Shown: positions 1-64,000 of the stretch, piece by piece | Position numbering within the stretch: the stretch's first letter is position 1 | Layout: every line of letters begins with the position of its first letter | Virus record (IMG/VR): IMGVR_UViG_2563366895_000001 | Span: 27,011-91,010 of that record | Length of the DNA stretch: 64,000 nucleotides | Reading direction: 5' to 3' (one strand) | DNA from: a virus | Lineage: Duplodnaviria > Heunggongvirae > Uroviricota > Caudoviricetes | Translations under genes and position numbers: made by a program | Notes under the pieces: generated by a model | The model's input: the letters and a program-made list of their open reading frames with translations, nothing else | What the model was told of the DNA's origin: nothing | Database searches by the model: none

Positions 1-1
1 G

Positions 2-577
2 CCAAAAGAGTATGCATTCCCCAAGATCCGCAACCCTGATCTGACTGGTGTGGCCTGCAAACATGTGTTGCACGCTATGACGCGTTTTCAGTCTCCCACA
101 TGGCACAAGGCCATCATTATTGCCCTGGAAAAAGCAGCTGAACAGGTGGCCTTCGGCGATGACAAGCGGAAGACAACAACCTATTTCAAAGGCGAACTGG
201 CTAAATCGCTCGCGCGCAACCGGACAACAACGACGGATCAGGCTAAAGCTGCGCGTGAGTATGAGCTGTATCTGAAATCTCAGGATGCATTAGGCAAAAA
301 ACTACGCGCAAAAGATAGCGCCACGGACAACGTTCGCCGGTTGTTAAAAAAAGCTCGCACCACGGCAAACAGGAAGAATGCCGAACTAAAAGCATCGCGG
401 GTGAGGGAAGCCCAGGCTCGCGCTGAAGCCGACGCTCTCAAAAAAGCCCTGCAAACGCAGGCGAACAACCTCATAAAGTTTTTCATGAGTCAGGGAATGG
501 ACAAGGCCGCTGCCACTGCGCAGGCGCGAAGCATTCTTGAGACACAAATTAACGAAGCCCGTAAACGGAAAGGATAA
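2..577 (+). CDS. Hypothetical protein, 5'-partial (frame is open from the window edge; listed ORF begins at a GTG at 50)
   Basis: No stop in this frame between nt 2 and 49; basic, Ala/Lys-rich coiled-coil-like C-terminal region; no recognisable motif. Confidence 0.4.
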   Translation, partial: PKEYAFPKIRNPDLTGVACKHVLHAMTRFQSPTWHKAIIIALEKAAEQVAFGDDKRKTTTYFKGELAKSLARNRTTTTDQAKAAREYELYLKSQDALGKKLRAKDSATDNVRRLLKKARTTANRKNAELKASRVREAQARAEADALKKALQTQANNLIKFFMSQGMDKAAATAQARSILETQINEARKRKG

Positions 578-3700
<3,123 letters not shown>

Positions 3701-3817
3701 TTCGATAATGATTTTTGGCCCTGAAAGCGCCTCCCACAATCCCATATAAAGCGCGCTAAAAAATATACAAATATTTTCGCAAATGTTAGACTGAGGAGAA
3801 GTAAAGAGGAGCGAAAA

Positions 3818-4150
3818 ATGACCACAGTTCGTCGTATGCCAGCCCTCAGCCCGGAAGAAATTCGTAAAATTTCGAAGAATGCCGTGGCGACGGTCGCTGC
3901 GGAAAAAATTGTTACTAACAAAACGGCCTTTGTAAAGGCTGCCGTTGCAGGCGTGATTGCAGGCAAAAAAAATGAAGTTAGTCGTAAAGGCGATAGCCAA
4001 ACTGTCCGTAAAGTAGCAGCTGCATCAGCACGGGATGCAAAGGCTTACAGCCTGTCTCGTCAATTAGCAATGTCCGTCCTATCACAGAGCAGCGGGCGGG
4101 AATATATTCAAGAATCGTTTAATCAGGTTCGTAAAAATAAAAAAGCGTAA
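3818..4150 (+). CDS. Hypothetical small basic protein
   Basis: 110-aa ORF preceded by AAGAGGAG Shine-Dalgarno-like sequence. Confidence 0.4.
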   Translation: MTTVRRMPALSPEEIRKISKNAVATVAAEKIVTNKTAFVKAAVAGVIAGKKNEVSRKGDSQTVRKVAAASARDAKAYSLSRQLAMSVLSQSSGREYIQESFNQVRKNKKA

Positions 4151-4203
4151 CCAACGTGATATTTACAAGCTCCTTTGAAGTGGCTTTTTTATTGTGGTGA
4201 AAC

Positions 4204-4914
4204 ATGACTCAGCAAACAAAGAAATGGATTTTTACTGAGCTGGTAAAAGATCCAAATAATATTGAGCAGCTTCTTTCGTATGCGGTTTATAAAGGTTTTA
4301 AGGACGAAATAGCTCGTAACGCTCGCGCGGCCGGTAAAAAAGAATACGAGATTGAGGCTGAGCTTGCGGCCTACCACGATCAATGCCTCAAGTCACCGAG
4401 GCAGCTTCAAGTATTTAAAAGAAGCGCACAAGAAATTTTAGATGGATACGTTTCTGGCGTCAACAACGAGTTGCAGACAAGGTTAGAAACAATTTTTGAG
4501 CAGCAAGAGAATATTTATCAAAACCAAATCAAAGCCCTCCAGAAAGAGAAAGATGAGGCAAACAAAAATGCTATAAAGCAGCTGGTTAAAGGTGTAGAAA
4601 AATACAGCAAGCAAATAAAGAAACCCGTGGGGTTTTGGGAATGTGCCCAAGTCTATGGGATTGCCATATTAAAATTTCTTTTTTCTGGTGTACCAAAACT
4701 TTTTGCCACAGCCTTCTCAATAGGCCTTTTGTTTACAATATGGGGACTCTTTAACGGTGATGCCGTAACAGGTCTGAGAAAAGGACTTTATAAAATGGTA
4801 GATATAACCGTGCCAGGAGAAAAGGTTAACACTACGCAAAATGATGTTGGCTCAATTAGCCCTAACCAGAAGAGTGTTACGGCAAATAAACAGCCCCACG
4901 ATGGAGGGGCATAA
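4204..4914 (+). CDS. Hypothetical membrane-anchored coiled-coil protein (visibly AT-rich cargo gene)
   Basis: 236-aa ORF; central coiled-coil-like region; C-terminal hydrophobic segments (ILKFLFSGVPKLFATAFSIGLLFTIWGLF); AT-rich compared with flanks. Confidence 0.45.
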   Translation: MTQQTKKWIFTELVKDPNNIEQLLSYAVYKGFKDEIARNARAAGKKEYEIEAELAAYHDQCLKSPRQLQVFKRSAQEILDGYVSGVNNELQTRLETIFEQQENIYQNQIKALQKEKDEANKNAIKQLVKGVEKYSKQIKKPVGFWECAQVYGIAILKFLFSGVPKLFATAFSIGLLFTIWGLFNGDAVTGLRKGLYKMVDITVPGEKVNTTQNDVGSISPNQKSVTANKQPHDGGA

Positions 4915-5290
4915 CCATCAGTGGCGGCTGTAGCTCGGACGGATATAACGCATCGGAGGCGACGTAACGGTTGAGCGGCGCGCGAACGAGCTGGAGCCAT
5001 AATAGCGTTTGGTCGCTGGTGGCGTTGTAGCGCGGCGCCGGATGGTAGTTTTTAATGACGGTCGTATGATGCGTGATGTTGATATTGCTGCTGTGTCCAT
5101 AGCCACCACCGCTCATCAGGTGTCCCATCAGCAAGTCGCTGAAGACCCCGCTGTTATCGTAATAGTGGACCCCTCCCGGCGCGGATGGCTGAGCGACGAT
5201 TACCGGTGCCGGGCCGTCACGGTCACACAAGCTGAGCGCAACCAGGGCAAACAGCACGTCACCAGCAATCAACAGATGTTTCTTTTTCAT
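4877..5290 (-). CDS. Putative lipoprotein (P1 plp-like position)
   Basis: Start taken at internal ATG 5290 (MKKKHLLIAGDVLFALVALSLCD, signal peptide with Cys) preceded by GGGAG; lies after the tRNA region as plp does in P1. Confidence 0.4.
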   Translation of the reverse strand: MKKKHLLIAGDVLFALVALSLCDRDGPAPVIVAQPSAPGGVHYYDNSGVFSDLLMGHLMSGGGYGHSSNINITHHTTVIKNYHPAPRYNATSDQTLLWLQLVRAPLNRYVASDALYPSELQPPLMVMPLHRGAVYLP

Positions 5291-5463
5291 CTCCCGCGTG
5301 CGCTCAGCCGCATTCGCCACAACGGAAAGAGCATCTATGGCGCACATCGCGGGAAAAAGCCCACGGTAGAGAGTCGAACTCTACAAATGCTCTTATCTGT
5401 TGTGCACTCCGTTTCGAGGAATAGATGTCAGAGTCGTACCGGCAGAATCATCACATTGGTATA

Positions 5464-5970
5464 TGGTGATGGTTGATGGAATTGAACCGCCGTAGCTATT
5501 TCTTTATATCCAATAAACCTGCGTGGACTTTTCTGTGGCAATTCGCACAGAGGACAATGTACTTCCTTACTTCTTCCTTAAGTCGCTTTCGAGATCGACT
5601 ACATAGGTTAGAAGGATCGCCTTCTTTGCCGCCAGGGTTATCATGGTGGAGGTCCAGAACTATAGGTTCTTTTTCTCCACAATTTTGGCACCCGATGAAG
5701 CGTTTATAACGAGATAAAAACTGACGGTTTGAACTTGTTTTTCTCGTTCTTGTTAACTTTATAAGCCGGCGCCTTGATTCATTGCTTGCATAACTCAGAG
5801 CATCTCTTTCCTTGGCGCACACCTTGCAAATATTTTGCAGGCCATCGCTCTTTCCTTTGTTTTTATGGAAATCGGAAGCAGGTTTTAGTGCTTTGCATTT
5901 GCTACAAATTTTCATCAGTATCCCACTGCTTACAAGGCAGACGCTCTAACCACTGAGCTACACCATCACT
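5464..5970 (-). tRNA. tRNA-Thr(UGU)-like gene in two pieces: 5' part at 5926..5967, 3' part with encoded CCA at 5464..5497, separated by a 428-bp insert
   Basis: 5' part reads GATGGTG-TA-GCTC-AGTGGTTA-GAGC-G-TCTGC-CTTGTAA-GCAG (D-arm, anticodon arm, anticodon TGT); 3' part reads A-GCTAC-GGCGG-TTCAATT-CCATC-AACCATC-A-CCA; acceptor halves pair 6/7 and the anticodon stem is completed only when the two parts are joined. Confidence 0.5.
5496..5915 (-). CDS. HNH endonuclease (homing-endonuclease-like) occupying the tRNA insert
   Basis: N-terminal Cys cluster (CSKCKALKP...ICKVCAKERD) and C-terminal HNH motif (NCGEKEP...LDLHHDNPGGKEGDPSNL...LCANCHRKVH). Confidence 0.7.
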   Translation of the reverse strand: MKICSKCKALKPASDFHKNKGKSDGLQNICKVCAKERDALSYASNESRRRLIKLTRTRKTSSNRQFLSRYKRFIGCQNCGEKEPIVLDLHHDNPGGKEGDPSNLCSRSRKRLKEEVRKYIVLCANCHRKVHAGLLDIKK

Positions 5971-6635
5971 TGCCGGGTACGTCTCCGGCGAGGGCTTCCA
6001 CCTCCGTATGCTTTTCGGCGCACCGCGCCCTAGCTGCAATTCGGTAACAGGGGATGCATAACCCTGGCTTCCAGCGTGATTAGCGCTTTCAGCATGACGG
6101 GATATACCCGTAAATTAGTGGAACTGTACCCAAAGTGCTGTTAAGCACCGGCTGTTACGCTGAAAAGAAGACGCAACAGGAAAGGACGCTGACCAACAGA
6201 TGGCCCCTTCTCGTTCATCTGGTTAATCACACCAGCGCCCTTACCTGTTGTGCCTCCCCATTCCCTAATACACAGACGGGGGCACTCTGCGGTCGATTTT
6301 TTGACGGGGGACGACTCATACCCCGTGGCATCAGGCTTCTTAGGCCGCTGCCATCATCAGATCATCGTTTGCATTTACTTTAATGGTCAGTTTCTAAACC
6401 GCCGCAAAGTCGCTAACCATGACGAAAACCCAGAAAAAACGCCCACCCGAAGATGGGCAAACTGGAAGCTCGTAACGCACTTCGGTGTTGCCACTTAGGC
6501 GTATGGTCAACCTGGCAACTCGGCGTCATGAGGGGGAAGGAGTCACTACCCCGCCATACTTGCCGCCGCGCCTGTCGCGGCTAACAGCTAAATCGCTCTA
6601 TAAATCACGATTCATTGAGTCGATATTACACTAAT

Positions 6636-6652
6636 AAATTTATTAGAGCAAT
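6636..6652 (-). promoter_or_regulatory. C1-repressor operator-like site (16/17 to ATTGCTCTAATAAATTT), overlapping the dmt stop codon
   Basis: Plus strand reads AAATTTATTAGAGCAAT, the reverse complement of the P1 C1 operator consensus. Confidence 0.55.
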
Positions 6653-9600
6653 GTAGCCATAACGTCATGAGCAACACCACGAGTGTCTCCCTTACAAGAC
6701 ACAGAACGTCTGGCAAAGAGAGGTTCCACTCTGAAGCCACTGTCCTGATAAAGTTCTCTGATGTTTGGCGCGCCACTGTTAGTAATGAGTACCTTTGCAC
6801 CTCGGCGATGAGCATCCGTCAACAGAGACACCAGGCGTTTTTGCTCTTCAAACTTAAAGTCATGACCGGAATAGTTCGTGAATCCCTCTGTATTTGGAAG
6901 CGGTTCATATGGCGGATCGCAAAAAATGACATCTCCTTCTCCGGCAGCTTCAATCACCGCAGCAAAATCACCACATACAAACTCAGAACGCCCTTCCGCA
7001 CCAAGGAAGACTTCCATCTCCTGCAATGGGAAATACGGAGTTTTATACTTCCCATAACCGACATTGAACTCACCGGCTTGGTTGTAACGCGTCAATCCAT
7101 TAAAACAATGTCGGTTCAGGAACAAAAACGCCGCTGCGAGATGTAAATCATCATAGACTTGTTTGTTAAACGCATTCCGTACTGCCAGGAATCCCTCCTG
7201 GGTGTTGTAGTCCAGGAAGAAACGATGTGCCAGAGTGATAAGTGAATGCGCCTCGCGTTGCAGAGTCTTGTAAAAGTTAATCAGGTCAGCATTCACATCA
7301 TTTAGCAGATTTTCCTGGTATCCGGCATTTATGAAGACAGCTCCGCCACCAACGAAAGGTTCAATCAGGCGCTTCCCTTCTGGCAAATAGCGAAAGATTT
7401 GTTCCAGAACACCAAATTTTCCACCAGCCCATTTGAATATGGACCGTTCGAATTCTGCCGCTGGTTTAACTTTTCGCTCTTTTGTTTCACTTCCTTCTTT
7501 CTGCCGACATACGGCCTTAGTAATCCGATCGCCAATCCAGCACATTACTGGTATTGCCATACTATTGCCGATCGCTTTGTAACGCGGTCCGTCAGCTGCA
7601 AGCATCGCGGCCTCTTCTTCGCTTAAATCTGGATAGTGATTGCGAAGATATGCCAGTTCATCTGAATTAACTGTTTTACGCTTTTCCGTCGGGATCAACG
7701 TATGCCCATCAGGAAAACCTTGCAGCCTTTCACATTCGACAGGGGTAAGACGGCGCATTCTACCGTCGCCGAGCAATACAATTGGTGCTTCATGGTTACA
7801 TGTCAAAGTTGGTGCCGAATTATCGGTTTTTATCTCAGCCCCTCCTTGCCCATGTGCCATGGCAATTATGTTTGTATCATCGCAAGTTCTGATAGCGATG
7901 TTTGAAGTATATCTGGTAGTTTCCTTCCCCTCGCCTCTGCTCGGCGCAATATCCCGGCGCACGCCTTCGAACTCAAAAAGTACCGTTGCGGGATCGAGGT
8001 CTGTTCGAGCACTTGCGACAACAAACACGCGTCGGCGTCGTTGTGCCACTCCGAAGTATTGGGCATCAAGGATTCTCCAGGCCACTTTTCGCTGCGATCC
8101 ATAAATACAACCACACTGCGGCCACTTTGGAGCATGGCAACCGGTTTTGCCATCCCACCGCCAGAACGCGTTACTTTTTCCTGATTCAGGTCGATCACCT
8201 GGTTCAAATGGCGCATCTTCTCCAGCCAATCCGGCAAGGAAACATCCGAAGGCGTTATCTGCCGATGACAAGACTCCTGGGACATTTTCCCAGACGATAA
8301 CGGCTGGTTTGAGAAATGACTCAGCCCGTTTGTCGTCAATTGCATTTGCAAGCTCCACATACTTTAAAGTTAGCGCGCCACGCTCATCATCAAGCCCACC
8401 ACGTAATCCCGCGATACTGAATGCCTGACAGTTATGGACCACCGCACCATTGAGGATATAGGAATGATCACCTTCGACTTCTATGTTGTATACAGTATCT
8501 AGGCCTACCGATTTAAACTCTTTGACTGTTCGTAAAAGCATTCCATGAGCCAATCTTGATTTACGTGACAATTTCTGCGGGCAGATTGTTACCTGATAAT
8601 AATTCCGTTGATTTACCACGCGATCCTCGATCACTTTTTTGGGCTCAACTTCAATAAAGCTGACCGAAGAAACATAACCACAAGTCTGTGACAACCCCGC
8701 AACGCCCCAAGCAAGCGCAGGACTAACACTATTAATTCTAAATCCCGCTTTACCACTTGGTGTCCCATCAGTATCAAGATAGCCTTGTAAAAACACATGA
8801 CGCAATGGATGCGACATCACCCATGCAGGGATACGCTTAGCATGGCTTAACTCGCCAAAATGTTCATTAAGCCAATTGGCATAACACGTATCATTCAAGG
8901 TTACTTTGATGCTCCCTCGGATTTCGCTTGCCACGGAAAATATGTTTTCTGGTATGCGGCAATGAAACTTTCTCAATTTCTGGCAATTTATGCCAAAAAC
9001 AACCGCCTTCTTAGATTTACCTCTCCATCTCCTAATATATCCATCGCCAACATAAGCGCCCGCAAGATACATAGCCTGTTCTTCAGACAAGAACCGAGAA
9101 CAAATATCTGGAGATGCAATATTGAAATTAGTTAGAGCGCACCATTGATATCCCGGCATATCACATGCTGCTCGCCATTCCGGTTCAGACAACAACTCTC
9201 TCTTAAAATATGTGCCATTTTTCCGGGTGTTTTGGGCTTTCCACCGAACAGCCAGGAAGGGATGGTCATTGGTTGTTCTTATACCTAAAGGCTGCCCAAC
9301 GGCATTAAGTAACCCCGTATTAGCTATTTTTGAACCAACTCTTTTTACTTGTTGTAACCGCCCGAGATGACTGACTACGTAATCGCCAGGGCAAACATCT
9401 TCTATTGGTTTATAACCATTTTTACAAAGAACCATATGCCCCGCGGTAAAACATGGTGTTCCCCCGACGAGCACGTCAGGGGATTCGATTTCCCCAGCCA
9501 AGACTTTTTTGGCAAGTTTTGTCATGTCGCCAAGGTTGGCGACATGGGGCCAGCGGAGCGCAAGAACGGCCGATGGAAAAGGCTCGATTTCAGCAAACCA

Positions 9601-9684
9601 CGCCGGACGCATACCCAACGGTTCCCAGGCAATACTCGCGGCTTCAATTCCACTGCAAACAGATCCATAGCACAGCTCTTTCAC
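6643..9684 (-). CDS. dmt: Bifunctional DNA methyltransferase: N-terminal C5-cytosine MTase domain (interrupted by an intein) fused to a C-terminal Dam-like N6-adenine MTase domain
   Basis: C5-MTase motifs [12 protein letters not shown] (PCQ), VWENVPG (ENV), [17 protein letters not shown]; Dam-like motifs PFVGGGAVF and CDPPYEP in the C-terminal third; stop overlaps nothing but start overlaps hrdC stop (9681..9684). Confidence 0.85.
8431..9453 (-). other. Intein (341 aa) with LAGLIDADG homing-endonuclease domain, inserted at the catalytic Cys of the C5-MTase PCQ motif
   Basis: Extein GGTP | intein CFTAGHMVL...([13 protein letters not shown] ... [11 protein letters not shown]) ...ILNGAVVHN | extein CQAFSIAG; codons checked on the minus strand (TGT at 9453..9451, AAC at 8433..8431, TGT-CAG following). 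Confidence 0.8.
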
Positions 9685-10586
9685 TGCTTAGCCTCTCCGC
9701 CAAGGGCATTTACCAGAGCATCAACCAGGCACGAAATTTCACTGGTCAACAGGAAGAAATCTGCGTCCAGTCGCTGCGCTACATCTTCACTATCAATATC
9801 AGAGTTCTGCTCAAGCAATTCATCCGCAAATTTGACGCTGGTAAGGCTGAAGTTATGGTCCAGTGTAAATTTAATGCGGTTCTGCCAGTCGAGTGCCAAC
9901 TTAGTGACGAGCTTGCCAGCTTCCAGGTGTGTGGAAATTTCATCGCTTCCCAGATCCTGCTTTTTCACTCGGGCAATACCGCCATCCTCAAGCACTGCCT
10001 TAAGTTCTGCCGCATCCCCCATTTGAAATCCCTGTGGAGCACTACCATCACGTACCCAGTCGGTCAGCGTTAATTCAATGGGATTTTCAACACTCAGGGG
10101 AACAACAGGAAGAGAACCCAGAGACTTACGCATAAGCGCGAGCATATCCTCTGCCTGCCGCGCGCTGGCATTGATATAGATACGTTTAGTTGAACCGTCG
10201 TAGATCGCCTGGATAACAGAAAACTTTGAAAAAGCCCGTGGCAGAAGAGAATGCAGAACTTCGTCTTTCAGGGAGTCCTTCTCTGTTTTCTTCAGTTTAC
10301 GCGCTTGTTCTTGCTCAAGTTTTTCAATTTTTTCTTGAATAGCTCGCTGGATAACCGGCGGGGGAAGAATTTTTGTTTCGCGCTTTGCTTCAACAAGGAT
10401 AAAACCATTTCCATGCATAGCGATAACTTCGGAATTATCGCCAAATGGAGATACAAAACCGAACTTGGCCATATCCTGACTACCGCATGGCGTGAAAAGG
10501 ATCATTTTCTTTTTATCTTCTAAGTCGGTCAGATCCGCCTCACGAGAAAGTTTATAAATAGTAATGTTTTTCCAGTGCTTAAACAT
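9681..10586 (-). CDS. hrdC: RdgC-like recombination-associated protein (P1 hrdC position)
   Basis: Start at internal ATG 10586; strong resemblance to E. coli RdgC over the whole length ([16 protein letters not shown]..., [54 protein letters not shown], ending GGEAKQ). Confidence 0.85.
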
Positions 10587-10926
10587 GTTGTAACCCTTGA
10601 ATATCAACCACAGAAAGCTCGTCTTTGTAGAAAAAGGCCAGGTTGTGGCACCCCCTCGTTTGAGCGTATGAGCTGGGACCAATTTCGTTCTTCCAGACAA
10701 ATGGCTTCAAATCCGTACGGCGAAGCATAAAAACGCGATTTGTTCCGCTCTGATTCCCAATGAGGCAAAAGCCTTCTTTCACCTTGATAGCCTGCAAGTT
10801 GTCGAGTTCACCGCTGGTTACACGGCTATCGAACTCCTTGCGGCTTATTAGCTCCATCTGCATCTGACGACTCCAAACAAATGCCCATTGAAGGGCGATG
10901 GCTGAATGGTACCGAAAATACGACAT
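10579..10926 (-). CDS. Hypothetical protein upstream of hrdC (P1 uhr position); start uncertain
   Basis: Listed ORF begins at a TTG at 10935; first in-frame ATG at 10926; no motif recognised. Confidence 0.3.
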
Positions 10927-10934
10927 AAAAAACA

Positions 10935-10951
10935 ATATTTATTAGAGCAAT
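10935..10951 (-). promoter_or_regulatory. C1-repressor operator-like site (16/17) upstream of the uhr-hrdC-dmt block
   Basis: Plus strand ATATTTATTAGAGCAAT, one mismatch to the reverse-complemented consensus. Confidence 0.5.
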
Positions 10952-11032
10952 TTTGTAATAAGTAAACGCCATACAGACCACAAATAACCTAAGTTAAAAT
11001 AACGAAAATCAGAGCAAATAATTGGTGATGGC

Positions 11033-11317
11033 GTGGCAAGTATTGCAACAAAAGACAGCATTTGTTCGGGGCACGGAGGATTCCCATCCAGGCCTCCTGT
11101 AGAGAGTGAACCACTACTTAAAGTCAACGGAGTCGAAGTGTTAGTTGATGGTAAGCAATATGCACAGCATACCGATGGAAACAGTACGCACGGTGGGCAA
11201 GCTATATCAACCAGGGCATGGTTTACCGTCAATGGTAAAGGGATCGTATGCGTTGGTGACCCTGTTTCATGCGGATCTACCGTAGCGTCCGGAGACGGCC
11301 TGGTTCAGGTAAGTTAG
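11033..11317 (+). CDS. Small Gly/Cys-containing protein, possibly PAAR-like; GTG start
   Basis: CSGHGG...VCVGDPVSCGSTVASGDG pattern loosely like PAAR/DUF4280 spike-tip proteins; weak. Confidence 0.3.
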   Translation: MASIATKDSICSGHGGFPSRPPVESEPLLKVNGVEVLVDGKQYAQHTDGNSTHGGQAISTRAWFTVNGKGIVCVGDPVSCGSTVASGDGLVQVS

Positions 11318-11326
11318 GAGATATCA

Positions 11327-12114
11327 TGCTGGAAAAAGACTACCAGTTATCCGCATATAAAAAATTGGCCGCCGCCGGTGGGATGAAAACACCTGGTGCC
11401 ATAACATCGGCACGAAACAGTGCTAACACAGCAAAACTGCTTGCAGAAGAATTGACCGGATTAATTCTGGATACAATTGTCTATCCCGACACTATTACCA
11501 GCTATGTTTCAACGATCAGAACAACCACAACCGGCTTAACGAACATTGGAGAACTGGCAACTAAGCACGCGGACCTGTTGGCTGGTTATGCAGATCTGTC
11601 AATGCTGCTTCAACTCGATATTGGTTGGGATGTTTACTGCCGTGCTAATGAGCGAGAAGTTTCAGAACTGCCGATCTCTATTGCCATTGGTGATGTGAAT
11701 ATTACTAAATCGCTTGAGGACGCTGTTAACGCGCTTAATACATCAAGTTTAGTCGCTGCAATGGGGGAGATTAACCAGACCCTTAACACTGGCTCAGGAA
11801 GCTCGTCAGGCTCTGGTTCAGGCGGCGGCACTGCCACTCCCCCACCAGCACTAACAGAAGAGCAAATTGAATCTCTGAAAGTAGCAACTGAACAGTTTGG
11901 GGTTGTTTTCAACCAGACAACAGCGCCCACAACTGCGTTACAACAGCAGTATGAACGAGCGAATGAAAGCGCCAACGTAGCCATAACTGCTTATAACCAT
12001 GCTATCGGTACCGCGCTTGCGGAAGCATCAGCAAATAAGGCCAGCACAGCCAGCGCAGTTGCCGCTTTGGTTCCTGATTCTGTTCTTGATGAATTAAACA
12101 AAGCGGCACAGTAA
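11327..12114 (+). CDS. Hypothetical protein with Gly/Ser-rich linker
   Basis: ATG 11327 preceded by AGGAG; internal GSGSSSGSGSGGG linker. Confidence 0.4.
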
Positions 12115-12153
12115 CAAAGGACTTCATTGATAATTTTTCTTCAGGAGGAAGAC

Positions 12154-12576
12154 ATGTCATTCTTTTCTACGTTAAAAACAGCTTTGTCTTTGAAGGAGAA
12201 ACTTGCTGCTACTGGTGTTCTTGTTCTGATTTGCGCACTTGTTGGTGCTGGGTTTGCATGGGAACGTCATCAGCTAAAGCAAGCCATGGAGAAAATTGGC
12301 AGTCTTGATCAGGCTGTTAAGGAACGTGATAAGTCAATAATGGATCTTAACCAGACCATTGAGACGATGAACAAAGCAGAGCAACATTTTCACAGCCAGG
12401 AAGTGAAAAATGAATCAGAACAAGCCAAATATGCTGACAGGCAAATGGAACGAAAAGCTGAATTTCAGAAACAACTGGTTGCGGCGGGTAATGTTCGCCA
12501 GCGTATTCCTGCTGACACTCAGCGGTTGCTCCGGGAGTCGATCAGCGAATTTAACGCCGACGCCGACAAAGGTTAA
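12154..12576 (+). CDS. Putative i-spanin (Rz-like): N-terminal transmembrane helix plus periplasmic coiled coil
   Basis: ATG at 12154 (MSFFSTLK...); hydrophobic stretch ATGVLVLICALVGAGFAW; remainder rich in charged heptad-like sequence. Confidence 0.45.
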   Translation: MSFFSTLKTALSLKEKLAATGVLVLICALVGAGFAWERHQLKQAMEKIGSLDQAVKERDKSIMDLNQTIETMNKAEQHFHSQEVKNESEQAKYADRQMERKAEFQKQLVAAGNVRQRIPADTQRLLRESISEFNADADKG

Positions 12577-12742
12577 CCACCCTGACCCAAAAAGTGCATT
12601 TATGTGCAGGATGCCAGAGTTTAGCAGTGAATATTTTGATGATCTGCCAGCGTATATCCTCGATACAGAAACGATGCTGATGGGGATTAACAGGAAGAAT
12701 CGCAACGTTAATGATTACAACCGAGCTATTAGCGGTAACTAA
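12491..12742 (+). CDS. Putative o-spanin (Rz1-like lipoprotein) overlapping the 3' end of the i-spanin-like gene in another frame
   Basis: ATG at 12491; lipobox LTLSGC; short Pro-rich mature region (LTPTPTKVNHPDPK) with a Cys; overlaps 12154..12576 by 86 nt. Confidence 0.45.
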   Translation: MFASVFLLTLSGCSGSRSANLTPTPTKVNHPDPKSAFMCRMPEFSSEYFDDLPAYILDTETMLMGINRKNRNVNDYNRAISGN

Positions 12743-12753
12743 AAGGGATTTTT

Positions 12754-13146
12754 ATGTCTGATAAAGTAACAGTAAAGCAAACTATCAACAAAGCGACTTC
12801 AATCTACAAAATTGAGCAAATCACTGTTGGCAAGCCAGGATCTGAACAATACCGTCGTGCTTTCGAGCTTGCCGATCAGCTTGGTTTAAAACACCCGGAT
12901 TGCATTGAGCATGTATTTCCGACCTATGCTGATGAGCAATGTACTCATGTTCTTACCGAAGAGGATTTTTTCAGCACTGAAGAACGAGAAGGCGTTGATC
13001 GCTGTATTGGTGTGATTTGCTCTTCAGTGAGTTATGAGTTATTCCCTAATGTCCATGAAGATAGTGGTATTGGATACCAATTCCTGTACGAAGGCGATGA
13101 GCTTAAATGTTATGAACATGGTCTTCTCATCGAAAGCATAGAATAA
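12754..13146 (+). CDS. Hypothetical protein
   Basis: 130-aa ORF followed by a hairpin terminator. Confidence 0.4.
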   Translation: MSDKVTVKQTINKATSIYKIEQITVGKPGSEQYRRAFELADQLGLKHPDCIEHVFPTYADEQCTHVLTEEDFFSTEEREGVDRCIGVICSSVSYELFPNVHEDSGIGYQFLYEGDELKCYEHGLLIESIE

Positions 13147-13160
13147 TACAGCTTCCTTCC

Positions 13161-13184
13161 AACCGGCTTTGTTGGCCGGTTTTT
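13161..13184 (+). terminator. Rho-independent terminator-like hairpin
   Basis: AACCGGC-TTTGTTG-GCCGGTT followed by TTT. Confidence 0.5.
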
Positions 13185-13270
13185 CACTTATCCACATTAT
13201 CCACTGGATAGATCCAATAATTAGGTCCATACAGATCCCAATTAGATCCATATAGATCCCTGATCGTTGC
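13185..13270. promoter_or_regulatory. Plasmid origin core (P1 oriR-like): tandem DnaA boxes and five GATC sites
   Basis: TTATCCACA / TTATCCACT at 13188..13205; five AGATCC-type GATC sites between 13211 and 13265; a further DnaA-box-like TATCCACAT near 13439. Confidence 0.6.
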
Positions 13271-13309
13271 AGGCCGCGCCACGTCTGGCCTAGAAGTGTA
13301 TCGCGATGT

Positions 13310-13410
13310 GTGCTGGAGGGAAAACGATGTGTGCTGGCGGGATAAAAATGTGTGCTGACGGGTTGCTAATGTGTGCTGGCGGGATATAGGATGTGTGCTG
13401 ACGGGAAAGC
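13310..13410. repeat. Five direct iterons (P1 incC-like) upstream of repA
   Basis: Repeated (G)ATGTGTGCTGG(A/C)GGG units at about 21-bp spacing. Confidence 0.7.
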
Positions 13411-13464
13411 CTGGGTAGTTATCATCACTTATAAAAACTATCCACATAATTCGGAAAAAGTAAT

Positions 13465-14325
13465 ATGAATCAATCATTTATCTCCGATATTCTTTACGCA
13501 GACATTGAAAGTAAGGCAAAAGAACTAACAGTTAATTCAAACAACACTGTGCAGCCTGTAGCGTTGATGCGCTTGGGGGTATTCGTTCCGAAGCCATCAA
13601 AGAGCAAAGGAGAAAGTAAAGAGATTGATGCCACCAAAGCGTTTTCCCAGCTGGAGATAGCTAAAGCCGAGGGTTACGATGATATTAAAATCACCGGTCC
13701 TCGACTCGATATGGATACTGATTTCAAAACGTGGATCGGTGTCATCTACGCGTTCAGCAAATACGGCTTGTCTTCAAACACCATCCAGTTATCGTTTCAG
13801 GAGTTCGCTAAAGCCTGTGGTTTCCCCTCAAAACGTCTGGATGCGAAACTGCGTTTAACCATTCATGAATCACTTGGACGCTTGCGTAACAAGGGTATCG
13901 CTTTTAAGCGCGGAAAAGATGCTAAAGGCGGCTATCAGACTGGTCTGCTGAAGGTCGGGCGTTTTGATGCTGACCTTGATCTGATAGAGCTGGAGGCCGA
14001 TTCGAAGCTCTGGGAGCTGTTCCAGCTTGATTATCGCGTTCTGTTGCAACACCACGCCTTGCGTGCCCTTCCGAAGAAAGAAGCTGCACAAGCCATTTAC
14101 ACTTTCATCGAAAGCCTTCCGCAGAACCCGTTGCCGCTATCGTTCGCGCGAATCCGTGAGCGCCTGGCTTTGCAGTCAGCTGTTGGCGAGCAAAACCGTA
14201 TCATTAAGAAAGCGATAGAACAGCTTAAAACAATCGGCTATCTCGACTGTTCAATTGAGAAGAAAGGCCGGGAAAGTTTTGTAATCGTCCATTCTCGCAA
14301 TCCAAAGCTGAAACTTCCCGAATAA
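13465..14325 (+). CDS. repA: Plasmid replication initiator RepA (P1 RepA-like, 286 aa)
   Basis: 286-aa ORF bracketed by matching iteron arrays; length and context as in the P1 R replicon. Confidence 0.8.
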   Translation: MNQSFISDILYADIESKAKELTVNSNNTVQPVALMRLGVFVPKPSKSKGESKEIDATKAFSQLEIAKAEGYDDIKITGPRLDMDTDFKTWIGVIYAFSKYGLSSNTIQLSFQEFAKACGFPSKRLDAKLRLTIHESLGRLRNKGIAFKRGKDAKGGYQTGLLKVGRFDADLDLIELEADSKLWELFQLDYRVLLQHHALRALPKKEAAQAIYTFIESLPQNPLPLSFARIRERLALQSAVGEQNRIIKKAIEQLKTIGYLDCSIEKKGRESFVIVHSRNPKLKLPE

Positions 14326-14620
14326 GTGTGTGCTGGAGGGCAGCTGCATTTGAAAAATGTGCGCTGCCGGGAATGCCTGCCCATTTTCCTGTTTTTGGTG
14401 TGCGCTGGAGGGTTGCGCCACGCAGTTTGCCCAGACATTCCCTCCAGCACACATCTAACCATCCAAGTTTCCCTCCAGCGCACATCTAATCTTCTATCTT
14501 TCCCTTCAGCGCACATATTTGATACCAGCGATCCCTCCACAACACATAATTCAATGCGACTTCCCTCTATCGCACATTCTGGCCCTGCATCATCCCTCCA
14601 GCACACATCTAATAGCCTCA
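14326..14620. repeat. Nine iterons in both orientations (P1 incA-like copy-control locus)
   Basis: Three forward units (GTGTGCTGGAGGG-type) then six inverted units (CCCTCCAGCACACATC-type) immediately after repA. Confidence 0.7.
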
Positions 14621-14718
14621 TCGCTATTTCTTTACGTGCAATAATTTACGCACGAATCAAAATAAGTTGCACGTAGCAGAATCAAACGTACAATTCACTC
14701 ATACGAAATGATAAGGAG

Positions 14719-15930
14719 ATGATGATGAAACGCGATTACGGCGGTGTCGGCACCATAGCTCTTCGTGCAAGCGCATTACTTAAGGCCATGAGTCAGGATA
14801 TTGAAGATCAGCGCAAAGAGTTCAATCAGACCGAGTATTATCAGACGTTCACTCGTAACGCTGTGGCAAAGTTGCCGAAGCTGAGCCGCCGCATTGTGGA
14901 GCAGGCCATCAAAGAGATGGAAGATGATGGGTACCAGTTCAACAAGAAACAGGTCGGTAACGTTGAACAGTACGCGCTGACCATCCAGAACGTCATTGAT
15001 ATCTATGCCCACCGTAAGATCCCAAAATATCGCGACATTCACAAATCGCCTTACGTTATTTTTGTCGTAAACCTGAAGGGTGGCGTATCCAAAACGGTTT
15101 CCACAGTCACGTTGGCGCACGCTCTGCGTGTGCATCAGGATTTACTGCGTCACGATCTGCGCATTCTGGTAATTGACCTTGACCCTCAGGCATCCAGCAC
15201 AATGTTCCTCGACCATACTCACAGTATTGGTTCCATCCTGGAAACCGCCGCGCAGGCGATGCTGAACGACCTGGACGCGGAGACGCTACGCAAAGAGGTG
15301 ATTCGTCCGACCATCGTTCCTGGCGTAGACGTGATTCCAGCCTCTATCGACGATGGCTTTGTTGCCAGCCAATGGAAAGAGCTGGTTGAAGAGCATCTTC
15401 CCGGACAAAATCAGTACGAAATCCTTCGACGCAATATCATTGATCGTGTTGCGGATGATTATGACTTTATCTTTATTGATACCGGTCCACACCTGGATCC
15501 GTTCCTGCTCAACGGTCTGGCGGCCAGCGATTTGCTGCTTACCCCTACCCCACCAGCCCAGGTTGACTTCCACTCAACACTGAAATATCTCACCCGTCTG
15601 CCAGAAATGCTGGAGCAACTGGAGGAGGAAGGCGTAGAACCGCGTTTAAGCGCCAGCATTGGTTTTATGTCGAAGATGACCGGCAAGCGCGATCACGAGA
15701 CATCACACAGCCTTGCGCGTGAGGTTTACGCCAGCAACATTCTGGACTCTTCTCTGCCTCGTCTGGATGGATTTGAGCGATGCGGCGAGTCTTTCGACAC
15801 CGTAATCAGTGCCAACCCGCAATCGTATCCAGGCAGTGCAGAGGCGCTGAAGAAGGCACGAACCGAGGCCGAGCGTTTCACTAAGGCTGTGTTTGATCGA
15901 ATTGAGTTTGTTAGGGGTGAGGCGGCATGA
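14719..15930 (+). CDS. parA: Partition ATPase ParA (P1/P7 ParA-like, Walker-type)
   Basis: Deviant Walker A NLKGGVSKTVSTV; conserved C-terminus LPRLDGFERCGESFDTVISANP...KAVFDRIEF; stop overlaps parB start. Confidence 0.85.
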   Translation: MMMKRDYGGVGTIALRASALLKAMSQDIEDQRKEFNQTEYYQTFTRNAVAKLPKLSRRIVEQAIKEMEDDGYQFNKKQVGNVEQYALTIQNVIDIYAHRKIPKYRDIHKSPYVIFVVNLKGGVSKTVSTVTLAHALRVHQDLLRHDLRILVIDLDPQASSTMFLDHTHSIGSILETAAQAMLNDLDAETLRKEVIRPTIVPGVDVIPASIDDGFVASQWKELVEEHLPGQNQYEILRRNIIDRVADDYDFIFIDTGPHLDPFLLNGLAASDLLLTPTPPAQVDFHSTLKYLTRLPEMLEQLEEEGVEPRLSASIGFMSKMTGKRDHETSHSLAREVYASNILDSSLPRLDGFERCGESFDTVISANPQSYPGSAEALKKARTEAERFTKAVFDRIEFVRGEAA

Positions 15931-16892
15931 AAAAAATAGTTTCCCGTGGACGAGTGCTGGGCAAGAATAGCTCCGAGTTTGCTCGCATGCTTGAAGGCAG
16001 TGAAGGCACCAAAACCTTTACCCTAAAATCTGGCCGCCAGGCTAAATTTTTGCTTACCGTTGTGCTGAGTGGTGAGATTGAGTCGCGCACGTTCGTTGAC
16101 CCGGCAGTTAACGGCCGCGATCAGTCTCTGCTCACCCCTGAGTCGGTAAGCGATATTTCCCGCACCATTAAATTGCAACAGTTCTTCCCGGCTATCGGTC
16201 GTATGGTTGGGGAGCGCATTGAGGTATTGGACGGATCACGTCGCCGCGCTGCGTGTATCTTCAATGAAACGAAATTTGAGATTCTGGTGACGAAAGATGA
16301 TATCAGCCTGGCGGATGCACGCCAGCTGGCTATTGATATCCAGACAGCCCGCGAACACACCCTGCGCGAACTGGGTAAACGCTTCGAGGTTATGTATGGT
16401 AAGAGCATGACCAAAGAAGAGATCGCCCGCGCTGAGAACATTTCAAAGGCTAAAGTTACGCGCGCGTTCCAGGCGGCAGCGGTGCCGGATGAGATGATTG
16501 CTGTCTTCCCTGTTGCCAGCGATCTCGCCCTTCCAGATTACCAGTTACTGCTCCAGATCTCCGAGGATGCCAACGCTAAAAGCGTGCCTATTGAAGAGCT
16601 GGTTGATACGGTGCGCGAACGAATTGCAGAGACTGAGGGCGCGAAAGAGGATAAAGCGAAGATACTGGCTATCTTCAAAGCGGAAAGCAAAAGCCTGAAG
16701 CCCGCGCCGGTTAAATCTGTGGTGGTTGAGAAGCTGCGAGACTTCTCTGACCGTCGCCAATATGCCCGAAAGAAGTCCGATCCGAAAAAACGGATTGTCG
16801 CCTACGAGTTCTCCAGACTCCCGTCTGAAGTGCAAACTGAAATTGACGAAGCAATAAAAAAAATCATTGGGAAAATGTCTGCTGGGGAATAA
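15927..16892 (+). CDS. parB: Partition protein ParB-like
   Basis: Translationally coupled to parA (ATGA overlap); 321 aa; position as in P1; sequence more divergent than ParA. Confidence 0.7.
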   Translation: MKKIVSRGRVLGKNSSEFARMLEGSEGTKTFTLKSGRQAKFLLTVVLSGEIESRTFVDPAVNGRDQSLLTPESVSDISRTIKLQQFFPAIGRMVGERIEVLDGSRRRAACIFNETKFEILVTKDDISLADARQLAIDIQTAREHTLRELGKRFEVMYGKSMTKEEIARAENISKAKVTRAFQAAAVPDEMIAVFPVASDLALPDYQLLLQISEDANAKSVPIEELVDTVRERIAETEGAKEDKAKILAIFKAESKSLKPAPVKSVVVEKLRDFSDRRQYARKKSDPKKRIVAYEFSRLPSEVQTEIDEAIKKIIGKMSAGE

Positions 16893-16929
16893 TCCCGCTG
16901 GTGGGAGGCGGCTTTAGCCCCCTCCCCTG

Positions 16930-17060
16930 TCTAAAATGTCCCGCGTCTATTTCATGTATAAATATATGATATATATAGATATTCATGAAAAATTTCAGAC
17001 TGAAATTCCCACGGTTTCACGCCTGTTTTACTTGCCCCCCTCCCCCGCACAAAAAATTTA
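16930..17060. promoter_or_regulatory. Centromere-like region (parS candidate)
   Basis: AT-rich core flanked by ATTTCA-type heptamers (ATTTCAT, AATTTCAG, GGTTTCAC) directly downstream of parB; exact boxes not resolved. Confidence 0.35.
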
Positions 17061-17158
17061 AAAAATTACTTTTAGCAAGAAAGTCAACAAGTGACTTTCA
17101 ATAAAATCTCTTCCGAAAAGGGATTCACACAAGTGCCTTGTGTTTAAGGAAGAGTAAA

Positions 17159-18865
17159 TTGAGTAACTTACGCGAATACCAGAATCGTATTGCAGATATC
17201 GCAAAACGCTCTAAAGCTGTGCTTGGCTGGGCAAGCACTGCGCAGTTCGGTACTGATAACCAATTCATTAAAGATGATGCCGCGCGTGCCGCATCTATCC
17301 TTGAAGCTGCACGTAAAGACCCGGTTTTTGCAGGTATCTCTGATAATGCCACCGCTCAAATTGCTACAGCGTGGGCAAGTGCACTGGCTGACTACGCCGC
17401 AGCACATAAATCTATGCCGCGTCCGGAAATTCTGGCCTCCTGCCACCAGACGCTGGAAAACTGCCTGATTGAGTCCACCCGCAATAGCATGGATGCCACT
17501 AATAAAGCGATGCTGGAATCCGTCGCAGCAGAGATGATGAGCGTTTCTGACGGTGTTATGCGTCTGCCTTTATTCCTCGCGATGATCCTGCCTGTTCAGT
17601 TGGGGGCAGCTACCGCTGATGCGTGTACCTTCATTCCGGTTACGCGTGACCAGTCCGATATCTATGAAGTCTTTAACGTGGCAGGTTCCTCTTTTGGTTC
17701 TTATGCTGCTGGTGATGTTCTGGACATGCAATCCGTCGGTGTGTACAGCCAGTTACGCCGCCGCTATGTGCTGGTGGCAAGCTCCGATGGCACCAGCAAA
17801 ACCGCAACCTTCAAGATGGAAGACTTCGAAGGCCAGAATGTACCAATCCGAAAAGGTCGCACTAACATCTACGTTAACCGTATTAAGTCTGTTGTTGATA
17901 ACGGTTCCGGCAGCCTACTTCACTCGTTTACTAATGCTGCTGGTGAGCAAATCACTGTTACCTGCTCTCTGAACTACAACATTGGTCAGATTGCCCTGTC
18001 GTTCTCCAAAGCGCCGGATAAAGGCACTGAGATCGCAATTGAGACGGAAATCAATATTGAAGCCGCTCCTGAGCTGATCCCGCTGATCAACCACGAAATG
18101 AAGAAATACACCCTGTTCCCAAGCCAGTTCGTTATCGCGGCTGAGCACACGGTACAGGCGGCGTATGAAGCACAGCGTGAATTTGGTCTGGACCTGGGTT
18201 CCCTACAGTTCCGCACCCTGAAGGAATACCTGTCTCATGAACAGGATATGCTGCGTCTTCGCATCATGATCTGGCGTACTCTTGCGAACGACACCTTTGA
18301 CATCGCTCTGCCGGTTAACCAGTCCTTTGATGTATGGGCAACCATCATTCGTGGCAAATTCCAGACTGTATATCGCGACATTATTGAGCGCGTTAAATCT
18401 TCTGGTGCGATGGGGATGTTTGCTGGTGCTGATGCAGCATCTTTCTTCAAACAGTTGCCGAAGGATTTCTTCCAGCCAGCCGAAGACTATATCCAGACTC
18501 CGTATGTTCACTACATCGGTACCCTGTTCGGTAACGTGAAAGTGTACGAAGTACCTGCTGGTATTTGTAAGAACTTAACGACAGAGAACATTCAGTTCAG
18601 CTCGATGGATGTGCTGTGCTACGTCCGTGATGAAAATCCGGGTAAAGCAGGCTTCGTGACTGGTGATGCTGTCCCGGCCATCCCGTTCCAGCATCCGACC
18701 ACTCCGGCGCTGGTCAACCGTACCACGCTGTGGGGTTCGGCTATCAACGATATGCACCCACGCAACGGCGCTGATTACTTCACTCGTGTAACGCTGACAA
18801 TGGCCAAAAAAGGCGGGCTTAACTTCATAAGCGGCGACACGATTGATGCCGGTGACTCTGAGTAA
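17159..18865 (+). CDS. Putative major head protein (P1 gene 23 position); TTG start assumed
   Basis: Large ORF directly after the par locus as in P1; AAGGAAG 7 nt before TTG at 17159 (listed ORF begins at TTG 17138). Confidence 0.45.
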   Translation: MSNLREYQNRIADIAKRSKAVLGWASTAQFGTDNQFIKDDAARAASILEAARKDPVFAGISDNATAQIATAWASALADYAAAHKSMPRPEILASCHQTLENCLIESTRNSMDATNKAMLESVAAEMMSVSDGVMRLPLFLAMILPVQLGAATADACTFIPVTRDQSDIYEVFNVAGSSFGSYAAGDVLDMQSVGVYSQLRRRYVLVASSDGTSKTATFKMEDFEGQNVPIRKGRTNIYVNRIKSVVDNGSGSLLHSFTNAAGEQITVTCSLNYNIGQIALSFSKAPDKGTEIAIETEINIEAAPELIPLINHEMKKYTLFPSQFVIAAEHTVQAAYEAQREFGLDLGSLQFRTLKEYLSHEQDMLRLRIMIWRTLANDTFDIALPVNQSFDVWATIIRGKFQTVYRDIIERVKSSGAMGMFAGADAASFFKQLPKDFFQPAEDYIQTPYVHYIGTLFGNVKVYEVPAGICKNLTTENIQFSSMDVLCYVRDENPGKAGFVTGDAVPAIPFQHPTTPALVNRTTLWGSAINDMHPRNGADYFTRVTLTMAKKGGLNFISGDTIDAGDSE

Positions 18866-18925
18866 TCAGGGGAAGTTCTCCGTTTAACATAGCGCCCCCG
18901 TGCGGGGCGCATAACAGGGAAAGTT

Positions 18926-20515
18926 ATGTCTCAATATTCAATTCAACAGTCATTAGGTAATGCATCCGGCGTCGCGGTTAGCCCGATCAATGCCGATGCG
19001 ACGTTATCTACCGGTGTTGCATTAAATAGCAGCTTGTGGGCTGGTATTGGCGTATTTGCGCGTGGCAAGCCGTTTACTGTTCTGGCGGTTACTGAGTCCA
19101 ATTACGAAGATGTTCTCGGCGAACCGCTGAAGCCGTCTTCCGGCTCACAGTTCGAACCAATTCGTCATGTGTACGAAGCTATTCAGCAAACGTCTGGTTA
19201 TGTTGTTCGTGCTGTTCCGGATGATGCGAAGTTCCCGATTATTATGTTCGATGAATCAGGCGAACCAGCTTACAGTGCGTTGCCATACGGTTCTGAAATT
19301 GAACTTGATAGCGGCGAAGCCTTTGCTATCTACGTTGATGATGGTGATCCGTGTATTTCACCTACCCGTGAGTTAACCATCGAAACGGCAACAGCGGACA
19401 GCGCAGGTAATGAACGCTTCCTCTTAAAACTGACCCAGACGACTTCGCTCGGTGTGGTAACGACCCTGGAGACACACACTGTGTCTTTGGCGGAAGAAGC
19501 GAAAGATGACATGGGCCGCTTGTGTTATCTGCCTACGGCTCTGGAAGCCCGTTCTAAATATCTGCGCGCGGTTGTTAATGAAGAGCTGATTTCGACCGCG
19601 AAAGTAACAAATAAAAAATCACTGGCGTTCACTGGCGGTACCAACGGCGATCAGTCGAAAATCTCCACCGAAGCCTACCTGCGTGCGGTTAAGGTGCTGA
19701 ACAATGCGCCGTACATGTACACCGCTGTTCTCGGCCTGGGTTGCTATGACAATGCGGCGATCACCGCGTTAGGTAATATCTGTTCTGATCGCCTGATTGA
19801 TGGCTTCTTTGATGTCAAACCGACATTGACGTATACGGAAGCGCTCTCTGCTGTTGAAGATACCGGTTTACTTGGTACCGATTATGTAAGCTGTGCTGTC
19901 TATCACTTCCCGTTCTCCTGCAAAGACAAATGGACCCAATCCCGTGTGGTCTTCGGTCTGTCTGGCGCGGCGTATGCGGCGAAAGCTCGTGGCGTCAAGA
20001 AAAACTCTGATGTCGGCGGTTGGCATTACTCACCGGCTGGTGAAGAACGTGCCGTCATTGCTCGTGCGTCAATTCAACCGCTGTATCCGGAAGATACCCC
20101 GGACGAAGAAGCAATGGTCAAGGGCCGTCTCAATAAAGTATCTGTTGGCACCTCTGGCCAGATGATCATCGACGATGCTTTAACTTGCTGCACGCAGGAT
20201 AACTATCTGCACTTCCAGCACGTCCCATCCCTGATGAATGCAATCAGCCGTTTCTTTGTCCAGTTAGCCCGACAGATGAAGCATAGCCCGGACGGTATTA
20301 CTGCGGCTGGCCTGACTAAAGGGATGACCAAACTTTTAGATCGCTTTGTCGCCTCCGGCGCTCTGGTGGCTCCTCGTGATCCTGATGCTGACGGTACAGA
20401 ACCGTATGTGCTGAAAGTTACGCAGGCGGAATTCGATAAATGGGAAGTAGTCTGGGCCTGCTGCCCGACTGGCGTAGCCCGTCGTATCCAGGGCGTACCG
20501 CTGCTTATTAAGTAA
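18926..20515 (+). CDS. Putative tail sheath protein (P1 gene 22 position)
   Basis: 529-aa ORF, size and position consistent with contractile-tail sheath; GG(T)NGD-like motif (AFTGGTNGDQ). Confidence 0.45.
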   Translation: MSQYSIQQSLGNASGVAVSPINADATLSTGVALNSSLWAGIGVFARGKPFTVLAVTESNYEDVLGEPLKPSSGSQFEPIRHVYEAIQQTSGYVVRAVPDDAKFPIIMFDESGEPAYSALPYGSEIELDSGEAFAIYVDDGDPCISPTRELTIETATADSAGNERFLLKLTQTTSLGVVTTLETHTVSLAEEAKDDMGRLCYLPTALEARSKYLRAVVNEELISTAKVTNKKSLAFTGGTNGDQSKISTEAYLRAVKVLNNAPYMYTAVLGLGCYDNAAITALGNICSDRLIDGFFDVKPTLTYTEALSAVEDTGLLGTDYVSCAVYHFPFSCKDKWTQSRVVFGLSGAAYAAKARGVKKNSDVGGWHYSPAGEERAVIARASIQPLYPEDTPDEEAMVKGRLNKVSVGTSGQMIIDDALTCCTQDNYLHFQHVPSLMNAISRFFVQLARQMKHSPDGITAAGLTKGMTKLLDRFVASGALVAPRDPDADGTEPYVLKVTQAEFDKWEVVWACCPTGVARRIQGVPLLIK

Positions 20516-20524
20516 GGGAATACA

Positions 20525-21340
20525 ATGAGCAAAAACTTTTTTCAATCCGGGGCATTTTTGGGGAATGGACTGTCTCGTTTCGCTTTGAACTCTGATCCTG
20601 TGCAGTTGATGGAGTCTGCCCGAGCAAGCGCCGAACCGCCAACAGATCCGGTTATTAATAATAATCCGGAACCGGCGGCACAGACTAACGATAACGTTCC
20701 ATCTGATCCGGCTCCTGAGCAAATCCTGGAAGAGAAAGACGGTAAAGAATGGACCGTTGAACAGGCGCACCAGATGATTCTGGAAGCTGCAAATCGAAGT
20801 GCTATGCAAAATGCGTTGAGTGATGCGGCCGACGCCGTTTTCGCCTGGGCTGATAGCGGTGATCTGACTTTCGACTCCCTTGATGGTTTCGTTCAGGCTA
20901 TCGCTGGTATCTCTGATGACGACGACTCCGAAGTTACAGAAGAACAGGACGATGCCTATAACGAAGCATGGGCAAATGTTGCTGACTTCCTCGCAGCATG
21001 CGGTGTAGATGATGACCTGATCGAAGCACTGGCTGACGATGAAGACGACGACGCAGCTGCTGATGTTGGTGCCTCTATCGCTGGTTTAGATAGCGACGAC
21101 CGTGATGAACTGGAAGCGGCGTTTGTTGTTGCTGGCACTTCTGATGAAATGCTGACTGAAGCATTTAAGAAGGTTGTTCGTAACGGTGAGATCAAACTCA
21201 TCCGTAAACGCCTGCGTAAAAAACGTCTGACTGCGGCTCAAAAATCGGCGCTGAAAAAAGCGCGTCGAAAAGCCCAGACCGGCGCGGCAAAACTTGCCCG
21301 CAAAAAGTCAATGAAACTGCGCCGTAAGCGCCTTGGCTAA
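20525..21340 (+). CDS. Hypothetical acidic protein with basic C-terminal tail
   Basis: Long D/E-rich stretches then KRLRKKRL...KLRRKRLG; scaffold- or internal-protein-like composition. Confidence 0.35.
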   Translation: MSKNFFQSGAFLGNGLSRFALNSDPVQLMESARASAEPPTDPVINNNPEPAAQTNDNVPSDPAPEQILEEKDGKEWTVEQAHQMILEAANRSAMQNALSDAADAVFAWADSGDLTFDSLDGFVQAIAGISDDDDSEVTEEQDDAYNEAWANVADFLAACGVDDDLIEALADDEDDDAAADVGASIAGLDSDDRDELEAAFVVAGTSDEMLTEAFKKVVRNGEIKLIRKRLRKKRLTAAQKSALKKARRKAQTGAAKLARKKSMKLRRKRLG

Positions 21341-21375
21341 AGGAGGAGGCCGGAGAACTCCGGCCTTTAACTTGA

Positions 21376-21957
21376 ATGGCACCTATACCTTATGGGGTTT
21401 ACAGCCAGGCTGACGGTGTATCGCCATTTCTGAAAGTTACTTTAACGAACTCTCAGTATCAGGTTACCGGATATATCAGCCAGGGGGCAGCAATGAACAT
21501 GGCCCAGAATTGGGAAGCGCCGTTTACCGGTATGTCCATGGGGTCTGTTGCTGGTGCTTTCAGTGGTTTTGCGCAGGTTGGTACTGAAACAACGTCGGTG
21601 GCCCGTTGGAACAGCTTAATGGTTTGGGAAGGGGGAACACCGCCGACTTTCACGCTGCCAGTAACTTTCATCGCTTTGTTTGACCCATTCACGGAGGTTT
21701 CAGGAGCTATCGCCGCATTGTCAGCGATGATTAGCCCGGAACTTAAAGATGCCAGTATTGGTGGTCGAATCCCGGAGCGTGTGACGCTAAACATTGGTCG
21801 CCGGATCAACATCATTGATGTCGCTATCCAGGACATAAGTTTCGATCTCGATGCGCCCAGGGACAGCAATGGGCATTTCCTGAAAAACACCGTCAACCTC
21901 CAGTTGACCGGTTCTTCGATATATAACAGCTCCGATATTGTTCGGGCGTTCCAGTAA
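21376..21957 (+). CDS. Putative tail tube-like protein
   Basis: 193-aa ORF in the sheath block; assignment by position only. Confidence 0.3.
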   Translation: MAPIPYGVYSQADGVSPFLKVTLTNSQYQVTGYISQGAAMNMAQNWEAPFTGMSMGSVAGAFSGFAQVGTETTSVARWNSLMVWEGGTPPTFTLPVTFIALFDPFTEVSGAIAALSAMISPELKDASIGGRIPERVTLNIGRRINIIDVAIQDISFDLDAPRDSNGHFLKNTVNLQLTGSSIYNSSDIVRAFQ

Positions 21958-21968
21958 AAGGATTTTAT

Positions 21969-22478
21969 ATGGGGCACAATAACACTAAGGGAAACCGTAA
22001 ATTTATTAAGGGCCGCTATACTGCCAACGCGGCCAAAGGCGAACGACTGGTATCTTCTGAATTCCAGCTCACTTTTGCAGGCTATGAAGATATCAGTGTA
22101 CTTGTTCGTACGTCGCAAATCCCTGAAATGACTCGCGAGGATGTGGAGGACTATGGTCCGAATGGTGTGAAGTTCAACCAGCACGGACCAATTCGAAACT
22201 CTGGGGAAATCCAGGTCCAGTGCGTGGAGACTATCGAAGGCGATATTCTTCAGTTCATCAAGGATCGCATTGCGGCGAAGGACTATGTTGATATCACGAT
22301 GGCTGCTACCCCTGAATCCAAATCTTCCGGGGTTAACGCTGTGACAAAAGCTGCTACAACAATTGAAATGTTGGACTGCAAAATCTACAGTGATGCAATC
22401 GACTTTAGTACCGAAGATGTGACTGCCGCTGTGCGCCCGTCACTTCGTATCGTCTACAACTGGATTGAGTGGGATTAA
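21969..22478 (+). CDS. Hypothetical tail-associated protein
   Basis: 169-aa ORF followed by a strong terminator. Confidence 0.3.
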   Translation: MGHNNTKGNRKFIKGRYTANAAKGERLVSSEFQLTFAGYEDISVLVRTSQIPEMTREDVEDYGPNGVKFNQHGPIRNSGEIQVQCVETIEGDILQFIKDRIAAKDYVDITMAATPESKSSGVNAVTKAATTIEMLDCKIYSDAIDFSTEDVTAAVRPSLRIVYNWIEWD

Positions 22479-22497
22479 GAGTCATCCCTTGTATTTT

Positions 22498-22520
22498 AAA
22501 GCTCCTTCGGGAGCTTTTTT
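22498..22520 (+). terminator. Rho-independent terminator
   Basis: AAAGCTCC-TTCG-GGAGCTTT followed by TTT. Confidence 0.6.
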
Positions 22521-22582
22521 ATTTGGAGAGGAAAGGGTGCATTGAGGATACCTGACACACGAAGAGTGGCGGGGATCTCTCC

Positions 22583-23921
22583 CATAAGCGCTAACTTAAG
22601 GGTTGTGGTATTACGCCTGATATGATTTAACGTGCCGATGAATTACTCTCACGATAACTGGTCAGCAATTCTGGCCCATATTGGTAAGCCCGAAGAACTG
22701 GATACTTCGGCACGTAATGCCGGGGCTCTAACCCGCCGCCGCGAAATTCGTGATGCTGCAACTCTGCTACGTCTGGGGCTGGCTTACGGCCCCGGGGGGA
22801 TGTCATTACGTGAAGTCACTGCATGGGCTCAGCTCCATGACGTTGCAACATTATCTGACGTGGCTCTCCTGAAGCGGCTGCGGAATGCCGCCGACTGGTT
22901 TGGCATACTTGCCGCACAAACACTTGCTGTACGCGCCGCAGTTACGGGTTGTACAAGCGGAAAGAGATTGCGTCTTGTCGATGGAACAGCAATCAGTGCG
23001 CCCGGGGGCGGCAGCGCTGAATGGCGACTACATATGGGATATGATCCTCATACCTGTCAGTTCACTGATTTTGAGCTAACCGACAGCAGAGACGCTGAAC
23101 GGCTGGACCGATTTGCGCAAACGGCAGACGAGATACGCATTGCTGACCGGGGATTCGGTTCGCGTCCCGAATGTATCCGCTCACTTGCTTTTGGAGAAGC
23201 TGATTATATCGTCCGGGTTCACTGGCGAGGATTGCGCTGGTTAACTGCAGAAGGAATGCGCTTTGACATGATGGGTTTTCTGCGCGGGCTGGATTGCGGT
23301 AAGAACGGTGAAACCACTGTAATGATAGGCAATTCAGGTAATAAAAAAGCCGGAGCTCCCTTTCCGGCACGTCTCATTGCCGTATCACTTCCTCCCGAAA
23401 AAGCATTAATCAGTAAAACCCGACTGCTCAGCGAGAATCGTCGAAAAGGACGAGTAGTTCAGGCGGAAACGCTGGAAGCAGCGGGCCATTTGCTATTGCT
23501 AACATCATTACCGGAAGATGAATATTCAGCAGAGCAAGTGGCTGATTGTTACCGTCTGCGATGGCAAATTGAACTGGCTTTTAAGCGGCTCAAAAGTTTG
23601 CTGCACCTGGATGCTTTGCGTGCAAAGGAACCTGAACTCGCGAAAGCGTGGATATTTGCTAATCTACTCGCCGCATTTTTAATTGACGACATAATCCAGC
23701 CATCGCTGGATTTCCCCCCCAGAAGTGCTGGATCCGAAAAGAAGAACTAACTCGTTGTGGAGAATAACAAAAATGGTCATCTGGAGCTTACAGGTGGCCA
23801 TTCGTGGGACAGTATCCCTGACAGCCTACAAAACGCAATTGAAGAACGCGAGGCATCGTCTTAACGAGGCACCGAGGCGTCGCATTCTTCAGATGGTTCA
23901 ACCCTTAAGTTAGCGCTTATG
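22583..23921 (+). mobile_element. IS186-like insertion sequence (IS4 family), 1339 bp, with 10-bp target-site duplication
   Basis: Perfect 23-bp terminal inverted repeats CATAAGCGCTAACTTAAGGGTTG (22583..22605 and 23899..23921); direct repeat GGATCTCTCC at 22573..22582 and 23922..23931. Confidence 0.8.
22632..23750 (+). CDS. insL: IS186-like transposase
   Basis: 372-aa ORF filling the IS; translation (MNYSHDNWSAILAHIGKPEELDTSARNAGALTRRREIRD...) matches my recollection of IS186 InsL. Confidence 0.8.
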   Translation: MPMNYSHDNWSAILAHIGKPEELDTSARNAGALTRRREIRDAATLLRLGLAYGPGGMSLREVTAWAQLHDVATLSDVALLKRLRNAADWFGILAAQTLAVRAAVTGCTSGKRLRLVDGTAISAPGGGSAEWRLHMGYDPHTCQFTDFELTDSRDAERLDRFAQTADEIRIADRGFGSRPECIRSLAFGEADYIVRVHWRGLRWLTAEGMRFDMMGFLRGLDCGKNGETTVMIGNSGNKKAGAPFPARLIAVSLPPEKALISKTRLLSENRRKGRVVQAETLEAAGHLLLLTSLPEDEYSAEQVADCYRLRWQIELAFKRLKSLLHLDALRAKEPELAKAWIFANLLAAFLIDDIIQPSLDFPPRSAGSEKKN

Positions 23922-23943
23922 GGATCTCTCCCCGCCAGGTCTC

Positions 23944-24099
23944 TTACCTTTCAGATTCGTAGGCTGTGAAGACAGTGACCTCCGTCTGGCCGGTTCGGAT
24001 TCGTACCTCGCAGAGGTCTTTCCTCGTTACCAGTGCCGTCACAATGACGGTTAAACAGATGACGATCAGAGCGATTAACATCGCTTTTTGCTGCTTCAT
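23944..24099 (-). CDS. hok: Hok/Gef-family type I toxin (51 aa); not in the supplied ORF track
   Basis: Hand translation MKQQKAMLIALIVICLTVIVTALVTRKDLCEVRIRTGQTEVTVFTAYESER, close to HokC/Gef. Confidence 0.7.
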   Translation of the reverse strand: MKQQKAMLIALIVICLTVIVTALVTRKDLCEVRIRTGQTEVTVFTAYESER

Positions 24100-24157
24100 A
24101 GCCTGCTTCTCCTTGACCTTTTGGTCGGTAAGAGGCTAATCTACGTATGCTAAGCAT
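23951..24157 (-). CDS. mok: Possible mok-like overlapping reading frame
   Basis: 68-aa ORF in another frame spanning the hok ORF, as mok does in hok/sok loci. Confidence 0.35.
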   Translation of the reverse strand: MLSIRRLASYRPKGQGEAGYEAAKSDVNRSDRHLFNRHCDGTGNEERPLRGTNPNRPDGGHCLHSLRI

Positions 24158-24280
24158 AGATATGGCCTCAGATTAATGTTAAGCGTCTTGCAGGACGCGT
24201 AATGTTATCTGGGGCTTTCTTCTATCTGCTTTTCGGGTAATGCCTGAAGCAGATAGCCTCAAGCACCCGCAACGATTGTA

Positions 24281-24526
24281 TCAATGTCTGGCTTTTTTTC
24301 TATAGAAATCACCTGGAAGGGTGAATATCCACATCAAAAGAAATGTTGCAGCAAACATGATCCCTAATGGCCAGACCGCGCCAAAGAAAATCCATACTAA
24401 GATCTCCTCTGTTCGTTCTTTGCGGTCGATATCGACAAGCATTTTTCGGCTGATCATGTATACACAGAAGCCAATACAAACATATCCTGCAAAAGAGATC
24501 GCTAACTGTAAAAAATCAGATTGCAT
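24281..24526 (-). CDS. Small membrane protein (two predicted TM segments)
   Basis: Start taken at internal ATG 24526 (MQSDFLQLAISFAGYVCIGFCVYMI...) to avoid overlap with repL. Confidence 0.3.
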   Translation of the reverse strand: MQSDFLQLAISFAGYVCIGFCVYMISRKMLVDIDRKERTEEILVWIFFGAVWPLGIMFAATFLLMWIFTLPGDFYRKKARH

Positions 24527-24576
24527 CTCCGACCTCAAACTGAAAACGCCAGGTGACTCCAGATTAGAGCAATTTA

Positions 24577-25422
24577 TCACCCTCTGAATCCTGCCGGTAT
24601 ACCCCATTGTTCGTTATCTTTATTTTTGGCTAAAACCGCATTAAGAGCTTCGTTTACCGTCATGCAATGCGGCAGATTATCGAAGTTTGATATCCCGCCA
24701 ATATCAGGAGAACGCTTGTCCTTCAGGTAAGCATATTTCCGCGCTGCCGCCTCTACTTTCTGCTTGAACTCATGTTTTTGAGCGCGTTTTTTGGATAACC
24801 GCAGATTGTCAGCCTTTGCTTTTGCCTCAGCGATCCATGAAGTCAATTTTTTGAGTCTGGTCGTTCCGGCACCGCCGGAAACTGATCTTTTTGTTTTTTT
24901 AACTTGTGACTTCTTATTCTTTATTGCCACGTCATCCTGACAGGGGGAGGGGGTATCATTTTGACATGGGGGTGTGGATAAAAAATTAAATAAAGCCAAT
25001 GTCTTAGCGAGAACAGCTTTAACCTTGGTTGCCGCTGAAGAGATCTTTAATTTGCTTTCAATCAGCGCATTTTTGGCTTGTTGTGCGAAGGCCAAAAAGG
25101 ATGGTGTAAACCGGTACAGGTTAGCGCGACGTTCACGGTGATCGCCGATAACAATCTCTACAGACAGGATTCCTTTGTTTACAGCTTCACGGAATGCACG
25201 AACGACGGTTGATTGGCTATAACCAGTTTCTGCCGCGATCAGGCGGTGAGGCTTGTGAATGAAGTATTCACTGGTTGTTGCCGCGAGATTTGCACATTGC
25301 GACAGGATATGCCCGGCGCTACGGGATAGACCGGAGTGTGTTACAAAGCAGGCCAATTCATAGCCAGAAAAAGTAAAATCGCTCATCGTTATACAGCTCA
25401 GGAAAGTGACTTTAGCCAGCAT
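24577..25422 (-). CDS. repL: Putative lytic-replicon initiator (P1 RepL position, 281 aa)
   Basis: Immediately downstream of kilA in the same orientation; HTH-like N-terminal region; length matches my recollection of RepL. Confidence 0.45.
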   Translation of the reverse strand: MLAKVTFLSCITMSDFTFSGYELACFVTHSGLSRSAGHILSQCANLAATTSEYFIHKPHRLIAAETGYSQSTVVRAFREAVNKGILSVEIVIGDHRERRANLYRFTPSFLAFAQQAKNALIESKLKISSAATKVKAVLAKTLALFNFLSTPPCQNDTPSPCQDDVAIKNKKSQVKKTKRSVSGGAGTTRLKKLTSWIAEAKAKADNLRLSKKRAQKHEFKQKVEAAARKYAYLKDKRSPDIGGISNFDNLPHCMTVNEALNAVLAKNKDNEQWGIPAGFRG

Positions 25423-25451
25423 TACAATGCTGGTGGTTCTTACTACGTCTG

Positions 25452-26252
25452 TTAGCGCGTTGCCGCGACAGGTACCAGCACACCAGCATCAAGCAATCGC
25501 TTCATCAGCCACTGCTGACCTTTGCCGGTTATACGAGTCGTGAAAGAAATCCTGCTTCCATTGCTTGTATCGATCACGGTTTCTTTAAGGGTGAAATACC
25601 CACGGGATATGTATTCTTGTTTGGGGACGTTCCTGCGTTCACCGGTTGCGATCAGAATTCCGTTATCACGCAACCAGGTGAAGAGATAGTTTTGGCCCAG
25701 GCCGAGCACTTTGGCATAGTTGCCGATTAGAACCCCGCTGGCGGTAGCAACGCGTTCGGCGAATTCGACTTTAGGTGCATCCATCAGCATTTTTTGCTCC
25801 AGCCGTTGCTTTTGCTCTGCCAGGTCGGCAGCCAAACGGAGAGCTTCTGGGAGGCTCTTCGGAATAGCAGGTTGTAATCTTCCAGCTCGATAGTCGATAA
25901 ATGTCTGGTTTACCTTCAGCCGAAACGCGGGAGAAATCCAACCAGCGTACTCCACTGCGAGCAATTCATGGGCAAAAGTGCCGCCGCCACGGCCTTCGAA
26001 CGAAACTATGCAATTCTGCATAGTTTCTTTTTCAAGCTCTTCGATGAGCTGTTTAGCTGACAGCGTTCTTAGCCATTGAGCTGGCGCTTTATGGGCACCG
26101 AGTCCGCTCGCTCTGTGTAGAGCATTAAGGTTGTAACGGCCAGCGCGGTCGGTCGTAATTTCAACACCACAAATAACAGGCAGAGTGGTTGAAGGATCGA
26201 CATTTTGATGAAGGTTTGATATATTCATATCCGCATTGAATGTTTGTTGCAT
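25452..26252 (-). CDS. kilA: KilA-like protein (KilA-N domain plus antirepressor-type C-terminal domain)
   Basis: 266 aa; C-terminal half is homologous to the C-terminus of the adjacent Ant-like protein (LPEALRLAADLAEQK...GNYAKVLGL...GKGQQWL). Confidence 0.65.
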   Translation of the reverse strand: MQQTFNADMNISNLHQNVDPSTTLPVICGVEITTDRAGRYNLNALHRASGLGAHKAPAQWLRTLSAKQLIEELEKETMQNCIVSFEGRGGGTFAHELLAVEYAGWISPAFRLKVNQTFIDYRAGRLQPAIPKSLPEALRLAADLAEQKQRLEQKMLMDAPKVEFAERVATASGVLIGNYAKVLGLGQNYLFTWLRDNGILIATGERRNVPKQEYISRGYFTLKETVIDTSNGSRISFTTRITGKGQQWLMKRLLDAGVLVPVAATR

Positions 26253-26321
26253 TTTTTCTCCAAATTTGCATCAACCTTCAATCACCAGCTCGAAATGGTG
26301 ATTCTTTGCACTTAGAAAACG

Positions 26322-26338
26322 AAATTTATTAGAGCAAA
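26322..26338 (-). promoter_or_regulatory. C1-repressor operator-like site upstream of kilA-repL (P1 Op53 position)
   Basis: Plus strand AAATTTATTAGAGCAAA, 16/17 to the reverse-complemented consensus. Confidence 0.55.
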
Positions 26339-26415
26339 TTTTTCTGACTCGATCCAGATCGGGTTGGTCGATCTGCTCAGAAACCTGCCAGTTTGCTGGC
26401 AGGTTTTTTCTTTTG

Positions 26416-27453
26416 TTAACCTATTGCTACTGGTTTTAACAAACCAGCATCAAGTAGCTTGCGAGTTAACCACTGCTGGCCTTTACCCGTTAATTGGGGC
26501 GTCAGCCGTATCTGGTAGCCATTTTCATCATCCAGCACCACTTCTTTCACCGTGAAATACCCGGCGTTAATGTACTGCTGGCGCGGTACGTTTTTGCGCG
26601 CACCAAAAGCCATGAGAATGCCGTTCTGGCGCAACCATGAGAAAAGGGCGTTTTGCTTAAGTCCAACGACCTTTGCAAAGTTCCCGATCAGGATTGCATT
26701 AGCCGCTGATACCCGGTCGGCAAAATCGACTTTAGGGGCTGCGGCCACCAGCTGTTGTTCCAACTGCATTTTCTGTTCTGCCAACTCGGCAGCCAGGCGT
26801 AGAGCGTCTGGTAATGTTTGGGGGATCGATGGCGCAGGGGAGTTTGCCTGCTGCAATTCTTCCAGTTTGTCGATCAGCGAACGGCGGACTGCTTTTGACT
26901 CGCGCGCGGCGACTCGCAGGGCTTGTTTGAAAGTCATGGTTATGACAAGCATTGATGTTTTGTTCATTTTTTCCACTACACTTTTTGTGTAGTGCTCACC
27001 ATCAAGCTCATCGAGTATTTTTTCGATGAATTTGTTGTTCCGAACCTCTGGTTCCCTACATAACTTACGCGCTTCATTGACCATCTTTAACAGTGTCAGG
27101 CTGTCGATTGTGTCTCCGGTGTTGGGGATGATATTCACGGCTGGTGCTGGCGTAGCTGAAGCAACAGGTGCTGGTTTTTCAACATTCAAATTATTACCGG
27201 TCATTCTGCGCGCCTCCTTTCTCATTTCTGCTGCCACTGTTGCGTAACGTAGACGTCCTTGTTCAATCAAATAATCCCTGATCTCGGCTATCAGTAGCCT
27301 GTTGATCACAGCCTTATCTGTTCGGGTATAAAAACGTCTGGTTATCATGAAATAGTTGGCAATTGCGCCGGGGATCTCCCGTGTCGGCATACAGGTTGTA
27401 TGCAAAGCGATCGCTTTGGCTATTTCATTACGGGTGACGAGAGGTTTTTTCAT
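26416..27453 (-). CDS. ant: Antirepressor Ant-like protein
   Basis: 345 aa; phage antirepressor-type C-terminal domain; preceded by icd-like ORF with ATGA-type overlap. Confidence 0.65.
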   Translation of the reverse strand: MKKPLVTRNEIAKAIALHTTCMPTREIPGAIANYFMITRRFYTRTDKAVINRLLIAEIRDYLIEQGRLRYATVAAEMRKEARRMTGNNLNVEKPAPVASATPAPAVNIIPNTGDTIDSLTLLKMVNEARKLCREPEVRNNKFIEKILDELDGEHYTKSVVEKMNKTSMLVITMTFKQALRVAARESKAVRRSLIDKLEELQQANSPAPSIPQTLPDALRLAAELAEQKMQLEQQLVAAAPKVDFADRVSAANAILIGNFAKVVGLKQNALFSWLRQNGILMAFGARKNVPRQQYINAGYFTVKEVVLDDENGYQIRLTPQLTGKGQQWLTRKLLDAGLLKPVAIG

Positions 27454-27671
27454 AAAACCCCCTGAACGTCGGCAGAGAAGGGGAGGTTCCAGTAACTAAG
27501 TGAATTGCGCGAGTTAGTTGAAAAACGGGCAGTAAAAATGCAGGGGCCATCAGGCAATTGAGAGCGTGCTTCGTCTTCTGTTGCTGCGATGACGAAGTGA
27601 TAGTGGTGTTTTTTGCAGGAATAGAAACGCCAGATGAATTCTTGGCGTGCGCAAGGATTGGCATTAACCAT
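27450..27671 (-). CDS. icd: Icd-like small protein (73 aa) overlapping the ant start
   Basis: Length and position as P1 icd. Confidence 0.45.
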   Translation of the reverse strand: MVNANPCARQEFIWRFYSCKKHHYHFVIAATEDEARSQLPDGPCIFTARFSTNSRNSLSYWNLPFSADVQGVL

Positions 27672-27699
27672 AGTTACGGCCTCACAATCAGGTTTAACA

Positions 27700-27900
27700 A
27701 CCTGCTACCCGCTGCTAAACAGGTGGCAGGACGTGACGGGGTTAGCAGACTGGCGATTGTGAAACCAGCAGGCCGAAGCCTCCCCATCCCGCCCCACCAT
27801 AATTTGGGCGTAACGCGGTTTTACGGACACAAAAATACCGCAATATCGGATATCTGCGGCTGTCCGCACAATCATTCAGGCTGCTAAACCCGGTCGCAGA
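27700..27900 (-). ncRNA. c4: Region expected to encode the c4-type antisense RNA (not resolved at nucleotide level)
   Basis: By synteny only: between the operator at 27986..28002 and icd. Confidence 0.25.
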
Positions 27901-27985
27901 ATTTGCTACGACGGCGAAACTATAAGCCTGAACGATTAAAAGGTCAATATGATGCGAAAAGATAGCATTCGCGACTTAAAAATAC

Positions 27986-28002
27986 AAATTTATTAGAGCA
28001 GA
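27986..28002 (-). promoter_or_regulatory. C1-repressor operator-like site upstream of the c4-icd-ant block (P1 Op51 position)
   Basis: Plus strand AAATTTATTAGAGCAGA, 15/17 to the reverse-complemented consensus. Confidence 0.5.
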
Positions 28003-28283
28003 TTAGTGTCGTGCAATAGATATATTATTTGTGATGAAAAATAATGCAGAGGGATATTGTAACTTTAAGATGGATATCAATAGTCGATACATAAATTAAG
28101 TTAGCAATAAACTATTAACTTAAGAAATAATGCAGATGGTGAACTTGTCTCTGACTTTTCAGCTATACACAATAAGTTAGGGATAGCTTATAAAAAGTTG
28201 ATTAATTGATATAAGTCAATGGGAGTATTCTTGTTTACTTTCCGTTCTCGTGGTAACTTCTCGCCGGTTTTTGTTTTTCTGGG

Positions 28284-28805
28284 ATGATTCTTATGTCTAA
28301 AAAGTATACTTTATGCGCTCTTGTTGTATCTGCAATTCTTCTTTCTGGGTGTCAATCTAGCGGTGCTGATTATGCTGCCGATGTTTATGATACCGCTCAA
28401 TTGAATTCGAAGCAGGAAACAAAGACAGTCAATATTATCTCTGTGCTTCCAGCTAAAGTGAAAGTTGATAATAAAGCTAATAAAGAAGCGGCACAGACAT
28501 TTGGTGCGGTACTGGGAGCTGTTGCTGGGGGCGTTGCCGGTTATAATGTTAAAGGCACATCGACACTGGGTGCTGTAGCTGGCGGTACTGGTGGTGCGGC
28601 TCTTGGTGCAGCGGCTGGTTCTTTGGTTAGTGATAAAACAATTGTTGAAGGTGTTTCACTGACTTATAAAGAAGGAACTAAGGTGTTCACTTCAACTCAA
28701 GTTGGTAAAGCATGCCAGTTTACAACGGGGCTTGCTGTGCTTATTTCAACTAAAGATAATGAAACTCGAATTCAGCCAAATGCTACTTGTCCAGAAAAGA
28801 AATAA
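28284..28805 (+). CDS. Outer-membrane lipoprotein with glycine-zipper region (visibly AT-rich)
   Basis: Signal peptide with lipobox LLSGC; Gly-zipper GAVLGAVAGGVAGYNVKGTSTLGAVAGGTGGAALGAAAGS. Confidence 0.5.
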   Translation: MILMSKKYTLCALVVSAILLSGCQSSGADYAADVYDTAQLNSKQETKTVNIISVLPAKVKVDNKANKEAAQTFGAVLGAVAGGVAGYNVKGTSTLGAVAGGTGGAALGAAAGSLVSDKTIVEGVSLTYKEGTKVFTSTQVGKACQFTTGLAVLISTKDNETRIQPNATCPEKK

Positions 28806-28808
28806 TTT

Positions 28809-29348
28809 ATGAATAAAATTATTTTATTTCTAATCTTTTCTACGTTTAGTGTAGGCACTGCCTTGGCTAACTCGTTGCAAAGTCAAATTGCTGCTATTGC
28901 TCAAGCGGAAAATGAAGGGCGAGCTAAAGAGCAGCAAGCTGAGGATGCCAGAAAAGAACTTATTCGCCAACAAGCACAAGCTGAACGTATTAGAAGAGAA
29001 AAAGCAGCATCTGCCGCTGCTGCACGCGAAAAACAGCGTGTTGCTGCAGAAAATGAACGTAGAGCGAAACGAGAAGCCGAGCTAGCAAATGACAAGAAGC
29101 GAGATCAAGCTTATGAGGATGAGCTTCGCAAGCTGCAACTCGAAAGCATGAAACTCGAACTGCAAGCAAAAGCGGCTCGTGTCCAGCGAGAAAACGATTT
29201 TATAGAGCAGGAGTTGAAGGAGAGAGCAGCTAAGACAGATGTAATTCAGTCTGAGGCTGATGCAAATAGAAATATTTCTACAGGAAGTAAAGATTTACTG
29301 CAAAGCGAAGGAAAAGCTAGAGAGAAGAAAGCTAGCAGTTGGTGGTAG
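28809..29348 (+). CDS. Secreted coiled-coil protein
   Basis: N-terminal signal peptide (FSTFSVGTALA), then highly charged Ala/Glu/Arg/Lys-rich helix. Confidence 0.4.
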   Translation: MNKIILFLIFSTFSVGTALANSLQSQIAAIAQAENEGRAKEQQAEDARKELIRQQAQAERIRREKAASAAAAREKQRVAAENERRAKREAELANDKKRDQAYEDELRKLQLESMKLELQAKAARVQRENDFIEQELKERAAKTDVIQSEADANRNISTGSKDLLQSEGKAREKKASSWW

Positions 29349-29388
29349 TAATCGCTACGATTGCGAGCATACTGTCACAAATGACAAC

Positions 29389-29995
<607 letters not shown>

Positions 29996-30005
29996 GGGGG
30001 CTGAT

Positions 30006-30617
30006 ATGGGGCTTAATGTTGCTTCAGTAAAGTCTTATGTATCTTCGGCATTAACGACGACATTATTTGGCTCCGGCGTTGGTGAGCGGGAAGTTGGTAA
30101 GCTGACGTCAATCATCATGAACAAAATGCTGTTCGCGCAAGGATGGCAGTTCTCTGTCGAAGTTGATGGACTGGAGGGGGCAGACTTCTTTGCCAAAGAT
30201 ATTACCTACCACGATTACAGCATCGAATATGAAACGATTAAAATCGGCGGAGGGAATATCCTTCAACCAACGGAGCGTTCGCCTGGGCAGATAACAATGA
30301 TGGTCAGGGATACCGTTGATGGCCTCGTTTTGGACTGGTTTAAGACGGCAAAAAGTCGGGTGATTAATCCAGACGGTTCCGGGAATATACCGTCTAAATA
30401 TTTGCTCAATGTGCGTATTTATCGGTTGTTGTCTTCCGGCTTAACCAAACTGGAAAATGAGATGACTGTATTTCCGGTCACTACCGGCGATGTCACCTAT
30501 GCGCGGGATCAGGTTACGGAATTTAAGTCATTCCCAATGACCTTCGCATTGCACAGCACGTTTAACCAATCCTCAAGTTCTTTGGCTTCCCTTCTGGGCT
30601 TTAGCTTTTCTCTTTGA
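30006..30617 (+). CDS. Hypothetical protein (tail/baseplate block)
   Basis: 203-aa ORF. Confidence 0.4.
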   Translation: MGLNVASVKSYVSSALTTTLFGSGVGEREVGKLTSIIMNKMLFAQGWQFSVEVDGLEGADFFAKDITYHDYSIEYETIKIGGGNILQPTERSPGQITMMVRDTVDGLVLDWFKTAKSRVINPDGSGNIPSKYLLNVRIYRLLSSGLTKLENEMTVFPVTTGDVTYARDQVTEFKSFPMTFALHSTFNQSSSSLASLLGFSFSL

Positions 30618-30631
30618 ATTAAGGAGCAAGG

Positions 30632-31513
30632 ATGCTTTTACCTCTTTTCCCGCTACCATCGCGGCCAACTGAATTGATCCAGTTCCGTCAGCCAAATATT
30701 GCTGATGCGATGCGTTTCAACTCGATAACACCGGAGGAACAAGAACAACAGACAACGGCGTATTTAAAAGCCTTGCTGGCTGAACCCGCGAAACATGATC
30801 CCCTGACATGGACGGCGCAGGACCGGATTACCGCGTTATGGTGGATATTTACCGGCTCCCGTGAAACACCGGTCGAGACATTCACCTACACCTGTAAACA
30901 TTGCGGTAAAGAGCATTATTACGATTGCGATATGAATGCTCTGGCTGAAGATATCCAGGTCCTGGAAGTGGAACCTTTCATTGACGATATTGAGGTGCCT
31001 GTAGAGGGAGTACCTTATCAATGGCGTATCGTGCCGCTTGATGGTTGGGCAATGGAAATGCTGGAGATGCGCCGTGCAGCATTGCCACCTGAAGACGACG
31101 CGGAATTCAAAGAAGCGATCGTTGATTTGCGTTTTTGGGAATTCGCTTATCAGTGTGAGCTTTATAACGATGTTAGCGGTACTCGTGAAGATCAGGCTGA
31201 GCGTCGTTATGAAACGATTAAACGGATGGCCATTGATACTGAATTTATGAAGCTGGCGGCACACATCCGACTGGCTCATGAAAAGCTCGAACATGGTTTA
31301 CCGTGCTACATCGATAAAGGTGAAATGCGTCTTCGTCTCCCGCCGCATAAATGCCCAAATCAGGATAAAAAGGAGTCCACAGAGGGTGCGTATACCCGTC
31401 TGTGGGTGCCCTTTCGGGCTACCGACTTCATTCCACAGGTGGGGATTGAAAAGCTATCAGACCTTAGTGTCCAACCTGGTTTTGTATGGGGGTATACCGA
31501 TTCAGGACGCTGA
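30632..31513 (+). CDS. Hypothetical protein (tail/baseplate block)
   Basis: 293-aa ORF. Confidence 0.4.
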   Translation: MLLPLFPLPSRPTELIQFRQPNIADAMRFNSITPEEQEQQTTAYLKALLAEPAKHDPLTWTAQDRITALWWIFTGSRETPVETFTYTCKHCGKEHYYDCDMNALAEDIQVLEVEPFIDDIEVPVEGVPYQWRIVPLDGWAMEMLEMRRAALPPEDDAEFKEAIVDLRFWEFAYQCELYNDVSGTREDQAERRYETIKRMAIDTEFMKLAAHIRLAHEKLEHGLPCYIDKGEMRLRLPPHKCPNQDKKESTEGAYTRLWVPFRATDFIPQVGIEKLSDLSVQPGFVWGYTDSGR

Positions 31514-31594
31514 AAGGCTTACTGAATCCTATGCGTTTTTCCTGTTGGAGAAACTGGAAGAAAAACTTAAACCGAAACGGTAGGCGATAAGATC

Positions 31595-41400: not shown

Positions 41401-42765
41401 ACTGGCAATGCTGCAACTGCAACAAAACTGCAAACAGCACGCACAATAGGCGGAGTGTCATTCGATGGTAGTGCCAATATCGACCTGCCGGGCGTGAATA
41501 AAGCAGGTAATCAGAGCACTACCGGTAATGCCGCAACCGCAACGAAACTTCAGACGGCCCGCACAATCGGCGGCGTGTCATTCGATGGCTCCGCCAATAT
41601 CAACCTGCCGGGTGTAAACATTGCTGGTAACCAGAACACGACCGGTAATGCAGCTACGGCTACCAAATTGCAAACAGCGCGTACCATTAATGGGGTTTCA
41701 TTTGACGGTTCTGCGAATATTTCACTGTCACCAGCAAATATTGGTTGCCCGGCATCTCCTACTGGTTGGTTAACAACAGGTAATAACGGTGAGTCAATAA
41801 CGACAGCCCAGTTAGTTACTTTGTTGCAAAATAACGGGGCATTCAATACGAAAGCATGGATCGCTCGTTGTGCATGGGCGTATGCGAATAGTGCATCCAT
41901 ACCAGACAGTGAAACTGGTTGTGGCATTATTCCACTGGCGGGTGCTGTGATAGAAGTATTCAGCAATAATACCAACAATTACACCATTCGAATAACAACG
42001 GCCACTACGACAAATGTCTCTGGTGCACTCACTAATGCGGAGTTTATCTATGTGTCTAATGGCTCAAGTTATTCACCTGGATGGCGCAGAGCGTATAACA
42101 CTAAAAATAAACCTACTACTGCTGACCTTGGCCTGAGCGATGCAAGTGGATACGTTGGACGCCTTGTAAACACTCGAATTTTCACTTCATCAGGTACGTA
42201 CACCCCGACACCAGGAACTAAACGAATCAGGGTCACAATTACGGGCGGCGGTGGCGGAGGGGGTGGCTGCCAGGCTACATCCAATAACGAAACGTTTTTC
42301 GGTGCAGGCGGTGGGGCCGGCGGGACAGTAATTGTCACGCTGACCCTGACGAAGGATAGTTATCCTGTCACTATCGGCGCAGGTGGGGGCGGCGGTGTTG
42401 GTGCGACGAACGGCCTCAAGGGCGGTGATAGCTCGTTCGGAACGGTAATAGCCCCTGGCGGTGAAGGCGGCGGGAAAGTAGGAGTCACAAACACGAACGG
42501 TGGTAATGGAGGCGCGCCGAATACTGGTGATGTCCGCATTATTGGTGGGCATGGAGGAGACGGTCAGTCCGGAAATATCAGCGTCAGTGGTGAAGGGGGA
42601 TCATCGTTCTGGGGGGGCGGTGGTCGCGCAGGCGCTGGCGGTGGCGTTATCGGTCGGGCATATGGTTCGGGCGGCGGTGGTGCATACGATGCCGGTTATA
42701 GCGGAACCAGTATGACGGGCGGGAAAGGCGCTGCAGGGATTTGTATTATCGAGGAGTTTGCATAA
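38461..42765 (+). CDS. S: Tail fibre protein with tandem fibre repeats and Gly-rich C-terminal domain
   Basis: Start taken at ATG 38461 after AAGGA (listed ORF begins upstream in the same frame); three ~60-aa repeats (TGTPTAPTAAQSTNSTQIANTAFV...); at least seven ~32-aa repeats (GNQNTTGNAATATKLQTARTIGGVSFDGSANI.LPGVN); poly-Gly-rich C-terminus. Confidence 0.8.
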   Translation: MNDVTVVTSVTYPSPESLALVADVQYHEPYLSAALNRKFRGIVDPGFYAGFFPKPGGGMNLLITSVDGDKTAGAASVNIGEFYQVTIQQRKDISLALSAGKKYAIVLKGRYLLGEDTYQVNTASHIHAAEFVARTYTDSYQLGDGELLVCTVNIPAGVSAITQEMIDVSDRIDLTIGIEISDSVTSTRSDVAASSLAVKKTYDLAKSKYTAQDASTTQKGLVQLSSATNSDSETMAATPKAVKSVKELADTKAPIESPELTGTPTAPTAAQSTNSTQIANTAFVKAAITALINGAPGALDTLKEIAAAINNDPNFSTTINNALALKAPLASPALTGIPTAPTAAQGTNNTQIATTAYVRAAISALVGSSPEALDTLNELAAALGNDPNFATTMTNALAGKQPLDATLTALAGLTTGANKLPYFTGTDTVSQTDLTSVGRDILAKTSTLAVIQYLGLREIGTSGEKIPLLSTANTWSARQTFNGGITGALTGNADTATKLKTARTIGGVAFDGTANINLPGVNVAGNQNTSGNAATATKLQTARTINGVSFDGSKNIELTPRSIGTINSTTMSFIGGAGWFKLATVTMPQASSVVYISLIGSSGYNVNSPMQAGISELVLRAGNGNPKGLTGALWRRTSVGFTNFAWVNTSGDTYDVYVEIGNYATGVNIQWDYTSNASVTIHTSPNYTVDKPTGLTDGTVYVIYSSHIKPTATDVGALPITGGNLNGGLTATGEIISKSANGLRIAYGNYGFFIRNDGSNTYFMLTDSGNSLGTYNSLRPLIINNANGTVTIGNGLNVTGGINGSLNGNASTATKLQKARNINGVQFDGSADISIPTITSRGRVTALTGTTQGDAAGLQMYEAYNNGYPTAYGNILHLKGATSRGEGELLIGWSATSGAHAPILIRSRRDNTDAAWSEWAQVYTSKDSIPGVNTTGNQNTTGNAASATKLQTARTIGGVSFNGTANIDLPGVNKTGNQSTTGNAATATKLQTARTIGGVSFDGSANIDLPGVNKAGNQSTTGNAATATKLQTARTIGGVSFDGSANINLPGVNIAGNQNTTGNAATATKLQTARTINGVSFDGSANISLSPANIGCPASPTGWLTTGNNGESITTAQLVTLLQNNGAFNTKAWIARCAWAYANSASIPDSETGCGIIPLAGAVIEVFSNNTNNYTIRITTATTTNVSGALTNAEFIYVSNGSSYSPGWRRAYNTKNKPTTADLGLSDASGYVGRLVNTRIFTSSGTYTPTPGTKRIRVTITGGGGGGGGCQATSNNETFFGAGGGAGGTVIVTLTLTKDSYPVTIGAGGGGGVGATNGLKGGDSSFGTVIAPGGEGGGKVGVTNTNGGNGGAPNTGDVRIIGGHGGDGQSGNISVSGEGGSSFWGGGGRAGAGGGVIGRAYGSGGGGAYDAGYSGTSMTGGKGAAGICIIEEFA
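41245..41725 (+). repeat. Four tandem 96-bp coding repeats inside the tail fibre gene
   Basis: Four consecutive 32-aa units of the GNQ.TTGNAA.ATKLQTARTIGGVSF.G.ANI.LPGVN type. Confidence 0.6.
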
Positions 42766-43175
42766 TGAATACATCATATGCAGTTATTGAAAATGGGATG
42801 GTTGTGAATGTCATTGTCTGGGATGGCGAGGCTGAATTCACAGTGCCGGATAATCAGCAGCTCATTAATATTTCTGATATCAGTGAGCAGCCCGGAATCG
42901 GCTGGGTGTATTCAGACGGGGGATTTACTGCACCACCCACTCCGGAACGTTCTCATGATGAACTGGTAGCTGACGCTGAACAGAAAAAACAGTCGCTGAT
43001 TGATACCGCAATGGCTTCCATTAGTCTTATTCAACTGAAATTACAGGCCGGGCGGAATCTTACGCAGGCTGAAACCACCCGTCTTAACGCTGTGTTGGAT
43101 TATATCAATGCGGTGACCGCAACGGATACCAGCACTGCACCAGATGTCAATTTTCCAGCGTTCCCGGAGGCGTAG
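42765..43175 (+). CDS. U: Tail fibre assembly chaperone (Tfa, P1 U-like)
   Basis: ATG overlaps the fibre stop (TAATG) after GAGGAG; 136 aa; typical Tfa size and position. Confidence 0.55.
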   Translation: MNTSYAVIENGMVVNVIVWDGEAEFTVPDNQQLINISDISEQPGIGWVYSDGGFTAPPTPERSHDELVADAEQKKQSLIDTAMASISLIQLKLQAGRNLTQAETTRLNAVLDYINAVTATDTSTAPDVNFPAFPEA

Positions 43176-43214
43176 CCCATTTAAAAAAATATTTGGAGCG
43201 CTGGAAGTAACGAC

Positions 43215-43467
43215 TGGTTCCAGTGCATCCTGATAAGATGATTACTGTTCATGCTTCAAGAGCGAGCGCATACTGCATCCAAGCCAATCTAACTTTCATT
43301 CGACCAGAGTGTCACCTCTCAAAAGCATTTTTTAACTCTGGTCGTTCAGCCTTTTTGCCGCTCGCCTTGTCCTCAAAAATTAGCTCACATCCTGCGCTTT
43401 CAAGAGCATTTCGTTGTAAAGCAGTGTTTTGTTCATTTGTTGATACGCGTACATAGCCTATTAGCAT
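43215..43467 (-). pseudogene. cin: Truncated, decayed cin-like serine invertase gene
   Basis: Minus-strand hand translation from ATG 43467: MLIGYVRVSTNEQNTALQRNALESAGCELIFEDKASGKKAERPELKNAFER then stop; downstream in other frames GDTLVE and KLDWLGCSMRSLLKHEQ; matches the Cin/Hin/Gin N-terminus; the rest of the gene is absent. Confidence 0.6.
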
Positions 43468-43594
43468 ATTTTCTGCTCACTATCGTTATTTATAGCAAGC
43501 TGCGGATTTTAATTAACAAAAACCAGTGTGTGTGGAAATCACAAAGTACATACCGTTTCCCAATGAGATTTAATTCACTATTGAGGAAATAGTT

Positions 43595-43876
43595 ATGTTT
43601 GATTTCACAATAATGCTCCTCTCCATCCTTGGCGGGGTGCATTCGTTTCTGAATGGGGTTCGTGAAAAACGTTACGAAGCGTCATGCAGGCAATTGATGG
43701 CCGAGTGTATTGCTGCCGTACTTGCAGGCTTTATAGGCATGTATTTCGCGGAATATAAGGGTATGGATGAAAGTCTTCAGAATTGCGTGACTATTATTTG
43801 CAGCATCAATAACAGGCTCATTCTTGAAAAGTCACAAAGGATTATCGATTCGTACCTCAATAGAAATGCCTCTTAA
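43595..43876 (+). CDS. lydC: LydA-like holin paralogue (P1 lydC position)
   Basis: 93 aa, visibly homologous to the downstream LydA-like ORF (LLSILGGVHSFLNGVRE vs LLSVIGGIGTFLMDVRD). Confidence 0.45.
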   Translation: MFDFTIMLLSILGGVHSFLNGVREKRYEASCRQLMAECIAAVLAGFIGMYFAEYKGMDESLQNCVTIICSINNRLILEKSQRIIDSYLNRNAS

Positions 43877-43943
43877 GCAAGAAATGACCGGTTGAGAAGT
43901 TACTTTGCATACCATTACCTCCTGACAACGTAGGAGGGAACTT

Positions 43944-44273
43944 GTGCTTGACACACAGGAATTAGCTCCAGTTGCTATTGCGCTCCTGCTTTCAGTAATT
44001 GGTGGGATAGGCACGTTCCTGATGGATGTCCGAGACGGTCGCCAGTCTGGCAATTTGTTGGGATTGGTTACGGAGATCTTTGTTGCAGTGACAGCTGGCG
44101 CGGTGGCGTACCTATTGGGGCAACACGAGGGCTGGGAGTTATCAATTACGTACTTAATGGTAACGATAGCCAGCAATAACGGTCATGAGGTGATTTCAGG
44201 GATGAAACGAGTGAATATCGATAGCATTCTGAATGTTCTTACAAGTTTGGTGAAAAAGGGAGGCGGGAAATGA
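43944..44273 (+). CDS. lydA: Holin (P1 LydA-like)
   Basis: 109 aa, hydrophobic segments, first gene of the darA-type operon. Confidence 0.5.
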   Translation: MLDTQELAPVAIALLLSVIGGIGTFLMDVRDGRQSGNLLGLVTEIFVAVTAGAVAYLLGQHEGWELSITYLMVTIASNNGHEVISGMKRVNIDSILNVLTSLVKKGGGK

Positions 44274-44713
44274 TTGGCTGGGGTGTATGCGTTCTTGCGT
44301 TAGCCTTAGCCGATCGCTATTTGCTAAAACGCAAGGACATCACGCATTTAGAACTTGGTTATGTGGAAATTAAACCGGGTTTCATCCGGGTGCCGTTCAA
44401 GTACCGGTCTAAATTCCCGTTTTTGCGCGGCGCAACGGTCAGATATTGGATCCGCGATGTTCAGAAGCCGACGACTGTGATTGAAGGCGAACAACGTTGT
44501 CTGACGTCGGCTGAACAGGGCGAAAACAGTGAATGGTTGTACATACCCACTGAATATATGGGTAAAGGAGAGCGACTGTGGCATTTCAACGTCATGGTTA
44601 CGCATGGCGACTCGTTCATTAACCCGTTGTATCGGATTTTCCCTGTTACTCAGCAAATCCGCAGAAGTTACGTAATAAATCTCGCACAGGATGTGTCAGA
44701 TGACGAAAAATAA
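44270..44713 (+). CDS. lydB: Antiholin-like protein (P1 LydB position)
   Basis: 147 aa, ATGA-type overlap with lydA. Confidence 0.4.
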   Translation: MIGWGVCVLALALADRYLLKRKDITHLELGYVEIKPGFIRVPFKYRSKFPFLRGATVRYWIRDVQKPTTVIEGEQRCLTSAEQGENSEWLYIPTEYMGKGERLWHFNVMVTHGDSFINPLYRIFPVTQQIRRSYVINLAQDVSDDEK

Positions 44714-45302
44714 GTATGCAACGGTCGATTTTGACCTGGTTAATGAAAAGGGGCTGAAATCCCTTATCGCGGCGATCAATAAAACCGGTGTTACGGTAAT
44801 TGAGGTTGACTCCAGCAACCGCGCAACAACGAAAGATGGCGTTAAAGTTAAAACCGCAAAGCTGGTTCTTAACGACGGACAAATTCTTGCCATACAGGTA
44901 AACGATACTGGCGATATATCGTCTGTGAAACTGAATGGAAAAGCTATTCCTAACGCTCAGTCGCCGGATATCAAGACGCTTGGTACCGTCATGGGACAGG
45001 CGGCCCGCAAAAACTCCGCAAAATTCCAGAAATCACTGATCGCCAAAGCGAAGCGTGTTGCCAATCCGGTAGACAAGAAACCGGCAGTTAAATCCAACTT
45101 TCAGCGCCTGCAAGAAGCAAAACAGCGGAATGCTCAGGTGGTTGCCGCTTATAAGTCCGCGCAGAATTCGGTGTCTTTCAATCAACAGCAGATCACTGAT
45201 TTGCGGGCGAAGCTGGATAAGGAGACGGGCCGACTCAATAACGAAAAGGCACGGAATGTCGAACTCAAACGTCGTCTTAAGCAACTGAAAGCAGGAAATT
45301 AA
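44691..45302 (+). CDS. Hypothetical basic protein (P1 hdf position)
   Basis: 203 aa, Lys-rich, coiled-coil-like C-terminus. Confidence 0.35.
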   Translation: MCQMTKNKYATVDFDLVNEKGLKSLIAAINKTGVTVIEVDSSNRATTKDGVKVKTAKLVLNDGQILAIQVNDTGDISSVKLNGKAIPNAQSPDIKTLGTVMGQAARKNSAKFQKSLIAKAKRVANPVDKKPAVKSNFQRLQEAKQRNAQVVAAYKSAQNSVSFNQQQITDLRAKLDKETGRLNNEKARNVELKRRLKQLKAGN

Positions 45303-45303
45303 C

Positions 45304-47223
45304 ATGGAACAGTTCAATATCAATAAAGGGGTGACGATCAAGCCCGGGCTTGACGTGCTTCCCCCGCCAGTGACTGATGATGAATATCGCGCATTAATGT
45401 CCGGTGAGGACCGCTATCTGATGACGGAATCCAACACCCTGGAGGAAATCGAGGCTACGTTCTTCTATGACACGCCGATCCACTGGTGTGCTACGGATTT
45501 ACTGGAGGCGATTAGTTCTACTCGTTTGCAGTTACACCGGACCATGCAGGCATTTGTCCGGGCATTGAACCAGAAGCTGAATGGCACCGGAATCTCTGCG
45601 GGGAGTGATAAAACGGGGGATGTGGCCCAGAGCGGCGCGCGCGCGATCGGCGGTGCTGAAATTGGCCGGGCACGGAACGTTAACGGGCTGCCGGTCCTGC
45701 CAGCCATTATTCCGCTCAGTGATGGTCAGACTATCAGCATTCTGTTTCATAGCCCGACAGCGGAAAACCGGATCACCAATAGCGATACGCTGGTTGCTTT
45801 CCAGTTCTTACTGAATAAAAAAGACGTTACTCACACCGTTGCTCCGATGAGTGGACGTGATATGACGCTGGCGCAGGTCACCATGAAACTTGCCAACCTT
45901 GCAGAGAAAAACTCGGCAAAATTCCAGCGTGCGCAGAAGAAGAAAAAAGCCCTGGTTGATGAAATAACCCAACTACAGGCTGACAGTGACCAGAAAGAGG
46001 ATGCCATGAGCGACCTCGCGGATCAGGAGGCAGTGGTAGAAGGGCAGAAGGCAGATCTGGAGCAGAAAATTAACGCGGTCGCCTCGGAAGCGGATTCTCT
46101 TTATGAAGAGAATGAGCGTTTGCAGGCGGAGATTGATCAGCTCAATCGCACAGGTGGGCGCGATACCATTGCTCCAGTGGCAATAACTGGTGGGCACTCT
46201 CGCGCGCTGACGGATCGCCTTGCCAGTATCAAAAATCGTATGCATATGAACGGGGAAGTGACGCTCAGTAATGGTGCATCAATGAAGCAATTCATTGAGG
46301 ACGGTGAAGGGTATATCCAGTTAACCGATTCGGATGGCAGCGTGTACATGATCAAGGCTAAATCCATACAGGGTGTGGATATGGCAGATGCGATCGGCAA
46401 GCTGTTTAAAGCCTATAAAGCGGGTAATGTATCGGAATACCTGGTCCAACCAGAAGAACATAAACCGGAAAACGTCGAACCTGAACCAGCGGAGGATACC
46501 GGTAGCTCTTCGCCTGAACCAGAAGTCTCTATAGGTGCATATCGATATGCCCTGCAAATGCGTCCGGCGGCCCCTGGCGCAATACCTGAAGGTAACAAAG
46601 CAATTCTGCCGCGCCCTTATGAAGGTGACCCGTATTATGAATATGCACGCTACGGCATTGCTACTTACGATACCCCGCTTTCTGATCAGCAAATGAGTGA
46701 GTACGACCTGAAGTTATTGCCTCGCGAGGATTCTTTCGACTTCCTGGCGAAGACACTTACTAATGGTCCATTTGGCAAATATGCACAAAAAGCTCTGGAG
46801 CTGGCCACCAGCTCACCAGAAGAGTTCCGCGTAATGCTGAAAACTCAGTTTCAAAAAACTTTCCCCAATATTGCGTTTCCGGGGGGCGCTGGCACCGAGA
46901 AAATGGTGCAGAGCATGATCAATGCATTGCAGGCCGAAGTCGGTGAGATTACTCAACCAGAACCGGTCCCGGCACAGCCTGATGAAACGGTTAGCGAAGC
47001 AGATGCAGAGGCTAATAAAGCCATTGAATATCTCAATAGCGTGATGGATATGCAAAGCACTGACATGGCGGAGATCCGTAACGCCCGGGGTAATGTCCGG
47101 GAAGCGATTGCAGCCCTTCAGGCTGCCGGGCGTTTTGAGGAAAACGAAGAGCTGGTTAATGGCGCAGCTCGCCACCTGGCTGATCTGCTGGTAGCAATCC
47201 AGAAAGCGGGGGTAGCGGCATGA
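45304..47223 (+). CDS. darA: DarA-like antirestriction virion protein (639 aa)
   Basis: Position after lydA-lydB-hdf and length agree with P1 DarA; no direct motif evidence. Confidence 0.5.
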   Translation: MEQFNINKGVTIKPGLDVLPPPVTDDEYRALMSGEDRYLMTESNTLEEIEATFFYDTPIHWCATDLLEAISSTRLQLHRTMQAFVRALNQKLNGTGISAGSDKTGDVAQSGARAIGGAEIGRARNVNGLPVLPAIIPLSDGQTISILFHSPTAENRITNSDTLVAFQFLLNKKDVTHTVAPMSGRDMTLAQVTMKLANLAEKNSAKFQRAQKKKKALVDEITQLQADSDQKEDAMSDLADQEAVVEGQKADLEQKINAVASEADSLYEENERLQAEIDQLNRTGGRDTIAPVAITGGHSRALTDRLASIKNRMHMNGEVTLSNGASMKQFIEDGEGYIQLTDSDGSVYMIKAKSIQGVDMADAIGKLFKAYKAGNVSEYLVQPEEHKPENVEPEPAEDTGSSSPEPEVSIGAYRYALQMRPAAPGAIPEGNKAILPRPYEGDPYYEYARYGIATYDTPLSDQQMSEYDLKLLPREDSFDFLAKTLTNGPFGKYAQKALELATSSPEEFRVMLKTQFQKTFPNIAFPGGAGTEKMVQSMINALQAEVGEITQPEPVPAQPDETVSEADAEANKAIEYLNSVMDMQSTDMAEIRNARGNVREAIAALQAAGRFEENEELVNGAARHLADLLVAIQKAGVAA

Positions 47224-47585
47224 CACTATCAGCGATTGAGTTAATGGACCTCAGCGATAAGTTGGATGCTCTGATGTCCAAAGCGGCTACCGCGAGTGGC
47301 ATGGAGTTGCTGGATATCAGCGATGAAATTGACCAGATCATGCAACAGATGGGGTACGGCGCGTCTAGCGGCGGTAGTGGCGAAGAAAAACAACCTTCGG
47401 AACATGATGGTGTGCCAAAACTGGTTGCTGAATTCCTGGCTGATAAATTCGTCGATCAGAGCACTGATGCATTTATCGGTACGTTACAGGACTTGAGTCA
47501 ATATGTTGGCACATACATCGACCTGGACCAGGTTAAACAGCACACGGCGGCATGGATAGCCGCCAACATTAAAGAGGCAGCATAA
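47220..47585 (+). CDS. ddrA: DdrA-like small acidic protein
   Basis: 121 aa, ATGA-type overlap with darA. Confidence 0.4.
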   Translation: MTLSAIELMDLSDKLDALMSKAATASGMELLDISDEIDQIMQQMGYGASSGGSGEEKQPSEHDGVPKLVAEFLADKFVDQSTDAFIGTLQDLSQYVGTYIDLDQVKQHTAAWIAANIKEAA

Positions 47586-47597
47586 GGCGTAACAGGG

Positions 47598-50585
47598 ATG
47601 AGCTTAAGCGATCAGGTGGTAATGGCCACCAGCATAGAAACGCTGATCGAGCTGCTAAAAAACCTGCCCGATTTCGGGCGGGTTTCGTATGTGGTGACAG
47701 CGAAGGGAGACGAGGTAAAAACAGCGTTTGATATCGTCGATGCCTCAGCTCTTTTGGTATCCAATACTCTGGACGGGAAAATTAATCCGGACTATCCCCA
47801 GGAACTTCAGCCGCGCGACCGGACCCGCGCATCCAACCTTCTTCAGGTTAACCAGATATCCAAGGATTTGCGGCCTGCTCAGCTTACCGATTCCGGTTTA
47901 TCCAGCCATGGAGCGCCGATAATTGGTGAGGACAATGCCGTTGAGTCAGGTAATGGACGGACCATGGGGATCATCAAAGCCTATCAGGACGGCAATGCGG
48001 ATCGGTATCGTGAGTACCTGATTGATCATGCGACCGAATTCGGCATACGACCTGAAAAGGTTGAATCAATGGCGGCTCCGGTACTGGTGCGCCGCCGGTT
48101 AACTAAGGTTGACCGCGTTCAGTTTGCCAAGGACTCAAATATTTCTGATCTTCAGGAAATGGCAGCCAGTGAAAAGGCTTTTGTTGATGCCGACAGCATA
48201 ACTCCGGCGATGATGGCGCTGTTTAACCCATCAGAAAGCGGAGATCTGCTTAGCCGCAGTAATGACGCGTTTATCCGCGGATTCATGACGCAAGTTGGTG
48301 CCACACAGGCTGCTGGCCTTGTAACGGAAGATGGGCGACCAACACGGCAACTTGTAGACCGTATACAAAACGCGATCTTTGCCAAGGCATATAAGGATGC
48401 GCGCCTGGTAAGGATGGTTGCAGAAGAACCTGATCCGGATATGCGTAATGTTCTGACGGCGCTTAATGCGGCAGCCAATGATTTTGTCCAGATGCAGGCT
48501 TTATCAGGAGAAGCGCACAAGCAGGCTGTGACAACTATCGTTGATGGCATTGAAACAGCGGATAGCCTCGATAAAAAGGCGCTGGCGGCATTGAAAGATG
48601 CGGTAGACCTGGTAAGGCAATCGAAGGAGTCAGGCCAACATATTACCGATGTTATTGCTCAGGGGGATATGTTCAGCGAAACAGCCCCGGAAGTGAAAGC
48701 TCTCGCGTTGTTCATCGTCGCGAATAACCGTAGCGCGAAGCGTATGGCCACCGCCTTTAAGTTGATGGCGCAACGTATCAATGATGAGTTACAGCACCAG
48801 GGCCAGGCGCTCGGGGATATGTTTGGCGGCGGCGATGTGTCGTTACAGGATATCCTTCGCCAGGTGTCTCAGGAACTGGAAAACGAAGGCATGCAAGGGA
48901 TATCCGGCGGTCTTTTCGAGTCCGTTTCCGGCGGTAGTTACAACGGTGTTGCTCCGTATACCAGTTTGCTATTACATCGGGCATCCGGCATCAAAGACAT
49001 TATTCATCTGATCAGGCTGCTTTCCCGCACAGATCCCCAGGATGAACAGCTTGTACAAGTGCTTGCGCATTTTGTTCGAATGCCTGTTGCCGACGTGAAA
49101 AAATGGTGCCGATTATTCGGTATCAGCAATTCGTTACTTCGCGGCTTGTTAAATCACGCATCCTCCCTTGGGCGCGATGGCTTTGATGAGATAGCGCAGG
49201 CGATAAAAAACGGAGATATGCCACCAGCTATTGACTGGTTTTCCATTCGCCCAACCAGGGTGAAAGCATTCCTTAGCGCGGCGCATACGGCATCACCATT
49301 GGCAGAAATGGTTCAGAGGTTGTCGCTCATATTCACAGATCATACCGCGTTGGGAGATCTGACTCTTGACGGGATGAAAGAAGCCTCCAGTCAGTGGGCC
49401 GATCAACAAAATGAGGTTAACTCTGACTTCTTGCCAGCATTCAGGAAGGCCGTTAGTAAAGCGGATGATGCCCGTGGAATTCTGAAGGCATTTAAGGCAT
49501 TGCAAAGTCGGGTTAATAAACATGTCGGTGATATCGATGGGGTAACGGCGGAAGGCAGGGATATCCTTAAAGAGCACGGCATAACGCCAGAGTTTATTGA
49601 TGAGATCAGGACTGATATGCAGCGTGAGGTCGTATCGTCCCTGCAAATCGTAGCCAGAGCGTTGGCGGATGCTAATCCGAAGAGTGCGGCCATTGTTAAC
49701 CGGGTTATTGGTGATATTGAAGCATCGGAGGGCATGGGGGCGCTGAAACTCTTCCTTTCGCGAGCGTTTAATCCTAACGGCAATATTCTCCCTGGCATTA
49801 TTGGTGAGGCTAAAAAGTATGTCAGTGAAGAAGAACTTGAGCAGCTTGACCAACTACTTAAGCGATTCTCATATAACCCGCAGACACGCTGGCAAATGAA
49901 TCAGCGAAGTATGGATTCGGTCCACGAGAAAGTGTTATCTGTCATGAACAGTGCGATCGTCAACTCATCCGTATCTGAAGAAAAAGCTCTTGAGTGGGCC
50001 GACTCTTTTATCACGGAAGAAGTGGAAGAAGCCCGCGCTGGACAGAATGGTGGGATAAACTTGCGCAAGGAACTTGCTGATATTTATCGCCTGACCGGCG
50101 GGAAAATATCGACCTTATCAAAGGTGGTTCACCACCAGGGAAGGGCATATGCAAATCTAAATGGTGTTGTTGCTGTCAATTTGAACGGTGAAAATGCGAG
50201 CGCACTGTGGCACGAGCTGGGTCATCATCTTGAGTACAGTAACCCTGGTTTGTTAGAGAAAGCCCGGTCATTCCTGAAGGCCAATGTTGAAGGGGATAAG
50301 CCATCTTTCGTCAATATCGGTGGGCGTGGCAAGCCCGAATGGTGCTTCAGATCTCGATTGAGTAATATTTATATGGCGAAGGTATACCCGCCAGCCTCAG
50401 TAAGTAACACCGGGAAAATTCGGCAGAAATCACCGACTATTTCCAAAACGTCAGCAACGGAAGTATTCTCTATGGCTCTTCAGTTGTATCATGACAAAGA
50501 GGCCGCTGCCGCATCACTGATGAATGGTGACGGATTGCTGGAACTGTTATTAGGTGTGGCAAAGGAGCTAAATAATGCAGATTAA
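47598..50585 (+). CDS. ddrB: DdrB-like large protein (995 aa)
   Basis: Position and size as in the P1 darA operon. Confidence 0.45.
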   Translation: MSLSDQVVMATSIETLIELLKNLPDFGRVSYVVTAKGDEVKTAFDIVDASALLVSNTLDGKINPDYPQELQPRDRTRASNLLQVNQISKDLRPAQLTDSGLSSHGAPIIGEDNAVESGNGRTMGIIKAYQDGNADRYREYLIDHATEFGIRPEKVESMAAPVLVRRRLTKVDRVQFAKDSNISDLQEMAASEKAFVDADSITPAMMALFNPSESGDLLSRSNDAFIRGFMTQVGATQAAGLVTEDGRPTRQLVDRIQNAIFAKAYKDARLVRMVAEEPDPDMRNVLTALNAAANDFVQMQALSGEAHKQAVTTIVDGIETADSLDKKALAALKDAVDLVRQSKESGQHITDVIAQGDMFSETAPEVKALALFIVANNRSAKRMATAFKLMAQRINDELQHQGQALGDMFGGGDVSLQDILRQVSQELENEGMQGISGGLFESVSGGSYNGVAPYTSLLLHRASGIKDIIHLIRLLSRTDPQDEQLVQVLAHFVRMPVADVKKWCRLFGISNSLLRGLLNHASSLGRDGFDEIAQAIKNGDMPPAIDWFSIRPTRVKAFLSAAHTASPLAEMVQRLSLIFTDHTALGDLTLDGMKEASSQWADQQNEVNSDFLPAFRKAVSKADDARGILKAFKALQSRVNKHVGDIDGVTAEGRDILKEHGITPEFIDEIRTDMQREVVSSLQIVARALADANPKSAAIVNRVIGDIEASEGMGALKLFLSRAFNPNGNILPGIIGEAKKYVSEEELEQLDQLLKRFSYNPQTRWQMNQRSMDSVHEKVLSVMNSAIVNSSVSEEKALEWADSFITEEVEEARAGQNGGINLRKELADIYRLTGGKISTLSKVVHHQGRAYANLNGVVAVNLNGENASALWHELGHHLEYSNPGLLEKARSFLKANVEGDKPSFVNIGGRGKPEWCFRSRLSNIYMAKVYPPASVSNTGKIRQKSPTISKTSATEVFSMALQLYHDKEAAAASLMNGDGLLELLLGVAKELNNAD

Positions 50586-50880
50586 AATCGCAGCGCCATT
50601 AGGCGGAGATGCCATTATCGAATTTGATGATAATGAAGAAGTTTCCGGGCGTTTAAGCATTATCTCCGGTGACATTACCGAGGACATGATCGCTGAAGCC
50701 ATAGCAGGGGCAAATCCCAATAGCTATATGGGATTCGTTAACACCCTTGATGCTCCCGCAAGTGATGTTCTCCGAACGCTGCATCTTTACGCTGGCTGGT
50801 TTGTTGATTGGCCAGCAGTAGATGGTGGCGATGATGACGACGATGATTTTGGTGATCATGTAGACCAGATCGTATATTAA
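50575..50880 (+). CDS. Hypothetical acidic protein ending in a poly-Asp stretch
   Basis: 101-aa ORF overlapping the ddrB stop; GGDDDDDDFGD near C-terminus. Confidence 0.35.
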   Translation: MQIKIAAPLGGDAIIEFDDNEEVSGRLSIISGDITEDMIAEAIAGANPNSYMGFVNTLDAPASDVLRTLHLYAGWFVDWPAVDGGDDDDDDFGDHVDQIVY

Positions 50881-50992
50881 CTCCCTGATTGTGCACAAAT
50901 AATCTGTTCTGATATGTTAATTGTGTACTTAAAGTAAACGCGTAGTGGCTTGCTTTAGGTTATGGAAGCAAGCCATTTCCTATTAAAGTAGA

Positions 50993-51598
50993 TCAAAAAA
51001 CTTTAATTTTGGCGTTTCGCTCACCACATATTGAGCACTTTAGCCGATTTTTTAAGTCTTCCAGAGTCAATCCTGAAGCTACATATTGTTTAATGTCTCT
51101 TTGAGAGAGTATCACTGGTTCACGGAACCTATAACCGCCGCAGAGATGTATTATCATTATCTCAGAATCATTTTCTAACCAGTCATTAAGAGTGTTGTGT
51201 GGTTTAGAAAGTCGCTCAATATCCAAACGCCATTGTTGGATTTCATTACTGTCCCAGTCGAGATTTAGTTTAGCACGTTGGGCAACGAACCGATGTTTTC
51301 CTCTGTTAATACTAGGTTCGTAGTCTTTTCGTTGATCGGTAGTAAGGTCCTCTTCGTATAGAAATGAATCATCGTTTTTATGAGTGGGTTCAAAAATTAC
51401 TTCAATAAAACTTGGCTCATACGCGTTAAAGCTTTTTTTTCTTATGAATATCCCTTGTGTACCACTCCCGTTTAAATCAGCACAAAAATTAACATCTATT
51501 CCTCGACGAAGTGCGAAAAAATAGCTATGTTCCCTCATGGCCACAGCTAATTTGGCTATATCTATAAGGTTGTGTATTTTATCAGAATATGTATTCAT
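50993..51598 (-). CDS. Hypothetical protein in a visibly AT-rich island
   Basis: Start taken at ATG 51598 (MNTYSDKIHNL...), the listed ORF starting at a TTG; C-terminal CSICGE; no recognised domain. Confidence 0.45.
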   Translation of the reverse strand: MNTYSDKIHNLIDIAKLAVAMREHSYFFALRRGIDVNFCADLNGSGTQGIFIRKKSFNAYEPSFIEVIFEPTHKNDDSFLYEEDLTTDQRKDYEPSINRGKHRFVAQRAKLNLDWDSNEIQQWRLDIERLSKPHNTLNDWLENDSEIMIIHLCGGYRFREPVILSQRDIKQYVASGLTLEDLKNRLKCSICGERNAKIKVF

Positions 51599-51777
51599 GA
51601 GGCTTCCAAGCAAATATCATGACAAGCATAAAGTGTTAAAGTAATGTTACGCATCTTAACAAAGTGACTCTTGATTAATTTTAATTCGCCCTATCTTGCT
51701 TGTCTAACCATCATTGCATATACAGAGGGCAAAGAATTACACTTCATGTAATTTATTTCCCTTTAATTTCGTATTAT

Positions 51778-51806
51778 CAGGGTGCTCTCTGGCACCCCTT
51801 TTTATT
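51778..51806 (+). terminator. Hairpin plus T-run in plus-strand orientation at the edge of the AT-rich island
   Basis: GGGTGCTCTCTGGCACCC followed by CTTTTTATT. Confidence 0.4.
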
Positions 51807-51816
51807 CTAGTAAAAA

Positions 51817-52779
51817 TTAATCACTTTCCACCTCTTCCGTGGTGTTTTCTTGCAGCTCTGCCAATGCAGTACGACACAGGTTCCTAGCATTGGCTATAGC
51901 CACACTTTTGACTTCATCCGTCATCGTGCAGGTAATGTACTGATCGAGTTCTTCAGCGCGGATGATGCTTTTGCCAATCAGAAACTGTATTTGCCAGAGC
52001 AGATCGGCATCCATAATCAGAATTTCTGCCGGGCCTTCAGGACCAGCCGGGAAGGAAACATAAGACTGTTTGCCCAGGCCGATAACTCGACAACTTGCTT
52101 CAAGAATTGCGCGATTGAGGTCTGACTTTGTAACTGAAACAGGTTGATTTTCACCTGCGATTACGCCGTTGACATGGATGTGGAATGGCATGTAGCTTGA
52201 AATTCGCTCTACTTTCCATACGCCAGCAAGCGATCCTTCATGCAGCACAATGGGGGTAACCGCGAGTTTCATCTCACCATATAACTGCTGGCAGATAGCT
52301 GGATTGCTGAATACATCCAAAGGTTCACACTCAAACAGCGGCGCAATCTGTATGAGGTCCATCATGGTCATACCAGGGGTACGAGCAGTAATGAATCTGC
52401 GCATGCCAGTATCCATTGTGCGCCAGATAGCTACACCATGCTTTTTGCTCACTTCTTCAGTAAAGCCAAGGTGGCACATGATGGTTTTTTCGATAGCCAG
52501 ATCAGAGATAGAAACCTTTTCGCCAGGTACACCATCATTATTGATGGTCACTTCGACACTCTGGCCATTACGCAGGCGGTATTGAATTGTTTTAGTATTT
52601 TGTGCTGTCATAGTCTTTTCTCTGCTTAAAAACTGATGTATTGCGCCTTCAGGTGGGTCAGGAATGTTTTCCCACCAGCGAAAGCAATATCTCGGGGTGT
52701 TCTTTTCGTGAAAAGCGCGTGCCATTGCCAACTTTGGCGTTTTTTTGCGAGTTCGTGCTTTTGTCGGCGTCTTGACCAC
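51817..52779 (-). CDS. Hypothetical protein (start uncertain; basic N-terminal extension may not be translated)
   Basis: 320-aa ORF between the AT-rich island and ssb; possible real start at the internal MTAQNTK. Confidence 0.4.
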   Translation of the reverse strand: MVKTPTKARTRKKTPKLAMARAFHEKNTPRYCFRWWENIPDPPEGAIHQFLSREKTMTAQNTKTIQYRLRNGQSVEVTINNDGVPGEKVSISDLAIEKTIMCHLGFTEEVSKKHGVAIWRTMDTGMRRFITARTPGMTMMDLIQIAPLFECEPLDVFSNPAICQQLYGEMKLAVTPIVLHEGSLAGVWKVERISSYMPFHIHVNGVIAGENQPVSVTKSDLNRAILEASCRVIGLGKQSYVSFPAGPEGPAEILIMDADLLWQIQFLIGKSIIRAEELDQYITCTMTDEVKSVAIANARNLCRTALAELQENTTEEVESD

Positions 52780-52813
52780 CGCTTTTCTTTCAGTCGTTTT
52801 TTACTCATAAACT

Positions 52814-53302
52814 CTAAAACGGAATATCGTCGTCAAAGTCCATTGGAGGTTCGTTATTGGCGTTGCTCTGAGGTTTACCGCCACCACTGTATTGCTGGTG
52901 GTTTTGAGGTTGGTTCGATTGCCCCCAGCCATTTGAGGACTGTGAATCGTCACGGCGAGCGCCGATCATTTGCATGGTGCCGCCCTGGCTGACGATAATT
53001 TCCGTCGTGTAACGTTCTACACCGGCGTCATCTGTCCACTTACGGGTTTTAAGTTTCCCTTCGATGTAGACCTGAGAACCTTTTCGTAAATACTCACTCG
53101 CAATTTCAGCAAGTTTCCCGAACAAAACGACTCTATGCCATTCTGTTTGCTCTTTCTGTTGGCCCGTTTGCTTGTCGCGCCATGATTCATTCGTTGCGAT
53201 GCTGAGTCTTCCGACCGCGCCGCCATTTGGTATATACCTGATCTCCGGGTCTTGCCCCAGGGTACCAATCAGGATGACTTTGTTTACACCGCGTTGTGCC
53301 AC
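52814..53302 (-). CDS. ssb: Single-stranded DNA-binding protein
   Basis: OB-fold N-terminus ([18 protein letters not shown]...W.RVV.F), Gly/Gln-rich linker, acidic tip DFDDDIPF. Confidence 0.9.
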
Positions 53303-53321
53303 TTATCTTACCTAATAAAAT

Positions 53322-53338
53322 AAATTAATTAGAGCAAT
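53322..53338 (-). promoter_or_regulatory. C1-repressor operator-like site in the ssb / lyz divergent region
   Basis: Plus strand AAATTAATTAGAGCAAT, 16/17 to the reverse-complemented consensus, about 20 bp upstream of the ssb start. Confidence 0.5.
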
Positions 53339-53470
53339 AATGTATATCTTTGAAACGTAGCTAACAAGTGATTTGCATTATCCTGTGTCTTCTAAAGGGA
53401 TCGAGTCAGTCGGTATTGGCTGTGAATGGGTGTTTGTCCTGGAGCGTAAAAATTCGCTTATGAGGTCTTT

Positions 53471-54028
53471 ATGAAGGGAAAAACAGCCGCAGGAGGCGGT
53501 GCAATTTGCGCTATCGCGGTGATGATTACCATCGTGATGGGTAATGGCAATGTGCGAACCAACCAGGCGGGGCTTGAGCTTATCGGAAACGCTGAAGGTT
53601 GCCGACGTGATCCATACATGTGCCCGGCGGGTGTATGGACTGACGGGATTGGTAATACACACGGGGTAACGCCAGGCGTGCGAAAAAACGACCAACAAAT
53701 CGCCGCTGATTGGGAAAAGAATATCCTGATCGCTGAACGCTGTATTAACCAGCACTTCCGGGGCAAAGACATGCCCGATAATGCCTTCAGCGCAATGACA
53801 AGCGCGGCATTCAATATGGGATGCAATAGCTTACGGACCTACTACAGCAAAGCGCGAGGCATGCGAGTCGAAACGTCCATCCACAAGTGGGCGCAGAAAG
53901 GGGAATGGGTGAATATGTGTAACCATCTCCCTGATTTTGTGAACAGTAACGGCGTGCCCCTGCGAGGTTTAAAGATTCGCCGTGAAAAAGAACGCCAGCT
54001 TTGCCTGACGGGACTGGTCAATGAATAA
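53471..54028 (+). CDS. lyz: SAR-type endolysin (T4-lysozyme family; P1 Lyz-like, 185 aa)
   Basis: N-terminal weakly hydrophobic Gly/Ala-rich SAR-like segment (AAGGGAICAIAVMITIVMGNG) followed by lysozyme-like region. Confidence 0.75.
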   Translation: MKGKTAAGGGAICAIAVMITIVMGNGNVRTNQAGLELIGNAEGCRRDPYMCPAGVWTDGIGNTHGVTPGVRKNDQQIAADWEKNILIAERCINQHFRGKDMPDNAFSAMTSAAFNMGCNSLRTYYSKARGMRVETSIHKWAQKGEWVNMCNHLPDFVNSNGVPLRGLKIRREKERQLCLTGLVNE

Positions 54029-54275
54029 ACTCCGGCAGCTCCGCAGACTTTCGACAATGAAGTTATCGCTGGCAGCGATAGTTTTCGACTCGATTTTCAT
54101 GGCGGTATATGTGCTTAATGAAACGTGGCCACTGGAACCGCTATTGTATGCCGGGCTTCGGCTGTGCCTGACATTTTTGAGCATGGCTGCGAGATTGATG
54201 CAGCAGAAAGAAACCGCTTCAGATTGTCCACGCCGCGCGGTGCGCAAATATATGGCACGCAGGCGAAAGCGATAA
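54021..54275 (+). CDS. Small membrane protein downstream of lyz (possible lysis accessory)
   Basis: Two hydrophobic segments and a basic C-terminus (RKYMARRRKR). Confidence 0.3.
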   Translation: MNKLRQLRRLSTMKLSLAAIVFDSIFMAVYVLNETWPLEPLLYAGLRLCLTFLSMAARLMQQKETASDCPRRAVRKYMARRRKR

Positions 54276-54286
54276 TAGTTAACGAT

Positions 54287-54314
54287 AACCCCGGCAGCCG
54301 CCGGGGTTATTTTT
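54287..54314 (+). terminator. Rho-independent terminator between the lyz block and the convergent pro gene
   Basis: AACCCCGGC-AGCC-GCCGGGGTT followed by ATTTTT. Confidence 0.6.
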
Positions 54315-54319
54315 GGTGG

Positions 54320-57050
<2,731 letters not shown>

Positions 57051-57116
57051 TTAATTAGAATAATTCACATCGTGTTTGAACGGAATTTAACACTAGTCAC
57101 TTGTTAAGGATTACCA

Positions 57117-60100
57117 ATGAACAAGCTATCTATGGGGGTGTTTCGCTGTTCAAGTGTCAGCGAAATATTGAAATACATTAGGGCAATAACATCTCACCGA
57201 GCGCCGATTAAATACGGCGTGGAAAAGGTGGAAGGCAAAAGCTATGACCGACTGCGCCGGGAGGCGAATCAGAAGGCGATAGATTTGCTTAATTCGCTGG
57301 TGGACGGCGCGACACTGACAGATGAACAGCGCCAGATCCTGGCTGGGTACACCGGTGAAGGCGGCATTGGCGGGTCCATCTCCGAATATTACACACCAAA
57401 GCCGATCGCTGAAGGTGTCTGGGAGATCATGAAGCTCTACGGCGCGGACGTAGGTAACACTCTGGAACCATCGGCGGGCACCGGCGTTTTTAATGAGACA
57501 AAACCGGTTGGTACGGTGATGACTGCGACTGAGATCAGCAGTGTTTCCGGTCGTATAAACCAGCTGTTACACCCGGAAGACAGCGTACAGATTTCCCCGT
57601 TCGAACAGCTGGCTGTAAGCACGCCTAACGATTCATTCGACCATGTTGTGGGTAACGTTCCGTTCGGTGGTCGTGATAACACACGCAACATCGATAAGCC
57701 TTACGCAGAAGAAACGGACATGGGTTCTTACTTCATGCTCCGCATGCTGGACAAGATAAAGCCAGGCGGATTCATGTGCGTGATTGTGCCGCCGTCCATT
57801 GTTTCAGGTTCAAACATGAAGCGGTTACGCCTGCGCCTATCACGGAAAGCTGAATTTCTTGGTGCTCACCGCTTGCCTACCGGTACTTTTGACGCAAACG
57901 GGACCAGTACAGTTGTTGATGTGGTGCTGATGCGCAAACATCCGGCAGAGATGGCTGAGAAAATCCCCCTGGTGGATGAAAGCACTCTTGAATCGGCAAA
58001 TGTGCTTTGGCCAACGTTTATTTCTGGCAAGTGGTTTGAAAAGGATGGCCGCCGGTTTGTTCATGGAACCCAGGAAAAGGGCTTCCAGGGGCGTATTGAG
58101 GTTCGTGCCGACGGTCAGATTGATAACCAGGTTCTTAAAGCGAAGCTGATTCATCGTTTCGAAAGCCGTATCGACTGGTCTTTGCTCGATATGGCTGAAC
58201 CGTCACCGACCGCAGATGTTGTTGATGAAGGGGAAATGCGCCTGATTAATGGCGTATGGCAAAAATATGCTGGTGGTCGCTGGATTGAAGCTGATGCCGG
58301 GAAGGAGCTGAAGATTGAGGTTGCCAGTTATGGCGCGGATAGCTGGGAGGCTCTTCAGCGTAACCTGACTACAACAGAAGGCCGTCTCGGCATGACATTT
58401 ACCCAGATGGCAAATGTCCGCGATAAGTACACCACATCAATCAGCGACGATATGGTGCAGCTGGTGGACTGGATTAACAGCCAGCCTGAAAAATACCGTG
58501 AACGCTTGTATCGCGGGGCGATGATTGGCCGGATGTTAATTGAATATCAGGACATGAAGGCCGCCGGGCATAGTGCTGAACAAATCGAACAGCAGCGCCT
58601 TTCTCTGGTATCCCGTTTGCAGGCAGAGATTGACCGTTTTGGTAACCCCGGTCGCGGTCCGATAGCGAAATTATCGGGGAGCGGTGCTCGCGCCTGGTTT
58701 GCTTTCCGTGGTGCAATTAAGCTGGATGGCACTATTTCTGACGAGCTGACAGGAAAACTGGTTACGCATGATTCCAGCGCCAGTTATGACTCCACCAGCT
58801 ATCAGGACACCCTGCGTTATCTCTACAGTGATCTCACTCGCGATCCAATCCAGCTCGATGATTTCCGCCTTGCGTTTACCGGCGAACTGCCAGCCAGTGA
58901 TGACGAGTTGCTTAATTTATTGGCCAGCACCCCTGGCATTGCGGTTTCACCGTATGGCGGGATTGTTCCGTTCGCCCGCGCCACCAGCGGCAACATTAAC
59001 GAGATAGTGGCTCCAAAACAGGAATTCCTCGCCACGCTCCCCGACGGTCCAGTAAAGAACAACGTCCTTAATCAGCTGGCAGCGATCGAAGAGAAGCGCA
59101 TCAAGACGCCAGCAGAGAATATCCGCTTTAAGCTCAATAGCCGTTGGTTCGACCGTTCCGTCATTCTGGAGTTTTTGCAGGAAAACGGCTATCCGGATCT
59201 GCGCTATGTGCAGTCAGTGCAGTTGGAAGGCGACGAAATGGTTTCTGACACCTATCACGGTGGTGATGGTCTGTTCGTCGGGCACCGATACGGTGTCGTC
59301 CAGCGCAAGGATAAAGAAACAGGCGAGATCCGCTACGAGTGGGACCGTAAATCAGGTGAAAACGCGACCGGGTTCCCGGCACAGCTGGAAAAGTATCTCA
59401 ATGGTGCGCGTATCGGTGGCAAAGATAGCGCGACGGCGAACGGCTACCGCGAGCAGATGGCACTGCTTGAGGACCAGTTCAATAAGTGGATCAAGACGCA
59501 CGATCGCTACGATGAGCTGGTTGCCAAATACAACGATGTGTTCAATAGCAATATCCCGTATGAACACTCTGGCGATCCGCTTGGGTTGAAGGGATTAAGC
59601 GGTAAGCGACAGCCATTTGATTACCAGAATAGCGAGGTGCGCCGACTGTCCGAAGATGGGCGCGGCATCCTGGGCTTCGGTACCGGGCTGGGTAAAACCA
59701 CGACCGCGCTGGCGCTTGAGGCGTTCAACTATGAGAACGGTCGTTCCACCCGTACTGCGTATGTAGTGCCTAAATCAGTGCTGGAAAACTGGTATTACGA
59801 AGCAAAAGAGTTCCTGAGTGAAGAGGCATTCAGTAACTACCTGTTCGTCGGTCTTGATGTGCTGATGGATGGCGATCAGATTCGCCAGGTGCCGGTGCTC
59901 AATGAGAACGGTAAACCTGTTCTTGGTACTGATGGCACTTCAGTTATGCGCGATGCTCTTAAGCTGGCAGATGAAGCCACTATCACGGCGCGGATGAACG
60001 CGATCCCGCACTCAAATTACCGTGCAGTCGTGTTTACCAAAGAACAATACGCCCGCATTCCGCTACGTGATGACACCGTAGATGAGCATGCACAGGATAT

Positions 60101-63100
60101 GCTTTATGACTTCGTTGCCGCCGGGCGCGTAGCCAGCGCAATGGACTCCGACTCCCACCGCAAAGAGGCCGCGCGTCGCCGGGTATTGTCGGAGTATTCA
60201 GATACCGGCACCGAAAAAGCAGAGAAGTATCCGTACTTTGAGGATATGGGCTTCGATAGTGTGATCGCTGACGAAGGTCACAACTACCGCAATAGCTATA
60301 AAAATGGTCGCGAAGCGTCACAACTGGCCTATCTGCCCACCAGCGCGGTGGCGCAATCGGCGCGGGATATGGCAATTAAAAACGCGTACCTGATGAAAAA
60401 GAATGGTGGGCGCGGACCGGTTCTCCTGACTGCAACGCCAGTCGTTAACACCCCGATCGATGCATACAACATGCTTTCTCATGTGCTGCCGAAGGAATAC
60501 TGGCAGAAGATGGGGATCTACGGTCCTGATGACTTCGTTAAATTCTTCGGCAAGACCAGGCTGGAAACGGTACAGAAAATTAGCGGTGAAGTTGAAGAAA
60601 AAATGGCGCTGGTGGGCTTTGAAAACCTTGATGCGCTGCGCGGTATATTCCATCGCTGGGTAACGCTTAAAACGGCGGAAGACGTTAAGGATACCGTGGA
60701 GATCCCGGAGCTGGACGAACACCAGCAGGATGCACCACTTACTGAAGAACAACTGGCGGCGTATGAAGAATTGCGTCAGCAGGCGGAAGCGGCGGCCAAA
60801 GCCAACAATGGCGTAACGACCTCGGTCAATGAAGACGGCGTGATTGAGCACGAGAAAGCCCGTCCGATCTTCTCAATAATCAGGGATATGGACCGCGTAT
60901 GTACTGACATGGACCTGTACTATCGCCGGATCACCTATCGTTTCCTGCCGGAGTACGCCGATGCGGTGCAGCAGCTGGCGGACAGTTTGCCTAAACAAGC
61001 CACCAGCGAAGACGACGACAGTGATGATTCGATCACGCAGCAATCGCAATACTCCCTGATAGATAAGGGCGAGTTTATTCAGTTGCAGGTACCGGAAGCA
61101 TTTGAGCAGGAAGTGAATAAGCGCCTGGCCAAGTTTGGCATTGACGAACAGACCGTAACTCACCCCGTTACGCCCAAATACGCGAAGCTGATTGCCACGC
61201 TGAAGGAGTTTTTCCCAGAAGGTAAGCAAATCATCTTCACCGATGAAAAAACGCAGCACCAGAAGCTCAAGCGCATTATCTGCAATGCTCTTAACCTTGA
61301 ACCTTCAAAGGTGGGGATCCTGAATGCTCAGACGGTTGCCGAGGCAGGTAAAACCGGTAAGAAACTGAAAGCGGTTAAACCGCCGAAAGAGCTACCGGAT
61401 GAACCAACAGATGCACAGATAGCGAAATACAACGAGCAAATGGCTCTGTATGACGCCTATATCGCGCAGCAAAATGAAATGTCGTTGGGCGGTCTGGAAA
61501 AGATTGCAGCCGACTTCCAGGAGGGCCGGACTCCGATCATCATCTGCAACAAAAAGGCAGAGGTGGGTATCAACCTGCATCGAGGAACGACGGATATCCA
61601 CCACCTGACGTTGCCGTGGACACCAGCCAGTATCGCACAGCGTAACGGTCGCGGTGCCCGAGTTGGTTCCAACCGTGCAAGCGTTCGCGTTCACTACTAC
61701 TGCGGCAAGGGGTCTTTCGATGAATACCGACTGAAGACGCTGAAGCGTAAAGCAGGCTGGATCTCCGATATCCTCCGTTCAGATAAGTCAGAAATGGAGA
61801 ACGCCGACGCCAATGACATGATCGAAATGCAGATGTATACCGCGAAGGATGACGGCGAACGTCTGGCAATGATGCAGGTTCAAATGGATAAGGCGAAAGC
61901 TGCGAAACGCGCTCGCCAGAAAGAACAGGCTACTATCGACCTTCAGAACTACATCAAGGCGCAGCACGCAGCTGGCGAGGATGTGGAGGTACTTACCGCT
62001 GAATTAGAGCGAAGCAAAGCGGAACTTGAAAAGACCACCGCCGAGGTAGCTAAATTCAAACAGGCGGCAATGGCCAAAGCAGCTGATAACGCAGACTGGA
62101 AGGCCCGCTGGGGTAGCGTCCATCACACAGACCGTACGTTGTTAGCACAGTATCGCGCGTCGTTGAAAAGCGCCATTCAGCGCAAGGCTAATATCTCTCA
62201 GGCCATCTCCCGCTATGAGAAATTATTGAACCGTACTCAGAAGGCCGCGACGGATATCAAACGCCTGCGCCCGCTGGTGGAGGATGCAATAAATAAAGGC
62301 ATTCTGGATGTTGATCCTGATCTGGTTAACCATGCGAATGAGTTCCTTGTTATCGGCGATCGCTCATGGCGTGTAGGCCAATACTACGATTGTGCCGGTG
62401 ATATCTTTCGCATTAAGTCGCTGGACTTCGACAGCCAGCGCGCAGACGTGGAGATCATCTTTACCTTAAGAGGCACCAAATCGGGTAACTGGGATGTGAA
62501 GACGCTGGATAAACAGGTGGATGTAACTCCCGATGAAGATGCTGTTATGCAGAAAATCAGTGGTGGCGTCTCCATCGCCGGGATTAACGACATCATTTCC
62601 TGTGACGATTTCTACCGTTTCCAGCAGCGCGGCATGATCAAAATCACTGACTCGTACGGCGTTCAGACTACAGAGTCAGGCTATAGCATTGATTTTGTTG
62701 GTACCTATACGGACCCACTGAAGCATGCGATTTACCCGGATCGCCGTGACGGCGCGCTGAAGTCGTCAATTGCAAAATGGGTGCTTGGTATGATGTCGGA
62801 AGGGAATAACCGCCAGATCCGTTCGGCAGAAACATTCCTGGTTGAATTGTTTGGCTCCAATTATGGCGATGTAATCGCGTCATACGGAGATACGCTATCC
62901 CCTGAAGCAATTCAGGAGAAAATAGCGGATGCGATCGCCAGAATGCCGGAAAAAACAAGCCAGGGGGCTACTCGTAACGGGGATTCTGAACTTGAAGTCA
63001 CCAATGCCATTTTCGGTACCAATGAGTTCCGGGCGTCAGATTATGAGATCACCACAGCACAGTTTGGCACCATTGGCATTTACAGCAATAAAGACGAGAT

Positions 63101-63884
63101 CAAGCAGGCAATGGACGCAGCAAGTGCGCGCATTGCAGCAGAACGGGAAGCCAATCTGAATCATGCAGTCGCCGCGCTGACTCAATCGTGGGTAACAGCA
63201 ATCAGGGAGGCCGCCACCACAGGGAAAATCACACCTGCAATTGCGGATGTCGTAAACGACGGCTCTAAATTTATGGATGCCTATCAAATGGATGCGGTGA
63301 AGTTGCCATCAGCCTATGGTCAACTCAGCTATCGCATGACCTACAACCTGGTATCAATGTTTTCTGACCTTGCCATTCTTGGGCTGGTGGACCTTAACGA
63401 GGTTACGCCGGAATTGCTCAGCATGCGCAAGAATCATGTGGAGATATTGCAGAGAATTAACACGGCACTTGCCGGTCGCACCGATGAAGAGAAACAGGCA
63501 GACGCTGATCGGATAAACCTGGCCCTTGGCAACATCACGGAGGAAGAAATTGCCGCCAGAAACGAGAAACAAGAAGAGTTATCATCAATACAGGGTGATG
63601 CCACCAGCATAGCTCAGTCTCTTGGTCTGAATTATCGCGTATCCACCGCCGACCTGAAGATGATGTACGCACCAAAATTCGCCGCTGGCGAGGTATTTGG
63701 GCTTCAGGAAGCCTCCGGCATGAAAGGCATTCTTTTCCGTGCGAAAGACGCAATCAAGGCGAAATTCGGCGCTCGCTGGCTGCCAGCGAAGGCGAAGAAC
63801 AGCGATTTCCCGGGTAACTGGTGGATTATCGAGACAAAACACAACGTGGCGGACGTTCTGGCCGTCATCCAACAATACGCATAA
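57117..63884 (+). CDS. darB: DarB-like giant methyltransferase-helicase (2255 aa)
   Basis: N-terminal N6-adenine MTase-like motifs (LEPSAGTGVF; VVGNVPFGG); helicase motifs GFGTGLGKTTTALA, VIADEGHNYRN and QRNGRGARVG; length equals my recollection of P1 DarB. Confidence 0.8.
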   Translation: MNKLSMGVFRCSSVSEILKYIRAITSHRAPIKYGVEKVEGKSYDRLRREANQKAIDLLNSLVDGATLTDEQRQILAGYTGEGGIGGSISEYYTPKPIAEGVWEIMKLYGADVGNTLEPSAGTGVFNETKPVGTVMTATEISSVSGRINQLLHPEDSVQISPFEQLAVSTPNDSFDHVVGNVPFGGRDNTRNIDKPYAEETDMGSYFMLRMLDKIKPGGFMCVIVPPSIVSGSNMKRLRLRLSRKAEFLGAHRLPTGTFDANGTSTVVDVVLMRKHPAEMAEKIPLVDESTLESANVLWPTFISGKWFEKDGRRFVHGTQEKGFQGRIEVRADGQIDNQVLKAKLIHRFESRIDWSLLDMAEPSPTADVVDEGEMRLINGVWQKYAGGRWIEADAGKELKIEVASYGADSWEALQRNLTTTEGRLGMTFTQMANVRDKYTTSISDDMVQLVDWINSQPEKYRERLYRGAMIGRMLIEYQDMKAAGHSAEQIEQQRLSLVSRLQAEIDRFGNPGRGPIAKLSGSGARAWFAFRGAIKLDGTISDELTGKLVTHDSSASYDSTSYQDTLRYLYSDLTRDPIQLDDFRLAFTGELPASDDELLNLLASTPGIAVSPYGGIVPFARATSGNINEIVAPKQEFLATLPDGPVKNNVLNQLAAIEEKRIKTPAENIRFKLNSRWFDRSVILEFLQENGYPDLRYVQSVQLEGDEMVSDTYHGGDGLFVGHRYGVVQRKDKETGEIRYEWDRKSGENATGFPAQLEKYLNGARIGGKDSATANGYREQMALLEDQFNKWIKTHDRYDELVAKYNDVFNSNIPYEHSGDPLGLKGLSGKRQPFDYQNSEVRRLSEDGRGILGFGTGLGKTTTALALEAFNYENGRSTRTAYVVPKSVLENWYYEAKEFLSEEAFSNYLFVGLDVLMDGDQIRQVPVLNENGKPVLGTDGTSVMRDALKLADEATITARMNAIPHSNYRAVVFTKEQYARIPLRDDTVDEHAQDMLYDFVAAGRVASAMDSDSHRKEAARRRVLSEYSDTGTEKAEKYPYFEDMGFDSVIADEGHNYRNSYKNGREASQLAYLPTSAVAQSARDMAIKNAYLMKKNGGRGPVLLTATPVVNTPIDAYNMLSHVLPKEYWQKMGIYGPDDFVKFFGKTRLETVQKISGEVEEKMALVGFENLDALRGIFHRWVTLKTAEDVKDTVEIPELDEHQQDAPLTEEQLAAYEELRQQAEAAAKANNGVTTSVNEDGVIEHEKARPIFSIIRDMDRVCTDMDLYYRRITYRFLPEYADAVQQLADSLPKQATSEDDDSDDSITQQSQYSLIDKGEFIQLQVPEAFEQEVNKRLAKFGIDEQTVTHPVTPKYAKLIATLKEFFPEGKQIIFTDEKTQHQKLKRIICNALNLEPSKVGILNAQTVAEAGKTGKKLKAVKPPKELPDEPTDAQIAKYNEQMALYDAYIAQQNEMSLGGLEKIAADFQEGRTPIIICNKKAEVGINLHRGTTDIHHLTLPWTPASIAQRNGRGARVGSNRASVRVHYYCGKGSFDEYRLKTLKRKAGWISDILRSDKSEMENADANDMIEMQMYTAKDDGERLAMMQVQMDKAKAAKRARQKEQATIDLQNYIKAQHAAGEDVEVLTAELERSKAELEKTTAEVAKFKQAAMAKAADNADWKARWGSVHHTDRTLLAQYRASLKSAIQRKANISQAISRYEKLLNRTQKAATDIKRLRPLVEDAINKGILDVDPDLVNHANEFLVIGDRSWRVGQYYDCAGDIFRIKSLDFDSQRADVEIIFTLRGTKSGNWDVKTLDKQVDVTPDEDAVMQKISGGVSIAGINDIISCDDFYRFQQRGMIKITDSYGVQTTESGYSIDFVGTYTDPLKHAIYPDRRDGALKSSIAKWVLGMMSEGNNRQIRSAETFLVELFGSNYGDVIASYGDTLSPEAIQEKIADAIARMPEKTSQGATRNGDSELEVTNAIFGTNEFRASDYEITTAQFGTIGIYSNKDEIKQAMDAASARIAAEREANLNHAVAALTQSWVTAIREAATTGKITPAIADVVNDGSKFMDAYQMDAVKLPSAYGQLSYRMTYNLVSMFSDLAILGLVDLNEVTPELLSMRKNHVEILQRINTALAGRTDEEKQADADRINLALGNITEEEIAARNEKQEELSSIQGDATSIAQSLGLNYRVSTADLKMMYAPKFAAGEVFGLQEASGMKGILFRAKDAIKAKFGARWLPAKAKNSDFPGNWWIIETKHNVADVLAVIQQYA

Positions 63885-64000
63885 CAGGAGCGCCCGGTTC
63901 GCCGGGCGTCGCATAATATGGCCACACTATCTGATACAATAAAACCGAATAAAACATATCTTGAGGCGGTACTCCGTACAGCGTTGTTAGGAAAGACAGA

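Follow-up and report, generated by a model that had tools for sequence, protein, structure and literature searches.

Free-standing endonucleases in phage tRNA arrays are already known. SegB of phage T4, the example studied experimentally, recognises the conserved T-psi-C stem-loop of tRNA genes and drives the inheritance of the tRNA region (PMC2330249). It also amplifies anti-defence tRNA genes and shows that homing endonucleases in tRNA arrays can aid phage fitness (PMC13096335). A second free-standing gene of this kind, ORF47 of phage Felix O1 (NP_944871), is annotated as an HNH endonuclease and lies between intact tRNA-Gly and tRNA-Thr genes. Endonuclease ORFs within the tRNA itself have been described in group I introns of bacterial tRNA genes (reviewed in PMC3984707), while in the 'fractured genes' of Dassa et al. 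(2009, PMC2677866) a host gene is split by a free-standing endonuclease gene with no intron. Full-text literature searches, whose coverage was incomplete, returned no account of a free-standing endonuclease gene inside the body of a bacterial or phage tRNA.

Here we describe a locus in a P1-like plasmid prophage, analysed within a stretch of 64,000 nucleotides (hereafter the window), at which an HNH endonuclease gene separates the two parts of a tRNA-Thr(UGU)-type gene. On the evidence set out below, it is highly probable that a free-standing HNH homing-endonuclease gene makes up the insert and, from its place within the tRNA gene, has destroyed that gene at the DNA level.

The interrupted tRNA-Thr gene and its HNH reading frame

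Sequence matches to P1 and P7 identified the setting of the split tRNA region as a P1-like plasmid prophage. Window positions 6700-5942 (minus strand) are 95-98% identical to P1 and P7 by megablast and span the end of dmt, the Pban promoters, the C1 operator and a dicF-like region; the match ends at 5942, within the D-loop of the first tRNA. According to the P1 annotation, the leader is followed in P1 by trnA (Asn) and, 2 nt further, by trnT (Thr). The features of the locus in the window are as follows, with the basis for each in brackets.

6623..6668, minus strand: Pban promoters and C1 operator, 43/46 identical to P1 (P1 annotation and located match)
5926..5967, minus strand: tRNA 5' part, comprising the acceptor 5' strand, the D-arm, the anticodon stem-loop (TGT) and 4 nt of the 3' stem strand (sequence)
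5916..5925, minus strand: cassette leader TGGGATACTG, 10 nt (sequence, allele comparison)
5496..5915, minus strand: HNH homing-endonuclease gene, 139 codons and a TAG stop (ORF list, phrog_2255)
5464..5495, minus strand: tRNA 3' part, comprising the T-arm, the acceptor 3' strand, A73 and an encoded CCA (sequence, ARAGORN, comparison with intact relatives)
5405..5463, minus strand: spacer tataccaatgtgatgattctgcc... after the CCA (no megablast match to P1)

The 5' part (5967-5926, minus strand) reads GATGGTG TA GCTC AGTGGTTA GAGC G TCTGC CTTGTAA GCAG, and the 3' part (5495-5464, minus strand) reads CTAC GGCGG TTCAATT CCATC AACCATC A CCA. Comparison with intact relatives assigned the CTA that opens the 3' part to the end of the cassette; the tRNA begins at C48 and continues with the T-arm (GGCGG/TTCAATT/CCATC), the acceptor 3' strand AACCATC, A73 and CCA. 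The acceptor strands form 6 of their 7 pairs, G7.A66 being the mismatch, and the T-stem carries one mismatch, C51.A63, which was absent from an earlier, sequence-only reading of the stretch. That reading had described two tRNA parts with a TGT anticodon flanking an HNH ORF on the minus strand, with 6/7 acceptor complementarity and an encoded CCA, and we recovered each of these on re-reading the minus-strand sequence. The T-arm, acceptor strand and CCA that it had seen in the 3' part stood as well. In contrast, the nucleotides that it had taken for position 43 and the variable loop (AG CTA) belong to the cassette end, as judged from the intact relatives, and only C48 onward is tRNA. Nor is the junction at 42/43 uniquely clean: ARAGORN accepts 147 different junction choices for the joined parts, and the position of the break is partly coincidental.

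When the raw 64 kb window was analysed with ARAGORN no tRNA was predicted, and the Rfam tRNA match covered the 5' part only, at 26.8 bits against a gathering score of 29; the genomic DNA thus contains no contiguous cloverleaf that these predictors recognise as a functional tRNA gene. The joined parts, as suggested for comparison by the sequence-only reading, were called as tRNA-Thr(tgt) at all four junctions tried. Since 147 junctions pass, this acceptance is not specific, and the stems of the joined tRNA still carry the G7.A66 and C51.A63 mismatches. No uninterrupted copy of the window's chimeric tRNA (see below), which would have accounted for both halves, was found in the phage, plasmid and E. 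coli genome collections searched; the closest contiguous matches were unrelated tRNA-Thr genes, 78-83% identical. The window type retains GCAG (39-42) and its joined parts pass ARAGORN, and some rescue at the RNA level could be imagined for it.

The ORF itself matched the PHROG family phrog_2255 ('HNH endonuclease') with E=2.7e-38 and the Pfam HNH family weakly (E=0.2), while a profile built from the family alignment matched the HNH (En) domain of LtrA in the PDB (E=0.0017). Its layout consists of an N-terminal CxxC...CxxC zinc ribbon followed by the HNH domain, and in an alignment of 32 homologues the zinc ribbon cysteines (C4, C7, C30, C33) and the HNH core residues (C76, C79, H90, H91, C123, N125, C126, H127, H131) were invariant. 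The PHROG match and the HNH residues confirmed the 139-codon HNH endonuclease ORF that had been read inside the insert. Searches of Pfam, PHROG and PDB for a GIY-YIG domain gave none, returning only HNH/endonuclease VII families. Comparison of the ORF with relatives 87-89% identical to it yielded dN/dS values of 0.09-0.18 at dS of about 0.42-0.50, and ratios of about 0.1-0.2 indicate that the ORF is maintained as a protein under purifying selection. The window copy carries Y119, where the other window-type copies have Cys, as do L094, L095 and L003 and at least 90% of the family, and the enzyme of the window copy may be weakened by this. An IS-disrupted copy of the HNH gene was also seen. The leader TGGGATACTG contains a Shine-Dalgarno-like GGGA, 6 nt ahead of the ATG, as a putative ribosome-binding site; at the corresponding place the sister lineage described below has (T/A)AGGATACTG.

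The Pban promoters and C1 operator are the likely source of a transcript carrying the split tRNA and the HNH gene. Downstream, the spacer (5463-5405) is absent at the corresponding place in P1/P7 and accompanies the same tRNA-Thr module in L091, L098 and the intact allele L100. The plasmid search matched some 560 P1-like plasmids. Copies of the split locus itself, at 99.6-99.7% identity, were found among the plasmids of PLSDB (7) and among complete E. coli plasmids of RefSeq (4), and this recurrence shows that it is not an assembly artefact; it is also present in IMG/VR, metagenome and GTDB contigs. In one RefSeq plasmid, p1919D3-2 (NZ_CP046005.1), the HNH gene is unannotated and a 99-nt 'tRNA-Thr' has been drawn across its start, which illustrates the annotation problem that such a missed HNH gene poses.

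The HNH family in tRNA arrays and a sister lineage with an empty allele

A scan of IMG/VR with the family alignment gave 80 loci, 55 of which had a usable full-length ORF. Forty of these 55 relatives lie in tRNA arrays, where 296 of 302 tRNAs are co-oriented with the ORF. The start of a tRNA falls between -26 and +20 nt relative to the ORF end at 24 loci, and at 9 loci the ORF extends exactly 10 nt into the next tRNA, its stop codon being U8-A9-G10 of that tRNA. The closest free-standing relatives (the Felix O1 ORF47 group, L013, L093, L014, L018 and L022) flank tRNA-Thr(tgt). When the flanks of 94 family loci were joined, only the window clade and a sister clade were found truly to split a tRNA; L019, L021, L027, L036 and L076/L089 were considered as split tRNAs and rejected, as their ORFs overlap a complete downstream tRNA instead. 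Whole-collection scans of viral, metagenome and genome contigs with the ORF start added five useful loci, L104 being a repeat of the window type.

In the sister lineage, the homologues P0002 and P0003 (86% identical) also lie inside a tRNA-Thr(TGT), and exact-word scans found three further loci of this kind. The interrupted tRNA-Thr(TGT) of this lineage differs from that of the window, with GCTGGTT/AACCAGC as its acceptor strands. Two of its members, L005 and L097, are located in the Q-holin region of lambdoid prophages, and two others, L091 and L098, after a DNA methyltransferase gene; L005 and L091 are relatives of about 86% protein identity, each in a tRNA-Thr. Intact tRNA-Thr copies were recovered using the reconstructed tRNA as query, and L099, an E. 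coli prophage with an intact tRNA-Thr, proved to be the empty allele of L097, both flanks being common to the two with 1-2 mismatches. The intact L099 reads ...CCTGC CTTGTAA GCAGG ATGTC GGCGG... and the filled L097 reads ...CCTGC CTTGTAA TGACCTAGGATACTG (ORF) CTA C GGCGG.... In other words, the empty ...TTGTAA/GCAGGATGT/CGGCGG... corresponds to the filled ...TTGTAA/TGACCTAGGATACTG-ORF-CTA/CGGCGG..., and 9 nt of the intact tRNA-Thr (positions 39-47) are replaced by the cassette. Four sister alleles have no 3' strand of the anticodon stem at all. The replacement of 9 nt together with the loss of this strand therefore speaks for disruption of the gene and not for a precise intervening sequence.

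Although 100% identical in DNA, the ORFs of L097 and L098 occupy two distinct genomic settings, with unlike upstream flanks and tRNA D-loops, and the downstream spacer of L098 is of the P1 type. Read from these alignments, the pattern is the signature of a recent transfer with a short co-converted tract. Presence and absence at one locus (L097/L099) and identical copies in different backgrounds (L097/L098) are thus both observed, as for a homing gene. Intact tRNA-Thr counterparts of the reconstructed query, at 87-96% identity to it, were found in Klebsiella/E. coli temperate phages, in P1 and P7 and in T4-like phages, and such a widespread gene would be a good target for homing.

At the left junction, the window sequence TAA GCAG TGGGATACTG ATG and the sister sequence TAA TGACCTAGGATACTG ATG (with variants) have only (A/G)GGATACTG in common. 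As AGGAT forms positions 41-45 of the intact tRNA, the Shine-Dalgarno-like element may derive from the tRNA itself, and in L005 and L091 it could pair with CCTTG of the anticodon loop. At the other end of the cassette, the possibility that TAGCT is a vestige of U8-A9-G10-C11-U12 of an ancestral downstream tRNA was considered and set aside, as the 3' acceptor does not match. L005 reads CCGAAATAGCT, which resembles a tRNA 5' end and is suggestive in respect of a vestige.

Chimeric ancestry, proposed origin and alternative explanations

Alignment to the P1 tRNA cluster, as the sequence-only reading had proposed, revealed a trnA-type 5' region followed by a remainder of the phage tRNA-Thr type. 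Positions 1-26 match P1 trnA at 25 of 26 positions (26/26 in the sibling L094), and positions 27-42 match tRNA-Thr at 15 of 16 positions, as against 9 of 16 for trnA. In the 3' part, 26 of 29 positions agree with the intact tRNA-Thr, and the other three (A57, A63 and T71) all carry the trnA base; conversely, this part differs from trnA at five positions, all of which have the Thr base. The three trnA-like bases could be chance substitutions, for which the chance is roughly one in 27. Both mismatches of the joined tRNA, G7.A66 and C51.A63, pair one trnA-type with one Thr-type base. The interrupted gene, to judge from these matches, is a chimera of P1 trnA (1-26) and a lambdoid/P1-type tRNA-Thr, not P1 trnT.

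We propose the following origin for the locus. An ancestral cassette, in which a short leader containing a ribosome-binding site preceded the ORF and 3 nt followed the stop, would have entered the anticodon-stem/variable-loop region of a widespread phage tRNA-Thr(UGU) gene. In the sister lineage the replacement of positions 39-47 would have removed the presumed cleavage site and so made carriers immune to their own enzyme. By analogy with other homing endonucleases, the enzyme is predicted to target tRNA-Thr(UGU) genes, cutting the intact tRNA-Thr of co-resident or incoming phages, upon which repair would copy the gene together with its flanks. The cassette may then have reached the P1-like prophage through recombination at tRNA-to-tRNA homeology, with the left crossover in the D-arm of the first resident tRNA, of trnA type, and, on the right side, a mosaic T-arm/acceptor produced by patchy repair and running into the donor spacer. 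In this way the trnA-trnT pair would have been replaced by a single chimeric interrupted pseudo-tRNA. Expression would probably depend on the C1-controlled Pban operon transcript, with translation from the gene's own GGGA/AGGA site at the junction. For the window lineage the insertion event is reconstructed from the sister lineage, no empty allele of the chimeric tRNA having been found. The tRNA gene has most likely been killed, and a mature tRNA is predicted to be absent.

A different reason for the persistence of the HNH gene would be that it is kept as a weapon, which cuts the tRNA-Thr of superinfecting phages (P1, lambdoid, T4-like) and thereby excludes competitors or reshuffles anti-defence arrays. 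The strong purifying selection on the ORF and its location within the C1-controlled Pban operon would suit such a role, P1, P7, T4-like and Klebsiella phages offer intact tRNA-Thr genes (87-96% identity to the reconstructed query), and SegB shows that tRNA-array homing endonucleases can serve phage fitness (PMC13096335). However, selfish spread would account just as well for the identical cassettes in different contexts, and the IS-disrupted copy also weighs against a retained weapon, a role which we consider rather unlikely.

It could also be envisaged that the two parts are remnants of separate neighbouring tRNA genes, the 5' part from trnA and the 3' part from another tRNA, with an intergenic HNH gene between them. 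The family usually resides between tRNA genes, positions 1-26 do come from trnA with a Thr-type remainder, and the acceptor stems of the trnA and tRNA-Thr parents are alike at 5/7 positions, hence the 6/7 match is weak evidence for a single gene. Against this, the cassette is flanked by a Thr-type anticodon arm (27-42) and a Thr-type T-arm/acceptor (48-76), exactly as in the sister lineage, and there the empty allele is a single intact tRNA-Thr. Since the sister arrangement matches, the chimerism is best seen as a further event that followed a true insertion within the gene, and an origin from two genes is improbable.

The sequence-only reading had left the choice between inactivation of a tRNA gene by a mobile HNH cassette and an unusual intervening sequence; the comparisons support the former and not the latter. 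According to the latter, the insert would be spliced out, either by self-splicing or by host RNases and a ligase such as RtcB, and a functional tRNA-Thr(UGU) would still be made. Several observations lean towards splicing: ARAGORN calls the joined parts tRNA-Thr, the predicted minimum-energy fold of the whole precursor contains the long-range acceptor pairing, the nucleotide after the 5' part is a T and the last one of the insert a G, as is the case at group I splice sites, and the exon-like parts are well conserved. However, an Rfam (Rfam 15) scan of 4500-7000 for group I and group II intron families found none even at E<=10. The ORF takes up 420 of the 428 nt of the insert (98% coding), and the predicted fold of the insert is no more stable than that of dinucleotide-shuffled sequences (z=-1.07). 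The precursor fold that holds the acceptor pairing has no cloverleaf (z=-1.93) and no predicted bulge-helix-bulge motif. An archaeal-type tRNA splicing endonuclease is not known from enterobacteria. Empty and filled alleles do not differ by an exact intron, as group I would require, the sister cassette replacing 9 nt with loss of the anticodon-stem 3' strand in four alleles. With regard to group II, the 139-aa HNH ORF has no reverse-transcriptase domain and no Rfam match was obtained. The group I/II intron was therefore rejected on the empty permissive scan and the shuffle-like folding.

The points in favour of splicing also have other explanations. The ARAGORN call is not specific, the two stem mismatches of the joined tRNA are accounted for by chimerism, and recent homing into tRNAs that were still intact accounts for the conservation of the parts, as L097 and L099 exemplify with their 1-2 mismatches. 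A GCAGG about 25 nt before the stop codon was considered as an alternative 3' anticodon-stem strand, which would have placed an 'intron' at the canonical 37/38 position. It encodes the Ala-Gly of the conserved HAGLL, and it was rejected because a GCAGG is already present at positions 39-43 of the empty allele, because the free-standing L093 has the same codons before an intact tRNA, and because the 5-mer is expected about 0.4 times by chance in 420 nt. With no ribozyme signature, no excess structure, a 9-nt replacement and free-standing relatives, nothing suggests an intron, which is very unlikely, and we give little credence to an insert that is spliced out. That the precursor, kept in shape by the long-range acceptor pairing, is instead cut on both sides of the ORF, with 1-42 (anticodon arm intact) and 48-76 (T-arm and CCA) acting as a nicked or re-ligated tRNA-Thr, is hardly to be expected, although if true a bacterial tRNA would here contain an intervening sequence that codes for a protein and has no ribozyme.

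Implications and comparison with known systems

An anti-defence role is now also ascribed to phage tRNA arrays, and the family described here is a widespread group of HNH genes specialised for such arrays, one clade of which lies inside the tRNA body with no intron to mask the damage. On the reading that we prefer, a free-standing homing gene disrupting a tRNA-Thr gene, the cassette would pass between lambdoid and P1-like plasmid prophages via the tRNA-Thr gene which they share, leaving chimeric tRNAs behind. Transfer of this kind would explain in concrete terms how the tRNA sets at the P1 Pban locus come to vary. The target predicted for the enzyme, which lies in the anticodon-stem/variable-loop region of phage tRNA-Thr(UGU) genes, is open to a direct test.

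The bacterial tRNA group I introns, for example the I-Ssp6803I intron in tRNA-fMet (PMC3984707), resemble the window locus in that an endonuclease ORF is situated in the anticodon-arm region. In these introns, however, a ribozyme core restores the tRNA, whereas the window insert has no detectable core and the sister alleles lack tRNA nucleotides. The likeness to the fractured genes lies in the splitting of a host gene by a free-standing endonuclease gene with no intron. Fractured protein genes are rescued by split inteins, in contrast to the window tRNA, for which no rescue is evident.

As in the case of T4 SegB, the gene is a free-standing endonuclease gene of a phage tRNA array, whose recognition site, here predicted, would lie in tRNA gene sequence, and which would spread its own gene along with flanking tRNA markers. 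The two are not related in sequence: SegB has the GIY-YIG fold and the window ORF is HNH. Furthermore, SegB sits between tRNA genes, whereas the window cassette sits inside a tRNA gene and destroys it. The window ORF would thus resemble SegB by presumed function, with target and activity drawn by analogy, and is no member of its family.

The nearest described relatives by sequence are Felix O1 ORF47 and its Felixounavirus homologues, which belong to one protein family with the window ORF. ORF47 is 56% identical to it over 137/139 residues, has the same orientation as the tRNAs and adjoins a tRNA-Thr(UGU). It differs in that it leaves both neighbouring tRNAs intact, ending 1 nt before the tRNA-Thr, while the window copy is found within the tRNA body and in a temperate P1-like element.

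Ends, variants and annotation of the HNH gene

Among the 55 usable IMG/VR loci that carry relatives of the HNH gene, nine were found in which the HNH ORF and the tRNA gene downstream of it overlapped by exactly 10 nt:

L013, L018, L021, L036, L047, L052, L055, L064 and L065 (IMG/VR loci), at the ORF ends: 10-nt overlap with the tRNA gene

In these loci the stop codon of the HNH gene coincided with the conserved U8-A9-G10 of the tRNA, and was TAG in eight cases and TAA in the other. RNase P processing of the overlapped tRNA would strip the stop codon from the HNH mRNA, and therefore HNH translation and tRNA maturation may compete at these loci.

Codon 119 of the HNH ORF (window 5559-5561) encodes Tyr in the window and Cys in the sibling copies L003 (p1919D3-2, NZ_CP046005.1), L094 and L095. 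Cys occupies this position in at least 90% of the family, Tyr being also present in one distant relative, P0007. A shortened copy was located in another P1-like element:

L006 (GCA_907172385.1, contig CAJSCP010000030.1) 1-270: 5'-truncated HNH gene

The sequence adjoining this truncated gene resembles the terminal part of a transposase gene from an insertion sequence, and the L006 copy of the cassette is decaying.

In the RefSeq record NZ_CP046005.1 a tRNA is annotated across the start of the HNH gene:

NZ_CP046005.1 2587-2685 (window 5964-5866): 'tRNA-Thr' called by PGAP, 99 nt

This tRNA-Thr leaves out the first 3 nt of the split tRNA's 5' part and ends 50 nt inside the HNH ORF. The HNH gene itself carries no CDS annotation in that record. 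The 99% cluster of the HNH protein in the protein database is unnamed, with Logan as its only source.

tRNA genes and inverted repeats near Pban

The first tRNA slot after Pban was compared between P1-like elements:

Window 5941-5967; P1 locus (L001) 3230-3305; pEC361_3 (L004) 2084-2160: first tRNA slot after Pban

The 5' acceptor strand and the D-stem (GATGGTG...) are constant, with a different D-loop in pEC361_3, and the 3' acceptor strand (...CACCATCGCCA) is also constant between the intact Asn and Arg versions. The anticodon arm, however, varies, being Asn (GTT) in P1 and P7, Arg (TCT) in pEC361_3 and Thr-like in the window. This pattern suggests that anticodon arms are swapped by recombination inside tRNA genes.

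A further tRNA gene was observed in two of the elements:

Phage P7 (L002) approximately 3838-3926; pEC361_3 2796-2882: tRNA-Ser(UGA)-like gene, long variable arm

This gene (GGAGAGTAGGGAGC...ACTCTCCGCCA) is absent from the annotation of the P7 record, and its pEC361_3 counterpart is listed as 'tRNA-OTHER' by PGAP.

Inverted-repeat modules were found in all four elements:

Window 5317-5404, minus strand; P1 3386-3470; P7 3386-3460; pEC361_3 2335-2425 and 2549-2645: inverted-repeat modules

Their borders form the inverted repeat cacaacagRtaagRgcat ... atgctctTWccgttgtgg, and the inner piece differs from module to module. In the window this piece is a hairpin resembling a tRNA T-arm (GTAGAGTTCGACTCTCTAC), after which come CGTGGGC and a run of T. 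No annotation was found for these modules, which look like a structured-RNA family or tRNA remnants. P1, P7 and pEC361_3 share the inverted-repeat frame, with contents other than those of the window.

An intein in Dmt

A second homing element lies less than 3.5 kb from the HNH cassette:

Window 8431-9453, minus strand: intein of 341 aa, within the dmt ORF (6643-9684)

The intein, which comprises a Hint domain and a LAGLIDADG endonuclease, interrupts the C5-methylase domain of the Dmt methyltransferase precisely at that domain's catalytic motif (GGTP/CFTAGH...VVHN/CQAFS, slashes marking the junctions). In contrast to this split motif, P1 Dmt contains an uninterrupted WGTPCQAFS.

Follow-up and report, generated by a model that had tools for sequence, protein, structure and literature searches.

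The dmt gene and its operon

The window (the whole stretch of 64,000 nucleotides that was analysed) carries the dmt gene of a P1-like phage-plasmid at positions 6643–9684 on the minus strand, in the allele type of the phage P7 gene annotated as 'dam'. The coding sequence starts with GTG, ends with TAA and encodes 1013 amino acids, the predicted precursor of a bifunctional C5-cytosine/N6-adenine DNA methyltransferase. It shares 98.5% nucleotide identity with the dmt gene of P1 isolate OP279344 over 100% of its length (98% identity between the two proteins), and all 1013 of its amino acids are the same in the NCBI protein P0025 (100% identity).

The gene is the last one in the C1-controlled uhr-hrdC-dmt operon, which is syntenic with those of P1, P7 and RCS47. 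The first gene, uhr (10579–10863, minus strand; 94 amino acids; named after the P1 annotation), overlaps by 8 nucleotides with hrdC (9681–10586, minus strand; 301 amino acids), a member of the RdgC family (PF04381, 8.5e-98; PHROG 724). The TGA stop codon of hrdC in turn overlaps the GTG start codon of dmt as GTGA (9681–9684), and a Shine-Dalgarno-like element, GGAGAGG, is located 7 nucleotides upstream of that GTG. Translational coupling to an RdgC homolog, as had been proposed in a reading made from the sequence alone (hereafter the sequence-only reading), agrees with this 4-nucleotide overlap. The same hrdC/dmt arrangement is found in P1, P7, RCS47 and three distant relatives, and in P1 the operon, the 4-nucleotide hrdC/dmt overlap and the C1 operators at both ends are all the same as in the window. 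One predicted C1 repressor operator (P1 Op68/Odmt; 10935–10951, minus strand) lies upstream of uhr with one mismatch to the consensus, at the position of Odmt in the P1 annotation. A predicted bivalent C1 operator (P1 Op72ab/Oban; 6625–6652), known from the P1 and P7 annotations, overlaps the end of dmt, including its last codons and stop codon. The C1 operator pattern matched seven times in the window, against 0.27 matches expected. On our reading, dmt is translated by coupling to hrdC, within an operon repressed by C1. No RNA feature reached the gathering thresholds in an Rfam scan of positions 4000–12000, and no tRNA gene was found in positions 1–12000.

Order of the cytosine-C5 and Dam-type methyltransferase domains

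Profile searches recovered both methyltransferase domains far above chance and in the order that the sequence-only reading had claimed, with the cytosine-C5 domain at the N-terminus and the Dam-type domain at the C-terminus. The Dam-type (D12 class) N6-adenine methyltransferase domain spans amino acids 746–1013 (6646–7449, minus strand). It is matched by PF02086 (D12 class N6-adenine methyltransferase; 1.7e-55, amino acids 752–985) and by TIGR00571 (dam; 2.9e-72, amino acids 748–1010; score 243.6 bits, cut-off 114.85), and structures of E. coli Dam align with it from end to end (2.6e-57, residues 4–266 of 278). The AdoMet motif (FxGxG) is located at amino acids 775–784 (7333–7362) and DPPY at amino acids 923–926 (6907–6918), so that the Dam-type motifs do fall in the C-terminal third, as had been noticed. 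The profile for chromosomal Dam orthologs (NCBIfam NF008152, an equivalog model) gave 238.5 bits, below its cut-off of 441; the domain thus belongs to the Dam family without being the ortholog of the chromosomal enzyme.

The C5 domain is divided into two parts. The N-extein, amino acids 1–77 (9454–9684, minus strand), runs from motif I, CSGIEAAS (amino acids 10–17), to the proline of motif IV (VGGTP), as aligned with the Dmt proteins of P1, P7 and RCS47 and with M.HhaI. The C5 part of the C-extein, from amino acid 419 to about 735 (7480–8430, minus strand), begins with the catalytic cysteine of motif IV (CQAFSIAG) and contains motif VI, WENVPG (465–470), motif VIII, QRRRRVF (548–554), a further stretch at 644–659 and motif X, GNSMAIPV (706–713). 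The C5 methyltransferase profile PF00145 matches in four stretches at 5.6e-29, and at 2.6e-35 once the intervening segment is removed in silico. The alignment with M.HhaI spans motifs I, IV, VI, VIII, IX and X, so that the catalytic motifs of that enzyme, including the PCQ cysteine of motif IV, are also present in the N-terminal domain of the window protein. In the window allele, each of the six recognizable C5 motifs is intact. The sequence-only reading had assigned the C5 enzyme to the N-terminal two thirds of the protein; the motifs do lie there, but 341 amino acids of that span are an intein, and only about 385 make up the C5 enzyme itself. E. coli Dam (PDB 2G1P and others) and M.HhaI (PDB 1MHT and others) are stand-alone enzymes, unlike the fused window protein.

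Between motifs VIII and IX lies a variable, putative target-recognition segment (TRD) at amino acids ~580–645 (7750–7947, minus strand). This short 'P7-type' cassette shows 100% nucleotide identity with P7 and only ~54% with P1 and RCS47, both of which have a cassette of a different type that is 82 amino acids longer. Each of the two types, P1 and P7, is found in about 200 or more complete E. coli genomes. By sequence comparison, the C5 target-recognition segment comes as two interchangeable cassettes, of which the window has the P7 type.

The window protein is colinear with P1 Dmt (AAQ14041.1, from AF234172; 754 amino acids) over the whole length except for two indels, with 90% identity counted over the window protein, and the two layouts differ only by the intein, which P1 Dmt does not have, and by the TRD cassette. 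Because of this colinearity, the C5-then-Dam order is the same as that of P1, which settles the comparison that the sequence-only reading had left to be made. A rearrangement relative to P1 Dmt, such as a new architecture derived from a Dam-first ancestor, is refuted by the full-length colinear alignment, and nothing was found in its favor. A protein search with the spliced sequence was saturated by near-identical proteins of the P1 family, and more distant fusions were identified through representatives clustered at 50% identity. Seven more distant fusion clusters also have the C5-then-Dam order, and all eight clusters examined agree.

Both the bifunctional architecture of Dmt and its Dam function in P1 pac cleavage are already established, so that the domain finding itself adds nothing new. 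In P1, pac cleavage for packaging is licensed by Dam-type methylation. P1 requires methylation of pac by Dam or Dmt (PMC12707154, PMC7253447). We also considered whether an internal promoter or start yields the Dam domain as a protein of its own, in addition to or largely in place of the fusion; the Dam species that matters would then be a different one from the bifunctional polypeptide, and for that reason the intein would have no bearing on it. In the P7 record, a late promoter within the gene (LPdam2) is predicted to lie upstream of the Dam domain, and in-frame ATG codons are present at amino acids 694, 709 and 714. However, the core of LPdam2 is mismatched at 3 of 19 positions in the window, none of the internal ATG codons is preceded by an obvious Shine-Dalgarno sequence, and no sigma-70-like site was found inside dmt on the strand of the gene. 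That both the fusion and its order are kept in seven distant clusters speaks for selection of the fused form, and a separate Dam product of this importance appears very unlikely.

An intein within motif IV of the C5 domain

The segment that interrupts the C5 domain is an intein of 341 amino acids (amino acids 78–418; 8431–9453, minus strand). It begins with Cys1 (CFTAGH), contains a block B TNDH (138–141) and two LAGLIDADG motifs with acidic catalytic residues (206–216 and 298–308), and ends with His-Asn. It is inserted between Pro77 and the catalytic cysteine of C5 motif IV (GGTP/CQAFS). The intein segment is exactly missing from the P1 and P7 alleles, in which the intein-free site reads ...GGTACGCCG/TGTCAGGCATTC..., the slash marking the insertion point. 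The host motif is likewise continuous as GGTPCQAFS in P7 and four E. coli plasmid alleles, and as WGTPCQAFS in the P1 reference. When the intein is removed in silico, the resulting 672-amino-acid protein aligns without gaps to P7 Dam (AAQ07538.1; 672 amino acids), from which it differs at 29 of 672 positions (~96% identity).

The residues expected for splicing are in place (C78, T138-N-D-H141, H417-N418 and C419). With the exception of the penultimate histidine, the catalytic residues of the intein are invariant in ten relatives at 27–55% identity, all of which sit at the identical site and in C5-methyltransferases. In distant bacteria, too, related inteins occupy this position in C5-methyltransferases. 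Profiles matching the intein include Hint_2, LAGLIDADG_3 and Intein_splicing, although the Hint_2 match is marginal (28.5 bits against a cut-off of 28.4) and that of Intein_splicing is under its cut-off. TIGR01443 (intein_Cterm) scored 28.9 bits against a cut-off of 15.6, and PF14528 scored 31–35 bits against a cut-off of 22.5. Sequence comparison with PDB chains gave weak matches only (the best, 0.0013, to the Spl DnaX mini-intein), and structure prediction with a fold search was therefore used. An AlphaFold2 model of the intein (pLDDT 82.5) retrieved PI-SceI (3.2e-19), the TliVMA intein (1.1e-17) and PI-PfuI (4.9e-11) in Foldseek. These proteins have a Hint plus LAGLIDADG fold like that of the window intein, with sequence similarity to solved inteins barely detectable. 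Judged by its motifs, the insertion is a class-1 intein with a LAGLIDADG homing endonuclease, for which both protein splicing and DNA cleavage are predicted.

In the proposed mechanism, Cys78 would attack the upstream peptide bond, Cys419 would serve as the +1 nucleophile and Asn418 would cyclize. Splicing would rebuild GGTPCQAFS, releasing a 672-amino-acid enzyme equivalent to P7 Dam and a free endonuclease. The Dam domain lies 330 residues downstream of the intein and is uninterrupted, and it should work in the spliced and the unspliced protein alike. Since the intein lies inside C5 motif IV and leaves the Dam domain untouched, it can gate only the m5C activity. The sequence-only reading had asked which modification the intein controls, and the answer from its position is cytosine-C5 methylation and not adenine methylation at GATC. 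Our overall reading, in which we have considerable confidence, is a P1-like Dmt with the C5 domain first and the Dam domain last, carrying a predicted self-splicing homing intein that would gate m5C alone.

Phage methylases are known intein hosts, since N6/N4 DNA methylases of mycobacteriophages carry inteins (PMC5050341). Those hosts belong to a different methylase class, whereas the present host is a C5-methyltransferase that contributes its catalytic cysteine as the +1 residue. In the searchable literature we found no report of such an intein, either in Dmt or in P1-like elements, which does not by itself prove that none has been published.

It could be argued that only the Dam half works, the C5 domain being a relic and the intein a tolerated or splicing-dead passenger that exerts no consequential control. 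The GenBank annotation describes P1 Dmt as a bifunctional methyltransferase but grants it cytosine methylation only with a 'perhaps', and in the P1 reference allele Trp74 replaces the conserved glycine of GGTPCQ. NCBI names the 1013-amino-acid protein only "Dam family methyltransferase", a label from which the intein is absent. Furthermore, dmt is dispensable for P1 in a dam+ host (PMC10695390), so that selection on dmt may be weak. These points are opposed by the window allele itself, in which no recognizable C5 motif is damaged, and by the two distinct TRD cassettes, both of which are widespread. The splicing residues, moreover, are invariant in relatives of as little as 27% identity at the same site in C5-methyltransferases, which is an argument that splicing, and with it the host enzyme, has remained under selection. 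We consider a relic C5 domain unlikely, and retain the reading in which both methylase activities are predicted for the window protein, that of the C5 domain after splicing.

Distribution of the intein among dmt alleles

The intein is present in 152 of the 5426 complete E. coli genomes (2.8%), every copy being at least 99% identical. The Dam segment is found in 480 complete E. coli genomes, mostly at 95–99% identity to the window, and the intein is thus carried by about a third of the ~480 genomes with dmt. The Dmt proteins of OP279344 (UYD72463.1) and RCS47 (CDN90818.1; 1095 amino acids) and the protein P0025 carry this intein, 99.5–100% identical, at the insertion site seen in the window. 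In RCS47 it is combined with the long P1-type TRD, and the intein therefore occurs with both cassettes. In six other intein-bearing alleles that were sampled, the intein is 99.5–100% identical to that of the window. The Dam segment of five of them is only 96.7–96.8% identical to the window, and the sixth, pWL164-2, is near-identical, with 99.9% identity in the Dam segment. A near-identical intein next to a Dam segment that differs by ~3% in the sampled alleles suggests recent spread by homing, and the intein may persist as a selfish element that moves between dmt alleles in this way.

One flank haplotype, within ~70 nucleotides of the insertion site, is common to all seven intein-bearing alleles including that of the window, whereas five of six intein-free alleles have another one. 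The insertion-site flanks of P7 are of the intein-free haplotype. The remaining allele, NZ_CP062902.1, is intein-free with flanks of the intein type, so that the flank haplotype marks homing less cleanly.

Another explanation is that the intein is a conditional switch, its splicing answering a signal such as redox state at Cys1/Cys+1, temperature or DNA damage, with m5C turned on in only one phase of the life cycle. The +1 nucleophile is also the catalytic cysteine of the methylase, which makes C5 activity strictly dependent on splicing, and both nucleophiles are cysteines. The sequence, however, cannot be told apart from that of a usual class-1 intein with constitutive splicing, roughly two thirds of the dmt alleles do without the intein, and its distribution in the population is consistent with a selfish homing element. 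We therefore regard such a signal-dependent switch as highly improbable. The same slight probability attaches to the wider proposal that the intein is more than selfish, conditional (e.g., redox-dependent) splicing uncoupling the two marks so that GATC m6A is always on and m5C appears only after splicing. If this were true, the choice of the cytosine motif to be switched would fall to the swappable TRD cassettes.

On the favored reading of a selfish element, a common allele carries, exactly at its C5 catalytic cysteine, a canonical homing intein that is apparently active. For specialists the interest may lie in this intein, secondary as it is to the known architecture of Dmt. Together with the two exchangeable TRD cassettes, it makes P1-like plasmids a convenient natural system for intein homing among plasmids, and these plasmids are also suited to asking whether Dmt writes m5C, and at what motif. 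The annotations of OP279344, RCS47 and P0025 are silent on the intein. It can also be found in records from Salmonella, Shigella and E. fergusonii, where the proteins are again labelled 'Dam family methyltransferase'.

Domain order and identity of the dmt product

The window DNA comes from a P1-like phage-plasmid, and its dmt ORF (6643-9684, minus strand, 3042 nt) runs from a GTG start to a TAA stop and encodes 1013 amino acids. The sequence-only reading had placed a cytosine-C5 domain ahead of a Dam-like domain in this ORF, and profile searches find both: PF00145 (C5-cytosine methyltransferase, 5.6e-29) in four separate stretches and PF02086 (D12-class N6-adenine methyltransferase, 1.7e-55) at aa 752-985, in agreement with the NCBIfam Dam family model (243.6 bits; cut-off 114.85). 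The Dam motifs that it had recognized are an AdoMet motif at aa 775-784 and DPPY at 923-926. Structures of E. coli Dam align with the C-terminal domain (residues 4-266 of 278, 2.6e-57). Once the intein is deleted in silico, an alignment of the N-terminal domain to M.HhaI spans motifs I, IV, VI (ENV), VIII (QRRRRVF), IX and X; motif IV reads GGTPCQAFS in the window and GFPCQAFS in M.HhaI. Hint, LAGLIDADG and intein-splicing signatures were found by profile search at aa 77-418, between the PF00145 stretches, and the NCBIfam intein C-terminal model scores 28.9 bits against a cut-off of 15.6.

At the nucleotide level, dmt of the deposited P1 isolate OP279344 covers the full length of 6643-9684 with 98.5% identity, and dmt of RCS47, P7 and reference P1 match piecewise only. 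The window protein is colinear end to end with Dmt of reference P1 (754 aa), of OP279344 (1013 aa) and of RCS47 (1095 aa); the C5-then-Dam order, which had been flagged for checking against P1 Dmt, is therefore the P1 order and not a variant of it. Among 1.84 billion representative proteins, seven further clusters with both domains (55-68% identity) also have the Dam domain C-terminal in every case. GenBank describes P1 Dmt as a bifunctional methyltransferase acting on GATC adenines "and perhaps" C5 cytosines, and NCBI and UniRef contain an identical 1013-aa protein named "Dam family site-specific DNA-(adenine-N6)-methyltransferase". The bifunctional methylase is thus the already known P1 Dmt, and the protein itself is not new. 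P1 Dmt differs from that of the window in two features, the lack of an intein and a long target-recognition (TRD) cassette. We also noticed that codon 74 of the P1 reference dmt (AF234172) encodes Trp in place of the conserved motif IV Gly (VWGTPCQ versus VGGTPCQ; window 9463-9465), which is Gly in all other alleles examined, and C5 activity may be impaired in this laboratory strain.

The intein interrupts the C5 catalytic motif

The intein, absent from P1 and P7, occupies aa 78-418 (341 residues), starts with Cys, ends with His-Asn and is followed by Cys419, which is the motif IV catalytic cysteine of the C5 domain. When precisely this segment is cut out in silico, a 672-aa protein remains that aligns without gaps to P7 Dam (672 aa). 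The segment contains blocks B (TNDH) and F as well as two LAGLIDADG motifs. In sequence it resembles inteins of solved structure only marginally, but an AlphaFold model built from an alignment of intein relatives (pLDDT 82.5) matches PI-SceI (3.2e-19), the TliVMA intein (1.1e-17) and also PI-PfuI. Every sequence and predicted-fold criterion applied marks it as an ordinary class-1 LAGLIDADG intein. We found no description of an intein in Dmt in the searchable literature, though the allele is common in public data.

Because the intein separates the Pro and Cys of the C5 domain's PCQ motif, the precursor would lack C5 activity. The Dam domain is uninterrupted and begins 330 residues past the intein. 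Cytosine methylation would therefore be the sole activity requiring splicing, and GATC methylation would be independent of it. In P1, pac is licensed for cleavage by GATC methylation, which either host Dam or Dmt can supply (PMC12707154, PMC7253447), and a dam+ host makes dmt non-essential (PMC10695390).

Ten relatives of 27-55% identity were compared. Each interrupts a C5-methyltransferase at this same Pro|Cys junction, in hosts that range from Pasteurellaceae to Actinobacteria, and the signature intein residues (Cys1, block B and LAGLIDADG among them) are invariant except for the penultimate His. Inteins of this kind at motif IV Pro|Cys, again 27-55% identical, were found in C5-methyltransferases of Pasteurellaceae, Actinobacteria and alphaproteobacteria (P0007-P0012, P0018, P0020-P0022, P0152, P0180, P0194 and P0216). 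The conservation of splicing residues across the ten distant relatives argues for selection acting on the host C5 enzymes. The insert of P0194 is only about 220 aa and is possibly a mini-intein, and the intein-bearing protein P0022 (Parvibaculum) gives no PF00145 hit. In P0011 (Mannheimia haemolytica, 439 aa, 578 contigs) the C5-methyltransferase frame stops about 20 residues past the intein (…VVHNCQSDKGG…), which looks like a truncated host gene retaining a full-length intein.

Population pattern of the intein and its flanks

Among 5426 complete E. coli genomes, the intein DNA was found in 152, almost always plasmid-borne and with at least 99% identity to the window in every record; the Dam segment of dmt was found in 480, mostly with 95-99% identity. 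In PLSDB the intein is present in 133 plasmids, Salmonella and Shigella among them. The intein of six other intein-bearing alleles is 99.5-100% identical to that of the window, with a Dam segment only 96.7-96.8% identical in five of them; the sixth, pWL164-2, is near-identical (Dam segment 99.9%). Around the insertion site, from about 20 nt upstream to about 70 nt downstream, a single haplotype is common to the seven intein-bearing alleles (that of the window among them); of the six intein-free alleles, five have a different one, with third-codon-position differences. The shared flank tract stops about 125 nt downstream in RCS47. This pattern of identity and flanks is what homing with co-conversion would give. 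One intein-free allele, NZ_CP062902.1, nevertheless carries intein-type flanks, so linkage alone may account for the pattern, or this allele may be ancestral or may have lost the intein secondarily.

Exchange of target-recognition cassettes

The C5 TRD of the window (7750-7947, minus strand; aa about 580-645, between motifs VIII and IX) is of the short type. It is 100% identical to that of P7 at the nucleotide level and about 54% identical to those of P1 and RCS47, whose cassette is of another type and exceeds it by 82 aa. Across the eleven alleles compared, the intein was seen both present and absent with each of the short and long cassettes. The P1-type TRD (P1 cassette as query) was found in 243 of the 5426 E. 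coli genomes, and the P7-type, at 95% identity or more to the window, in 196; the dmt carriers number about 480. By these comparisons the C5 TRD is a swappable unit, and its two types predict distinct m5C specificities within the P1 family. Together, the intein and the TRD cassettes make a modestly interesting system for testing Dmt cytosine activity and plasmid-borne intein homing.

Operon context and the rdgC-dmt module

Translational coupling of dmt to an RdgC homologue, also proposed in the sequence-only reading, fits the sequence: the stop codon of hrdC (RdgC family, PF04381, 8.5e-98) overlaps the dmt start as GTGA, and a Shine-Dalgarno-like GGAGAGG lies upstream of that start. Such an overlap, of 1 to 11 nt, recurs directly upstream of three distant C5-Dam fusions in loci from metagenomic sequencing-run assemblies (L006 3048-7447, L007 2081-5349 and L008 2106-5610), one of which carries an intein at the same site. 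Because rdgC precedes the methylase in these loci, the rdgC-dmt pair is a module conserved beyond P1-like elements, and its coupled arrangement is conserved with it.

In the window, uhr (10579-10863) overlaps hrdC by 8 nt, and upstream of uhr is a predicted C1 operator that has a single mismatch to the consensus (10935-10951, P1 position Op68). At 6625-6652 a predicted bivalent C1 operator (P1 position Op72ab, the operator controlling ban) extends over the dmt stop codon, and the last dmt codons (Thr-Leu-Leu-stop) fall within the perfect operator 17-mer ATTGCTCTAATAAATTT. Uhr matches a PHROG annotated as nucleoside triphosphate pyrophosphohydrolase (7.9e-64), and the divergently transcribed UpfC homologue (11033-11317) has a PAAR motif.

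P1 has tRNA-Asn and tRNA-Thr genes downstream of dmt, whereas the window has neither (region 5496-5967), and no tRNA genes were found in window 1-12000. P1 homology ends at 5942, within the P1 tRNA-Asn gene, and just past this breakpoint is an HNH endonuclease ORF (5496-5915, minus strand; PHROG 2255, 2.7e-38). The module is damaged in two plasmids that are otherwise near-identical: pWL164-2 (L005 7470-8420) has rearranged 5' and 3' ends of dmt and rdgC, respectively, with rdgC annotated as a pseudogene, and the dmt 3' end is altered in pRM10386-1 (L009 1488-1518).

Follow-up and report, generated by a model that had tools for sequence, protein, structure and literature searches.

The window analyzed here is a 64,000-nucleotide stretch (positions 27,011 to 91,010) of the Caudoviricetes virus record IMGVR_UViG_2563366895_000001, and it matches P1-type plasmids over 25 kb. 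Its minus strand, which carries all of the features described below, contains a long open reading frame (6643..9684) with a GTG start that encodes 1013 amino acids (112.7 kDa) without an internal stop. The gene is dmt, which in the P1 family specifies a bifunctional methyltransferase with an N-terminal C5-methyltransferase domain (PF00145) and a C-terminal Dam domain (PF02086 and TIGR00571; 6655..7443). It adjoins hrdC/rdgC, lying downstream of it in the same gene order as in P1, P7 and RCS47, and the DNA of its exteins is 96.6-98.5% identical to dmt/dam of these three genomes. The complete reading frame is 98.5% identical to dmt of P1 isolate OP279344 and of many P1-type plasmids. In the GenBank records of P1 and P7, C5 activity is assigned to the protein only with a "perhaps".

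A reading made from the sequence alone had proposed that dmt is interrupted at 8431-9453 by a 341-codon intein running from an initial Cys to a terminal His-Asn, with the PCQ Cys directly after it, so that C5-methyltransferase motif IV is split exactly between Pro and the catalytic Cys. The translated reading frame agrees with these boundaries to the base: the insert comprises 1023 nt, is in frame, occupies residues 78-418 of the precursor, and leaves the frame unbroken across both junctions, which read DVLVGGTP/insert on the N-terminal side and NGAVVHN/CQAFSIAG on the C-terminal side (slashes mark the insertion points). The N-extein (9454..9684, amino acids 1-77) runs from motif I to the GGTP of motif IV, as placed by alignments that include M.HhaI, so that Pro is the -1 residue. 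The C-extein (6643..8430) holds motifs IV-X, a variable target-recognition domain (TRD; about 7750..7944), the Dam domain and the stop codon. Its first residue, the +1 Cys (8428..8430), is Cys419 of the precursor and Cys78 once spliced; it is predicted to serve both as a splicing nucleophile and as the catalytic residue of PCQ. The GC content of the insert (0.43, versus 0.48-0.55 in the exteins) suggests a foreign origin. Three plus-strand antisense reading frames over the intein (8860..9135, 9367..10026 and 9453..10073) were set aside as shadows cast by the long gene on the minus strand, having no support of any kind.

Removal of the insert in silico yields an uninterrupted methyltransferase, as had been anticipated. 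With the insert in place, PF00145 matches Dmt in 4 pieces at a total of 102 bits; after excision the match is one stretch spanning the junction, at 122.8 bits. The spliced sequence aligns through PCQ to M.HhaI (...GFPCQAFSISG), and the motifs of both exteins are all intact (catalytic Pro-Cys, ENV of motif VI, QRR of motif VIII, IX and X), marking the restored N-terminal region as a probable C5-cytosine DNA methyltransferase. Alignment to intein-free Dmt places PC and Q next to each other: P7 Dam is an exact intein-free allele, and both it and P1 Dmt are free of gaps across GGTP-CQAF. The empty site itself was seen in two forms, GTCGGGGGTACGCCT/TGTCAGGCATTCAG and GTCGGGGGAACACCT/TGTCAGGCATTCAG. 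The P1 reference strain has a G74W change adjoining the catalytic Cys.

Profile searches and conserved residues identify both components of the element. All hallmarks of a class 1 intein are present, namely Cys1 in block A, a block B TxxH (T61-N-D-H64; 9262..9273), blocks F and G ending in His340-Asn341 (8431..8436), the +1 Cys and a Hint fold. The Hint domain is divided into an N-terminal part with Cys1 and block B (amino acids 1-118, an approximate boundary; 9100..9453), marked by a Hint_2 match over amino acids 1-49 (E 2.3e-6, just at the Pfam cut-off) and by the beta-strand region of the structure model, and a C-terminal part with blocks F and G (amino acids 293-341; 8431..8577), where NCBIfam intein_Cterm (TIGR01443) scores 25.9 bits on the insert alone and 28.9 bits on whole Dmt against a cut-off of 15.6. 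The Pfam Intein_splicing model, at 22 bits on Dmt, falls below its cut-off of 35.8 and was not counted as evidence. Nested between the two parts is a LAGLIDADG homing endonuclease domain (approximately amino acids 119-292; 8578..9099) that PF14528 (LAGLIDADG_3) matches above its cut-off (E 1.7e-8). Both LAGLIDADG blocks quoted in the sequence-only reading were found, the first at 9034..9072 with catalytic Asp D137 and the second (FLQGYLDTDGT) at 8761..8793 with D229; a conserved lysine, K206, lies at 8836..8838. The splicing blocks and both catalytic aspartates are intact. Eleven cysteines occur in the intein, and three lie no more than 21 residues from the N-terminal junction.

Since a sequence search of the PDB gave only weak matches (Spl DnaX mini-intein, which aligns at the intein's C-terminus, E 1.4e-3; PI-PkoII, E 0.027), a structure-based search was needed. 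The AlphaFold (AF2) model of the intein has a pLDDT of 93 and a pTM of 0.90, and residues 124-292 form alternating helices and strands in the alpha/beta fold of LAGLIDADG enzymes. The best Foldseek matches were PI-SceI (5e-17), the TliVMA intein, PI-PfuI and PI-PkoII, the first three with E-values from 1e-10 to 5e-17, and the inner domain matched I-DmoI, I-SceI and I-AniI. PI-SceI (the yeast VMA1 intein) and its archaeal counterparts PI-PfuI, PI-PkoII and TliVMA have the same layout of a Hint domain with a nested two-motif endonuclease and the same Cys1 ... His-Asn/Cys+1 splicing scheme, yet they are only 11-16% identical to the dmt intein, are 360-540 rather than 341 residues long, and occupy other host proteins and target sites. 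TM-scores of 0.52-0.63 suggest that the dmt intein has a reduced version of the additional regions with which PI-SceI recognizes DNA. Taking profiles, residues and modeled fold together, we consider it very probable that a canonical class 1 intein, housing a monomeric two-motif LAGLIDADG homing endonuclease and mobile in P1-type dmt, interrupts this gene; splicing and cleavage are predicted from these features, and the intein is complete and apparently functional.

Representative proteins matching the intein at E<=1e-3 number 4,453. The best 148 include 138 full-length matches, of which 125 sit at the P/C(Q or T)..S site of C5-methyltransferases. Four phages carry the same insertion site, Mannheimia phage vB_MhS_587AP2, Propionibacterium phage B22 (gp50), E. 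coli jumbo phage A4 and Lactobacillus phage Nyseid, and together with more than 120 metagenomic clusters they share the xP/C...HN/CQxxS insertion point and the architecture at 27-57% identity; outside the P1-type alleles, even the nearest relative reaches only 57% identity. C1, T61, H64 and N341 are invariant in the 126 aligned sequences, as is the +1 Cys in 125 of 125, and H340 is found in 112 of 126. On the endonuclease side D137 is kept in 119, D229 in 124 and K206 in 124 of the 126, and Pro occupies the -1 position in 124 of 125 family members. By its sequence, the dmt intein is a member of this motif IV P/C family of C5-methyltransferase inteins. None of the family records that we examined carries an intein annotation, the proteins being named methyltransferase or hypothetical protein. 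Fragments of family members are annotated "Hint domain-containing" or "LAGLIDADG family homing endonuclease".

Inteins have been published before in phage DNA methylases, including those of C-5 type, and the dmt intein is another of that kind. Actinobacteriophage DNA methylases harbor the DNMT-1/2 inteins (Kelley et al. 2016, PMC5050341) and the Dorothy_75 intein family (Gosselin et al. 2023, PMC9957025), and C-5 methylases are among the intein hosts listed in bioRxiv 10.1101/2025.01.02.630785. Like the dmt intein, the actinophage elements belong to class 1, carry a LAGLIDADG endonuclease and interrupt an orphan phage DNA methylase where its sequence is conserved, and they have a patchy distribution; their phylogeny is also unlike that of the host gene. 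The intein of Pacc40 gp60 is a detectable homologue of the dmt intein, at 27% identity. The best-described actinophage hosts are, however, N6/N4 methylases with another insertion site (...QMHV/C...KN/CPLQ in Pacc40), whereas in the enterobacterial phage-plasmid the dmt intein interrupts the catalytic PC dipeptide of a C5 domain joined to Dam. Our literature searches found no report of an intein in P1 Dmt. E. coli is, to our knowledge, usually regarded as a host without inteins, and the same searches yielded no paper that could be cited for that view.

Among P1-type elements, the intein is present in about a quarter of plasmids (about 131-133 of 497), in 21 of 98 IMG/VR junction matches and in P1 isolate OP279344, which was propagated in the laboratory. 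It also occurs in 152 of 5,426 complete E. coli genomes, with every copy at full length and at least 99% identical. In the alignment of dmt alleles, presence or absence of the intein and a short or long TRD exist in all four combinations. On the N-terminal side, the markers at -1 and -22 are in perfect linkage with the intein, and those at -48, -104 and -118 are found in 79% of alleles with the intein and in none (0%) of the empty alleles; beyond -129 there is no association, so the intein-linked tract extends from -1 to -118. No empty site that keeps the intein-linked CCA codon, as precise intein loss would leave, was found in the IMG/VR contigs. Patchiness, mixed dmt backgrounds, low diversity (see below) and a linked N-side tract form a pattern typical of a mobile element, and the homing into intein-free alleles of related phage-plasmids that had been suggested fits these population data, although only indirectly.

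A single ancient insertion, with ordinary homologous recombination acting afterwards, could also have produced the linkage pattern and mixed backgrounds. Accordingly, the intein might splice while its endonuclease no longer homes, with spread left to clonal expansion of P1-type plasmids and general recombination between dmt alleles. Linkage that decays with distance is expected equally under that scheme, and the C-side haplotype of intein alleles is common to many empty ("type B") alleles. In addition, changes within the inteins of nine P1-type alleles are evenly divided between 13 non-synonymous and 13 synonymous, and constraint is therefore not strong on this short timescale. Against a loss of homing, D137, D229 and K206 are intact in all nine alleles and 95-98% conserved across the 126 diverged relatives, and no truncated or mini-intein copy exists among 153 E. 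coli records. Nucleotide diversity in the MAFFT alignment of the nine alleles is 0.0077 for the intein against 0.020-0.066 for the non-TRD extein segments, which puts the diversity of the intein 3-8 times below that of its host gene; the intein resides on at least two TRD backgrounds. On balance we find loss of homing unlikely.

Considerably less probable still is a dead intein that no longer splices, leaving the C5 domain permanently disrupted in a gene kept only for the Dam activity that P1 needs for packaging. P1 does depend on GATC methylation, C5 activity is an annotator's "perhaps", and G74W in the P1 reference strain hints that this activity may be dispensable. Proline at -1 is an unfavorable residue in some inteins, and in some engineered ones it blocks or slows the first splicing step. 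Frameshifts are also seen, in the N-extein of one intein allele and in the C-extein of the Mannheimia phage copy. Nevertheless, eight of the nine intein-bearing alleles keep a full reading frame, the C5 motifs of both exteins are intact, and C1, T61, H64, H340, N341 and the +1 Cys are preserved here and in every P1-type allele examined. Apart from H340, these residues are also 100% conserved in the 126 relatives that likewise have Pro at -1, a degree of conservation expected only if splicing is under selection. An identity other than an intein, be it a group I or group II intron, an insertion sequence or a fused domain, has next to nothing in its favor beyond the bare fact of insertion and the sub-threshold Intein_splicing score, and it conflicts with the continuous frame, the Hint and LAGLIDADG folds and the canonical boundary residues, the frame together with the absence of any Rfam family at threshold in the region ruling out an intron or insertion sequence.

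For the intein favored here, we propose that dmt is translated as the 112.7-kDa precursor, in which the Hint domain would catalyze an N-S acyl shift at Cys1, transfer of the N-extein to the +1 Cys, cyclization of Asn341 and conversion of the resulting ester to a peptide bond. This would release the intein as a free endonuclease of 38.3 kDa and leave a 74.4-kDa Dmt whose GGTPCQAFS is intact; the two masses match the ~38 kDa and ~75 kDa foreseen in the sequence-only reading. Because the precursor must splice to give an intact GGTPCQAFS, C5 methylation would need splicing and would be the sole Dmt activity that must depend on it; the Dam domain, about 330 residues downstream and wholly within the C-extein, may not, and might work in the precursor. 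Should co-infection, or superinfection of a lysogen, bring an intein-free dmt into the same cell, its uninterrupted site coding for GGTP/CQAF is the expected target of cleavage by the endonuclease, and repair off the intein-bearing copy would then carry in the intein along with a short flanking stretch.

Splicing might further act as a post-translational gate, with the precursor supplying Dam (GATC) methylation and with m5C methylation and the endonuclease released only when splicing is permitted. We think this improbable, if slightly less so than a dead intein; control of such a gate by redox state is possible, given the 11 cysteines of the intein. If the gate were real, P1-type phage-plasmids would be able to switch m5C methylation conditionally between plasmid and lytic life, and would also possess an endonuclease able to damage intein-free competitors.

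The biology is otherwise as expected for inteins, useful and unsurprising. The intein also matters for annotation: full-length copies bear no other name than "Dam family ... methyltransferase", and fragments are labeled "Hint domain-containing protein" or "LAGLIDADG family homing endonuclease". Among phages, P1 is a classic model whose relatives are common phage-plasmids of E. coli and Salmonella, and the P1-type dmt intein offers a natural, genetically tractable system for studying intein homing and co-conversion in phage crosses. It would allow a test of whether the endonuclease confers an advantage over incompatible phage-plasmid relatives, and it lets one ask whether Dmt really has the C5 activity that has long been uncertain, and whether that activity needs splicing.

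The insert at window 8431..9453 (minus strand) translates to 341 residues, positions 78-418 of the dmt reading frame, beginning CFTAGHM and ending NGAVVHN, with DVLVGGTP directly before it and CQAFSIAG directly after. The sequence-only reading had described it exactly, as 341 codons that start with Cys, end with His-Asn and are followed by the Cys of the PCQ motif, and both LAGLIDADG blocks that it quoted were found (9034..9072 and 8761..8793, minus strand). In a five-way protein alignment, GGTP-CQAF is contiguous and ungapped in the intein-free alleles P7 Dam (672 aa) and P1 Dmt (754 aa), while the 341-residue insert is present in the window and in the P1-type records OP279344 and RCS47. Excision in silico raised the PF00145 score from 102 to 122.8 bits and left one single stretch spanning the junction, in line with the earlier claim that removal restores the C5-methyltransferase. 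The excised sequence aligns with M.HhaI across DILCAGFPCQAFSISG, a motif whose Cys is the catalytic nucleophile of C5-methyltransferases; the residue following the insert (+1) is therefore the catalytic cysteine, as had been proposed for motif IV of Dmt.

Profile searches were mostly favorable to the proposed intein with a LAGLIDADG endonuclease: the insert matched LAGLIDADG_3 (E 1.7e-8) and Hint_2 (at its cut-off) in Pfam and intein_Cterm TIGR01443 (above its cut-off) in NCBIfam, but the Pfam Intein_splicing profile stayed sub-threshold. When the insert was aligned with 12 homologues, the conserved positions were C1, T61 and H64 (block B TxxH), K206, N341 and the +1 Cys, together with G132/G138 and G224/G230; D137 and D229 were nearly invariant. 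An AlphaFold2 model built from the homologue alignment (pLDDT 93, pTM 0.90) retrieved PI-SceI (E about 5e-17), the TliVMA and PhoVMA inteins, PI-PfuI and PI-PkoII from the PDB with Foldseek, and its inner domain alone retrieved I-DmoI and I-SceI. The modeled insert thus has the standard bifunctional architecture, in which a two-motif LAGLIDADG endonuclease interrupts a Hint domain, and its residues assign it to class 1; the predicted splicing chemistry and homing would follow what is established for class 1 inteins and LAGLIDADG enzymes.

The intein was run with HMMER against the full set of 1.84 billion representative proteins; 4,453 matched it at E<=1e-3, and 192 of them also passed E<=1e-30. 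Among the best 148 of the 4,453 matches, 138 were full length, and 125 of these show the motif IV context of C5-methyltransferases, xP|C...N|C[Q/T]xxS. By sequence the dmt intein belongs to this large, site-specific family. Those 125 relatives carry Pro at -1 in 124 cases and Cys at +1 in all; among the aligned relatives from the same 148 matches, C1, T61, H64 and N341 are 100% conserved and the catalytic aspartates 95% and 98%. Although Pro at -1 is unfavorable for some engineered inteins, nearly all members of this family have it, an argument for P|C-site inteins being adapted to it. Same-site homologues occur in four phages, Mannheimia 587AP2, Propionibacterium B22, E. coli jumbo phage A4 and Lactobacillus Nyseid. 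The one in Mannheimia phage vB_MhS_587AP2 (KP137435) is 48% identical at the same P|C site; its C-extein (the host part after the intein) loses frame directly past CQ and the remaining methylase is annotated as a separate gene, so that the host gene has decayed there or the record contains a sequencing frameshift. The known intein of mycobacteriophage Pacc40 gp60, an N4/N6 methylase, is a homologue at another site (QMHV|C...KN|CPLQ), and a Parvibaculum indicum protein (P0022), whose precomputed Pfam list holds only Hint_2 and Intein_splicing, has one in the context FHPP|C...HN|CTRLCNSG; the lineage has evidently switched host site more than once. Some large proteins (P0133, P0164, P0085 and P0141; 1,580-1,960 aa) each have 5-9 separate matches to the intein, so a single protein may carry several related inteins or remnants of them.

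The precursor gene (6643..9684, minus strand; 1013 codons) encodes a C-5 cytosine methylase, found by Pfam in four fragments, and an unbroken D12/Dam domain (residues 752-985), in agreement with the NCBIfam calls dcm and dam. At the DNA level it shares 98.5% identity with dmt of 'Escherichia phage P1' OP279344 and many P1-type plasmids; for the exteins, identity with P7 dam and with dmt of the P1 reference is 96.6-96.8%. The uhr-hrdC-dmt order is the same as well, and P1-type plasmids match the first 25 kb of the window. Judged by these domains, identities, gene order and match, the window is a Punavirus-type phage-plasmid and the interrupted gene Dmt. Rfam found a sok antitoxin RNA (24094..24268), a C4 antisense RNA (27719..27804), which belongs to P1 immI, and its a1/b1 target (27873..27925), all on the minus strand; they probably represent normal features of P1-type plasmids and their immunity, and confirm the type of replicon.

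In PLSDB, dmt is carried by 497-498 plasmids, with the junction region uninterrupted in 362 and the intein present on 126-133 (at least 99% identity in 128). Among complete E. coli genomes, 152 of 5,426 have the intein, all copies being full length and at least 99% identical, and 148 of 153 plasmid-borne. IMG/VR holds the intein junction in 21 contigs and two empty-site variants in 32 and 45; no IMG/VR contig has an empty site keeping the intein-linked CCA codon. Across nine intein-bearing alleles, pi was 0.0077 in the intein, 0.048 in the N-extein, 0.020 in motifs IV-VIII, 0.066 in the C-terminal C5 part and 0.039 in Dam; GC is 0.43 in the intein versus 0.48-0.55 in the exteins. For 82 IMG/VR alleles (14 intein-bearing, 68 empty), the nucleotide at -22 on the N-side was perfectly linked to the intein, as was -1, but the latter belonged to the search patterns. 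At -48, -104 and -118, 79% of intein alleles and 0% of empty ones had the intein-type base, and past -129 the association was gone; on the C-side, many empty alleles share the haplotype of the intein-bearing ones, and a smaller GenBank sample agrees. Of the five linked differences, the one at -104 changes His43 to Leu and the other four are synonymous. Together with the mixed dmt backgrounds described next, these patterns are what is classically seen when an intein moves horizontally and its flank is co-converted; since a single insertion with later ordinary recombination would leave a similar picture, active homing is an inference.

In the five-way alignment, alleles with and without the intein each come with either a short or a long target-recognition region (TRD; about 7750..7944, minus strand, between motifs VIII and IX; pi 0.23), so that every one of the four combinations exists. 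Intein-free dmt genes of P1-type elements measure 2019, 2265, 2424 or 2589 bp, and the TRD behaves like an exchangeable cassette, suggesting several m5C specificities in the family. The P1 reference strain (P1 mod749::IS5 c1.100, AF234172) reads VWGTPCQ instead of VGGTPCQ at dmt codon 74, a Gly to Trp change three residues N-terminal of the catalytic Cys that was absent from all other dmt alleles examined and might impair C5 activity there. The intein-bearing allele of NZ_CP027443.1 has an N-extein A-run one A longer (ATGAAAAAAACTT versus ATGACAAAACTT), a frameshift because of which PGAP places the CDS start within the intein; the allele may be a pseudogene, or the added A a homopolymer sequencing error.

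Downstream of dmt, where P1, P7 and RCS47 have tRNA-Asn and tRNA-Thr, segment 4900..5942 holds a Cys-rich 139-aa reading frame (5496..5915, minus strand; C-terminus LDLHHDNP...LCANCHRKVH) that looks HNH-nuclease-like by eye, with no Pfam match below E 0.02. Because homology to P1, P7 and RCS47 picks up again at 5942, within tRNA-Asn, and ARAGORN found no tRNA in the entire window, a segment with a possible free-standing homing endonuclease seems to have taken the place of the tRNA cluster.

Phage DNA methylase inteins with LAGLIDADG endonucleases are already published for actinophages (PMC5050341, DNMT-1/2 of N6_N4 type; PMC9957025), and a 2025 preprint (bioRxiv 10.1101/2025.01.02.630785) counts N-6/N-4 and C-5 methylases among earlier-reported intein hosts; our literature search turned up no description of an intein in P1 Dmt. 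Nor do database names point to it: full-length proteins are called 'Dam family ... methyltransferase' and fragments 'Hint domain-containing' or 'LAGLIDADG family homing endonuclease'. The P1 and P7 annotations give the C5 activity of Dmt only as 'perhaps', and the known methylation requirement of P1 is for Dam methylation (PMC12707154; PMC11437467). Overall, the finding is real and the reading of an intein in Dmt is supported. The element exists in laboratory material, since OP279344 is a P1 stock used in Argonaute studies. Its value is mainly that of a tractable E. coli/P1 system in which to study intein homing and to settle whether Dmt has C5 activity, and not that of new biology.

Follow-up and report, generated by a model that had tools for sequence, protein, structure and literature searches.

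The ppfA and mlp genes of a P1-like phage-plasmid are a predicted overlapped two-component spanin pair unlinked to the holin and endolysin genes

Introduction

The closest described counterpart of the genes analysed here is found in phage P1 itself. In Table S1 of Kongari et al. (2018; PMC6139136), P1 (NC_005856.1) is classed as 'ovl', with gp064 as the i-spanin and gp063 as the o-spanin of a family named 'P1'; gp064 has 140 aa, with 104 periplasmic residues and no periplasmic cysteine, and gp063 has 110 aa, divided into a 39-residue signal and a 71-residue mature part with one periplasmic cysteine (PMC6139136). Bednarek et al. (2022; PMC9025707) describe P1 ppfA and mlp as partly overlapping genes in a separate, unlinked operon, and regard the scattering of the lysis genes as a conserved trait that is unusual and that P1 shares with P7. 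In the passage of that paper that deals with the pair, the spanin assignment is taken from predicted features, with a citation of Summer et al. (2007). We note that one sentence of the same paper labels ppfA the o-spanin and mlp the i-spanin, which is the reverse of the sequence features (PMC9025707). Database naming is also uneven: several GenBank records name the pair Rz/Rz1, and the RefSeq spanin label is attached to mlp and not to ppfA.

Both the spanin prediction and the scattered lysis genes of P1 are thus already known from those parts of the 2007, 2018 and 2022 literature that treat this phage. The additions made here are small: a late-promoter-like box upstream of ppfA, the late kinetics of the operon as seen in published RNA-seq data, and an Mlp pre-sequence that is conserved in length.

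Results

Genome organization around ppfA and mlp

The DNA analysed is a single stretch of 64,000 nucleotides, referred to below as the window. It is part of a P1-like phage-plasmid, as seen from its 96.5–97.5% nucleotide identity to phages P1 and P7 over the full length of 3.2 kb around the pair, from its P1 gene order (dmt-hrdC-uhr and upfC-upfB-ppfA-mlp-upfA-oriR-repA-parA-parB), and from the matches of a 12-kb piece to 812 enterobacterial plasmid records, the best at 99.1% identity. Synteny with both P1 and P7 is complete around ppfA and mlp, and the window has the reverse orientation relative to NC_005856. By coordinates, positions 12154–12742 are exactly P1 ppfA (140 aa) and mlp (110 aa). 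Two genes lie upstream in the same transcription unit, upfC (11033–11317, +), coding for a PAAR-like protein, and upfB (11269–12114, +); the last gene of the unit is upfA (12754–13146, +), with a terminator-like hairpin (13161–13181) 3' of it. The order upfC-upfB-ppfA-mlp-upfA is the same in all of the relatives described below.

PpfA, the candidate i-spanin

The ppfA gene (12154–12576, +; 140 aa in the open reading frame listing) is preceded by a Shine-Dalgarno sequence, AGGAGG (12143–12148, +), at the same site that is marked in Table S1 of Kongari et al. (2018; PMC6139136). Its product is a predicted type II membrane protein, and the single N-terminal transmembrane domain that the first-pass annotation of this DNA had proposed is there: residues 1–16 form a cytoplasmic N-terminus that provides a net-positive flank, and residues 17–35 (nt 12202–12258; LAATGVLVLICALVGAGFA) are the best 19-residue Kyte-Doolittle window (mean 2.35), with no second hydrophobic segment found by this measure anywhere in the 140 aa. 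The periplasmic domain is predicted to be mainly helical or coiled coil, with two helices and a linker; in an AlphaFold2 model built from a 17-sequence alignment, used without one row from a phage record, the helices span residues 13–110, which include the transmembrane segment, and 120–137, with the linker at 111–119, all at moderate confidence (mean pLDDT 68.6). The long periplasmic coiled coil that had also been proposed holds for about the first half of the periplasmic helix, where residues 48–75 have an a/d heptad pattern with seven of eight core positions hydrophobic (equalled in 3 of 2000 shuffles), but the remainder is helical with no clear heptad. No cysteine is present in the periplasmic part. 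PpfA matches phrog_89, annotated as 'Rz-like spanin', with an E value of 1.9e-25.

Mlp, the candidate o-spanin

The mlp gene (12410–12742, +) lies in the +1 frame of ppfA and codes for a predicted o-spanin precursor of 110 aa, with a 39-aa pre-sequence and a 71-aa mature part. A lipobox in the short downstream protein, likewise noted at first reading, is present as L37-S38-G39-C40 (nt 12518–12529, +); the +2 residue is serine and not aspartate, and LipoP places the site of P1 Mlp at position 39 (PMC6139136). The pre-sequence is of a length that SpaninDB flags as too long. The mature part had been described as proline-rich with a cysteine, and of this the additional cysteine is there, as Cys66 (nt 12605–12607, +), but the proline enrichment is local, with four of the six prolines falling within the first 25 residues. 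Cys66 is invariant in the family and would be the residue available for an intermolecular disulfide, to which PpfA contributes no cysteine in the periplasm. Over its full length Mlp matches phrog_30284, also annotated as 'Rz-like spanin' (E 1.4e-76).

Relatives of the pair

A tblastn search of the phage collection matched P1-like phages and Cronobacter phage JK004 and nothing else, and a search of 5.8 billion proteins together with an exhaustive HMMER profile search confines the family to P1-like elements. Relatives with 58–63% PpfA identity are Cronobacter phage JK004 and elements from Salmonella, Klebsiella, and Cronobacter, and there are two more distant relatives, P0078 and P0083; protein matches beyond these two were rejected as generic coiled-coil proteins. 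A scan of viral contigs with PpfA yielded 80 loci, all 96–99% identical and uninformative for covariation, and an alignment scan of genome contigs yielded three loci, also near-identical.

We compared the DNA of seven of these diverged relatives with the window, giving eight sequences in the Mlp alignment. All seven relatives have a +1-frame open reading frame of 109–111 aa, counted from the first ATG, that overlaps the 3' end of the ppfA homologue, and the overlapped lipoprotein frame is kept down to roughly 30% identity. The Mlp relatives are 35–67% identical, and all eight family members have a lipobox of the form L-[SN]-[GAS]-C, with both the lipobox cysteine and the second cysteine invariant; a C-terminal motif, MC..P.F....DL..Y..D..T.L..N.KN..N.YN, is also conserved. 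In every relative the pair sits beside the PAAR-like gene, in a non-lysis context. Because the family is confined to P1-like elements and its context is constant, the gene neighbourhood gives no independent support to a spanin role, and guilt by association with endolysin genes is impossible.

Overlap and dual coding

The 3' end of ppfA and the 5' end of mlp share 167 nt (12410–12576, +), and mlp continues for 166 nt past the ppfA stop codon, the arrangement of the overlapped spanin class; the first reading, that the lipoprotein gene starts inside the 3' end of the upstream gene in a different frame, is correct. Identity by codon position was computed between the window and five relatives. In the part of mlp that lies 3' of ppfA, identities at mlp codon positions 1, 2, and 3 are 0.82, 0.86, and 0.53, as expected of purifying selection in the mlp frame. 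In the overlap from mlp codon 24 onward they are 0.84, 0.79, and 0.88, and both frames are constrained, with dual-frame constraint extending from about 12479. For mlp codons 1–23 the values are 0.82, 0.39, and 0.78, and ppfA alone is constrained: in the overlap the wobble position of ppfA coincides with position 2 of the mlp codons, and it varies freely in these codons. Viewed from ppfA, identity at wobble positions is 0.45 where the two genes do not overlap and about 0.8 once the h-region of the Mlp signal begins, so that the dual-coding footprint starts where the hydrophobic core of the Mlp signal peptide starts. This footprint, together with the purifying selection in the mlp frame, shows that mlp is a real gene and not a chance open reading frame.

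The start codon of mlp

Three internal starts, ATG 12431, TTG 12479, and ATG 12491, were considered as alternatives to ATG 12410. The latter is preceded by a ribosome-binding site, AGGAAG (12398–12403, +), which is shared with P1 and is AGGAGG in the five relatives with 58–63% PpfA identity, and it is the only start common to all family members. In all eight, an ATG lies 38–40 codons before the lipobox cysteine with intervening residues that are not conserved, and the pre-sequence is kept in length across the family while varying in sequence. For P1 Mlp, SpaninDB carries the remark 'Too long signal sequence', places the LipoP site at position 39, and records no match to PROSITE (PMC6139136). 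The in-frame TTG (12479–12481, +) would give a canonical lipoprotein signal of 16 aa; it is disfavoured, as it has no Shine-Dalgarno sequence in front of it and as phage JK004 has AGG at this position, where four relatives have ATG. ATG 12491 was rejected, since it would yield a 12-aa signal without charge and is absent in the relatives. These comparisons favour the long form of Mlp, predicted to begin at ATG 12410.

Distribution of the lysis genes

The other lysis genes were placed in the window by tblastn with the P1 proteins. A second lysis locus (43595–44713) contains lydC (43595–43876, +), the late promoter LPdar (43897–43915), the holin gene lydA (43944–44273, +), and the antiholin gene lydB (44270–44713, +). 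The third (53366–54340) contains the late promoter LPlyz (53366–53384), the SAR-endolysin gene lyz (53471–54028, +), lydD (54021–54275, +), and lydE (54125–54340, +). About 31 kb separate the pair from the holin locus and about 41 kb separate it from that of the endolysin, as in P1, and the first-pass annotation is upheld both in placing the pair far from the holin and lysozyme genes (lydC/A/B at 43.6–44.7 kb, lyz/lydD/E at 53.5–54.3 kb) and in spreading the lysis functions over at least three loci.

A six-frame scan of the 64-kb window for lipoprotein signals found mlp and one other lipoprotein, and no other spanin candidate. The second lipoprotein (28284–28805), in the variable sim region, has weak, below-cutoff similarity to TraT and glycine-zipper models; it was rejected as an o-spanin or u-spanin, having neither a C-terminal transmembrane domain nor a type II partner.

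Late expression and candidate promoters

Published RNA-seq of P1vir in a wild-type host (PMC8201110, Table S1) gives logFC values at 10 and 30 min. For the genes of the unit these are 4.86 and 10.63 (upfC), 4.12 and 11.07 (upfB), 5.57 and 11.25 (ppfA), 4.15 and 10.53 (mlp), and 5.21 and 11.24 (upfA), and for late genes of the phage they are 6.05 and 11.35 (lyz), 5.21 and 11.77 (lydA), and 5.44 and 12.07 (gene 23); the divergent early neighbours uhr, hrdC, and dmt are already at 8.6–9.4 at 10 min and reach 11.1–12.0 at 30 min (PMC8201110). Because the values match those of the late genes and not those of the early neighbours, the operon has late-class kinetics in these data, like lyz and lydA and unlike uhr, hrdC, and dmt.

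The promoters annotated for ppfA in NC_005856 are exclusively predicted sigma-70 promoters. The window was scanned with a 19-nt position weight matrix derived from six annotated P1 late promoters, whose own scores are 16.9–22.8 bits. At a threshold of at least 14 bits there are eight sites in the window: four correspond to LPsit, LPs, LPdar, and LPlyz of P1, a fifth is sequence-identical to LPpro, and two lie just 5' of late genes; at least 12 bits is reached at 11 of 127,962 window positions. Within the 39-bp upfB-ppfA spacer is a late-promoter-like element (12116–12134, +; AAAGGACTT-CATT-GATAAT) that ends 20 nt 5' of the ppfA ATG, scores 10.6 bits, and is unannotated in NC_005856. The homologous position scores 18.1, 17.4, 15.4, 11.8, and 9.3 bits in relatives, the best being AAGTGACTT-CCCG-GAGAAT, and the top three are within or near the training range. 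A second such element (10982–11000, +; AAATAACCT-AAGT-TAAAAT), 33 nt 5' of upfC, scores 12.5 bits, and a TANNNT hexamer is kept in relatives at its position; if it acts as a promoter, it is likely the operon start. From the sequence pattern, its conservation, and the kinetics, we infer that Lpa-type promoters drive late transcription of upfC-upfB-ppfA-mlp-upfA; this would account for the unit being timed together with lyz and lydAB, to which it is not linked.

Discussion

By the class criteria of Summer et al. (2007) and Kongari et al. (2018), the pair has every feature expected in silico of an overlapped two-component spanin, and the function stands as a supported prediction. The overlapped architecture recognised at first reading is confirmed in its transmembrane domain, helical domain, lipobox, overlap, and conservation, and the spanin-specific prediction suggested as a follow-up found transmembrane segment, heptads, lipobox, and overlap class each in place. 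On the strength of the single transmembrane domain, the heptads, the lipobox, the conserved dual-coding overlap, and the late kinetics, ppfA and mlp very probably act together as a spanin. Counting against it are the scoring of both genes as non-essential in CRISPRi, the lack of curated homology to characterised spanins, the uninformative gene neighbourhood, the atypically long 39-aa Mlp signal, and the lack of a periplasmic cysteine in PpfA.

Such a spanin would work as follows. PpfA would be anchored in the inner membrane by its one N-terminal helix, N-in/C-out, and extend a helical, partly coiled-coil domain of about 100 residues into the periplasm. Mlp, whose translation starts in the +1 frame within the 3' part of ppfA, would be exported, receive its lipid at Cys40, and be processed by signal peptidase II; because its +2 residue is serine, it would then be sorted by Lol to the outer membrane. 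Cys66 probably forms an Mlp-Mlp disulfide, for which PpfA has no periplasmic counterpart. The two proteins would meet across the periplasm and be kept apart by the peptidoglycan meshwork until, late in infection, the LydA holin triggers and the SAR-endolysin Lyz degrades the wall; the freed PpfA-Mlp complexes could then collapse and bring about fusion of the inner with the outer membrane, removing the last barrier to release. The matching of this step in time to the unlinked lyz and lydAB would come from late (Lpa-type) transcription of the whole upfC-to-upfA unit.

Two other readings of the locus have to be weighed. According to the first, only ppfA is real and the mlp frame is a chance or non-functional open reading frame, as might be thought from gene calling, since mlp is omitted or called as a shortened frame of 46–52 aa in many P1-like records, and from the lack of amino-acid-level constraint in the first 23 mlp codons (identity of 0.39 at position 2). 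Against this are the purifying selection in the mlp frame 3' of ppfA (0.82/0.86/0.53), the climb of ppfA wobble identity from about 0.45 to about 0.8 at the signal h-region, the invariance of both Mlp cysteines in eight sequences down to 35% identity, and an ATG with AGGAGG or AGGAAG upstream in the six closer sequences; the conservation analysis leaves this reading hardly any room, and we regard it as effectively refuted.

According to the second, PpfA and Mlp belong to the envelope but serve a purpose other than lysis, whether in superinfection exclusion, in lysogenic conversion through the plasmid prophage, or in a tail or injection function, the last suggested by an operon shared with the PAAR-like UpfC, and P1 would disrupt the outer membrane in some other way. 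The location fits this idea, in that the pair is always in the upfC-upfB-ppfA-mlp-upfA block beside the plasmid replicon and never beside an endolysin gene, as does the annotation of predicted sigma-70 promoters only for ppfA in NC_005856; the timing does not, as the mRNA kinetics of ppfA and mlp are late-class and neither prophage-like nor early. In genome-wide CRISPRi on plates, ppfA gave EOP values of 1.3/1.2 and mlp 0.24/0.19, and both were scored non-essential (PMC10695390), but phages can typically do without their spanins when grown on plates or in shaken culture (PMC9025707). There is no curated homology of PpfA or Mlp to proven spanins; on the other hand, a type II coiled-coil protein with a +1-frame overlapped lipoprotein is a specific spanin signature, and here it is kept to about 30% identity. 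Having no spanin would not be unheard of, with none identifiable in 91 of 677 surveyed phages (PMC6139136), yet the 64 kb examined hold no second candidate for the role. Taken together, a role outside lysis seems improbable, and the spanin reading is the one we prefer.

For a spanin unit that lies 31–41 kb away from both the holin and the endolysin genes, the question of timing has a concrete candidate answer in the late-promoter-like box at ppfA and the late RNA-seq kinetics. We put forward tentatively, as a proposal with somewhat less than an even chance of being right, that the unit is tied to the lysis programme by an unannotated Lpa-type late promoter in the 39-bp upfB-ppfA spacer, possibly with a second 5' of upfC, and that, separately, Mlp made from ATG 12410 with a pre-sequence of 38–40 aa, which has a long basic n-region and is conserved in length, could have its export and maturation slowed or tuned. 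Beyond corrections to the annotation, the residual value of the locus is in this promoter box, in the long Mlp pre-sequence, and in an i-spanin without periplasmic cysteine.

Comparison with characterised spanins

The pair in the window is a member of the P1 PpfA/Mlp family (SpaninDB family 'P1'), with the same two genes, the same flanking genes, the same 167-nt +1 overlap, and the same distance from lyz and lydAB. PpfA is 98.6% identical to its P1 homologue, differing at 2 of 140 residues (I45M, V104F), and Mlp is 97.3% identical, differing at 3 of 110 (S7N, K18N, A59D); these allelic substitutions are the only differences, and none of the five falls in the transmembrane domain, the lipobox, or either Mlp cysteine.

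The prototype spanin, whose function has been demonstrated by experiment, is Rz/Rz1 of phage Lambda, and the likeness to it is one of design. Lambda Rz shares with PpfA the type II topology in the inner membrane and a periplasmic domain built as helix-linker-helix, and Rz1, like Mlp, is an outer-membrane lipoprotein coded in the +1 frame, with serine or threonine and not aspartate at +2, a proline-rich start to the mature lipoprotein, and one cysteine in the mature part. However, Rz1 is wholly embedded in Rz, whereas the last 166 nt of mlp lie past the end of ppfA; two periplasmic cysteines are present in Rz and none in PpfA; mature Rz1 has 40 aa and mature Mlp 71 aa; and Rz/Rz1 are part of the S-R-Rz lysis cassette, whereas ppfA/mlp are separated by 31 kb from the holin gene and by 41 kb from that of the endolysin. 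In sequence, PpfA and Mlp fall outside the Lambda Rz and Rz1 families by Pfam, PHROGs, and BLASTP: neither has a Pfam Rz or Rz1 match at E≤1, the matches seen being sub-threshold coiled-coil noise and a weak LPAM_1; Rz/Rz1 are phrog_13/phrog_3198 and PpfA/Mlp are phrog_89/phrog_30284; and BLASTP gives no meaningful homology to Rz (E 0.23) or to Rz1 (E 0.005, confined to the signal and proline-rich stretch).

The prototype of the overlapped architecture that ppfA and mlp have is LysB/LysC of phage P2. The sole NCBIfam match of PpfA is a weak one of residues 22–96 to the P2 LysB model TIGR03495, and at 19.3 bits (E 0.0011) against a cutoff of 92.75 it is sub-threshold and places PpfA outside the LysB family. 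Unlike ppfA/mlp, the LysB and LysC genes share a cassette with those for the holin and endolysin, after which they are placed (PMC6139136, Fig. 1). The relation of ppfA and mlp to the characterised spanins is one of functional analogy, not of family membership.

Organization and control of the spanin operon

The spanin-containing operon begins with upfC (11033–11317), which encodes a PAAR-like product that matches the NCBIfam model T6SS_PAAR_dom below cutoff (E 4.5e-9) and is similar to T4 gp5.4 according to the P1 annotation note. UpfC would be a tail-spike tip protein, encoded in one transcription unit with the lysis genes. In the divergent intergenic region between uhr and upfC lies the C1 operator Odmt (Op68; 10936–10952, reverse complement of ATTGCTCTAATAAAT), the best-conserved element of this region across diverged relatives. 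P1 late-promoter-like boxes of the type AAGTGACTT-N4-TANNNT are present directly upstream of both upfC (10982–11000) and ppfA (12116–12134), with homologous sites at 3964–3982 in each of three records of P1-like relatives (L089, L090 and L091); neither box is marked in the RefSeq P1 annotation (NC_005856). The ppfA box is near-consensus in diverged P1-like elements (15–18 bits) and degenerate in P1 and the window (10.6 bits).

The Mlp pre-sequence and annotation of ppfA and mlp

In all eight Mlp homologues an ATG is located 38–40 codons ahead of the lipobox cysteine (12410–12529 in the window; columns 1–42 of A3, the Mlp alignment), although the N-terminal residues in these columns are not conserved in sequence; they are basic throughout. 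The predicted pre-sequence is unusually long for a lipoprotein, with its length maintained family-wide. Public annotations frequently shorten mlp to an ORF of 46–52 aa that lacks the signal peptide, or omit it altogether, as at the loci L002 2403–2543, L090 4449–4589 and L092 4431–4589. NC_005856 places 'Rz-like spanin' on mlp and leaves ppfA as 'PpfA', and the labels are swapped in PMC9025707, with ppfA as o-spanin and mlp as i-spanin.

Differences from P1 elsewhere in the window

The variable sim region includes a 173 aa lipoprotein (28284–28805) that resembles TraT and glycine-zipper models weakly, scoring below their cutoffs. Next to it, at 28809–29348, comes a DUF5384 protein of 179 aa, which is secreted, coiled-coil and rich in charged residues. 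This pair is not spanin-like, and looks like cargo replacing, or added to, P1 simC/B/A. The window also differs from NC_005856 at about 39965–43328 and at 51723–51731. P1 31799–36337 has no megablast match in the window, and Cin identity between the two falls beyond residue 49. P1 carries an IS1 copy (22626–23393) that is absent from the window, and its cin and invertible C-segment region can be aligned to the window only in part.

Follow-up and report, generated by a model that had tools for sequence, protein, structure and literature searches.

In the hok/sok system of plasmid R1 the hok mRNA is kept inert during transcription by short-lived metastable hairpins at its 5'-end until the fold-back inhibition element, fbi, emerges. 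The activated mRNA is the form which is bound by Sok RNA, and this leads to rapid decay by RNase III.

In Escherichia coli K-12 an IS186 copy downstream of gef (hokC) is thought to disrupt fbi as well as normal processing. Transcription of gef and its control by an antisense RNA persist, and the mRNA has its end inside the IS some 200 nt past the stop codon (PMC3562002). Thus, the locus is not completely dead. PMC2654758 and PMC7232551, citing Pedersen and Gerdes (1999), describe the K-12 hok loci as non-functional due to IS insertion, point mutation or rearrangement. Homologues of hok/sok are listed among recurrent mobile-element hotspots in E. coli and Klebsiella pneumoniae (preprint 10.1101/527788), and a recent preprint surveying Hok makes no mention of IS186 or fbi. 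As for the element itself, saiSree, Reddy and Gowrishankar (2001) defined, according to the title of their paper (cited in PMC4618355 and PMC3045373), a consensus target sequence of IS186.

The window, i.e., the whole stretch of 64,000 nt which was analysed, is collinear with the P1-like sequence MH422554. The carrier is a P1-type phage-plasmid in which a hok/sok locus is flanked by bplB and repL. A full-length IS186 (IS421 isoform) has transposed into the sole G4-N6-C4 palindrome of this phage-plasmid, 3' of the hok stop codon. The IS is among the few segments of the window without a counterpart in the alignment with MH422554, and it is also absent from 216 plasmids with an empty site. Its left neighbours are pmgG and bplB, the latter ending at 22478; to its right hok, a mok-type frame, a 108-aa ORF and repL are located on the minus strand. 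The parts of the hok/sok locus are as follows.

22498-22517, either strand: bidirectional terminator hairpin serving bplB (plus) and the native 3'-end of the hok mRNA (minus); -11 kcal/mol, z -4.8
22535-22547, minus strand: fbi (fold-back inhibition) element, CCUCAAUGCACCC; the IS now lies between fbi and hok
22568-22582, minus strand: distal half of the post-stop hairpin in the hok mRNA, which the IS has split; GGCGG and the duplication
23922-23936, minus strand: proximal half of the split hairpin, the duplication plus CCGCC, starting 7 nt past the hok stop
23944-24099, minus strand: intact hok toxin ORF, 51 aa; PF01848 HOK_GEF, E 2.4e-22, 78.7 bits
23951-24157, minus strand: overlapping reading frame of 68 aa from the ORF list, presumably mok by its position and overlap as in R1
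24094-24268, minus strand: hok mRNA leader with the Sok target; Rfam RF01794, 114.9 bits, E 1.3e-26, full model 1-157
24113-24225, plus strand: sok antisense gene, by motif position with a -35 TTGACC at 24113 and a -10 TAATCT at 24137
24257-24268, minus strand: 5'-terminal tac element, nt 1-12 of the mRNA, GGGUGCUUGAGG
24275-24302, minus strand: promoter-like site of the hok mRNA from a consensus scan, TAGAAA-16-TG-TACAAT; the position fits the Rfam-derived 5'-end

The match to RF01794 exceeds the gathering score of 59, and its end places the 5'-end of the hok mRNA at about 24268. This model, labelled "sok antitoxin", matches the hok-sense strand from the 5'-end of the mRNA to the hok start codon; what it models is thus the hok leader and not the antisense transcript itself. 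A second RF01794 hit is located just upstream (24211-24359, plus strand, 22 bits) and stays below the gathering score. This plus-strand sok hit and other weak Rfam hits below their gathering scores, CRISPR-DR46, ceN48 and sbrA, were set aside as chance matches or as the bplB terminator. Judged from complementarity to the hok leader, sok RNA would extend approximately from 24149 to 24225. In relatives the hok ORF is annotated as hokD or MokW. The hok and mok frames, the leader and the promoter-like sites of hok and sok are untouched by the insertion. The 108-aa ORF between hok/sok and repL (24281-24607, minus strand) has predicted hydrophobic stretches and no significant Pfam family, and is annotated as hypothetical in relatives.

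The anatomy of the element is summarized next.

22573-22582: left copy of the target-site duplication, GGATCTCTCC, 10 bp
22583-23921, plus strand (that of the transposase gene): IS186/IS421 insertion sequence of the IS4 family, 1339 bp
22583-22605, plus strand: left terminal inverted repeat, CATAAGCGCTAACTTAAGGGTTG
22638-23750, plus strand: intact InsL-type transposase gene, 370 aa from ATG; PF01609 DDE_Tnp_1, E 1.6e-26
23899-23921, plus strand: right terminal inverted repeat, its reverse complement equal to the left repeat, perfect 23/23
23922-23931: right copy of the target-site duplication, GGATCTCTCC

With 100% coverage, the IS shares 99.9% of its bases with copies from E. coli which are annotated as IS186B/IS421. 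This element was counted at 8691 places in E. coli, distributed over 2221 of 5426 complete genomes (median 3 in each genome that carries it); a full-length match of this quality to such an element excludes chance as far as the identity of the IS is concerned. The transposase, for which a mechanical ORF call starts at GTG 22632, shares 99% of its amino acids with E. coli copies over residues 1-372. The intact ORF and the intact ends suggest that this copy may be competent for transposition.

The preliminary description had asserted perfect 23-bp terminal inverted repeats, a flanking 10-bp direct repeat, and a hairpin of the G4-N6-C4 type with an 8-bp stem which reappears upon removal of the IS. 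All this holds. Both ends read CATAAGCGCTAACTTAAGGGTTG, and the same ends are found at seven other, independent IS186 copies. On both sides of the element stands GGATCTCTCC, and duplications recur at independent copies as well. On the plus strand GTGGCGGGGATCTCTCC is directly followed by CATAAGCGCTAACTTAAGGGTTG at the left junction and CAACCCTTAAGTTAGCGCTTATG by GGATCTCTCCCCGCCAGG at the right one; a repeat search returns 12 nt instead of 10, as the C and the G at the ends of the IS lengthen the match by one base on each side. An error at both junctions is very unlikely since identical junctions are present in 176 independent records. Excision of the IS together with one copy of the duplication yields GGCGGGGATCTCTCCCCGCC with an 8-pair stem and a 4-nt loop, equivalent to G4-N6-C4, which is uninterrupted in relatives with an empty site. 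The target thus is the G4-N6-C4 palindrome GGGGATCTCTCCCC with a 10-bp duplication. In the fold of the rebuilt mRNA the reconstructed hairpin GGCGGGGAGAGAUCCCCGCC has pair probabilities of 0.96-1.0. One detail has to be amended: the distance of 22 bp past the hok stop, formerly given for the hairpin, applies to the IS junction (22 nt), whereas the hairpin itself starts at 7 nt.

The IS186 consensus of saiSree, Reddy and Gowrishankar is said to be of the G4-N6-C4 form. The preference for such a target, as given in the preliminary description, is supported by seven of seven full-length copies and two further plasmid copies, all with 10-bp duplications. In the emptied window GGGG-N6-CCCC has a single occurrence, as it has in a 97-kb IS-free P1-like relative; in both sequences it is the hok hairpin. 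A search of these two sequences for further G4-N6-C4 or G4-N7-C4 targets returned no other N6 site. Hence, target preference alone predicts a hotspot at the hok hairpin and its recurrence; by the same token the target search cannot separate preference from selection. IS186 also resides in hairpins of this kind at terminators unrelated to hok. Plasmids which match the IS plus 11-15 nt of a hairpin arm were considered as carriers of further hok loci. The two which were checked, one in the leading region of an IncF plasmid and one in a Citrobacter plasmid, have ordinary terminator-type hairpins.

How common are the filled and the empty allele? The empty-site query consisted of the two flanks joined with a single copy of the duplication. 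Junction-spanning queries of 411 nt cannot be bridged across the 1349-bp insert. In PLSDB the counts are:

exact filled junction: 176 records
IS flipped at the same site: 34 records
empty site: 216 records (411-nt query)

Accordingly, about 49% of the records with the hok locus are filled, records not being independent events. An uninterrupted target is thus present in hundreds of IS-free relatives, from E. coli, Salmonella and Klebsiella, and several are 100% identical over 411 nt. With a query of 1452 nt the empty site was recovered as one uninterrupted alignment in 256 plasmid records and, in addition, in seven P1-like phage records. In a base-level alignment with MH422554 the palindrome is continuous where expected, with a single SNP in one of its arms. 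Canonical P1 (NC_005856/AF234172) and P7 align with the empty-site query over nt 1-621 only, i.e., on the bplB side. It follows that only a subgroup of P1-like elements has hok/sok between bplB and repL, and that the reference phage lacks it at this place. None of the approximately seven P1-like phage records with the hok locus is filled, compared with about half of the plasmid records; the phage records are few and partly redundant.

The 176 records with the filled site come, among others, from E. coli, E. albertii, E. fergusonii and Shigella flexneri, and one is a K. pneumoniae plasmid. Many filled plasmids have 119-423 kb, i.e., they are larger than the P1 genome, which suggests cointegrates. 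pLAO33, in which the IS has the opposite orientation, has the same duplication of 10 bp but differs by three SNPs in the IS and in its flank haplotype. The SNPs and the haplotype favour at least two independent hits at the hok site over an in situ inversion of the IS as the origin of the two orientations. The event had also been called relatively recent. The perfect duplication, the identity of 99.9% and flanks identical to those of empty sites agree with this; on the other hand, the allele is common to at least 176 plasmids and not private to this one.

The consequences for the hok mRNA were examined by folding. The mRNA of the empty allele, 426 nt long, was rebuilt by joining 24268-23932 to 22582-22494 (minus strand). 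The stop codon ends at nt 325 and the palindrome hairpin begins at nt 333. In the MFE structure nt 1-12 (tac) pair with nt 373-385 (fbi) with probabilities of 0.90-1.0. The duplex of tac with the 3'-UTR has -28.2 kcal/mol compared with -16.95 +/- 2.56 kcal/mol for shuffled 3'-UTRs, i.e., it is about 4 sd lower. This end pairing within an mRNA of about 400 nt is present only in the rebuilt empty allele, not in the window as it stands. There, the IS splits the post-stop hairpin and shifts fbi and the terminator 1349 nt further downstream. The earlier proposition that the insertion removed or displaced the 3' structure of the hok mRNA is supported by the folding; the effect on function is a presumed one. 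Predicted RNAs which are truncated at the junction or end in the IS have tac in a local 5' hairpin (nt 2-13 with 19-30). The IS-derived RNA was searched for a substitute fbi and none was found: the best duplex with tac has -20.5 kcal/mol, shuffled sequences -22.1 +/- 1.8 kcal/mol. The predicted MFE structure of a full read-through RNA of 1775 nt retains the tac-fbi pairs; hence, fbi is displaced, not destroyed.

Transcription from hok enters the right end of the IS and proceeds antisense to the transposase gene. Two hairpins on this path are candidates, and candidates only, for the end of a chimeric hok transcript:

23349-23368, minus (hok-sense) strand: terminator-like hairpin followed by U6, -11 kcal/mol, z only -1.0
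23774-23802, minus (hok-sense) strand: weaker hairpin followed by U5, -9.5 kcal/mol, z only -1.5

That the IS sits in the post-stop hairpin and has displaced fbi can be taken as practically certain. It is probable, taking this structural part and its effect together, that the insertion silences the addiction function via loss of the fbi-dependent, stable mRNA pool. Most hok transcripts would end or decay inside the IS and so be devoid of fbi. The tac of such an RNA would fold locally rather than with the 3'-end. The RNA could then not accumulate as the stable, inert and Sok-resistant pool which is needed for post-segregational killing; Sok RNA, which is abundant, would bind it directly, and degradation would follow. 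The module would be silenced, not de-repressed, and post-segregational killing presumably is lost in the filled allele. The plasmid would be without hok-mediated addiction, yet viable and with its partition system kept. The repeated hits at the hok hairpin would arise from the target preference of IS186. Viability of the filled allele is evident from its presence in 176 plus 34 public plasmids. Several points count against silencing. The hok ORF shows no decay, which is expected if the insertion is recent and is compatible with retained function, too. Further, fbi is displaced rather than deleted, a full read-through RNA keeps the tac-fbi pairs in its predicted fold, and the hairpins inside the IS are weak. 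The persisting transcription and antisense control of gef in K-12 (PMC3562002) also speak against a completely dead locus.

In another reading, hok/sok still works and the IS is a neutral passenger. RNA polymerase would cross the IS up to the native terminator, and the long mRNA would close by tac-fbi pairing and be processed. The intact hok ORF, leader and promoters are compatible with this, as are the weakness of the terminator-like hairpins in the IS and the tac-fbi pairs kept in the MFE structure of the 1775-nt RNA. We nevertheless regard it as unlikely. Long untranslated RNA antisense to a gene is a typical target of Rho and nucleases, and the stretch of 1.3 kb which would have to be traversed is a textbook substrate of this kind. 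Synthesis of some 1350 extra nt would probably outlast the metastable hairpins at the 5'-end. Further, the gef mRNA of K-12, which has the same geometry, is reported to end in the IS about 200 nt past the stop (PMC3562002), and IS-bearing hok loci of K-12 are reported as non-functional (PMC2654758, PMC7232551).

A different question is whether the frequency of the filled allele, about half of the records and in both orientations, reflects selection to disarm hok/sok beyond a mere target preference. The 210 filled versus 216 empty records, the at least two independent insertion events and the lack of a filled site in about seven P1-like phage records with the locus can be read in this way, and for E. 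coli and K. pneumoniae it has been proposed that mobile elements which disrupt hok/sok may confer an adaptive benefit (preprint 10.1101/527788). However, with a sole consensus IS186 target in the genome a hotspot is expected without selection, and IS186 inserts into the same kind of hairpin at terminators which have nothing to do with hok. The PLSDB counts are records and not independent events, the near-identical flanks of the 176 records suggest clonal spread, and the phage sample is tiny and partly redundant. Selection as an additional cause thus appears decidedly unlikely. The more far-reaching idea, that IS186 at the hok hairpin is a selected disarming and possibly marks lineages which turned from a phage to a plasmid-only or cointegrate lifestyle, deserves little credence at present. 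Finally, the idea that loss of fbi renders the hok mRNA constitutively translatable and raises Hok, with leaky toxicity or a sensitised trigger of abortive infection, is hardly credible: truncated and chimeric RNAs are indeed predicted to fold into the local 5' hairpin which characterizes the activated mRNA, but this form in R1 is also bound by Sok and rapidly degraded by RNase III, the sok promoter and gene are intact, and more than 200 plasmids stably carry the allele.

IS186 had been said to be largely confined to E. coli, which would indicate the host. A transposase search covered representatives of 185,579 species. In credible contigs a transposase of at least 98% identity was present only in Escherichia, with the exception of one 96-kb contig labelled Serratia marcescens, in which the IS resides in a terminator-type hairpin. 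The next relatives of the transposase are about 80% identical (Ca. Erwinia dacicola); the remaining ones do not exceed 46%. IS186 transposases of 98-100% identity were also encountered in assemblies labelled as Prevotella MAG, Marinobacter, Staphylococcus, Corallococcus, Streptomyces, Streptosporangium, Leifsonia and Rheinheimera. These loci lie on contigs of 381-2293 bp with a coverage, where named, of about 1-3x. The small, low-coverage IS186 contigs from outside Escherichia are probably contaminating E. coli DNA. The confinement to E. coli therefore stands for credible chromosomal copies, which are from Escherichia only, and fails for plasmids since plasmid-borne IS421 is present in Salmonella, Klebsiella and Citrobacter. 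The exact allele of the window recurs in one K. pneumoniae plasmid. Taken together, the distribution of IS186 makes an Escherichia host likely, not certain.

Other parts of the window differ from MH422554 as well. A P1 dmt-type double DNA methyltransferase ORF (6643-9684, minus strand, 1013 aa) has Hint_2, LAGLIDADG_3, D12 and C5 methylase domains. Its extra segment of 1020 bp (8431-9450) has no counterpart in MH422554, where the gene codes for 672 aa, and looks like an intein with a homing endonuclease which has been inserted into dmt. No megablast match to MH422554 was obtained for 3563-5941, 13299-16988, 40074-43266 and 50881-51815. The second of these encodes a Rep3-type repA together with parA/parB, a replicon which differs from the RepFIB of MH422554; 40074-43266 is located in the tail-fibre/invertible-segment region, and 3563-5941 and 50881-51815 contain ORFs without Pfam matches.

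What does the interrupted locus mean? IS186 beside hok genes is familiar from the first descriptions of the hok loci of K-12 onwards. The importance of another case is therefore modest, and no new question is opened. Two aspects appear useful. Automatic annotation reports an intact "HokD toxin", yet the architecture of the addiction mRNA is broken in about half of the P1-like plasmids with the locus. Consequently, toxin-antitoxin catalogues and predictions of plasmid stability overcount working modules. Further, filled and empty alleles which are identical apart from the IS constitute a natural experiment on fbi outside of plasmid R1.

The P1-plasmid locus shares with hok/sok of R1 the Hok peptide (PF01848), the overlapping mok frame, the RF01794 leader, the antisense promoter, the predicted pairing of the tac and fbi ends and a GC-rich hairpin past the stop. 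It differs from R1 in replicon and sequence, in that its 3' regulatory part is 1349 bp of IS away, and in that its function is predicted. At the lon promoter of E. coli, another IS186 hotspot, insertion likewise is repeated and site-specific in laboratory and natural strains (saiSree, Reddy and Gowrishankar 2001, cited in PMC4618355 and PMC3045373). At lon a promoter is disrupted and Lon lowered, often under selection, whereas in the window a 3' mRNA hairpin is hit and the architecture of the mRNA is affected.

The closest likeness is with hokC (gef)/IS186A and hokE/IS186B of K-12, which have the same IS, a homologous G4-N6-C4 hairpin, a 10-bp duplication, an intact ORF and a separated fbi. 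The IS is located 22 nt past the stop in the window and in hokC, and 21 nt past it in hokE and in a hokE-like gene of E. albertii. The K-12-type targets are GGCGGGGAGUGAUCCCCGCC for hokC and GCGGGGAGUAAUCCCCGC for hokE, the E. albertii arrangement is alike, and all have 10-bp duplications. The loop reads AGAGAU in the window compared with AGUGAU and AGUAAU in the K-12 loci. In a K-12-type hokC copy hok converges on the right end of the IS as in the window. Both orientations of the IS exist at hokC among strains. In E. coli 4/2-1 (NZ_CP023834, 1-2239) hokC lies between two insertion sequences: the CDS of an IS150 transposase reaches to about 100 nt before the hokC start codon, within the expected leader, and IS186 follows 22 nt past the stop, with the same duplication and an orientation opposite to that of the K-12-type copy. 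The loci of K-12 are chromosomal, whereas that of the window is situated between bplB and repL on a P1-type phage-plasmid. In this mobile-element setting it presumably was a working addiction module, not a chromosomal relic like the K-12 hok genes. We regard the P1-plasmid locus as one more instance of a known phenomenon.

Follow-up and report, generated by a model that had tools for sequence, protein, structure and literature searches.

The minus strand of the DNA analysed here (a stretch of 64,000 nucleotides, hereafter the window) carries a genuine hok/mok/sok type I toxin-antitoxin locus that is interrupted, shortly after the toxin gene, by the insertion sequence IS186 and is probably disarmed; we put the probability of this reading as a whole at about 70%. 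A sequence-only reading had described a hok/mok locus at this place and credited it with post-segregational killing. That a type I toxin-antitoxin locus is present was borne out by Pfam and Rfam matches and by the predicted Sok RNA, but working post-segregational killing is doubtful, because IS186 cuts off the 3' stem, the fold-back inhibition element (fbi) and the terminator. The insertion had been overlooked; the coordinates given earlier stop at the ORFs.

The hok, mok and sok genes and their surroundings

The hok ORF (23944..24099, minus strand, 51 aa) is preceded by the SD sequence AAGGAG at 24109..24114 and translates to MKQQKAMLIALIVICLTVIVTALVTRKDLCEVRIRTGQTEVTVFTAYESER. This 51-codon ORF had been taken for a Hok/Gef-family membrane toxin with the C-terminal motif CEV.IRTGQTEV.VFTAYE, and both points held: the motif is present in the translation, and the search against Hok family models returned a significant match to Pfam PF01848 (HOK_GEF) over the full profile (positions 1-42 of 42; 78.7 bits, cutoff 22; E 2.4e-22). 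PHROG 251, 'MokW-like host killing', was matched as well (E 4.9e-32), while tblastn over the whole window revealed no second Hok homologue. The toxin shares 48 of its 51 residues (94%) with K-12 HokD/RelF and is 42% identical to R1 Hok. Two NCBIfam Hok models scored under their strict cut-offs (49.5 vs 73 and 38.1 vs 89), implying that the public name 'HokD' probably derives from protein identity instead.

These low scores, and the small size of the ORFs, might be taken to mean that we are dealing with chance ORFs or an annotation artefact rather than with genes. The probability of this is close to nil, as the idea is refuted by the Pfam and PHROG E-values just given, by an Rfam match of 114.9 bits and by an architecture conserved across genera. 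The locus is a bona fide member of the hok/mok/sok type I toxin-antitoxin family, and we regard this assignment as nearly certain.

The locus had also been called unlisted. It was indeed missing from the ORF list, through the ORF-size cut-off alone, but the identical gene is annotated in public records, where the locus is already known as 'hokD', Hok/Gef or 'MokW'. DNA at least 99% identical is found in hundreds of plasmids in PLSDB, where the gene goes by 'hokD' or 'Hok/Gef family', as well as in six records of P1-type phages; in one of the six it is named 'MokW'.

A side observation concerns the codon for Tyr47, whose context GCC-TAC-GAA (23956..23964, minus strand) contains the motif TACG. 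In HokC, HokD and HokE, A-to-I mRNA editing that recodes Tyr to Cys has been reported at this position (PMC12214031); by analogy, the window Hok may be edited likewise at Tyr47.

Upstream of hok, a promoter scan identified TAGAAA, a 16-nt spacer and TG-TACAAT (24275..24302, minus strand), with 9 of 12 consensus matches plus the extended -10 TG. The predicted start of transcription, at about 24268, lies about 7 nt downstream of this promoter and coincides with the first base of the Rfam leader match. The 5' end of the hok mRNA would be formed by the translational activator tac, GGGTGCTTGAGG (24257..24268, minus strand), which belongs to a near-invariant 5' block in the 28 related loci that we compared, from Escherichia, Kluyvera, Citrobacter, Photorhabdus and Pantoea. 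The whole leader (24094..24268, minus strand), comprising tac, ucb, the Sok-target hairpin, the mok start region and the hok SD, matched the full model of RF01794 (positions 1-157) on the hok sense strand, with 114.9 bits (GA 59) and E 6.3e-27. Within it, the mok SD (GAGG) is part of a long hairpin, which is followed by the mok ATG and then by the hok SD (AAGGAG).

RF01794 is named 'sok antitoxin', yet it models the hok sense-strand leader, and its match ends at the hok AUG. In K-12, too, its matches fall on the coding strand of hokC and of hokE, with sokC and sokE annotated on the other one. Pipelines that rely on this model will put 'sok' on the wrong strand and with the wrong ends. A plus-strand RF01794 match at 24211..24359 was rejected as spurious (22.2 bits, below GA), the real Sok being antisense to the strong minus-strand match; matches to the Rfam families ceN48 and P31 were likewise judged spurious.

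The mok ORF (68 codons; 23951..24157, minus strand) starts at the ATG 24155..24157, behind the SD GAGG at 24166..24169, and spans the SD and start of hok in the +1 frame relative to hok. The ORF list thus agrees with the earlier description of a 68-codon ORF overlapping hok in another frame. [quoted passage not shown] This pattern fits a mok that acts via its translation and not through its peptide, and the ORF layout and SD are those expected if translation of mok and hok were coupled.

The mok translation matched phrog_37205 (E 8.3e-21) but no Pfam family. Phage annotators have repeatedly called the out-of-frame mok as a protein, with a PHROG of its own; in most related loci, mok is simply the Hok frame with an N-terminal extension.

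The antisense RNA is encoded on the plus strand. Its candidate promoter (24113..24142) consists of a -35 TTGACC (24113..24118), an 18-nt spacer and a -10 TAATCT (24137..24142). With just 3 of 6 matches in the -10 element, it fell below the threshold of the consensus promoter scan, and it was its conservation, together with a mapping of the sokC annotated in K-12, that revealed it. It lies in a conserved block, CTCCTTG(A)CC...GTAAGAGGCTAATCT, common to the Escherichia, Kluyvera, Photorhabdus and Pantoea loci, whose plus-strand form in the window is CTCCTTGACC...GTAAGAGGCTAATCT. The predicted Sok, of about 77 nt (about 24149..24225, plus strand), has its ends aligned to annotated K-12 sokC, which places the 5' end 7 nt downstream of the promoter. 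In the predicted fold (-33.6 kcal/mol, z -5.3), the 5' end is a single-stranded tail of 15 nt, with complementarity to the mok start region; a long hairpin with a GC clamp follows, and the RNA ends in a run rich in U. Compensatory changes occur in four pairs of the consensus stem across 17 loci, and through an extended hairpin, common to prophage-type loci, this Sok exceeds SokC by 18 nt. On the plus strand, a promoter and a terminator for Sok had been predicted, and we found candidates for both, at 24113..24142 and about 24163..24227, respectively. These features point to a cis-encoded antisense Sok with its own promoter, complementary to the mok initiation region.

The window belongs to a P1-like, IncY-type phage-plasmid. 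A context of active partition, invoked earlier, is present in the form of repA-parA-parB at about 13.5-16.9 kb, by annotation transfer from NZ_CP032890 (98.7% identity). On one side, hok is closely preceded by repL (24577..25422, minus strand) and by a small ORF for a membrane protein; on the other, it is followed by bplB and the tail genes. At this position reference P1 and P7 carry rlfA-rlfB-pmgF (rapA-rapB) and no hok, which indicates that the hok cassette was swapped in as accessory cargo of a sub-lineage. The hok/mok/sok locus is accessory cargo in the repL-bplB interval of this phage-plasmid.

Homology to reference P1 and P7 stops at about 24563, which places the boundary of the cargo swap inside a putative C1 operator. 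The sequence ATTGCTCTAAT (24563..24573, minus strand) directly follows the repL stop codon (24577..24579) and stands in the place of the leftmost 11 nt of Orlf/Op55, a C1 operator of P1 (NC_005856, 51575..51591). In the swap, rlfAB was replaced by a small ORF plus hok. The small ORF (24281..24607, minus strand, 108 aa) is annotated in relatives as the 81-aa hypothetical protein WP_001369095.1; it has hydrophobic segments and matched phrog_3772 (unknown function; E 3.9e-53), and neither Pfam nor PADLOC has a family that matched it. In the P1 sub-lineage it accompanies hok, whose -35 is about 20 nt beyond the stop codon of the small ORF.

NZ_CP020936, a near-identical plasmid of 64.7 kb, has an extra segment of about 1.5 kb (7829..9367), encoding a MazG-like family protein, between IS186 and bplB; this segment is absent from the window, where the corresponding position is 22511..22523. 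It provides further evidence that the repL-bplB interval is a cargo hotspot. Searches with the reference P1 protein or DNA gave no match to phd/doc in the window, but the P1 segment bearing phd/doc falls outside the window, and this absence therefore says nothing about the phd/doc content of the plasmid.

IS186 in the hok 3' stem-loop

A 1337-bp copy of IS186 (IS4 family; IS421/IS186 in the annotation of relatives), 99.85% identical to K-12 IS186A, occupies positions 22584..23920 and is the only copy in the window. Its transposase ORF (22632..23750, plus strand) is convergent with hok and matched the NCBIfam IS4 transposase model with 133 bits (cutoff 115). The element ends in inverted repeats, ATAAGCGCTAACTTAAGGGTTG, and is flanked by a direct 12-bp target duplication, GGGAGAGATCCC, at 23921..23932 and 22572..22583. 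In length (about 1.34 kb), terminal inverted repeats, DDE transposase of the IS4 type and target (GGGG-N6-CCCC type, duplicated over 10-12 bp), it has the features of its class.

Homology to IS-free P1-type records ends at 23921, 23 nt past the hok stop codon, and restarts at 22583; the junctions were compared with MH422554, which served as the IS-free reference allele. The element lies in the loop of a GC-rich stem-loop that begins 8 nt past the hok stop. On the minus strand, the left half of this stem-loop remains next to hok together with the left target duplication (23921..23936, with GGCGGGG at 23930..23936), and the right half lies beyond the element together with the right duplication (22568..22583, with CCCCGCC at 22568..22574). 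When the flanks are joined without the IS, GGCGGGG-AGAGAT-CCCCGCC is restored as in IS-free alleles, and the stem-loop is nearly invariant across all 28 loci. IS186 interrupts the 3' elements of hok, and we see practically no room for doubt on this point.

Beyond the element lie the 3' parts that the hok transcript would normally contain. The fbi, CCTCAATGCACCC (22535..22547, minus strand), which would pair with tac, is now 1.35 kb from hok, and the original transcript terminator hairpin, AAAAGCTCCCGAAGGAGCTTT (22498..22518, minus strand), marks the 3' end of the reconstruction that we folded. A terminator scan picked up this hairpin on the plus strand, at 22498..22517, and the hok terminator is probably bidirectional, serving bplB as well.

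The tac-fbi pairing itself appears to be a conserved property of these loci. The predicted duplex has a free energy of -21.0 kcal/mol for the window, and duplexes of -18 to -27 kcal/mol were found in every related locus. In the reconstructed IS-free mRNA (-168 kcal/mol, z -8.4), the first 12 nt pair with fbi in the MFE fold. Across the alignment, 99.4% of the tac-fbi cells are paired, against 47-62% in slid-partner controls, and pair 4 covaries, being U-A in 15 sequences and C-G in 11. In the window, tac and fbi do not share one uninterrupted transcript, as the 1337-bp IS186 separates fbi from hok; nor is there a continuous GC-rich terminal stem-loop after the hok stop, its GGCGGGG and CCCCGCC arms being split by the element. 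When the read-through transcript was folded, the 5' end paired locally, without a 3' partner, although MFE folds of 400-530-nt RNAs are too unreliable to assign a translational state.

We also considered a substitute fbi within IS186. The segment GCCUCGGUGCCUC (about 23866..23878, minus strand) pairs with tac at -17.9 kcal/mol, but other IS186 segments pair about as well (-18.8 and -16.3), the MFE fold leaves GCCUCGGUGCCUC unused, and we treat the match as probably due to chance. It sits some 45-55 nt into IS186, about where fbi would be, and the same holds for K-12 gef/hokC, in which the IS has the same orientation.

The insertion is common. Among 450 PLSDB records of the P1-lineage hok allele, 255 have the intact form and 195 (about 43%) the IS186-interrupted one (query coverage of at least 80%; these are counts of records, not of dereplicated lineages); IS186 was found in none of the six phage-collection records. 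The element has the orientation seen in the window in 161 of the interrupted records and the opposite one in 34, so that at least two independent insertions must have occurred.

The simplest reading of this recurrence is that IS186 prefers GC-clamped hairpins with a 6-nt loop as its target. In the IncF plasmid NZ_CP024157, IS186 sits in the loop of an unrelated terminator, GGCGGGG-AAAATC-CCCGC(T)7. This match to the hairpin-plus-IS186 junction was rejected as a further hok locus, there being no Hok ORF nearby. Several other junction-only matches had also been suspected of being hok loci; what the case of NZ_CP024157 shows is a preference of the element for its type of target and not for hok as such. 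A conserved RNA structural element of the form GGGG-N6-CCCC can thus itself serve as a transposon target.

Recurrence might also mean that the insertion is a selected 'safety catch', by which hok is disarmed while sok continues to be expressed; we hold this to be rather improbable. If the insertion were selected, or reversible by precise excision, and not a mere target hotspot, it would amount to a natural on/off switch for an addiction module.

Is the killing module still functional?

In its intact form, the locus would work much like R1 hok/sok. A stable full-length hok mRNA would be locked by 5'-3' pairing between tac and fbi, until slow trimming of its 3' end, back to the GC-rich terminal stem-loop, opened it; translation of mok would then drive that of hok. 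The short-lived Sok would bind the mok start region and bring about decay of the hok mRNA, blocking the toxin, and upon loss of the plasmid Sok would disappear first and the cell would be killed. In the literature on these systems, tac-fbi pairing holds the full-length hok mRNA closed and untranslatable, and 3' trimming yields a truncated (Tr) mRNA that refolds, is translated and is the form targeted by Sok (PMC9841398).

The terminal stem is critical in R1 hok, where 19 single substitutions that break one of its C-G pairs abolish both the Tr mRNA and toxicity (PMC9841398). On an R1-type sequence, allowing for a 5-nt offset in this sequence variant, the cited G345 and C358 fall in GGCGGGC-GCAG-GCCCGCC, 10 nt past the stop codon, and the 361-nt Tr mRNA of R1 ends just beyond this stem. 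By this correspondence of position and sequence, the hairpin split by IS186 is the terminal stem of the R1 Tr-hok mRNA.

In the window allele, the toxin ORF, the promoter, the leader, mok and the sok gene are all intact. The hok transcript would run into IS186, antisense to and convergent with the transposase gene, and, with the stem split by the insertion, would be deprived of its protective 3' stem, of fbi and of its native terminator. The most likely outcome would be that post-segregational killing is lost or strongly weakened, with Sok still being made. The K-12 precedents point the same way: for hokA, hokC and hokE, inactivation by IS elements has been suggested (PMC12214031), and in gef/hokC the fbi is believed to be disrupted by IS186 (PMC3562002). 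The loss of the 3' elements, these precedents and the R1 stem mutants together make the conclusion of a working killing module doubtful, and we infer that functional inactivation, in the sense of killing lost or strongly weakened, is rather likely.

Not all the evidence agrees. Although IS186 occupies this position, in this orientation, in K-12 gef/hokC as well, that locus is reported to be still transcribed and still under antisense control (PMC3562002), so that the RNA circuit is not dead. Moreover, the hok ORF is intact (99-100% identity) in the 195 IS-bearing PLSDB records, giving no sign of further decay, and some sequence within IS186 might happen to give a read-through transcript a new stabilising structure at its 3' end. 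Together with the intact 5' elements, mok, hok and sok and with the sheer commonness of the IS-bearing allele, this might be taken to mean that the module works fully and stabilises the phage-plasmid, IS186 being irrelevant to function. We consider this unlikely, given that fbi is needed for a stable inert mRNA and the terminal stem-loop for stability of the active one (PMC9841398), that both are off the transcript, and that the K-12 loci bearing this insertion are considered inactive (PMC12214031).

Since the sok gene and its promoter are intact, the locus might instead act mainly through Sok, as an anti-addiction device against the hok mRNAs of related prophages, or through infection-triggered release of Hok (abortive infection or exclusion), rather than in plasmid stability. 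Cross-reaction of Sok is conceivable, as Rac-type and Stx prophages commonly carry hok loci whose DNA is 87-92% identical, and R1 hok/sok has been reported to exclude phage T4 (Pecota and Wood 1996), which we counted in favour of exclusion. Yet no PADLOC defence model matched the locus, and abortive infection would suffer from the 3' damage just as killing after plasmid loss does. We hold a role of either kind to be very improbable; a genuine but probably disarmed hok/mok/sok locus remains our preferred reading.

For annotation, the gene is real and should be listed, but the labels 'working addiction module' and 'hokD' would both mislead. P1-like phage-plasmids often carry resistance genes, and this locus exists among them in two common states, intact and IS186-interrupted; before the locus is credited with a part in plasmid stability, its 3' end therefore needs to be checked.

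Comparison with known systems

The closest parallels to the interrupted locus are K-12 hokC (gef)/mokC/sokC with IS186A and hokE/sokE with IS186B, which are of the same family and architecture. In both, IS186 lies at the homologous nucleotide, in the loop of a GGCGGGG-N6-CCCCGCC stem just past the hok stop, with a 12-bp target duplication of the loop and stem edges as in the window; in hokC, its orientation is the same as well. The junctions read GGCGGGGAGTGATCCC/ATAAGCG in hokC, TGCGGGGAGTAATCCC/ATAAGCG in hokE and GGCGGGGAGAGATCCC/ATAAGCG in the window (the slash marking the junction). The duplicated sequences differ (AGTGAT/AGTAAT in K-12 against AGAGAT in the window), indicating independent insertion events. 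The K-12 loci are chromosomal, whereas ours is on a phage-plasmid. HokC (50 aa) is of a different subtype, about 82% identical to the window Hok; mokC is in frame with hokC, while the window mok is in the +1 frame; and SokC measures 59 nt against about 77 nt for the window Sok.

The hok/mok loci of Rac-type and lambdoid prophages (Rac, Stx phages, mEp460, Tritos) share 87-92% identical DNA with the window, from the leader through mok and hok to the 3' UTR, and have the same extended Sok hairpin. They differ in lying in a lambdoid context and not at the P1 repL-bplB junction, and in that their mok usually shares the reading frame of hok.

R1 hok/mok/sok (parB), the paradigm of type I post-segregational killing systems, has its elements in the same order as the window: promoter, tac, Sok-target hairpin, mok SD and start, hok SD and hok. 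Both have a GC-rich terminal stem about 8-10 nt past the stop codon and an fbi complementary to the 5' end, and their toxins belong to the same Pfam family, despite an identity of just 42%. Unlike R1, the window copy is interrupted by IS186, leaving the 3' stem and fbi off the transcript; also unlike R1, the IS-free allele of the window locus has a separate terminator hairpin after fbi.

K-12 hokD (relF), finally, shares homology with the window that starts at the hok SD and extends over the ORF and the 3' stem to fbi. It belongs to the Qin prophage, where relBE precedes it, and promoter, tac, leader, mok start and sok are all missing from it. The window locus has its own promoter, tac, leader, mok and sok, and no relBE upstream, and does not represent a K-12-type hokD/relF locus; judged by this layout, the public label 'hokD' reflects protein similarity, not orthology of the loci. 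The two are in fact mirror images of each other, the window copy having a complete 5' end and a broken 3' end, and K-12 hokD the reverse.

Follow-up and report, generated by a model that had tools for sequence, protein, structure and literature searches.

What is a pair of exported envelope proteins doing in the very position where phage P1 keeps its sim genes, whose products are reported as the cause of exclusion (PMC9177967, PMC8546580)? This question is raised by a 64,000-nt stretch of viral DNA (hereafter, the window; positions 27,011 to 91,010 of IMG/VR record IMGVR_UViG_2563366895_000001) that is from a P7-type P1-family phage-plasmid. The original prediction had read two co-directional genes beside the immunity region as an envelope module with a possible role in superinfection exclusion, but it missed the decisive point: as judged from protein homology, the pair is a clear, though diverged, paralogue of yfgH-yfgI, a core housekeeping operon of Escherichia coli, and not a set of Sim homologues. 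The genes themselves were already catalogued, as P7 upf50.5 and upf50.0, and belong to a known family, here in a mobile setting that has drawn little notice.

RESULTS

An AT-rich cassette occupies the sim slot

The two genes lie on the + strand, where predicted (28284-28805, ORF1; 28809-29348, ORF2), within an AT-rich exchangeable cassette (28003..29376, + strand; limits from alignment breakpoints). This cassette fills the sim slot of P1-family phage-plasmids, a recognized hypervariable region of these P1-like elements (PMC9603915). Its left edge is the C1 repressor operator Oc4, or Op(c4) (27986..28002, - strand), placed by the mapped P7 annotation and an exact operator match; in an alignment of four variants, P1-family homology ends directly past it. 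Its right edge is the late promoter LPsit (29377..29397, + strand; -22 box and -10 TAGAAT), placed by the P7 annotation and alignment, where homology among the variants picks up again. The adjoining immunity region was correctly recognized, with the C4 RNA (27719-27804, - strand), its a1/b1 targets (27873-27925, - strand), and Oc4 just upstream, as was the placement of the P1 sim genes, given that simABC occupies the same Oc4-LPsit slot.

The cassette consists of a 281-nt non-coding leader followed by ORF1 and ORF2. The AT-richness noted earlier is pronounced, with a GC content of 40.3% versus 48.5% for the window (the bottom 1% among equal-sized windows), and GC3 is 24-31% in the two genes versus 47-51% in the adjacent tail genes. 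A promoter and terminator scan of the cassette returned nothing beyond chance, with no convincing sigma-70 promoter and no terminator-like hairpin in the interval from ORF2 to LPsit, and the upstream region could not be aligned with the DNA upstream of chromosomal yfgH. A candidate regulatory site is an FNR/CRP-type palindrome, TTGATATAAGTCAA (28206..28219, + strand; TTGAT-N4-ATCAA with 1 mismatch), located ~75 nt 5' of ORF1. Three P1-family alleles, although deeply diverged, keep it in the same position (without mismatch in L034, with 2 mismatches in L004), and such palindromes number 6 in the window versus 3.3 expected, a lone site being not significant by count.

ORF1 is a YfgH-like lipoprotein of the SlyB superfamily

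ORF1 (28284..28805, + strand) is P7 upf50.5, with 100% amino acid identity to Upf50.5, and spans 173 aa as called. Translation probably begins at ATG 28293 instead, for a length of 170 aa, because a GGGA Shine-Dalgarno sequence lies 9 nt upstream of it. The description of a lipoprotein with a glycine zipper was borne out. Specifically, the lipobox motif L-S-G-C (28341..28352, + strand) predicts Cys23 (28350-28352) as the lipidated residue 1 of the mature protein, followed at +2 by Gln, a non-Asp residue that fits outer-membrane sorting, and this Cys is invariant across 42 homologues. Seven GxxxG repeats fall within residues 74-112, inside a glycine-zipper helical hairpin (residues 64-113; 28473..28622, + strand) delimited by GxxxG count and AlphaFold2, with helices at 64-89 and 94-113 and beta strands on both sides in a low-confidence monomer model (pLDDT 56). 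By column entropy, variability in the mature protein peaks at the tip of the hairpin (residues 86-97).

Over its full length, ORF1 shares 67% amino acid identity with E. coli YfgH (E=6e-73), and a profile built from 42 members of the YfgH family aligns with SlyB (PDB 7OJF/7OJG) end to end (E=1.6e-9). By these comparisons, ORF1 is a member of the YfgH family, within the SlyB superfamily of glycine-zipper lipoproteins. Searches of the PDB with the single sequences of ORF1 or ORF2 gave no match, and only the family profile reached SlyB. In Foldseek, SlyB was the top and sole significant match (E=7.5e-7, TM 0.49/0.57); given the pLDDT of 56, the fold search therefore serves to corroborate the sequence-profile result. 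Pfam matches of ORF1 to TraT, Gly-zipper 2TM (18.2 bits, gathering score 24.2), and DUF6861 all scored under the gathering cut-off, and ORF1 was therefore not filed under TraT (PF05818; 23.1 bits, gathering score 31, E=7e-5). Assignment to Cor (PHROG phrog_1119) was likewise rejected, with E=0.022 over residues 10-54 only, which is the level of a signal peptide.

ORF2 is a YfgI-like DUF5384 protein

ORF2 (28809..29348, + strand; 179 aa) is P7 upf50.0 (100% amino acid identity to Upf50.0) and matches DUF5384 (PF17358) over profile positions 4-145 of 145 (147.8 bits, gathering score 25, E=3e-43); its identity to E. coli YfgI is 47% over the full length. Motifs predict a cleavable Sec signal peptide (28809-28868) that ends in ALA and is followed by N, leaving a mature protein of 159 aa, 41% charged, and AlphaFold2 predicts one unbroken helix over residues 3-178 (~24 nm, pLDDT 87). 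A secreted, highly charged, helical protein had been proposed, and those features hold, whereas the coiled-coil character proposed alongside them holds only in part, with partial heptad occupancy confined to residues ~90-135. The N-terminal half is variable in the alignment and, because it is almost devoid of bulky hydrophobic residues, looks more like a single alpha-helix, and the conserved part is the C-terminal half, which starts at 29088 and has Trp-Trp as its last residues.

Some existing labels for these genes were rejected. The name "DNA methyltransferase" attached to phrog_1277 is unsupported, as no methyltransferase domain appeared in Pfam or PHROG searches. The labels "minor tail" and "tail tip protein" in the record of prophage phi456 likewise failed, with no significant match to a tail family, and homology to a virion structural protein, which had been named in advance as telling against an exclusion role, was not found. 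Literature searches on upf50.5, upf50.0, and DUF5384 found nothing, and mentions of yfgH in INSeq, Dub-seq, and phage S144 papers held no useful information.

The pair travels together under purifying selection

ORF1 and ORF2 are co-directional and 3 nt apart, overlapping by 4 nt in locus L014, and, in 76 of the 80 species-representative genomes compared, the yfgH-like gene is directly followed by one for a DUF5384 protein. Among three P1-family alleles, dN/dS is 0.04-0.15 for both genes, with dS saturated; hence, both are under strong purifying selection, and dN/dS computed over whole genes gave no sign of positive selection. Because of the DUF5384 match, the low dN/dS, and the occurrence of the identical pair in many genomes, ORF1 and ORF2 can be taken as real genes rather than chance ORFs.

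The identical pair is present in 166 PLSDB plasmids and in 182 of 5426 complete E. coli genomes, with cassette nucleotide identities of 99.4-99.9% to P7, SJ46, RCS47, and >160 plasmids. Across 17 IMG/VR loci, the pair is 99-100% identical while Ant1 ranges from 88% to 95%. Among the 511 PLSDB plasmids matching the slot flanks, the cassette was complete and of yfgHI type in 166, of simABC type in 137, and of Ro157c2 type in 81. Three deeply diverged alleles of the pair persist in otherwise near-identical P1 backbones, and further diverged pairs were found at the ends of myovirus prophages, adjoining tail-fiber genes, and on a phage-like plasmid that carries phage genes; locus L008 matched none of the known phage-plasmid types at the nucleotide level. 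One prophage copy adjoins a PLD gene, for which a cardiolipin synthase identity was rejected in favor of a DpdK/DrmC-like nuclease. Phage TL-2011b and ~60 IMG/VR "viral" matches were rejected as phage copies; they are the host's own yfgG-yfgH-yfgI, caught at the margins of proviruses integrated next to yfgI.

On chromosomes, yfgHI is present in 5420 of 5426 E. coli genomes, and the orthologues are core genes in non-phage contexts across Gammaproteobacteria. The closest copy on any species-representative chromosome is about 77-80% identical at the amino acid level.

DISCUSSION

A proposed reinforcement of the lysogen envelope

We lean, with little more than even confidence, toward the pair being a lysogenic-conversion module, in which SlyB-like outer-membrane rings and a periplasmic partner reinforce or mask the envelope. 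The yfgH-yfgI paralogue would be a "moron," an accessory load that the P7-type phage-plasmid houses in its polymorphic slot. Judging by its motifs, ORF1 would be an exported protein that receives its lipid at Cys23 and is then directed to the outer membrane, steps that have been experimentally shown for E. coli YfgH (bioRxiv 10.64898/2025.12.22.696046). By homology to YfgH and SlyB, its glycine-zipper hairpin would enter the membrane, and its protomers may form SlyB-like rings enclosing outer-membrane proteins and lipid patches. ORF2 would be secreted to the periplasm as a rigid helix of ~24 nm that acts with the ring, perhaps as a strut or tether on its periplasmic face, a partnership suggested by the strict gene pairing. 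The net outcome in the lysogen would be an extra, phage-controlled dose of a system that stabilizes the outer membrane and encases its proteins, and thus a stronger envelope barrier; a possible by-product would be that other phages reach their envelope receptors less easily.

This model draws on what has been reported for YfgH, an outer-membrane protein that stabilizes that membrane under stress, the deletion of which causes SDS/EDTA sensitivity and outer-membrane leakiness, and which pulls down BamA, LptD, OmpF/C/A, LamB, and TonB-dependent receptors, although the mechanism comes from one preprint in which the YfgH ring is a prediction (bioRxiv 10.64898/2025.12.22.696046). The identical pair is carried by phi456, and bacteria cured of this prophage tolerate acid and oxidative stress less well and colonize less well; these phenotypes are circumstantial here, being whole-prophage effects from assays other than those of the outer-membrane barrier (PMC10967188). 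Further, as 5420 of the 5426 E. coli genomes already have yfgHI, it is not obvious what a host would gain from a simple increase in dose, and silencing of the AT-rich leader is conceivable. Two features, the location in the sim slot and an allelic diversity of long standing, fit a function based on specificity, for example exclusion, no less well.

Exclusion, neutral cargo, and lysis

Considered by position alone, an exclusion role appears plausible, and a dedicated function in superinfection exclusion, acting at the surface or at entry as an analogue of P1 Sim or plasmid TraT, is possible, if on the whole doubtful. In that case, phage-specific YfgH-like rings, together with the helix, would keep phages from adsorbing to outer-membrane receptors, or else stop the incoming tail or DNA from getting through the outer membrane and periplasm. 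The pair sits precisely in the slot of simA-simB-simC, between Oc4 and LPsit, every alternative cassette seen there encodes exported signal-peptide proteins, and three deeply diverged alleles have been retained in near-identical P1 backbones. Its recurrence beside tail-fiber genes at prophage ends, in one case adjoining the nuclease gene, the variability of the hairpin tip, and the binding of YfgH to the typical phage receptors OmpA/C/F, LamB, and TonB-dependent receptors point the same way, as does a weak likeness of ORF1 to TraT in Pfam (7e-5) and in Foldseek (ranks 2-3, PDB 9FSM and 9E2V). However, these TraT matches are sub-threshold (23 versus 31 bits; Foldseek E 0.19 and 0.33, TM <=0.26), and, in keeping with the original impression that the sequences do not obviously resemble known exclusion genes, there was no significant match to Sim, Cor, Llp, or TraT models, nor did either protein match the PADLOC-DB v2 defense models at E<=0.01. 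Strong purifying selection with no gene-wide arms-race signal, and the closeness of the proteins to a housekeeping operon, also speak against it, as does the receptor of P1-family phages, which is the LPS core rather than an outer-membrane protein. A broader and somewhat less likely form of this idea is that temperate phages have repeatedly co-opted yfgH-yfgI as a superinfection, or "surface," exclusion device interchangeable with Sim, whereby allele-specific rings and the 24-nm helix would wall off outer-membrane receptors or the periplasmic path of the tail; the takeover of TraT by plasmids would be a close parallel.

It is improbable that the cassette is neutral or silenced cargo, that is, a chromosomal operon captured in a recombination hotspot, unexpressed, and without effect. 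Such cargo could explain the AT-richness, the foreign GC3, the absence of a convincing sigma-70 promoter from the scan, and the dispensability of the cassette, P1 itself being without the pair, but it is at odds with dN/dS values of 0.04-0.15 at saturated dS between mobile alleles, with the intactness of both ORFs in every copy seen, with independent acquisition by several unrelated mobile elements, and with the conservation of the upstream palindrome across P1-family alleles. We give very little credence to a spanin-type lysis accessory, in which, as the lytic cycle ends, the lipoprotein and a periplasm-spanning helix would bring about fusion or disruption of the outer membrane. The layout is superficially alike, combining an outer-membrane lipoprotein with a helix long enough for the periplasm, and there is a weak PHROG match to an "Rz-like spanin" (E=0.038) over the signal peptide only. 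Yet, throughout Gammaproteobacteria, the orthologues belong to the chromosomal core in settings unrelated to phage, P1 is lysis-proficient without the pair, and the genes lie outside the late operon, upstream of LPsit, with no linkage to a holin or endolysin. ORF2 also has a cleavable AxA signal peptide, not a membrane anchor, ORF1 is a 150-aa glycine-zipper protein and not a small lipoprotein, and deletion of yfgH weakens the outer membrane rather than stabilizing it.

Implications

If the pair is expressed in lysogens, ~3% of complete E. coli genomes (182/5426) and one third of P1-like phage-plasmids harbor a second copy, supplied by the phage, of a system that stabilizes the outer membrane. 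Permeability to detergents, bile, and antibiotics, as well as phage susceptibility, could then shift in hosts of elements that also spread resistance genes. The slot is, in addition, a natural experiment in which at least three unrelated exported-protein cassettes (Sim, Ro157c2 type, and YfgHI type) alternate at one locus, and the pair offers a handle on YfgI/DUF5384, which is almost always paired with YfgH. Were co-opted exclusion the true explanation, chromosomal YfgHI and SlyB would also have an unrecognized role in phage resistance.

Relation to known systems

The P1 Sim proteins share with the yfgHI-type pair the same slot, orientation, and boundaries, an AT-rich variable region, and signal peptides throughout, but they are encoded by three genes rather than two and fall into different PHROG families (14355 versus 1277/1094). 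Tblastn searches with SimA/B/C against P7 and 17 P7-type loci gave no match, and no chromosomal housekeeping counterpart was found for Sim, unlike for the pair. Cor (phi80/N15) and Llp (T5) are small prophage outer-membrane lipoproteins encoded by accessory genes, often beside tail genes, and act specifically on FhuA; neither is known to have a glycine zipper or a partner gene.

SlyB (PDB 7OJF/7OJG), an outer-membrane lipoprotein that is induced by stress and encircles outer-membrane proteins in rings, shares with ORF1 the order of lipobox, beta strand, glycine-zipper hairpin, and beta domain, at just ~25% identity, and slyB is not known to have a DUF5384 partner. SlyB and YfgH also differ in the suppressors of their mutants, which lie in the Mla pathway for slyB and in clsA for yfgH (bioRxiv 10.64898/2025.12.22.696046).

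The closest likeness is to E. coli YfgH-YfgI itself, which has the same gene order, tight spacing, and near-equal lengths (172/179 versus 173/179 aa in the phage pair). YfgH has the same lipobox and GxxxG hairpin as ORF1 and, likewise, a pair of conserved Cys in its C-terminal domain, and YfgI has the conserved C-terminal half and aromatic C-terminus of ORF2, although it ends in WFN rather than WW and the N-terminal halves are strongly diverged. The phage pair sits in the sim slot of a phage-plasmid, whereas chromosomal yfgH-yfgI sits between yfgG and guaA, and the phage copy has an unrelated upstream region and a much lower GC3. Finally, TraT of F-like plasmids is a surface-exclusion outer-membrane lipoprotein that forms rings via a helical membrane domain, as ORF1 would, but, unlike the pair, it is ~225-245 aa long, with a large extracellular ring domain and no DUF5384 partner. 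In origin it, too, is chromosomal, and mobile elements such as plasmids have taken it over on repeated occasions (PMC11733297).

An exchangeable envelope cassette in the sim slot

Within the P1 family, the window belongs to the P7 type; over 27900-29450, it matches P7, SJ46, RCS47, JL22, phi456, and numerous E. coli plasmids at 99.4-99.9% identity. The two co-directional genes originally predicted at 28284-29348 are indeed found there, on the + strand with 3 nt between them: ORF1 (28284-28805, 173 aa as called) and ORF2 (28809-29348, 179 aa), which correspond to P7 upf50.5 and upf50.0. The P7 annotation lists these as genes of unknown function with signal peptides, and had already noted their likeness to E. 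coli proteins. The AT-richness attributed to them is evident, with 40.3% GC in the cassette that holds them against 48.5% in the window, and a GC3 of 24-31% against 47-51% in the adjoining tail genes. Their placement beside the immunity region also holds, as the C4 RNA (27719-27804, - strand; Rfam, 64.9 bits), its a1/b1 targets, and the C1 operator Oc4 (27986-28002, - strand) all lie to the left; ant1/2 and icd, per the P7 annotation, are likewise to the left, on the - strand. To the right, the late promoter LPsit (29377-29397) is followed by pmgC/tubA, tub, pmgB, and sit. Within sit itself (31595-35314), which encodes a tape-measure/transglycosylase protein of 1239 aa, we observed a long internal direct repeat near the N-terminus (roughly 31700-32250), with the peptide ...RVATVDPVSRSVSALNRTIENSRPDFVANAPSV.PIVDAMKRLNLGDVSR... 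present twice; this repeat may explain the greater length relative to the 1132-aa Sit of an E. albertii-type P1-family element (L004).

In P1, the equivalent interval is occupied by simA-simB-simC. Among four aligned P1-family variants, homology ends right after Oc4 and restarts at the -22 box of LPsit, which delimits ~28003-29376 as a discrete, exchangeable cassette. Of 511 PLSDB plasmids with matching flanks, 166 have a full yfgHI-type cassette, 137 a full P1-type simABC, and 81 a full third cassette, of the Ro157c2YLVW type. In an earlier comparison of P1-like phage-plasmids, simABC was among the eight regions described as hypervariable and low in GC (PMC9603915). Every protein from the alternative cassettes, namely P1 simABC (L002, 5173-6457), Ro157c2YLVW (L010, 2700-3875), and a composite (L004, 5032-9298), begins with a signal peptide. 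The third cassette encodes a 215-aa protein of which P1 SimA (52 aa) is a shortened form. In the L004 composite, a membrane protein and a diverged yfgHI-like pair are accompanied by a 389-aa SH3-domain protein and by leftovers of the Ro157c2 cassette.

A scan of the cassette revealed no promoter that stands out and no C1 operator. No terminator-like hairpin was found at 29349-29376, between the ORF2 stop and LPsit, in contrast to P1, where a GC stem and T-run follow simC; hence, cassette transcripts might read into the tail-tube operon. A TTGAT-N4-ATCAA palindrome of the FNR/CRP type lies at 28206-28219, ~75 nt upstream of ORF1. Its position is kept in three deeply diverged P1-family alleles (including L034 and L004) while the remaining upstream sequence has diverged, and it may place the cassette under anaerobic or cAMP control.

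A phage-borne YfgH-YfgI module

ORF1 is the glycine-zipper lipoprotein gene that had been proposed, with an L-S-G-C lipobox, Gln after Cys23, and seven GxxxG repeats spanning residues 74 to 112. Translation likely starts instead at ATG 28293, preceded by a GGGA at a distance of 9 nt; the resulting 170-aa product is in line with the lengths of its homologues. Over its full length, ORF1 shares 67% amino acid identity with E. coli YfgH (E=6e-73). The AlphaFold2 model, of low confidence (pLDDT 56), has a strand followed by a hairpin of two helices (64-89 and 94-113) and a C-terminal part rich in beta structure. A profile built from 42 YfgH-family sequences matched SlyB (PDB 7OJF/7OJG) along its whole length (E=1.6e-9), and SlyB was the only significant Foldseek match to the weak ORF1 model (E=7.5e-7). 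TraT decamers, at Foldseek ranks 2 and 3, were not significant, and the Pfam TraT match fell under the threshold (23.1 vs 31 bits). Across the YfgH family, two Cys residues of the C-terminal domain are invariant, and variability within the mature protein peaks at the hairpin tip (residues 86-97).

ORF2 shares 47% amino acid identity with E. coli YfgI over its full length (E=9e-46) and matches Pfam DUF5384 at 3e-43. Its signal peptide ends ALA|N, and the mature part (159 aa) is 41% charged and 19% Ala, with a predicted structure of one unbroken helix (pLDDT 87). If straight, this helix would measure ~24 nm, close to the width of the periplasm in E. coli. It is thus secreted, highly charged, and helical, as anticipated; the term coiled coil is only partly apt, given that partial heptad character is confined to residues ~90-135, and bulky hydrophobic residues are almost absent from the N-terminal half. 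In the YfgI family, the C-terminal half is conserved and closes with aromatic residues, which are WF(N) on chromosomes and WW in the mobile lineage.

No sequence similarity to Sim was found, and the two proteins are not Sim homologues. Rather, their sequences identify ORF1-ORF2 as paralogues of yfgH-yfgI, a core operon of the chromosome; the cassette DNA shows 69% identity to a locus that 5420 of the 5426 complete E. coli genomes contain. Of 80 species-representative genomes (Enterobacterales, Pasteurellaceae, Pseudomonas, Photobacterium, and others), 76 place a DUF5384 gene directly after the yfgH-like gene; the two thus form an old, tightly coupled module, which the phage carries whole. Public labels for the pair are misleading in several records (RefSeq NC_050152, NC_031129, NC_042128; GenBank OR339795). 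We rejected 'DNA methyltransferase' for ORF1 (RefSeq, PHROG 1277), which has no methyltransferase domain, and 'minor tail protein' and 'tail tip protein' for ORF1 and ORF2 (phi456 record), which have no significant tail-family match.

Evolution and mobility

The species-representative chromosomes searched contained no copy closer than about 77-80% aa to the pair, so the cassette was not recently captured from E. coli. P1-family elements carry at least three deeply diverged alleles (P7 type, L004, and L034), the latter two sharing 84-86% aa (YfgH-like) and 80-81% aa (YfgI-like) with the P7 type. Between alleles, dS ranges from 0.5 to >3, near or at saturation, and the flanking PmgC is 97-99% identical; dN/dS is 0.04-0.15 in both genes. 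The P7-type pair is 99-100% identical across 17 IMG/VR loci, in which Ant1 ranges from 88% to 95%. We infer that recombination at its conserved borders is how the cassette moves.

Myovirus prophages at two distinct chromosomal sites likewise carry a diverged pair at their outer end, adjoining tail-fibre/DUF4376 genes. In one of these (L016), the pair adjoins a 424-aa PLD-family gene (6104-7378, - strand), which resembles the DpdK/DrmC defence nucleases and is not a cardiolipin synthase; this prophage edge looks like a small accessory/defence islet. Alongside its diverged pair (62%/44%), a ~102-kb Salmonella contig (L008), probably a phage-plasmid, encodes tail fibres, a Rep3-type replication protein, and an exonuclease VIII-like protein; no close nucleotide relative of it was found in the phage collection. 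Another diverged pair sits in an IS-rich region. Separately, many E. coli proviruses are integrated between yfgI and guaA, such that their records include the host yfgG-yfgH-yfgI at one end and yield false 'viral' homologues. TL-2011b (L009) and ~60 IMG/VR loci (L035, L038-L097) were rejected as phage copies on these grounds.

Possible roles: outer-membrane barrier or superinfection exclusion

Sequence motifs predict that ORF1 would be exported, lipidated, and sorted to the outer membrane, and that ORF2 would be secreted. In E. coli, the outer-membrane localisation of YfgH was shown experimentally, and SlyB-like rings are predicted for it; yfgH is induced by disturbed outer-membrane biogenesis, its deletion causes SDS/EDTA sensitivity, a leaky outer membrane, and OMP loss under stress, and BamA, LptD, OmpF/C/A, LamB, and TonB-dependent receptors co-purify with the protein (bioRxiv 10.64898/2025.12.22.696046). 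Mutation of yfgI confers hypersensitivity to nalidixic acid (PMC3536626), which, because YfgI is secreted, may reflect permeability rather than DNA repair. By homology, the phage pair would place the same type of ring and a periplasmic helix in the lysogen envelope, and the most economical reading is that it would act in lysogenic conversion by reinforcing the outer-membrane barrier. Curing of phi456, which carries an identical pair, reduces tolerance of acid and oxidative stress as well as colonisation and survival in macrophages (PMC10967188); these phenotypes are consistent with a barrier role, but they are not gene-specific.

That superinfection exclusion is the primary role, as the original prediction favored, seems plausible but less likely to us. 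The pair occupies the sim slot, whose alternative cassettes all encode exported proteins, its allelic diversity is long-lived within near-identical backbones, and it recurs beside tail-fibre and defence-like genes. Further, ORF1-family variability is focused on the hairpin tip, YfgH has an affinity for classic phage receptors, and in TraT there is a precedent for recruiting a chromosomal lipoprotein to exclusion (PMC11733297). However, the pair has no significant homology to Sim, Cor, Llp, or TraT and no PADLOC match, it remains close to a housekeeping operon, and purifying selection on it is strong. Neutral cargo is an unlikely account of the pair, as is a spanin-like role. Exclusion and outer-membrane stabilisation are mechanistically compatible and need not be exclusive.

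Relation to known systems

P7 upf50.5/upf50.0, DUF5384, and PHROGs 1277/1094 are already in databases, and our literature search found no paper discussing a phage-borne copy of the pair. New here are its identification as a complete YfgH (SlyB-superfamily)-YfgI module, the exact allelic relation of the cassette to sim, the recurrence of the module on several kinds of temperate element, and the near-universal pairing of the YfgH and DUF5384 families. The pair is a member of a known family in an under-appreciated mobile setting, where outer-membrane armour would be its likelier role and exclusion the rival one.
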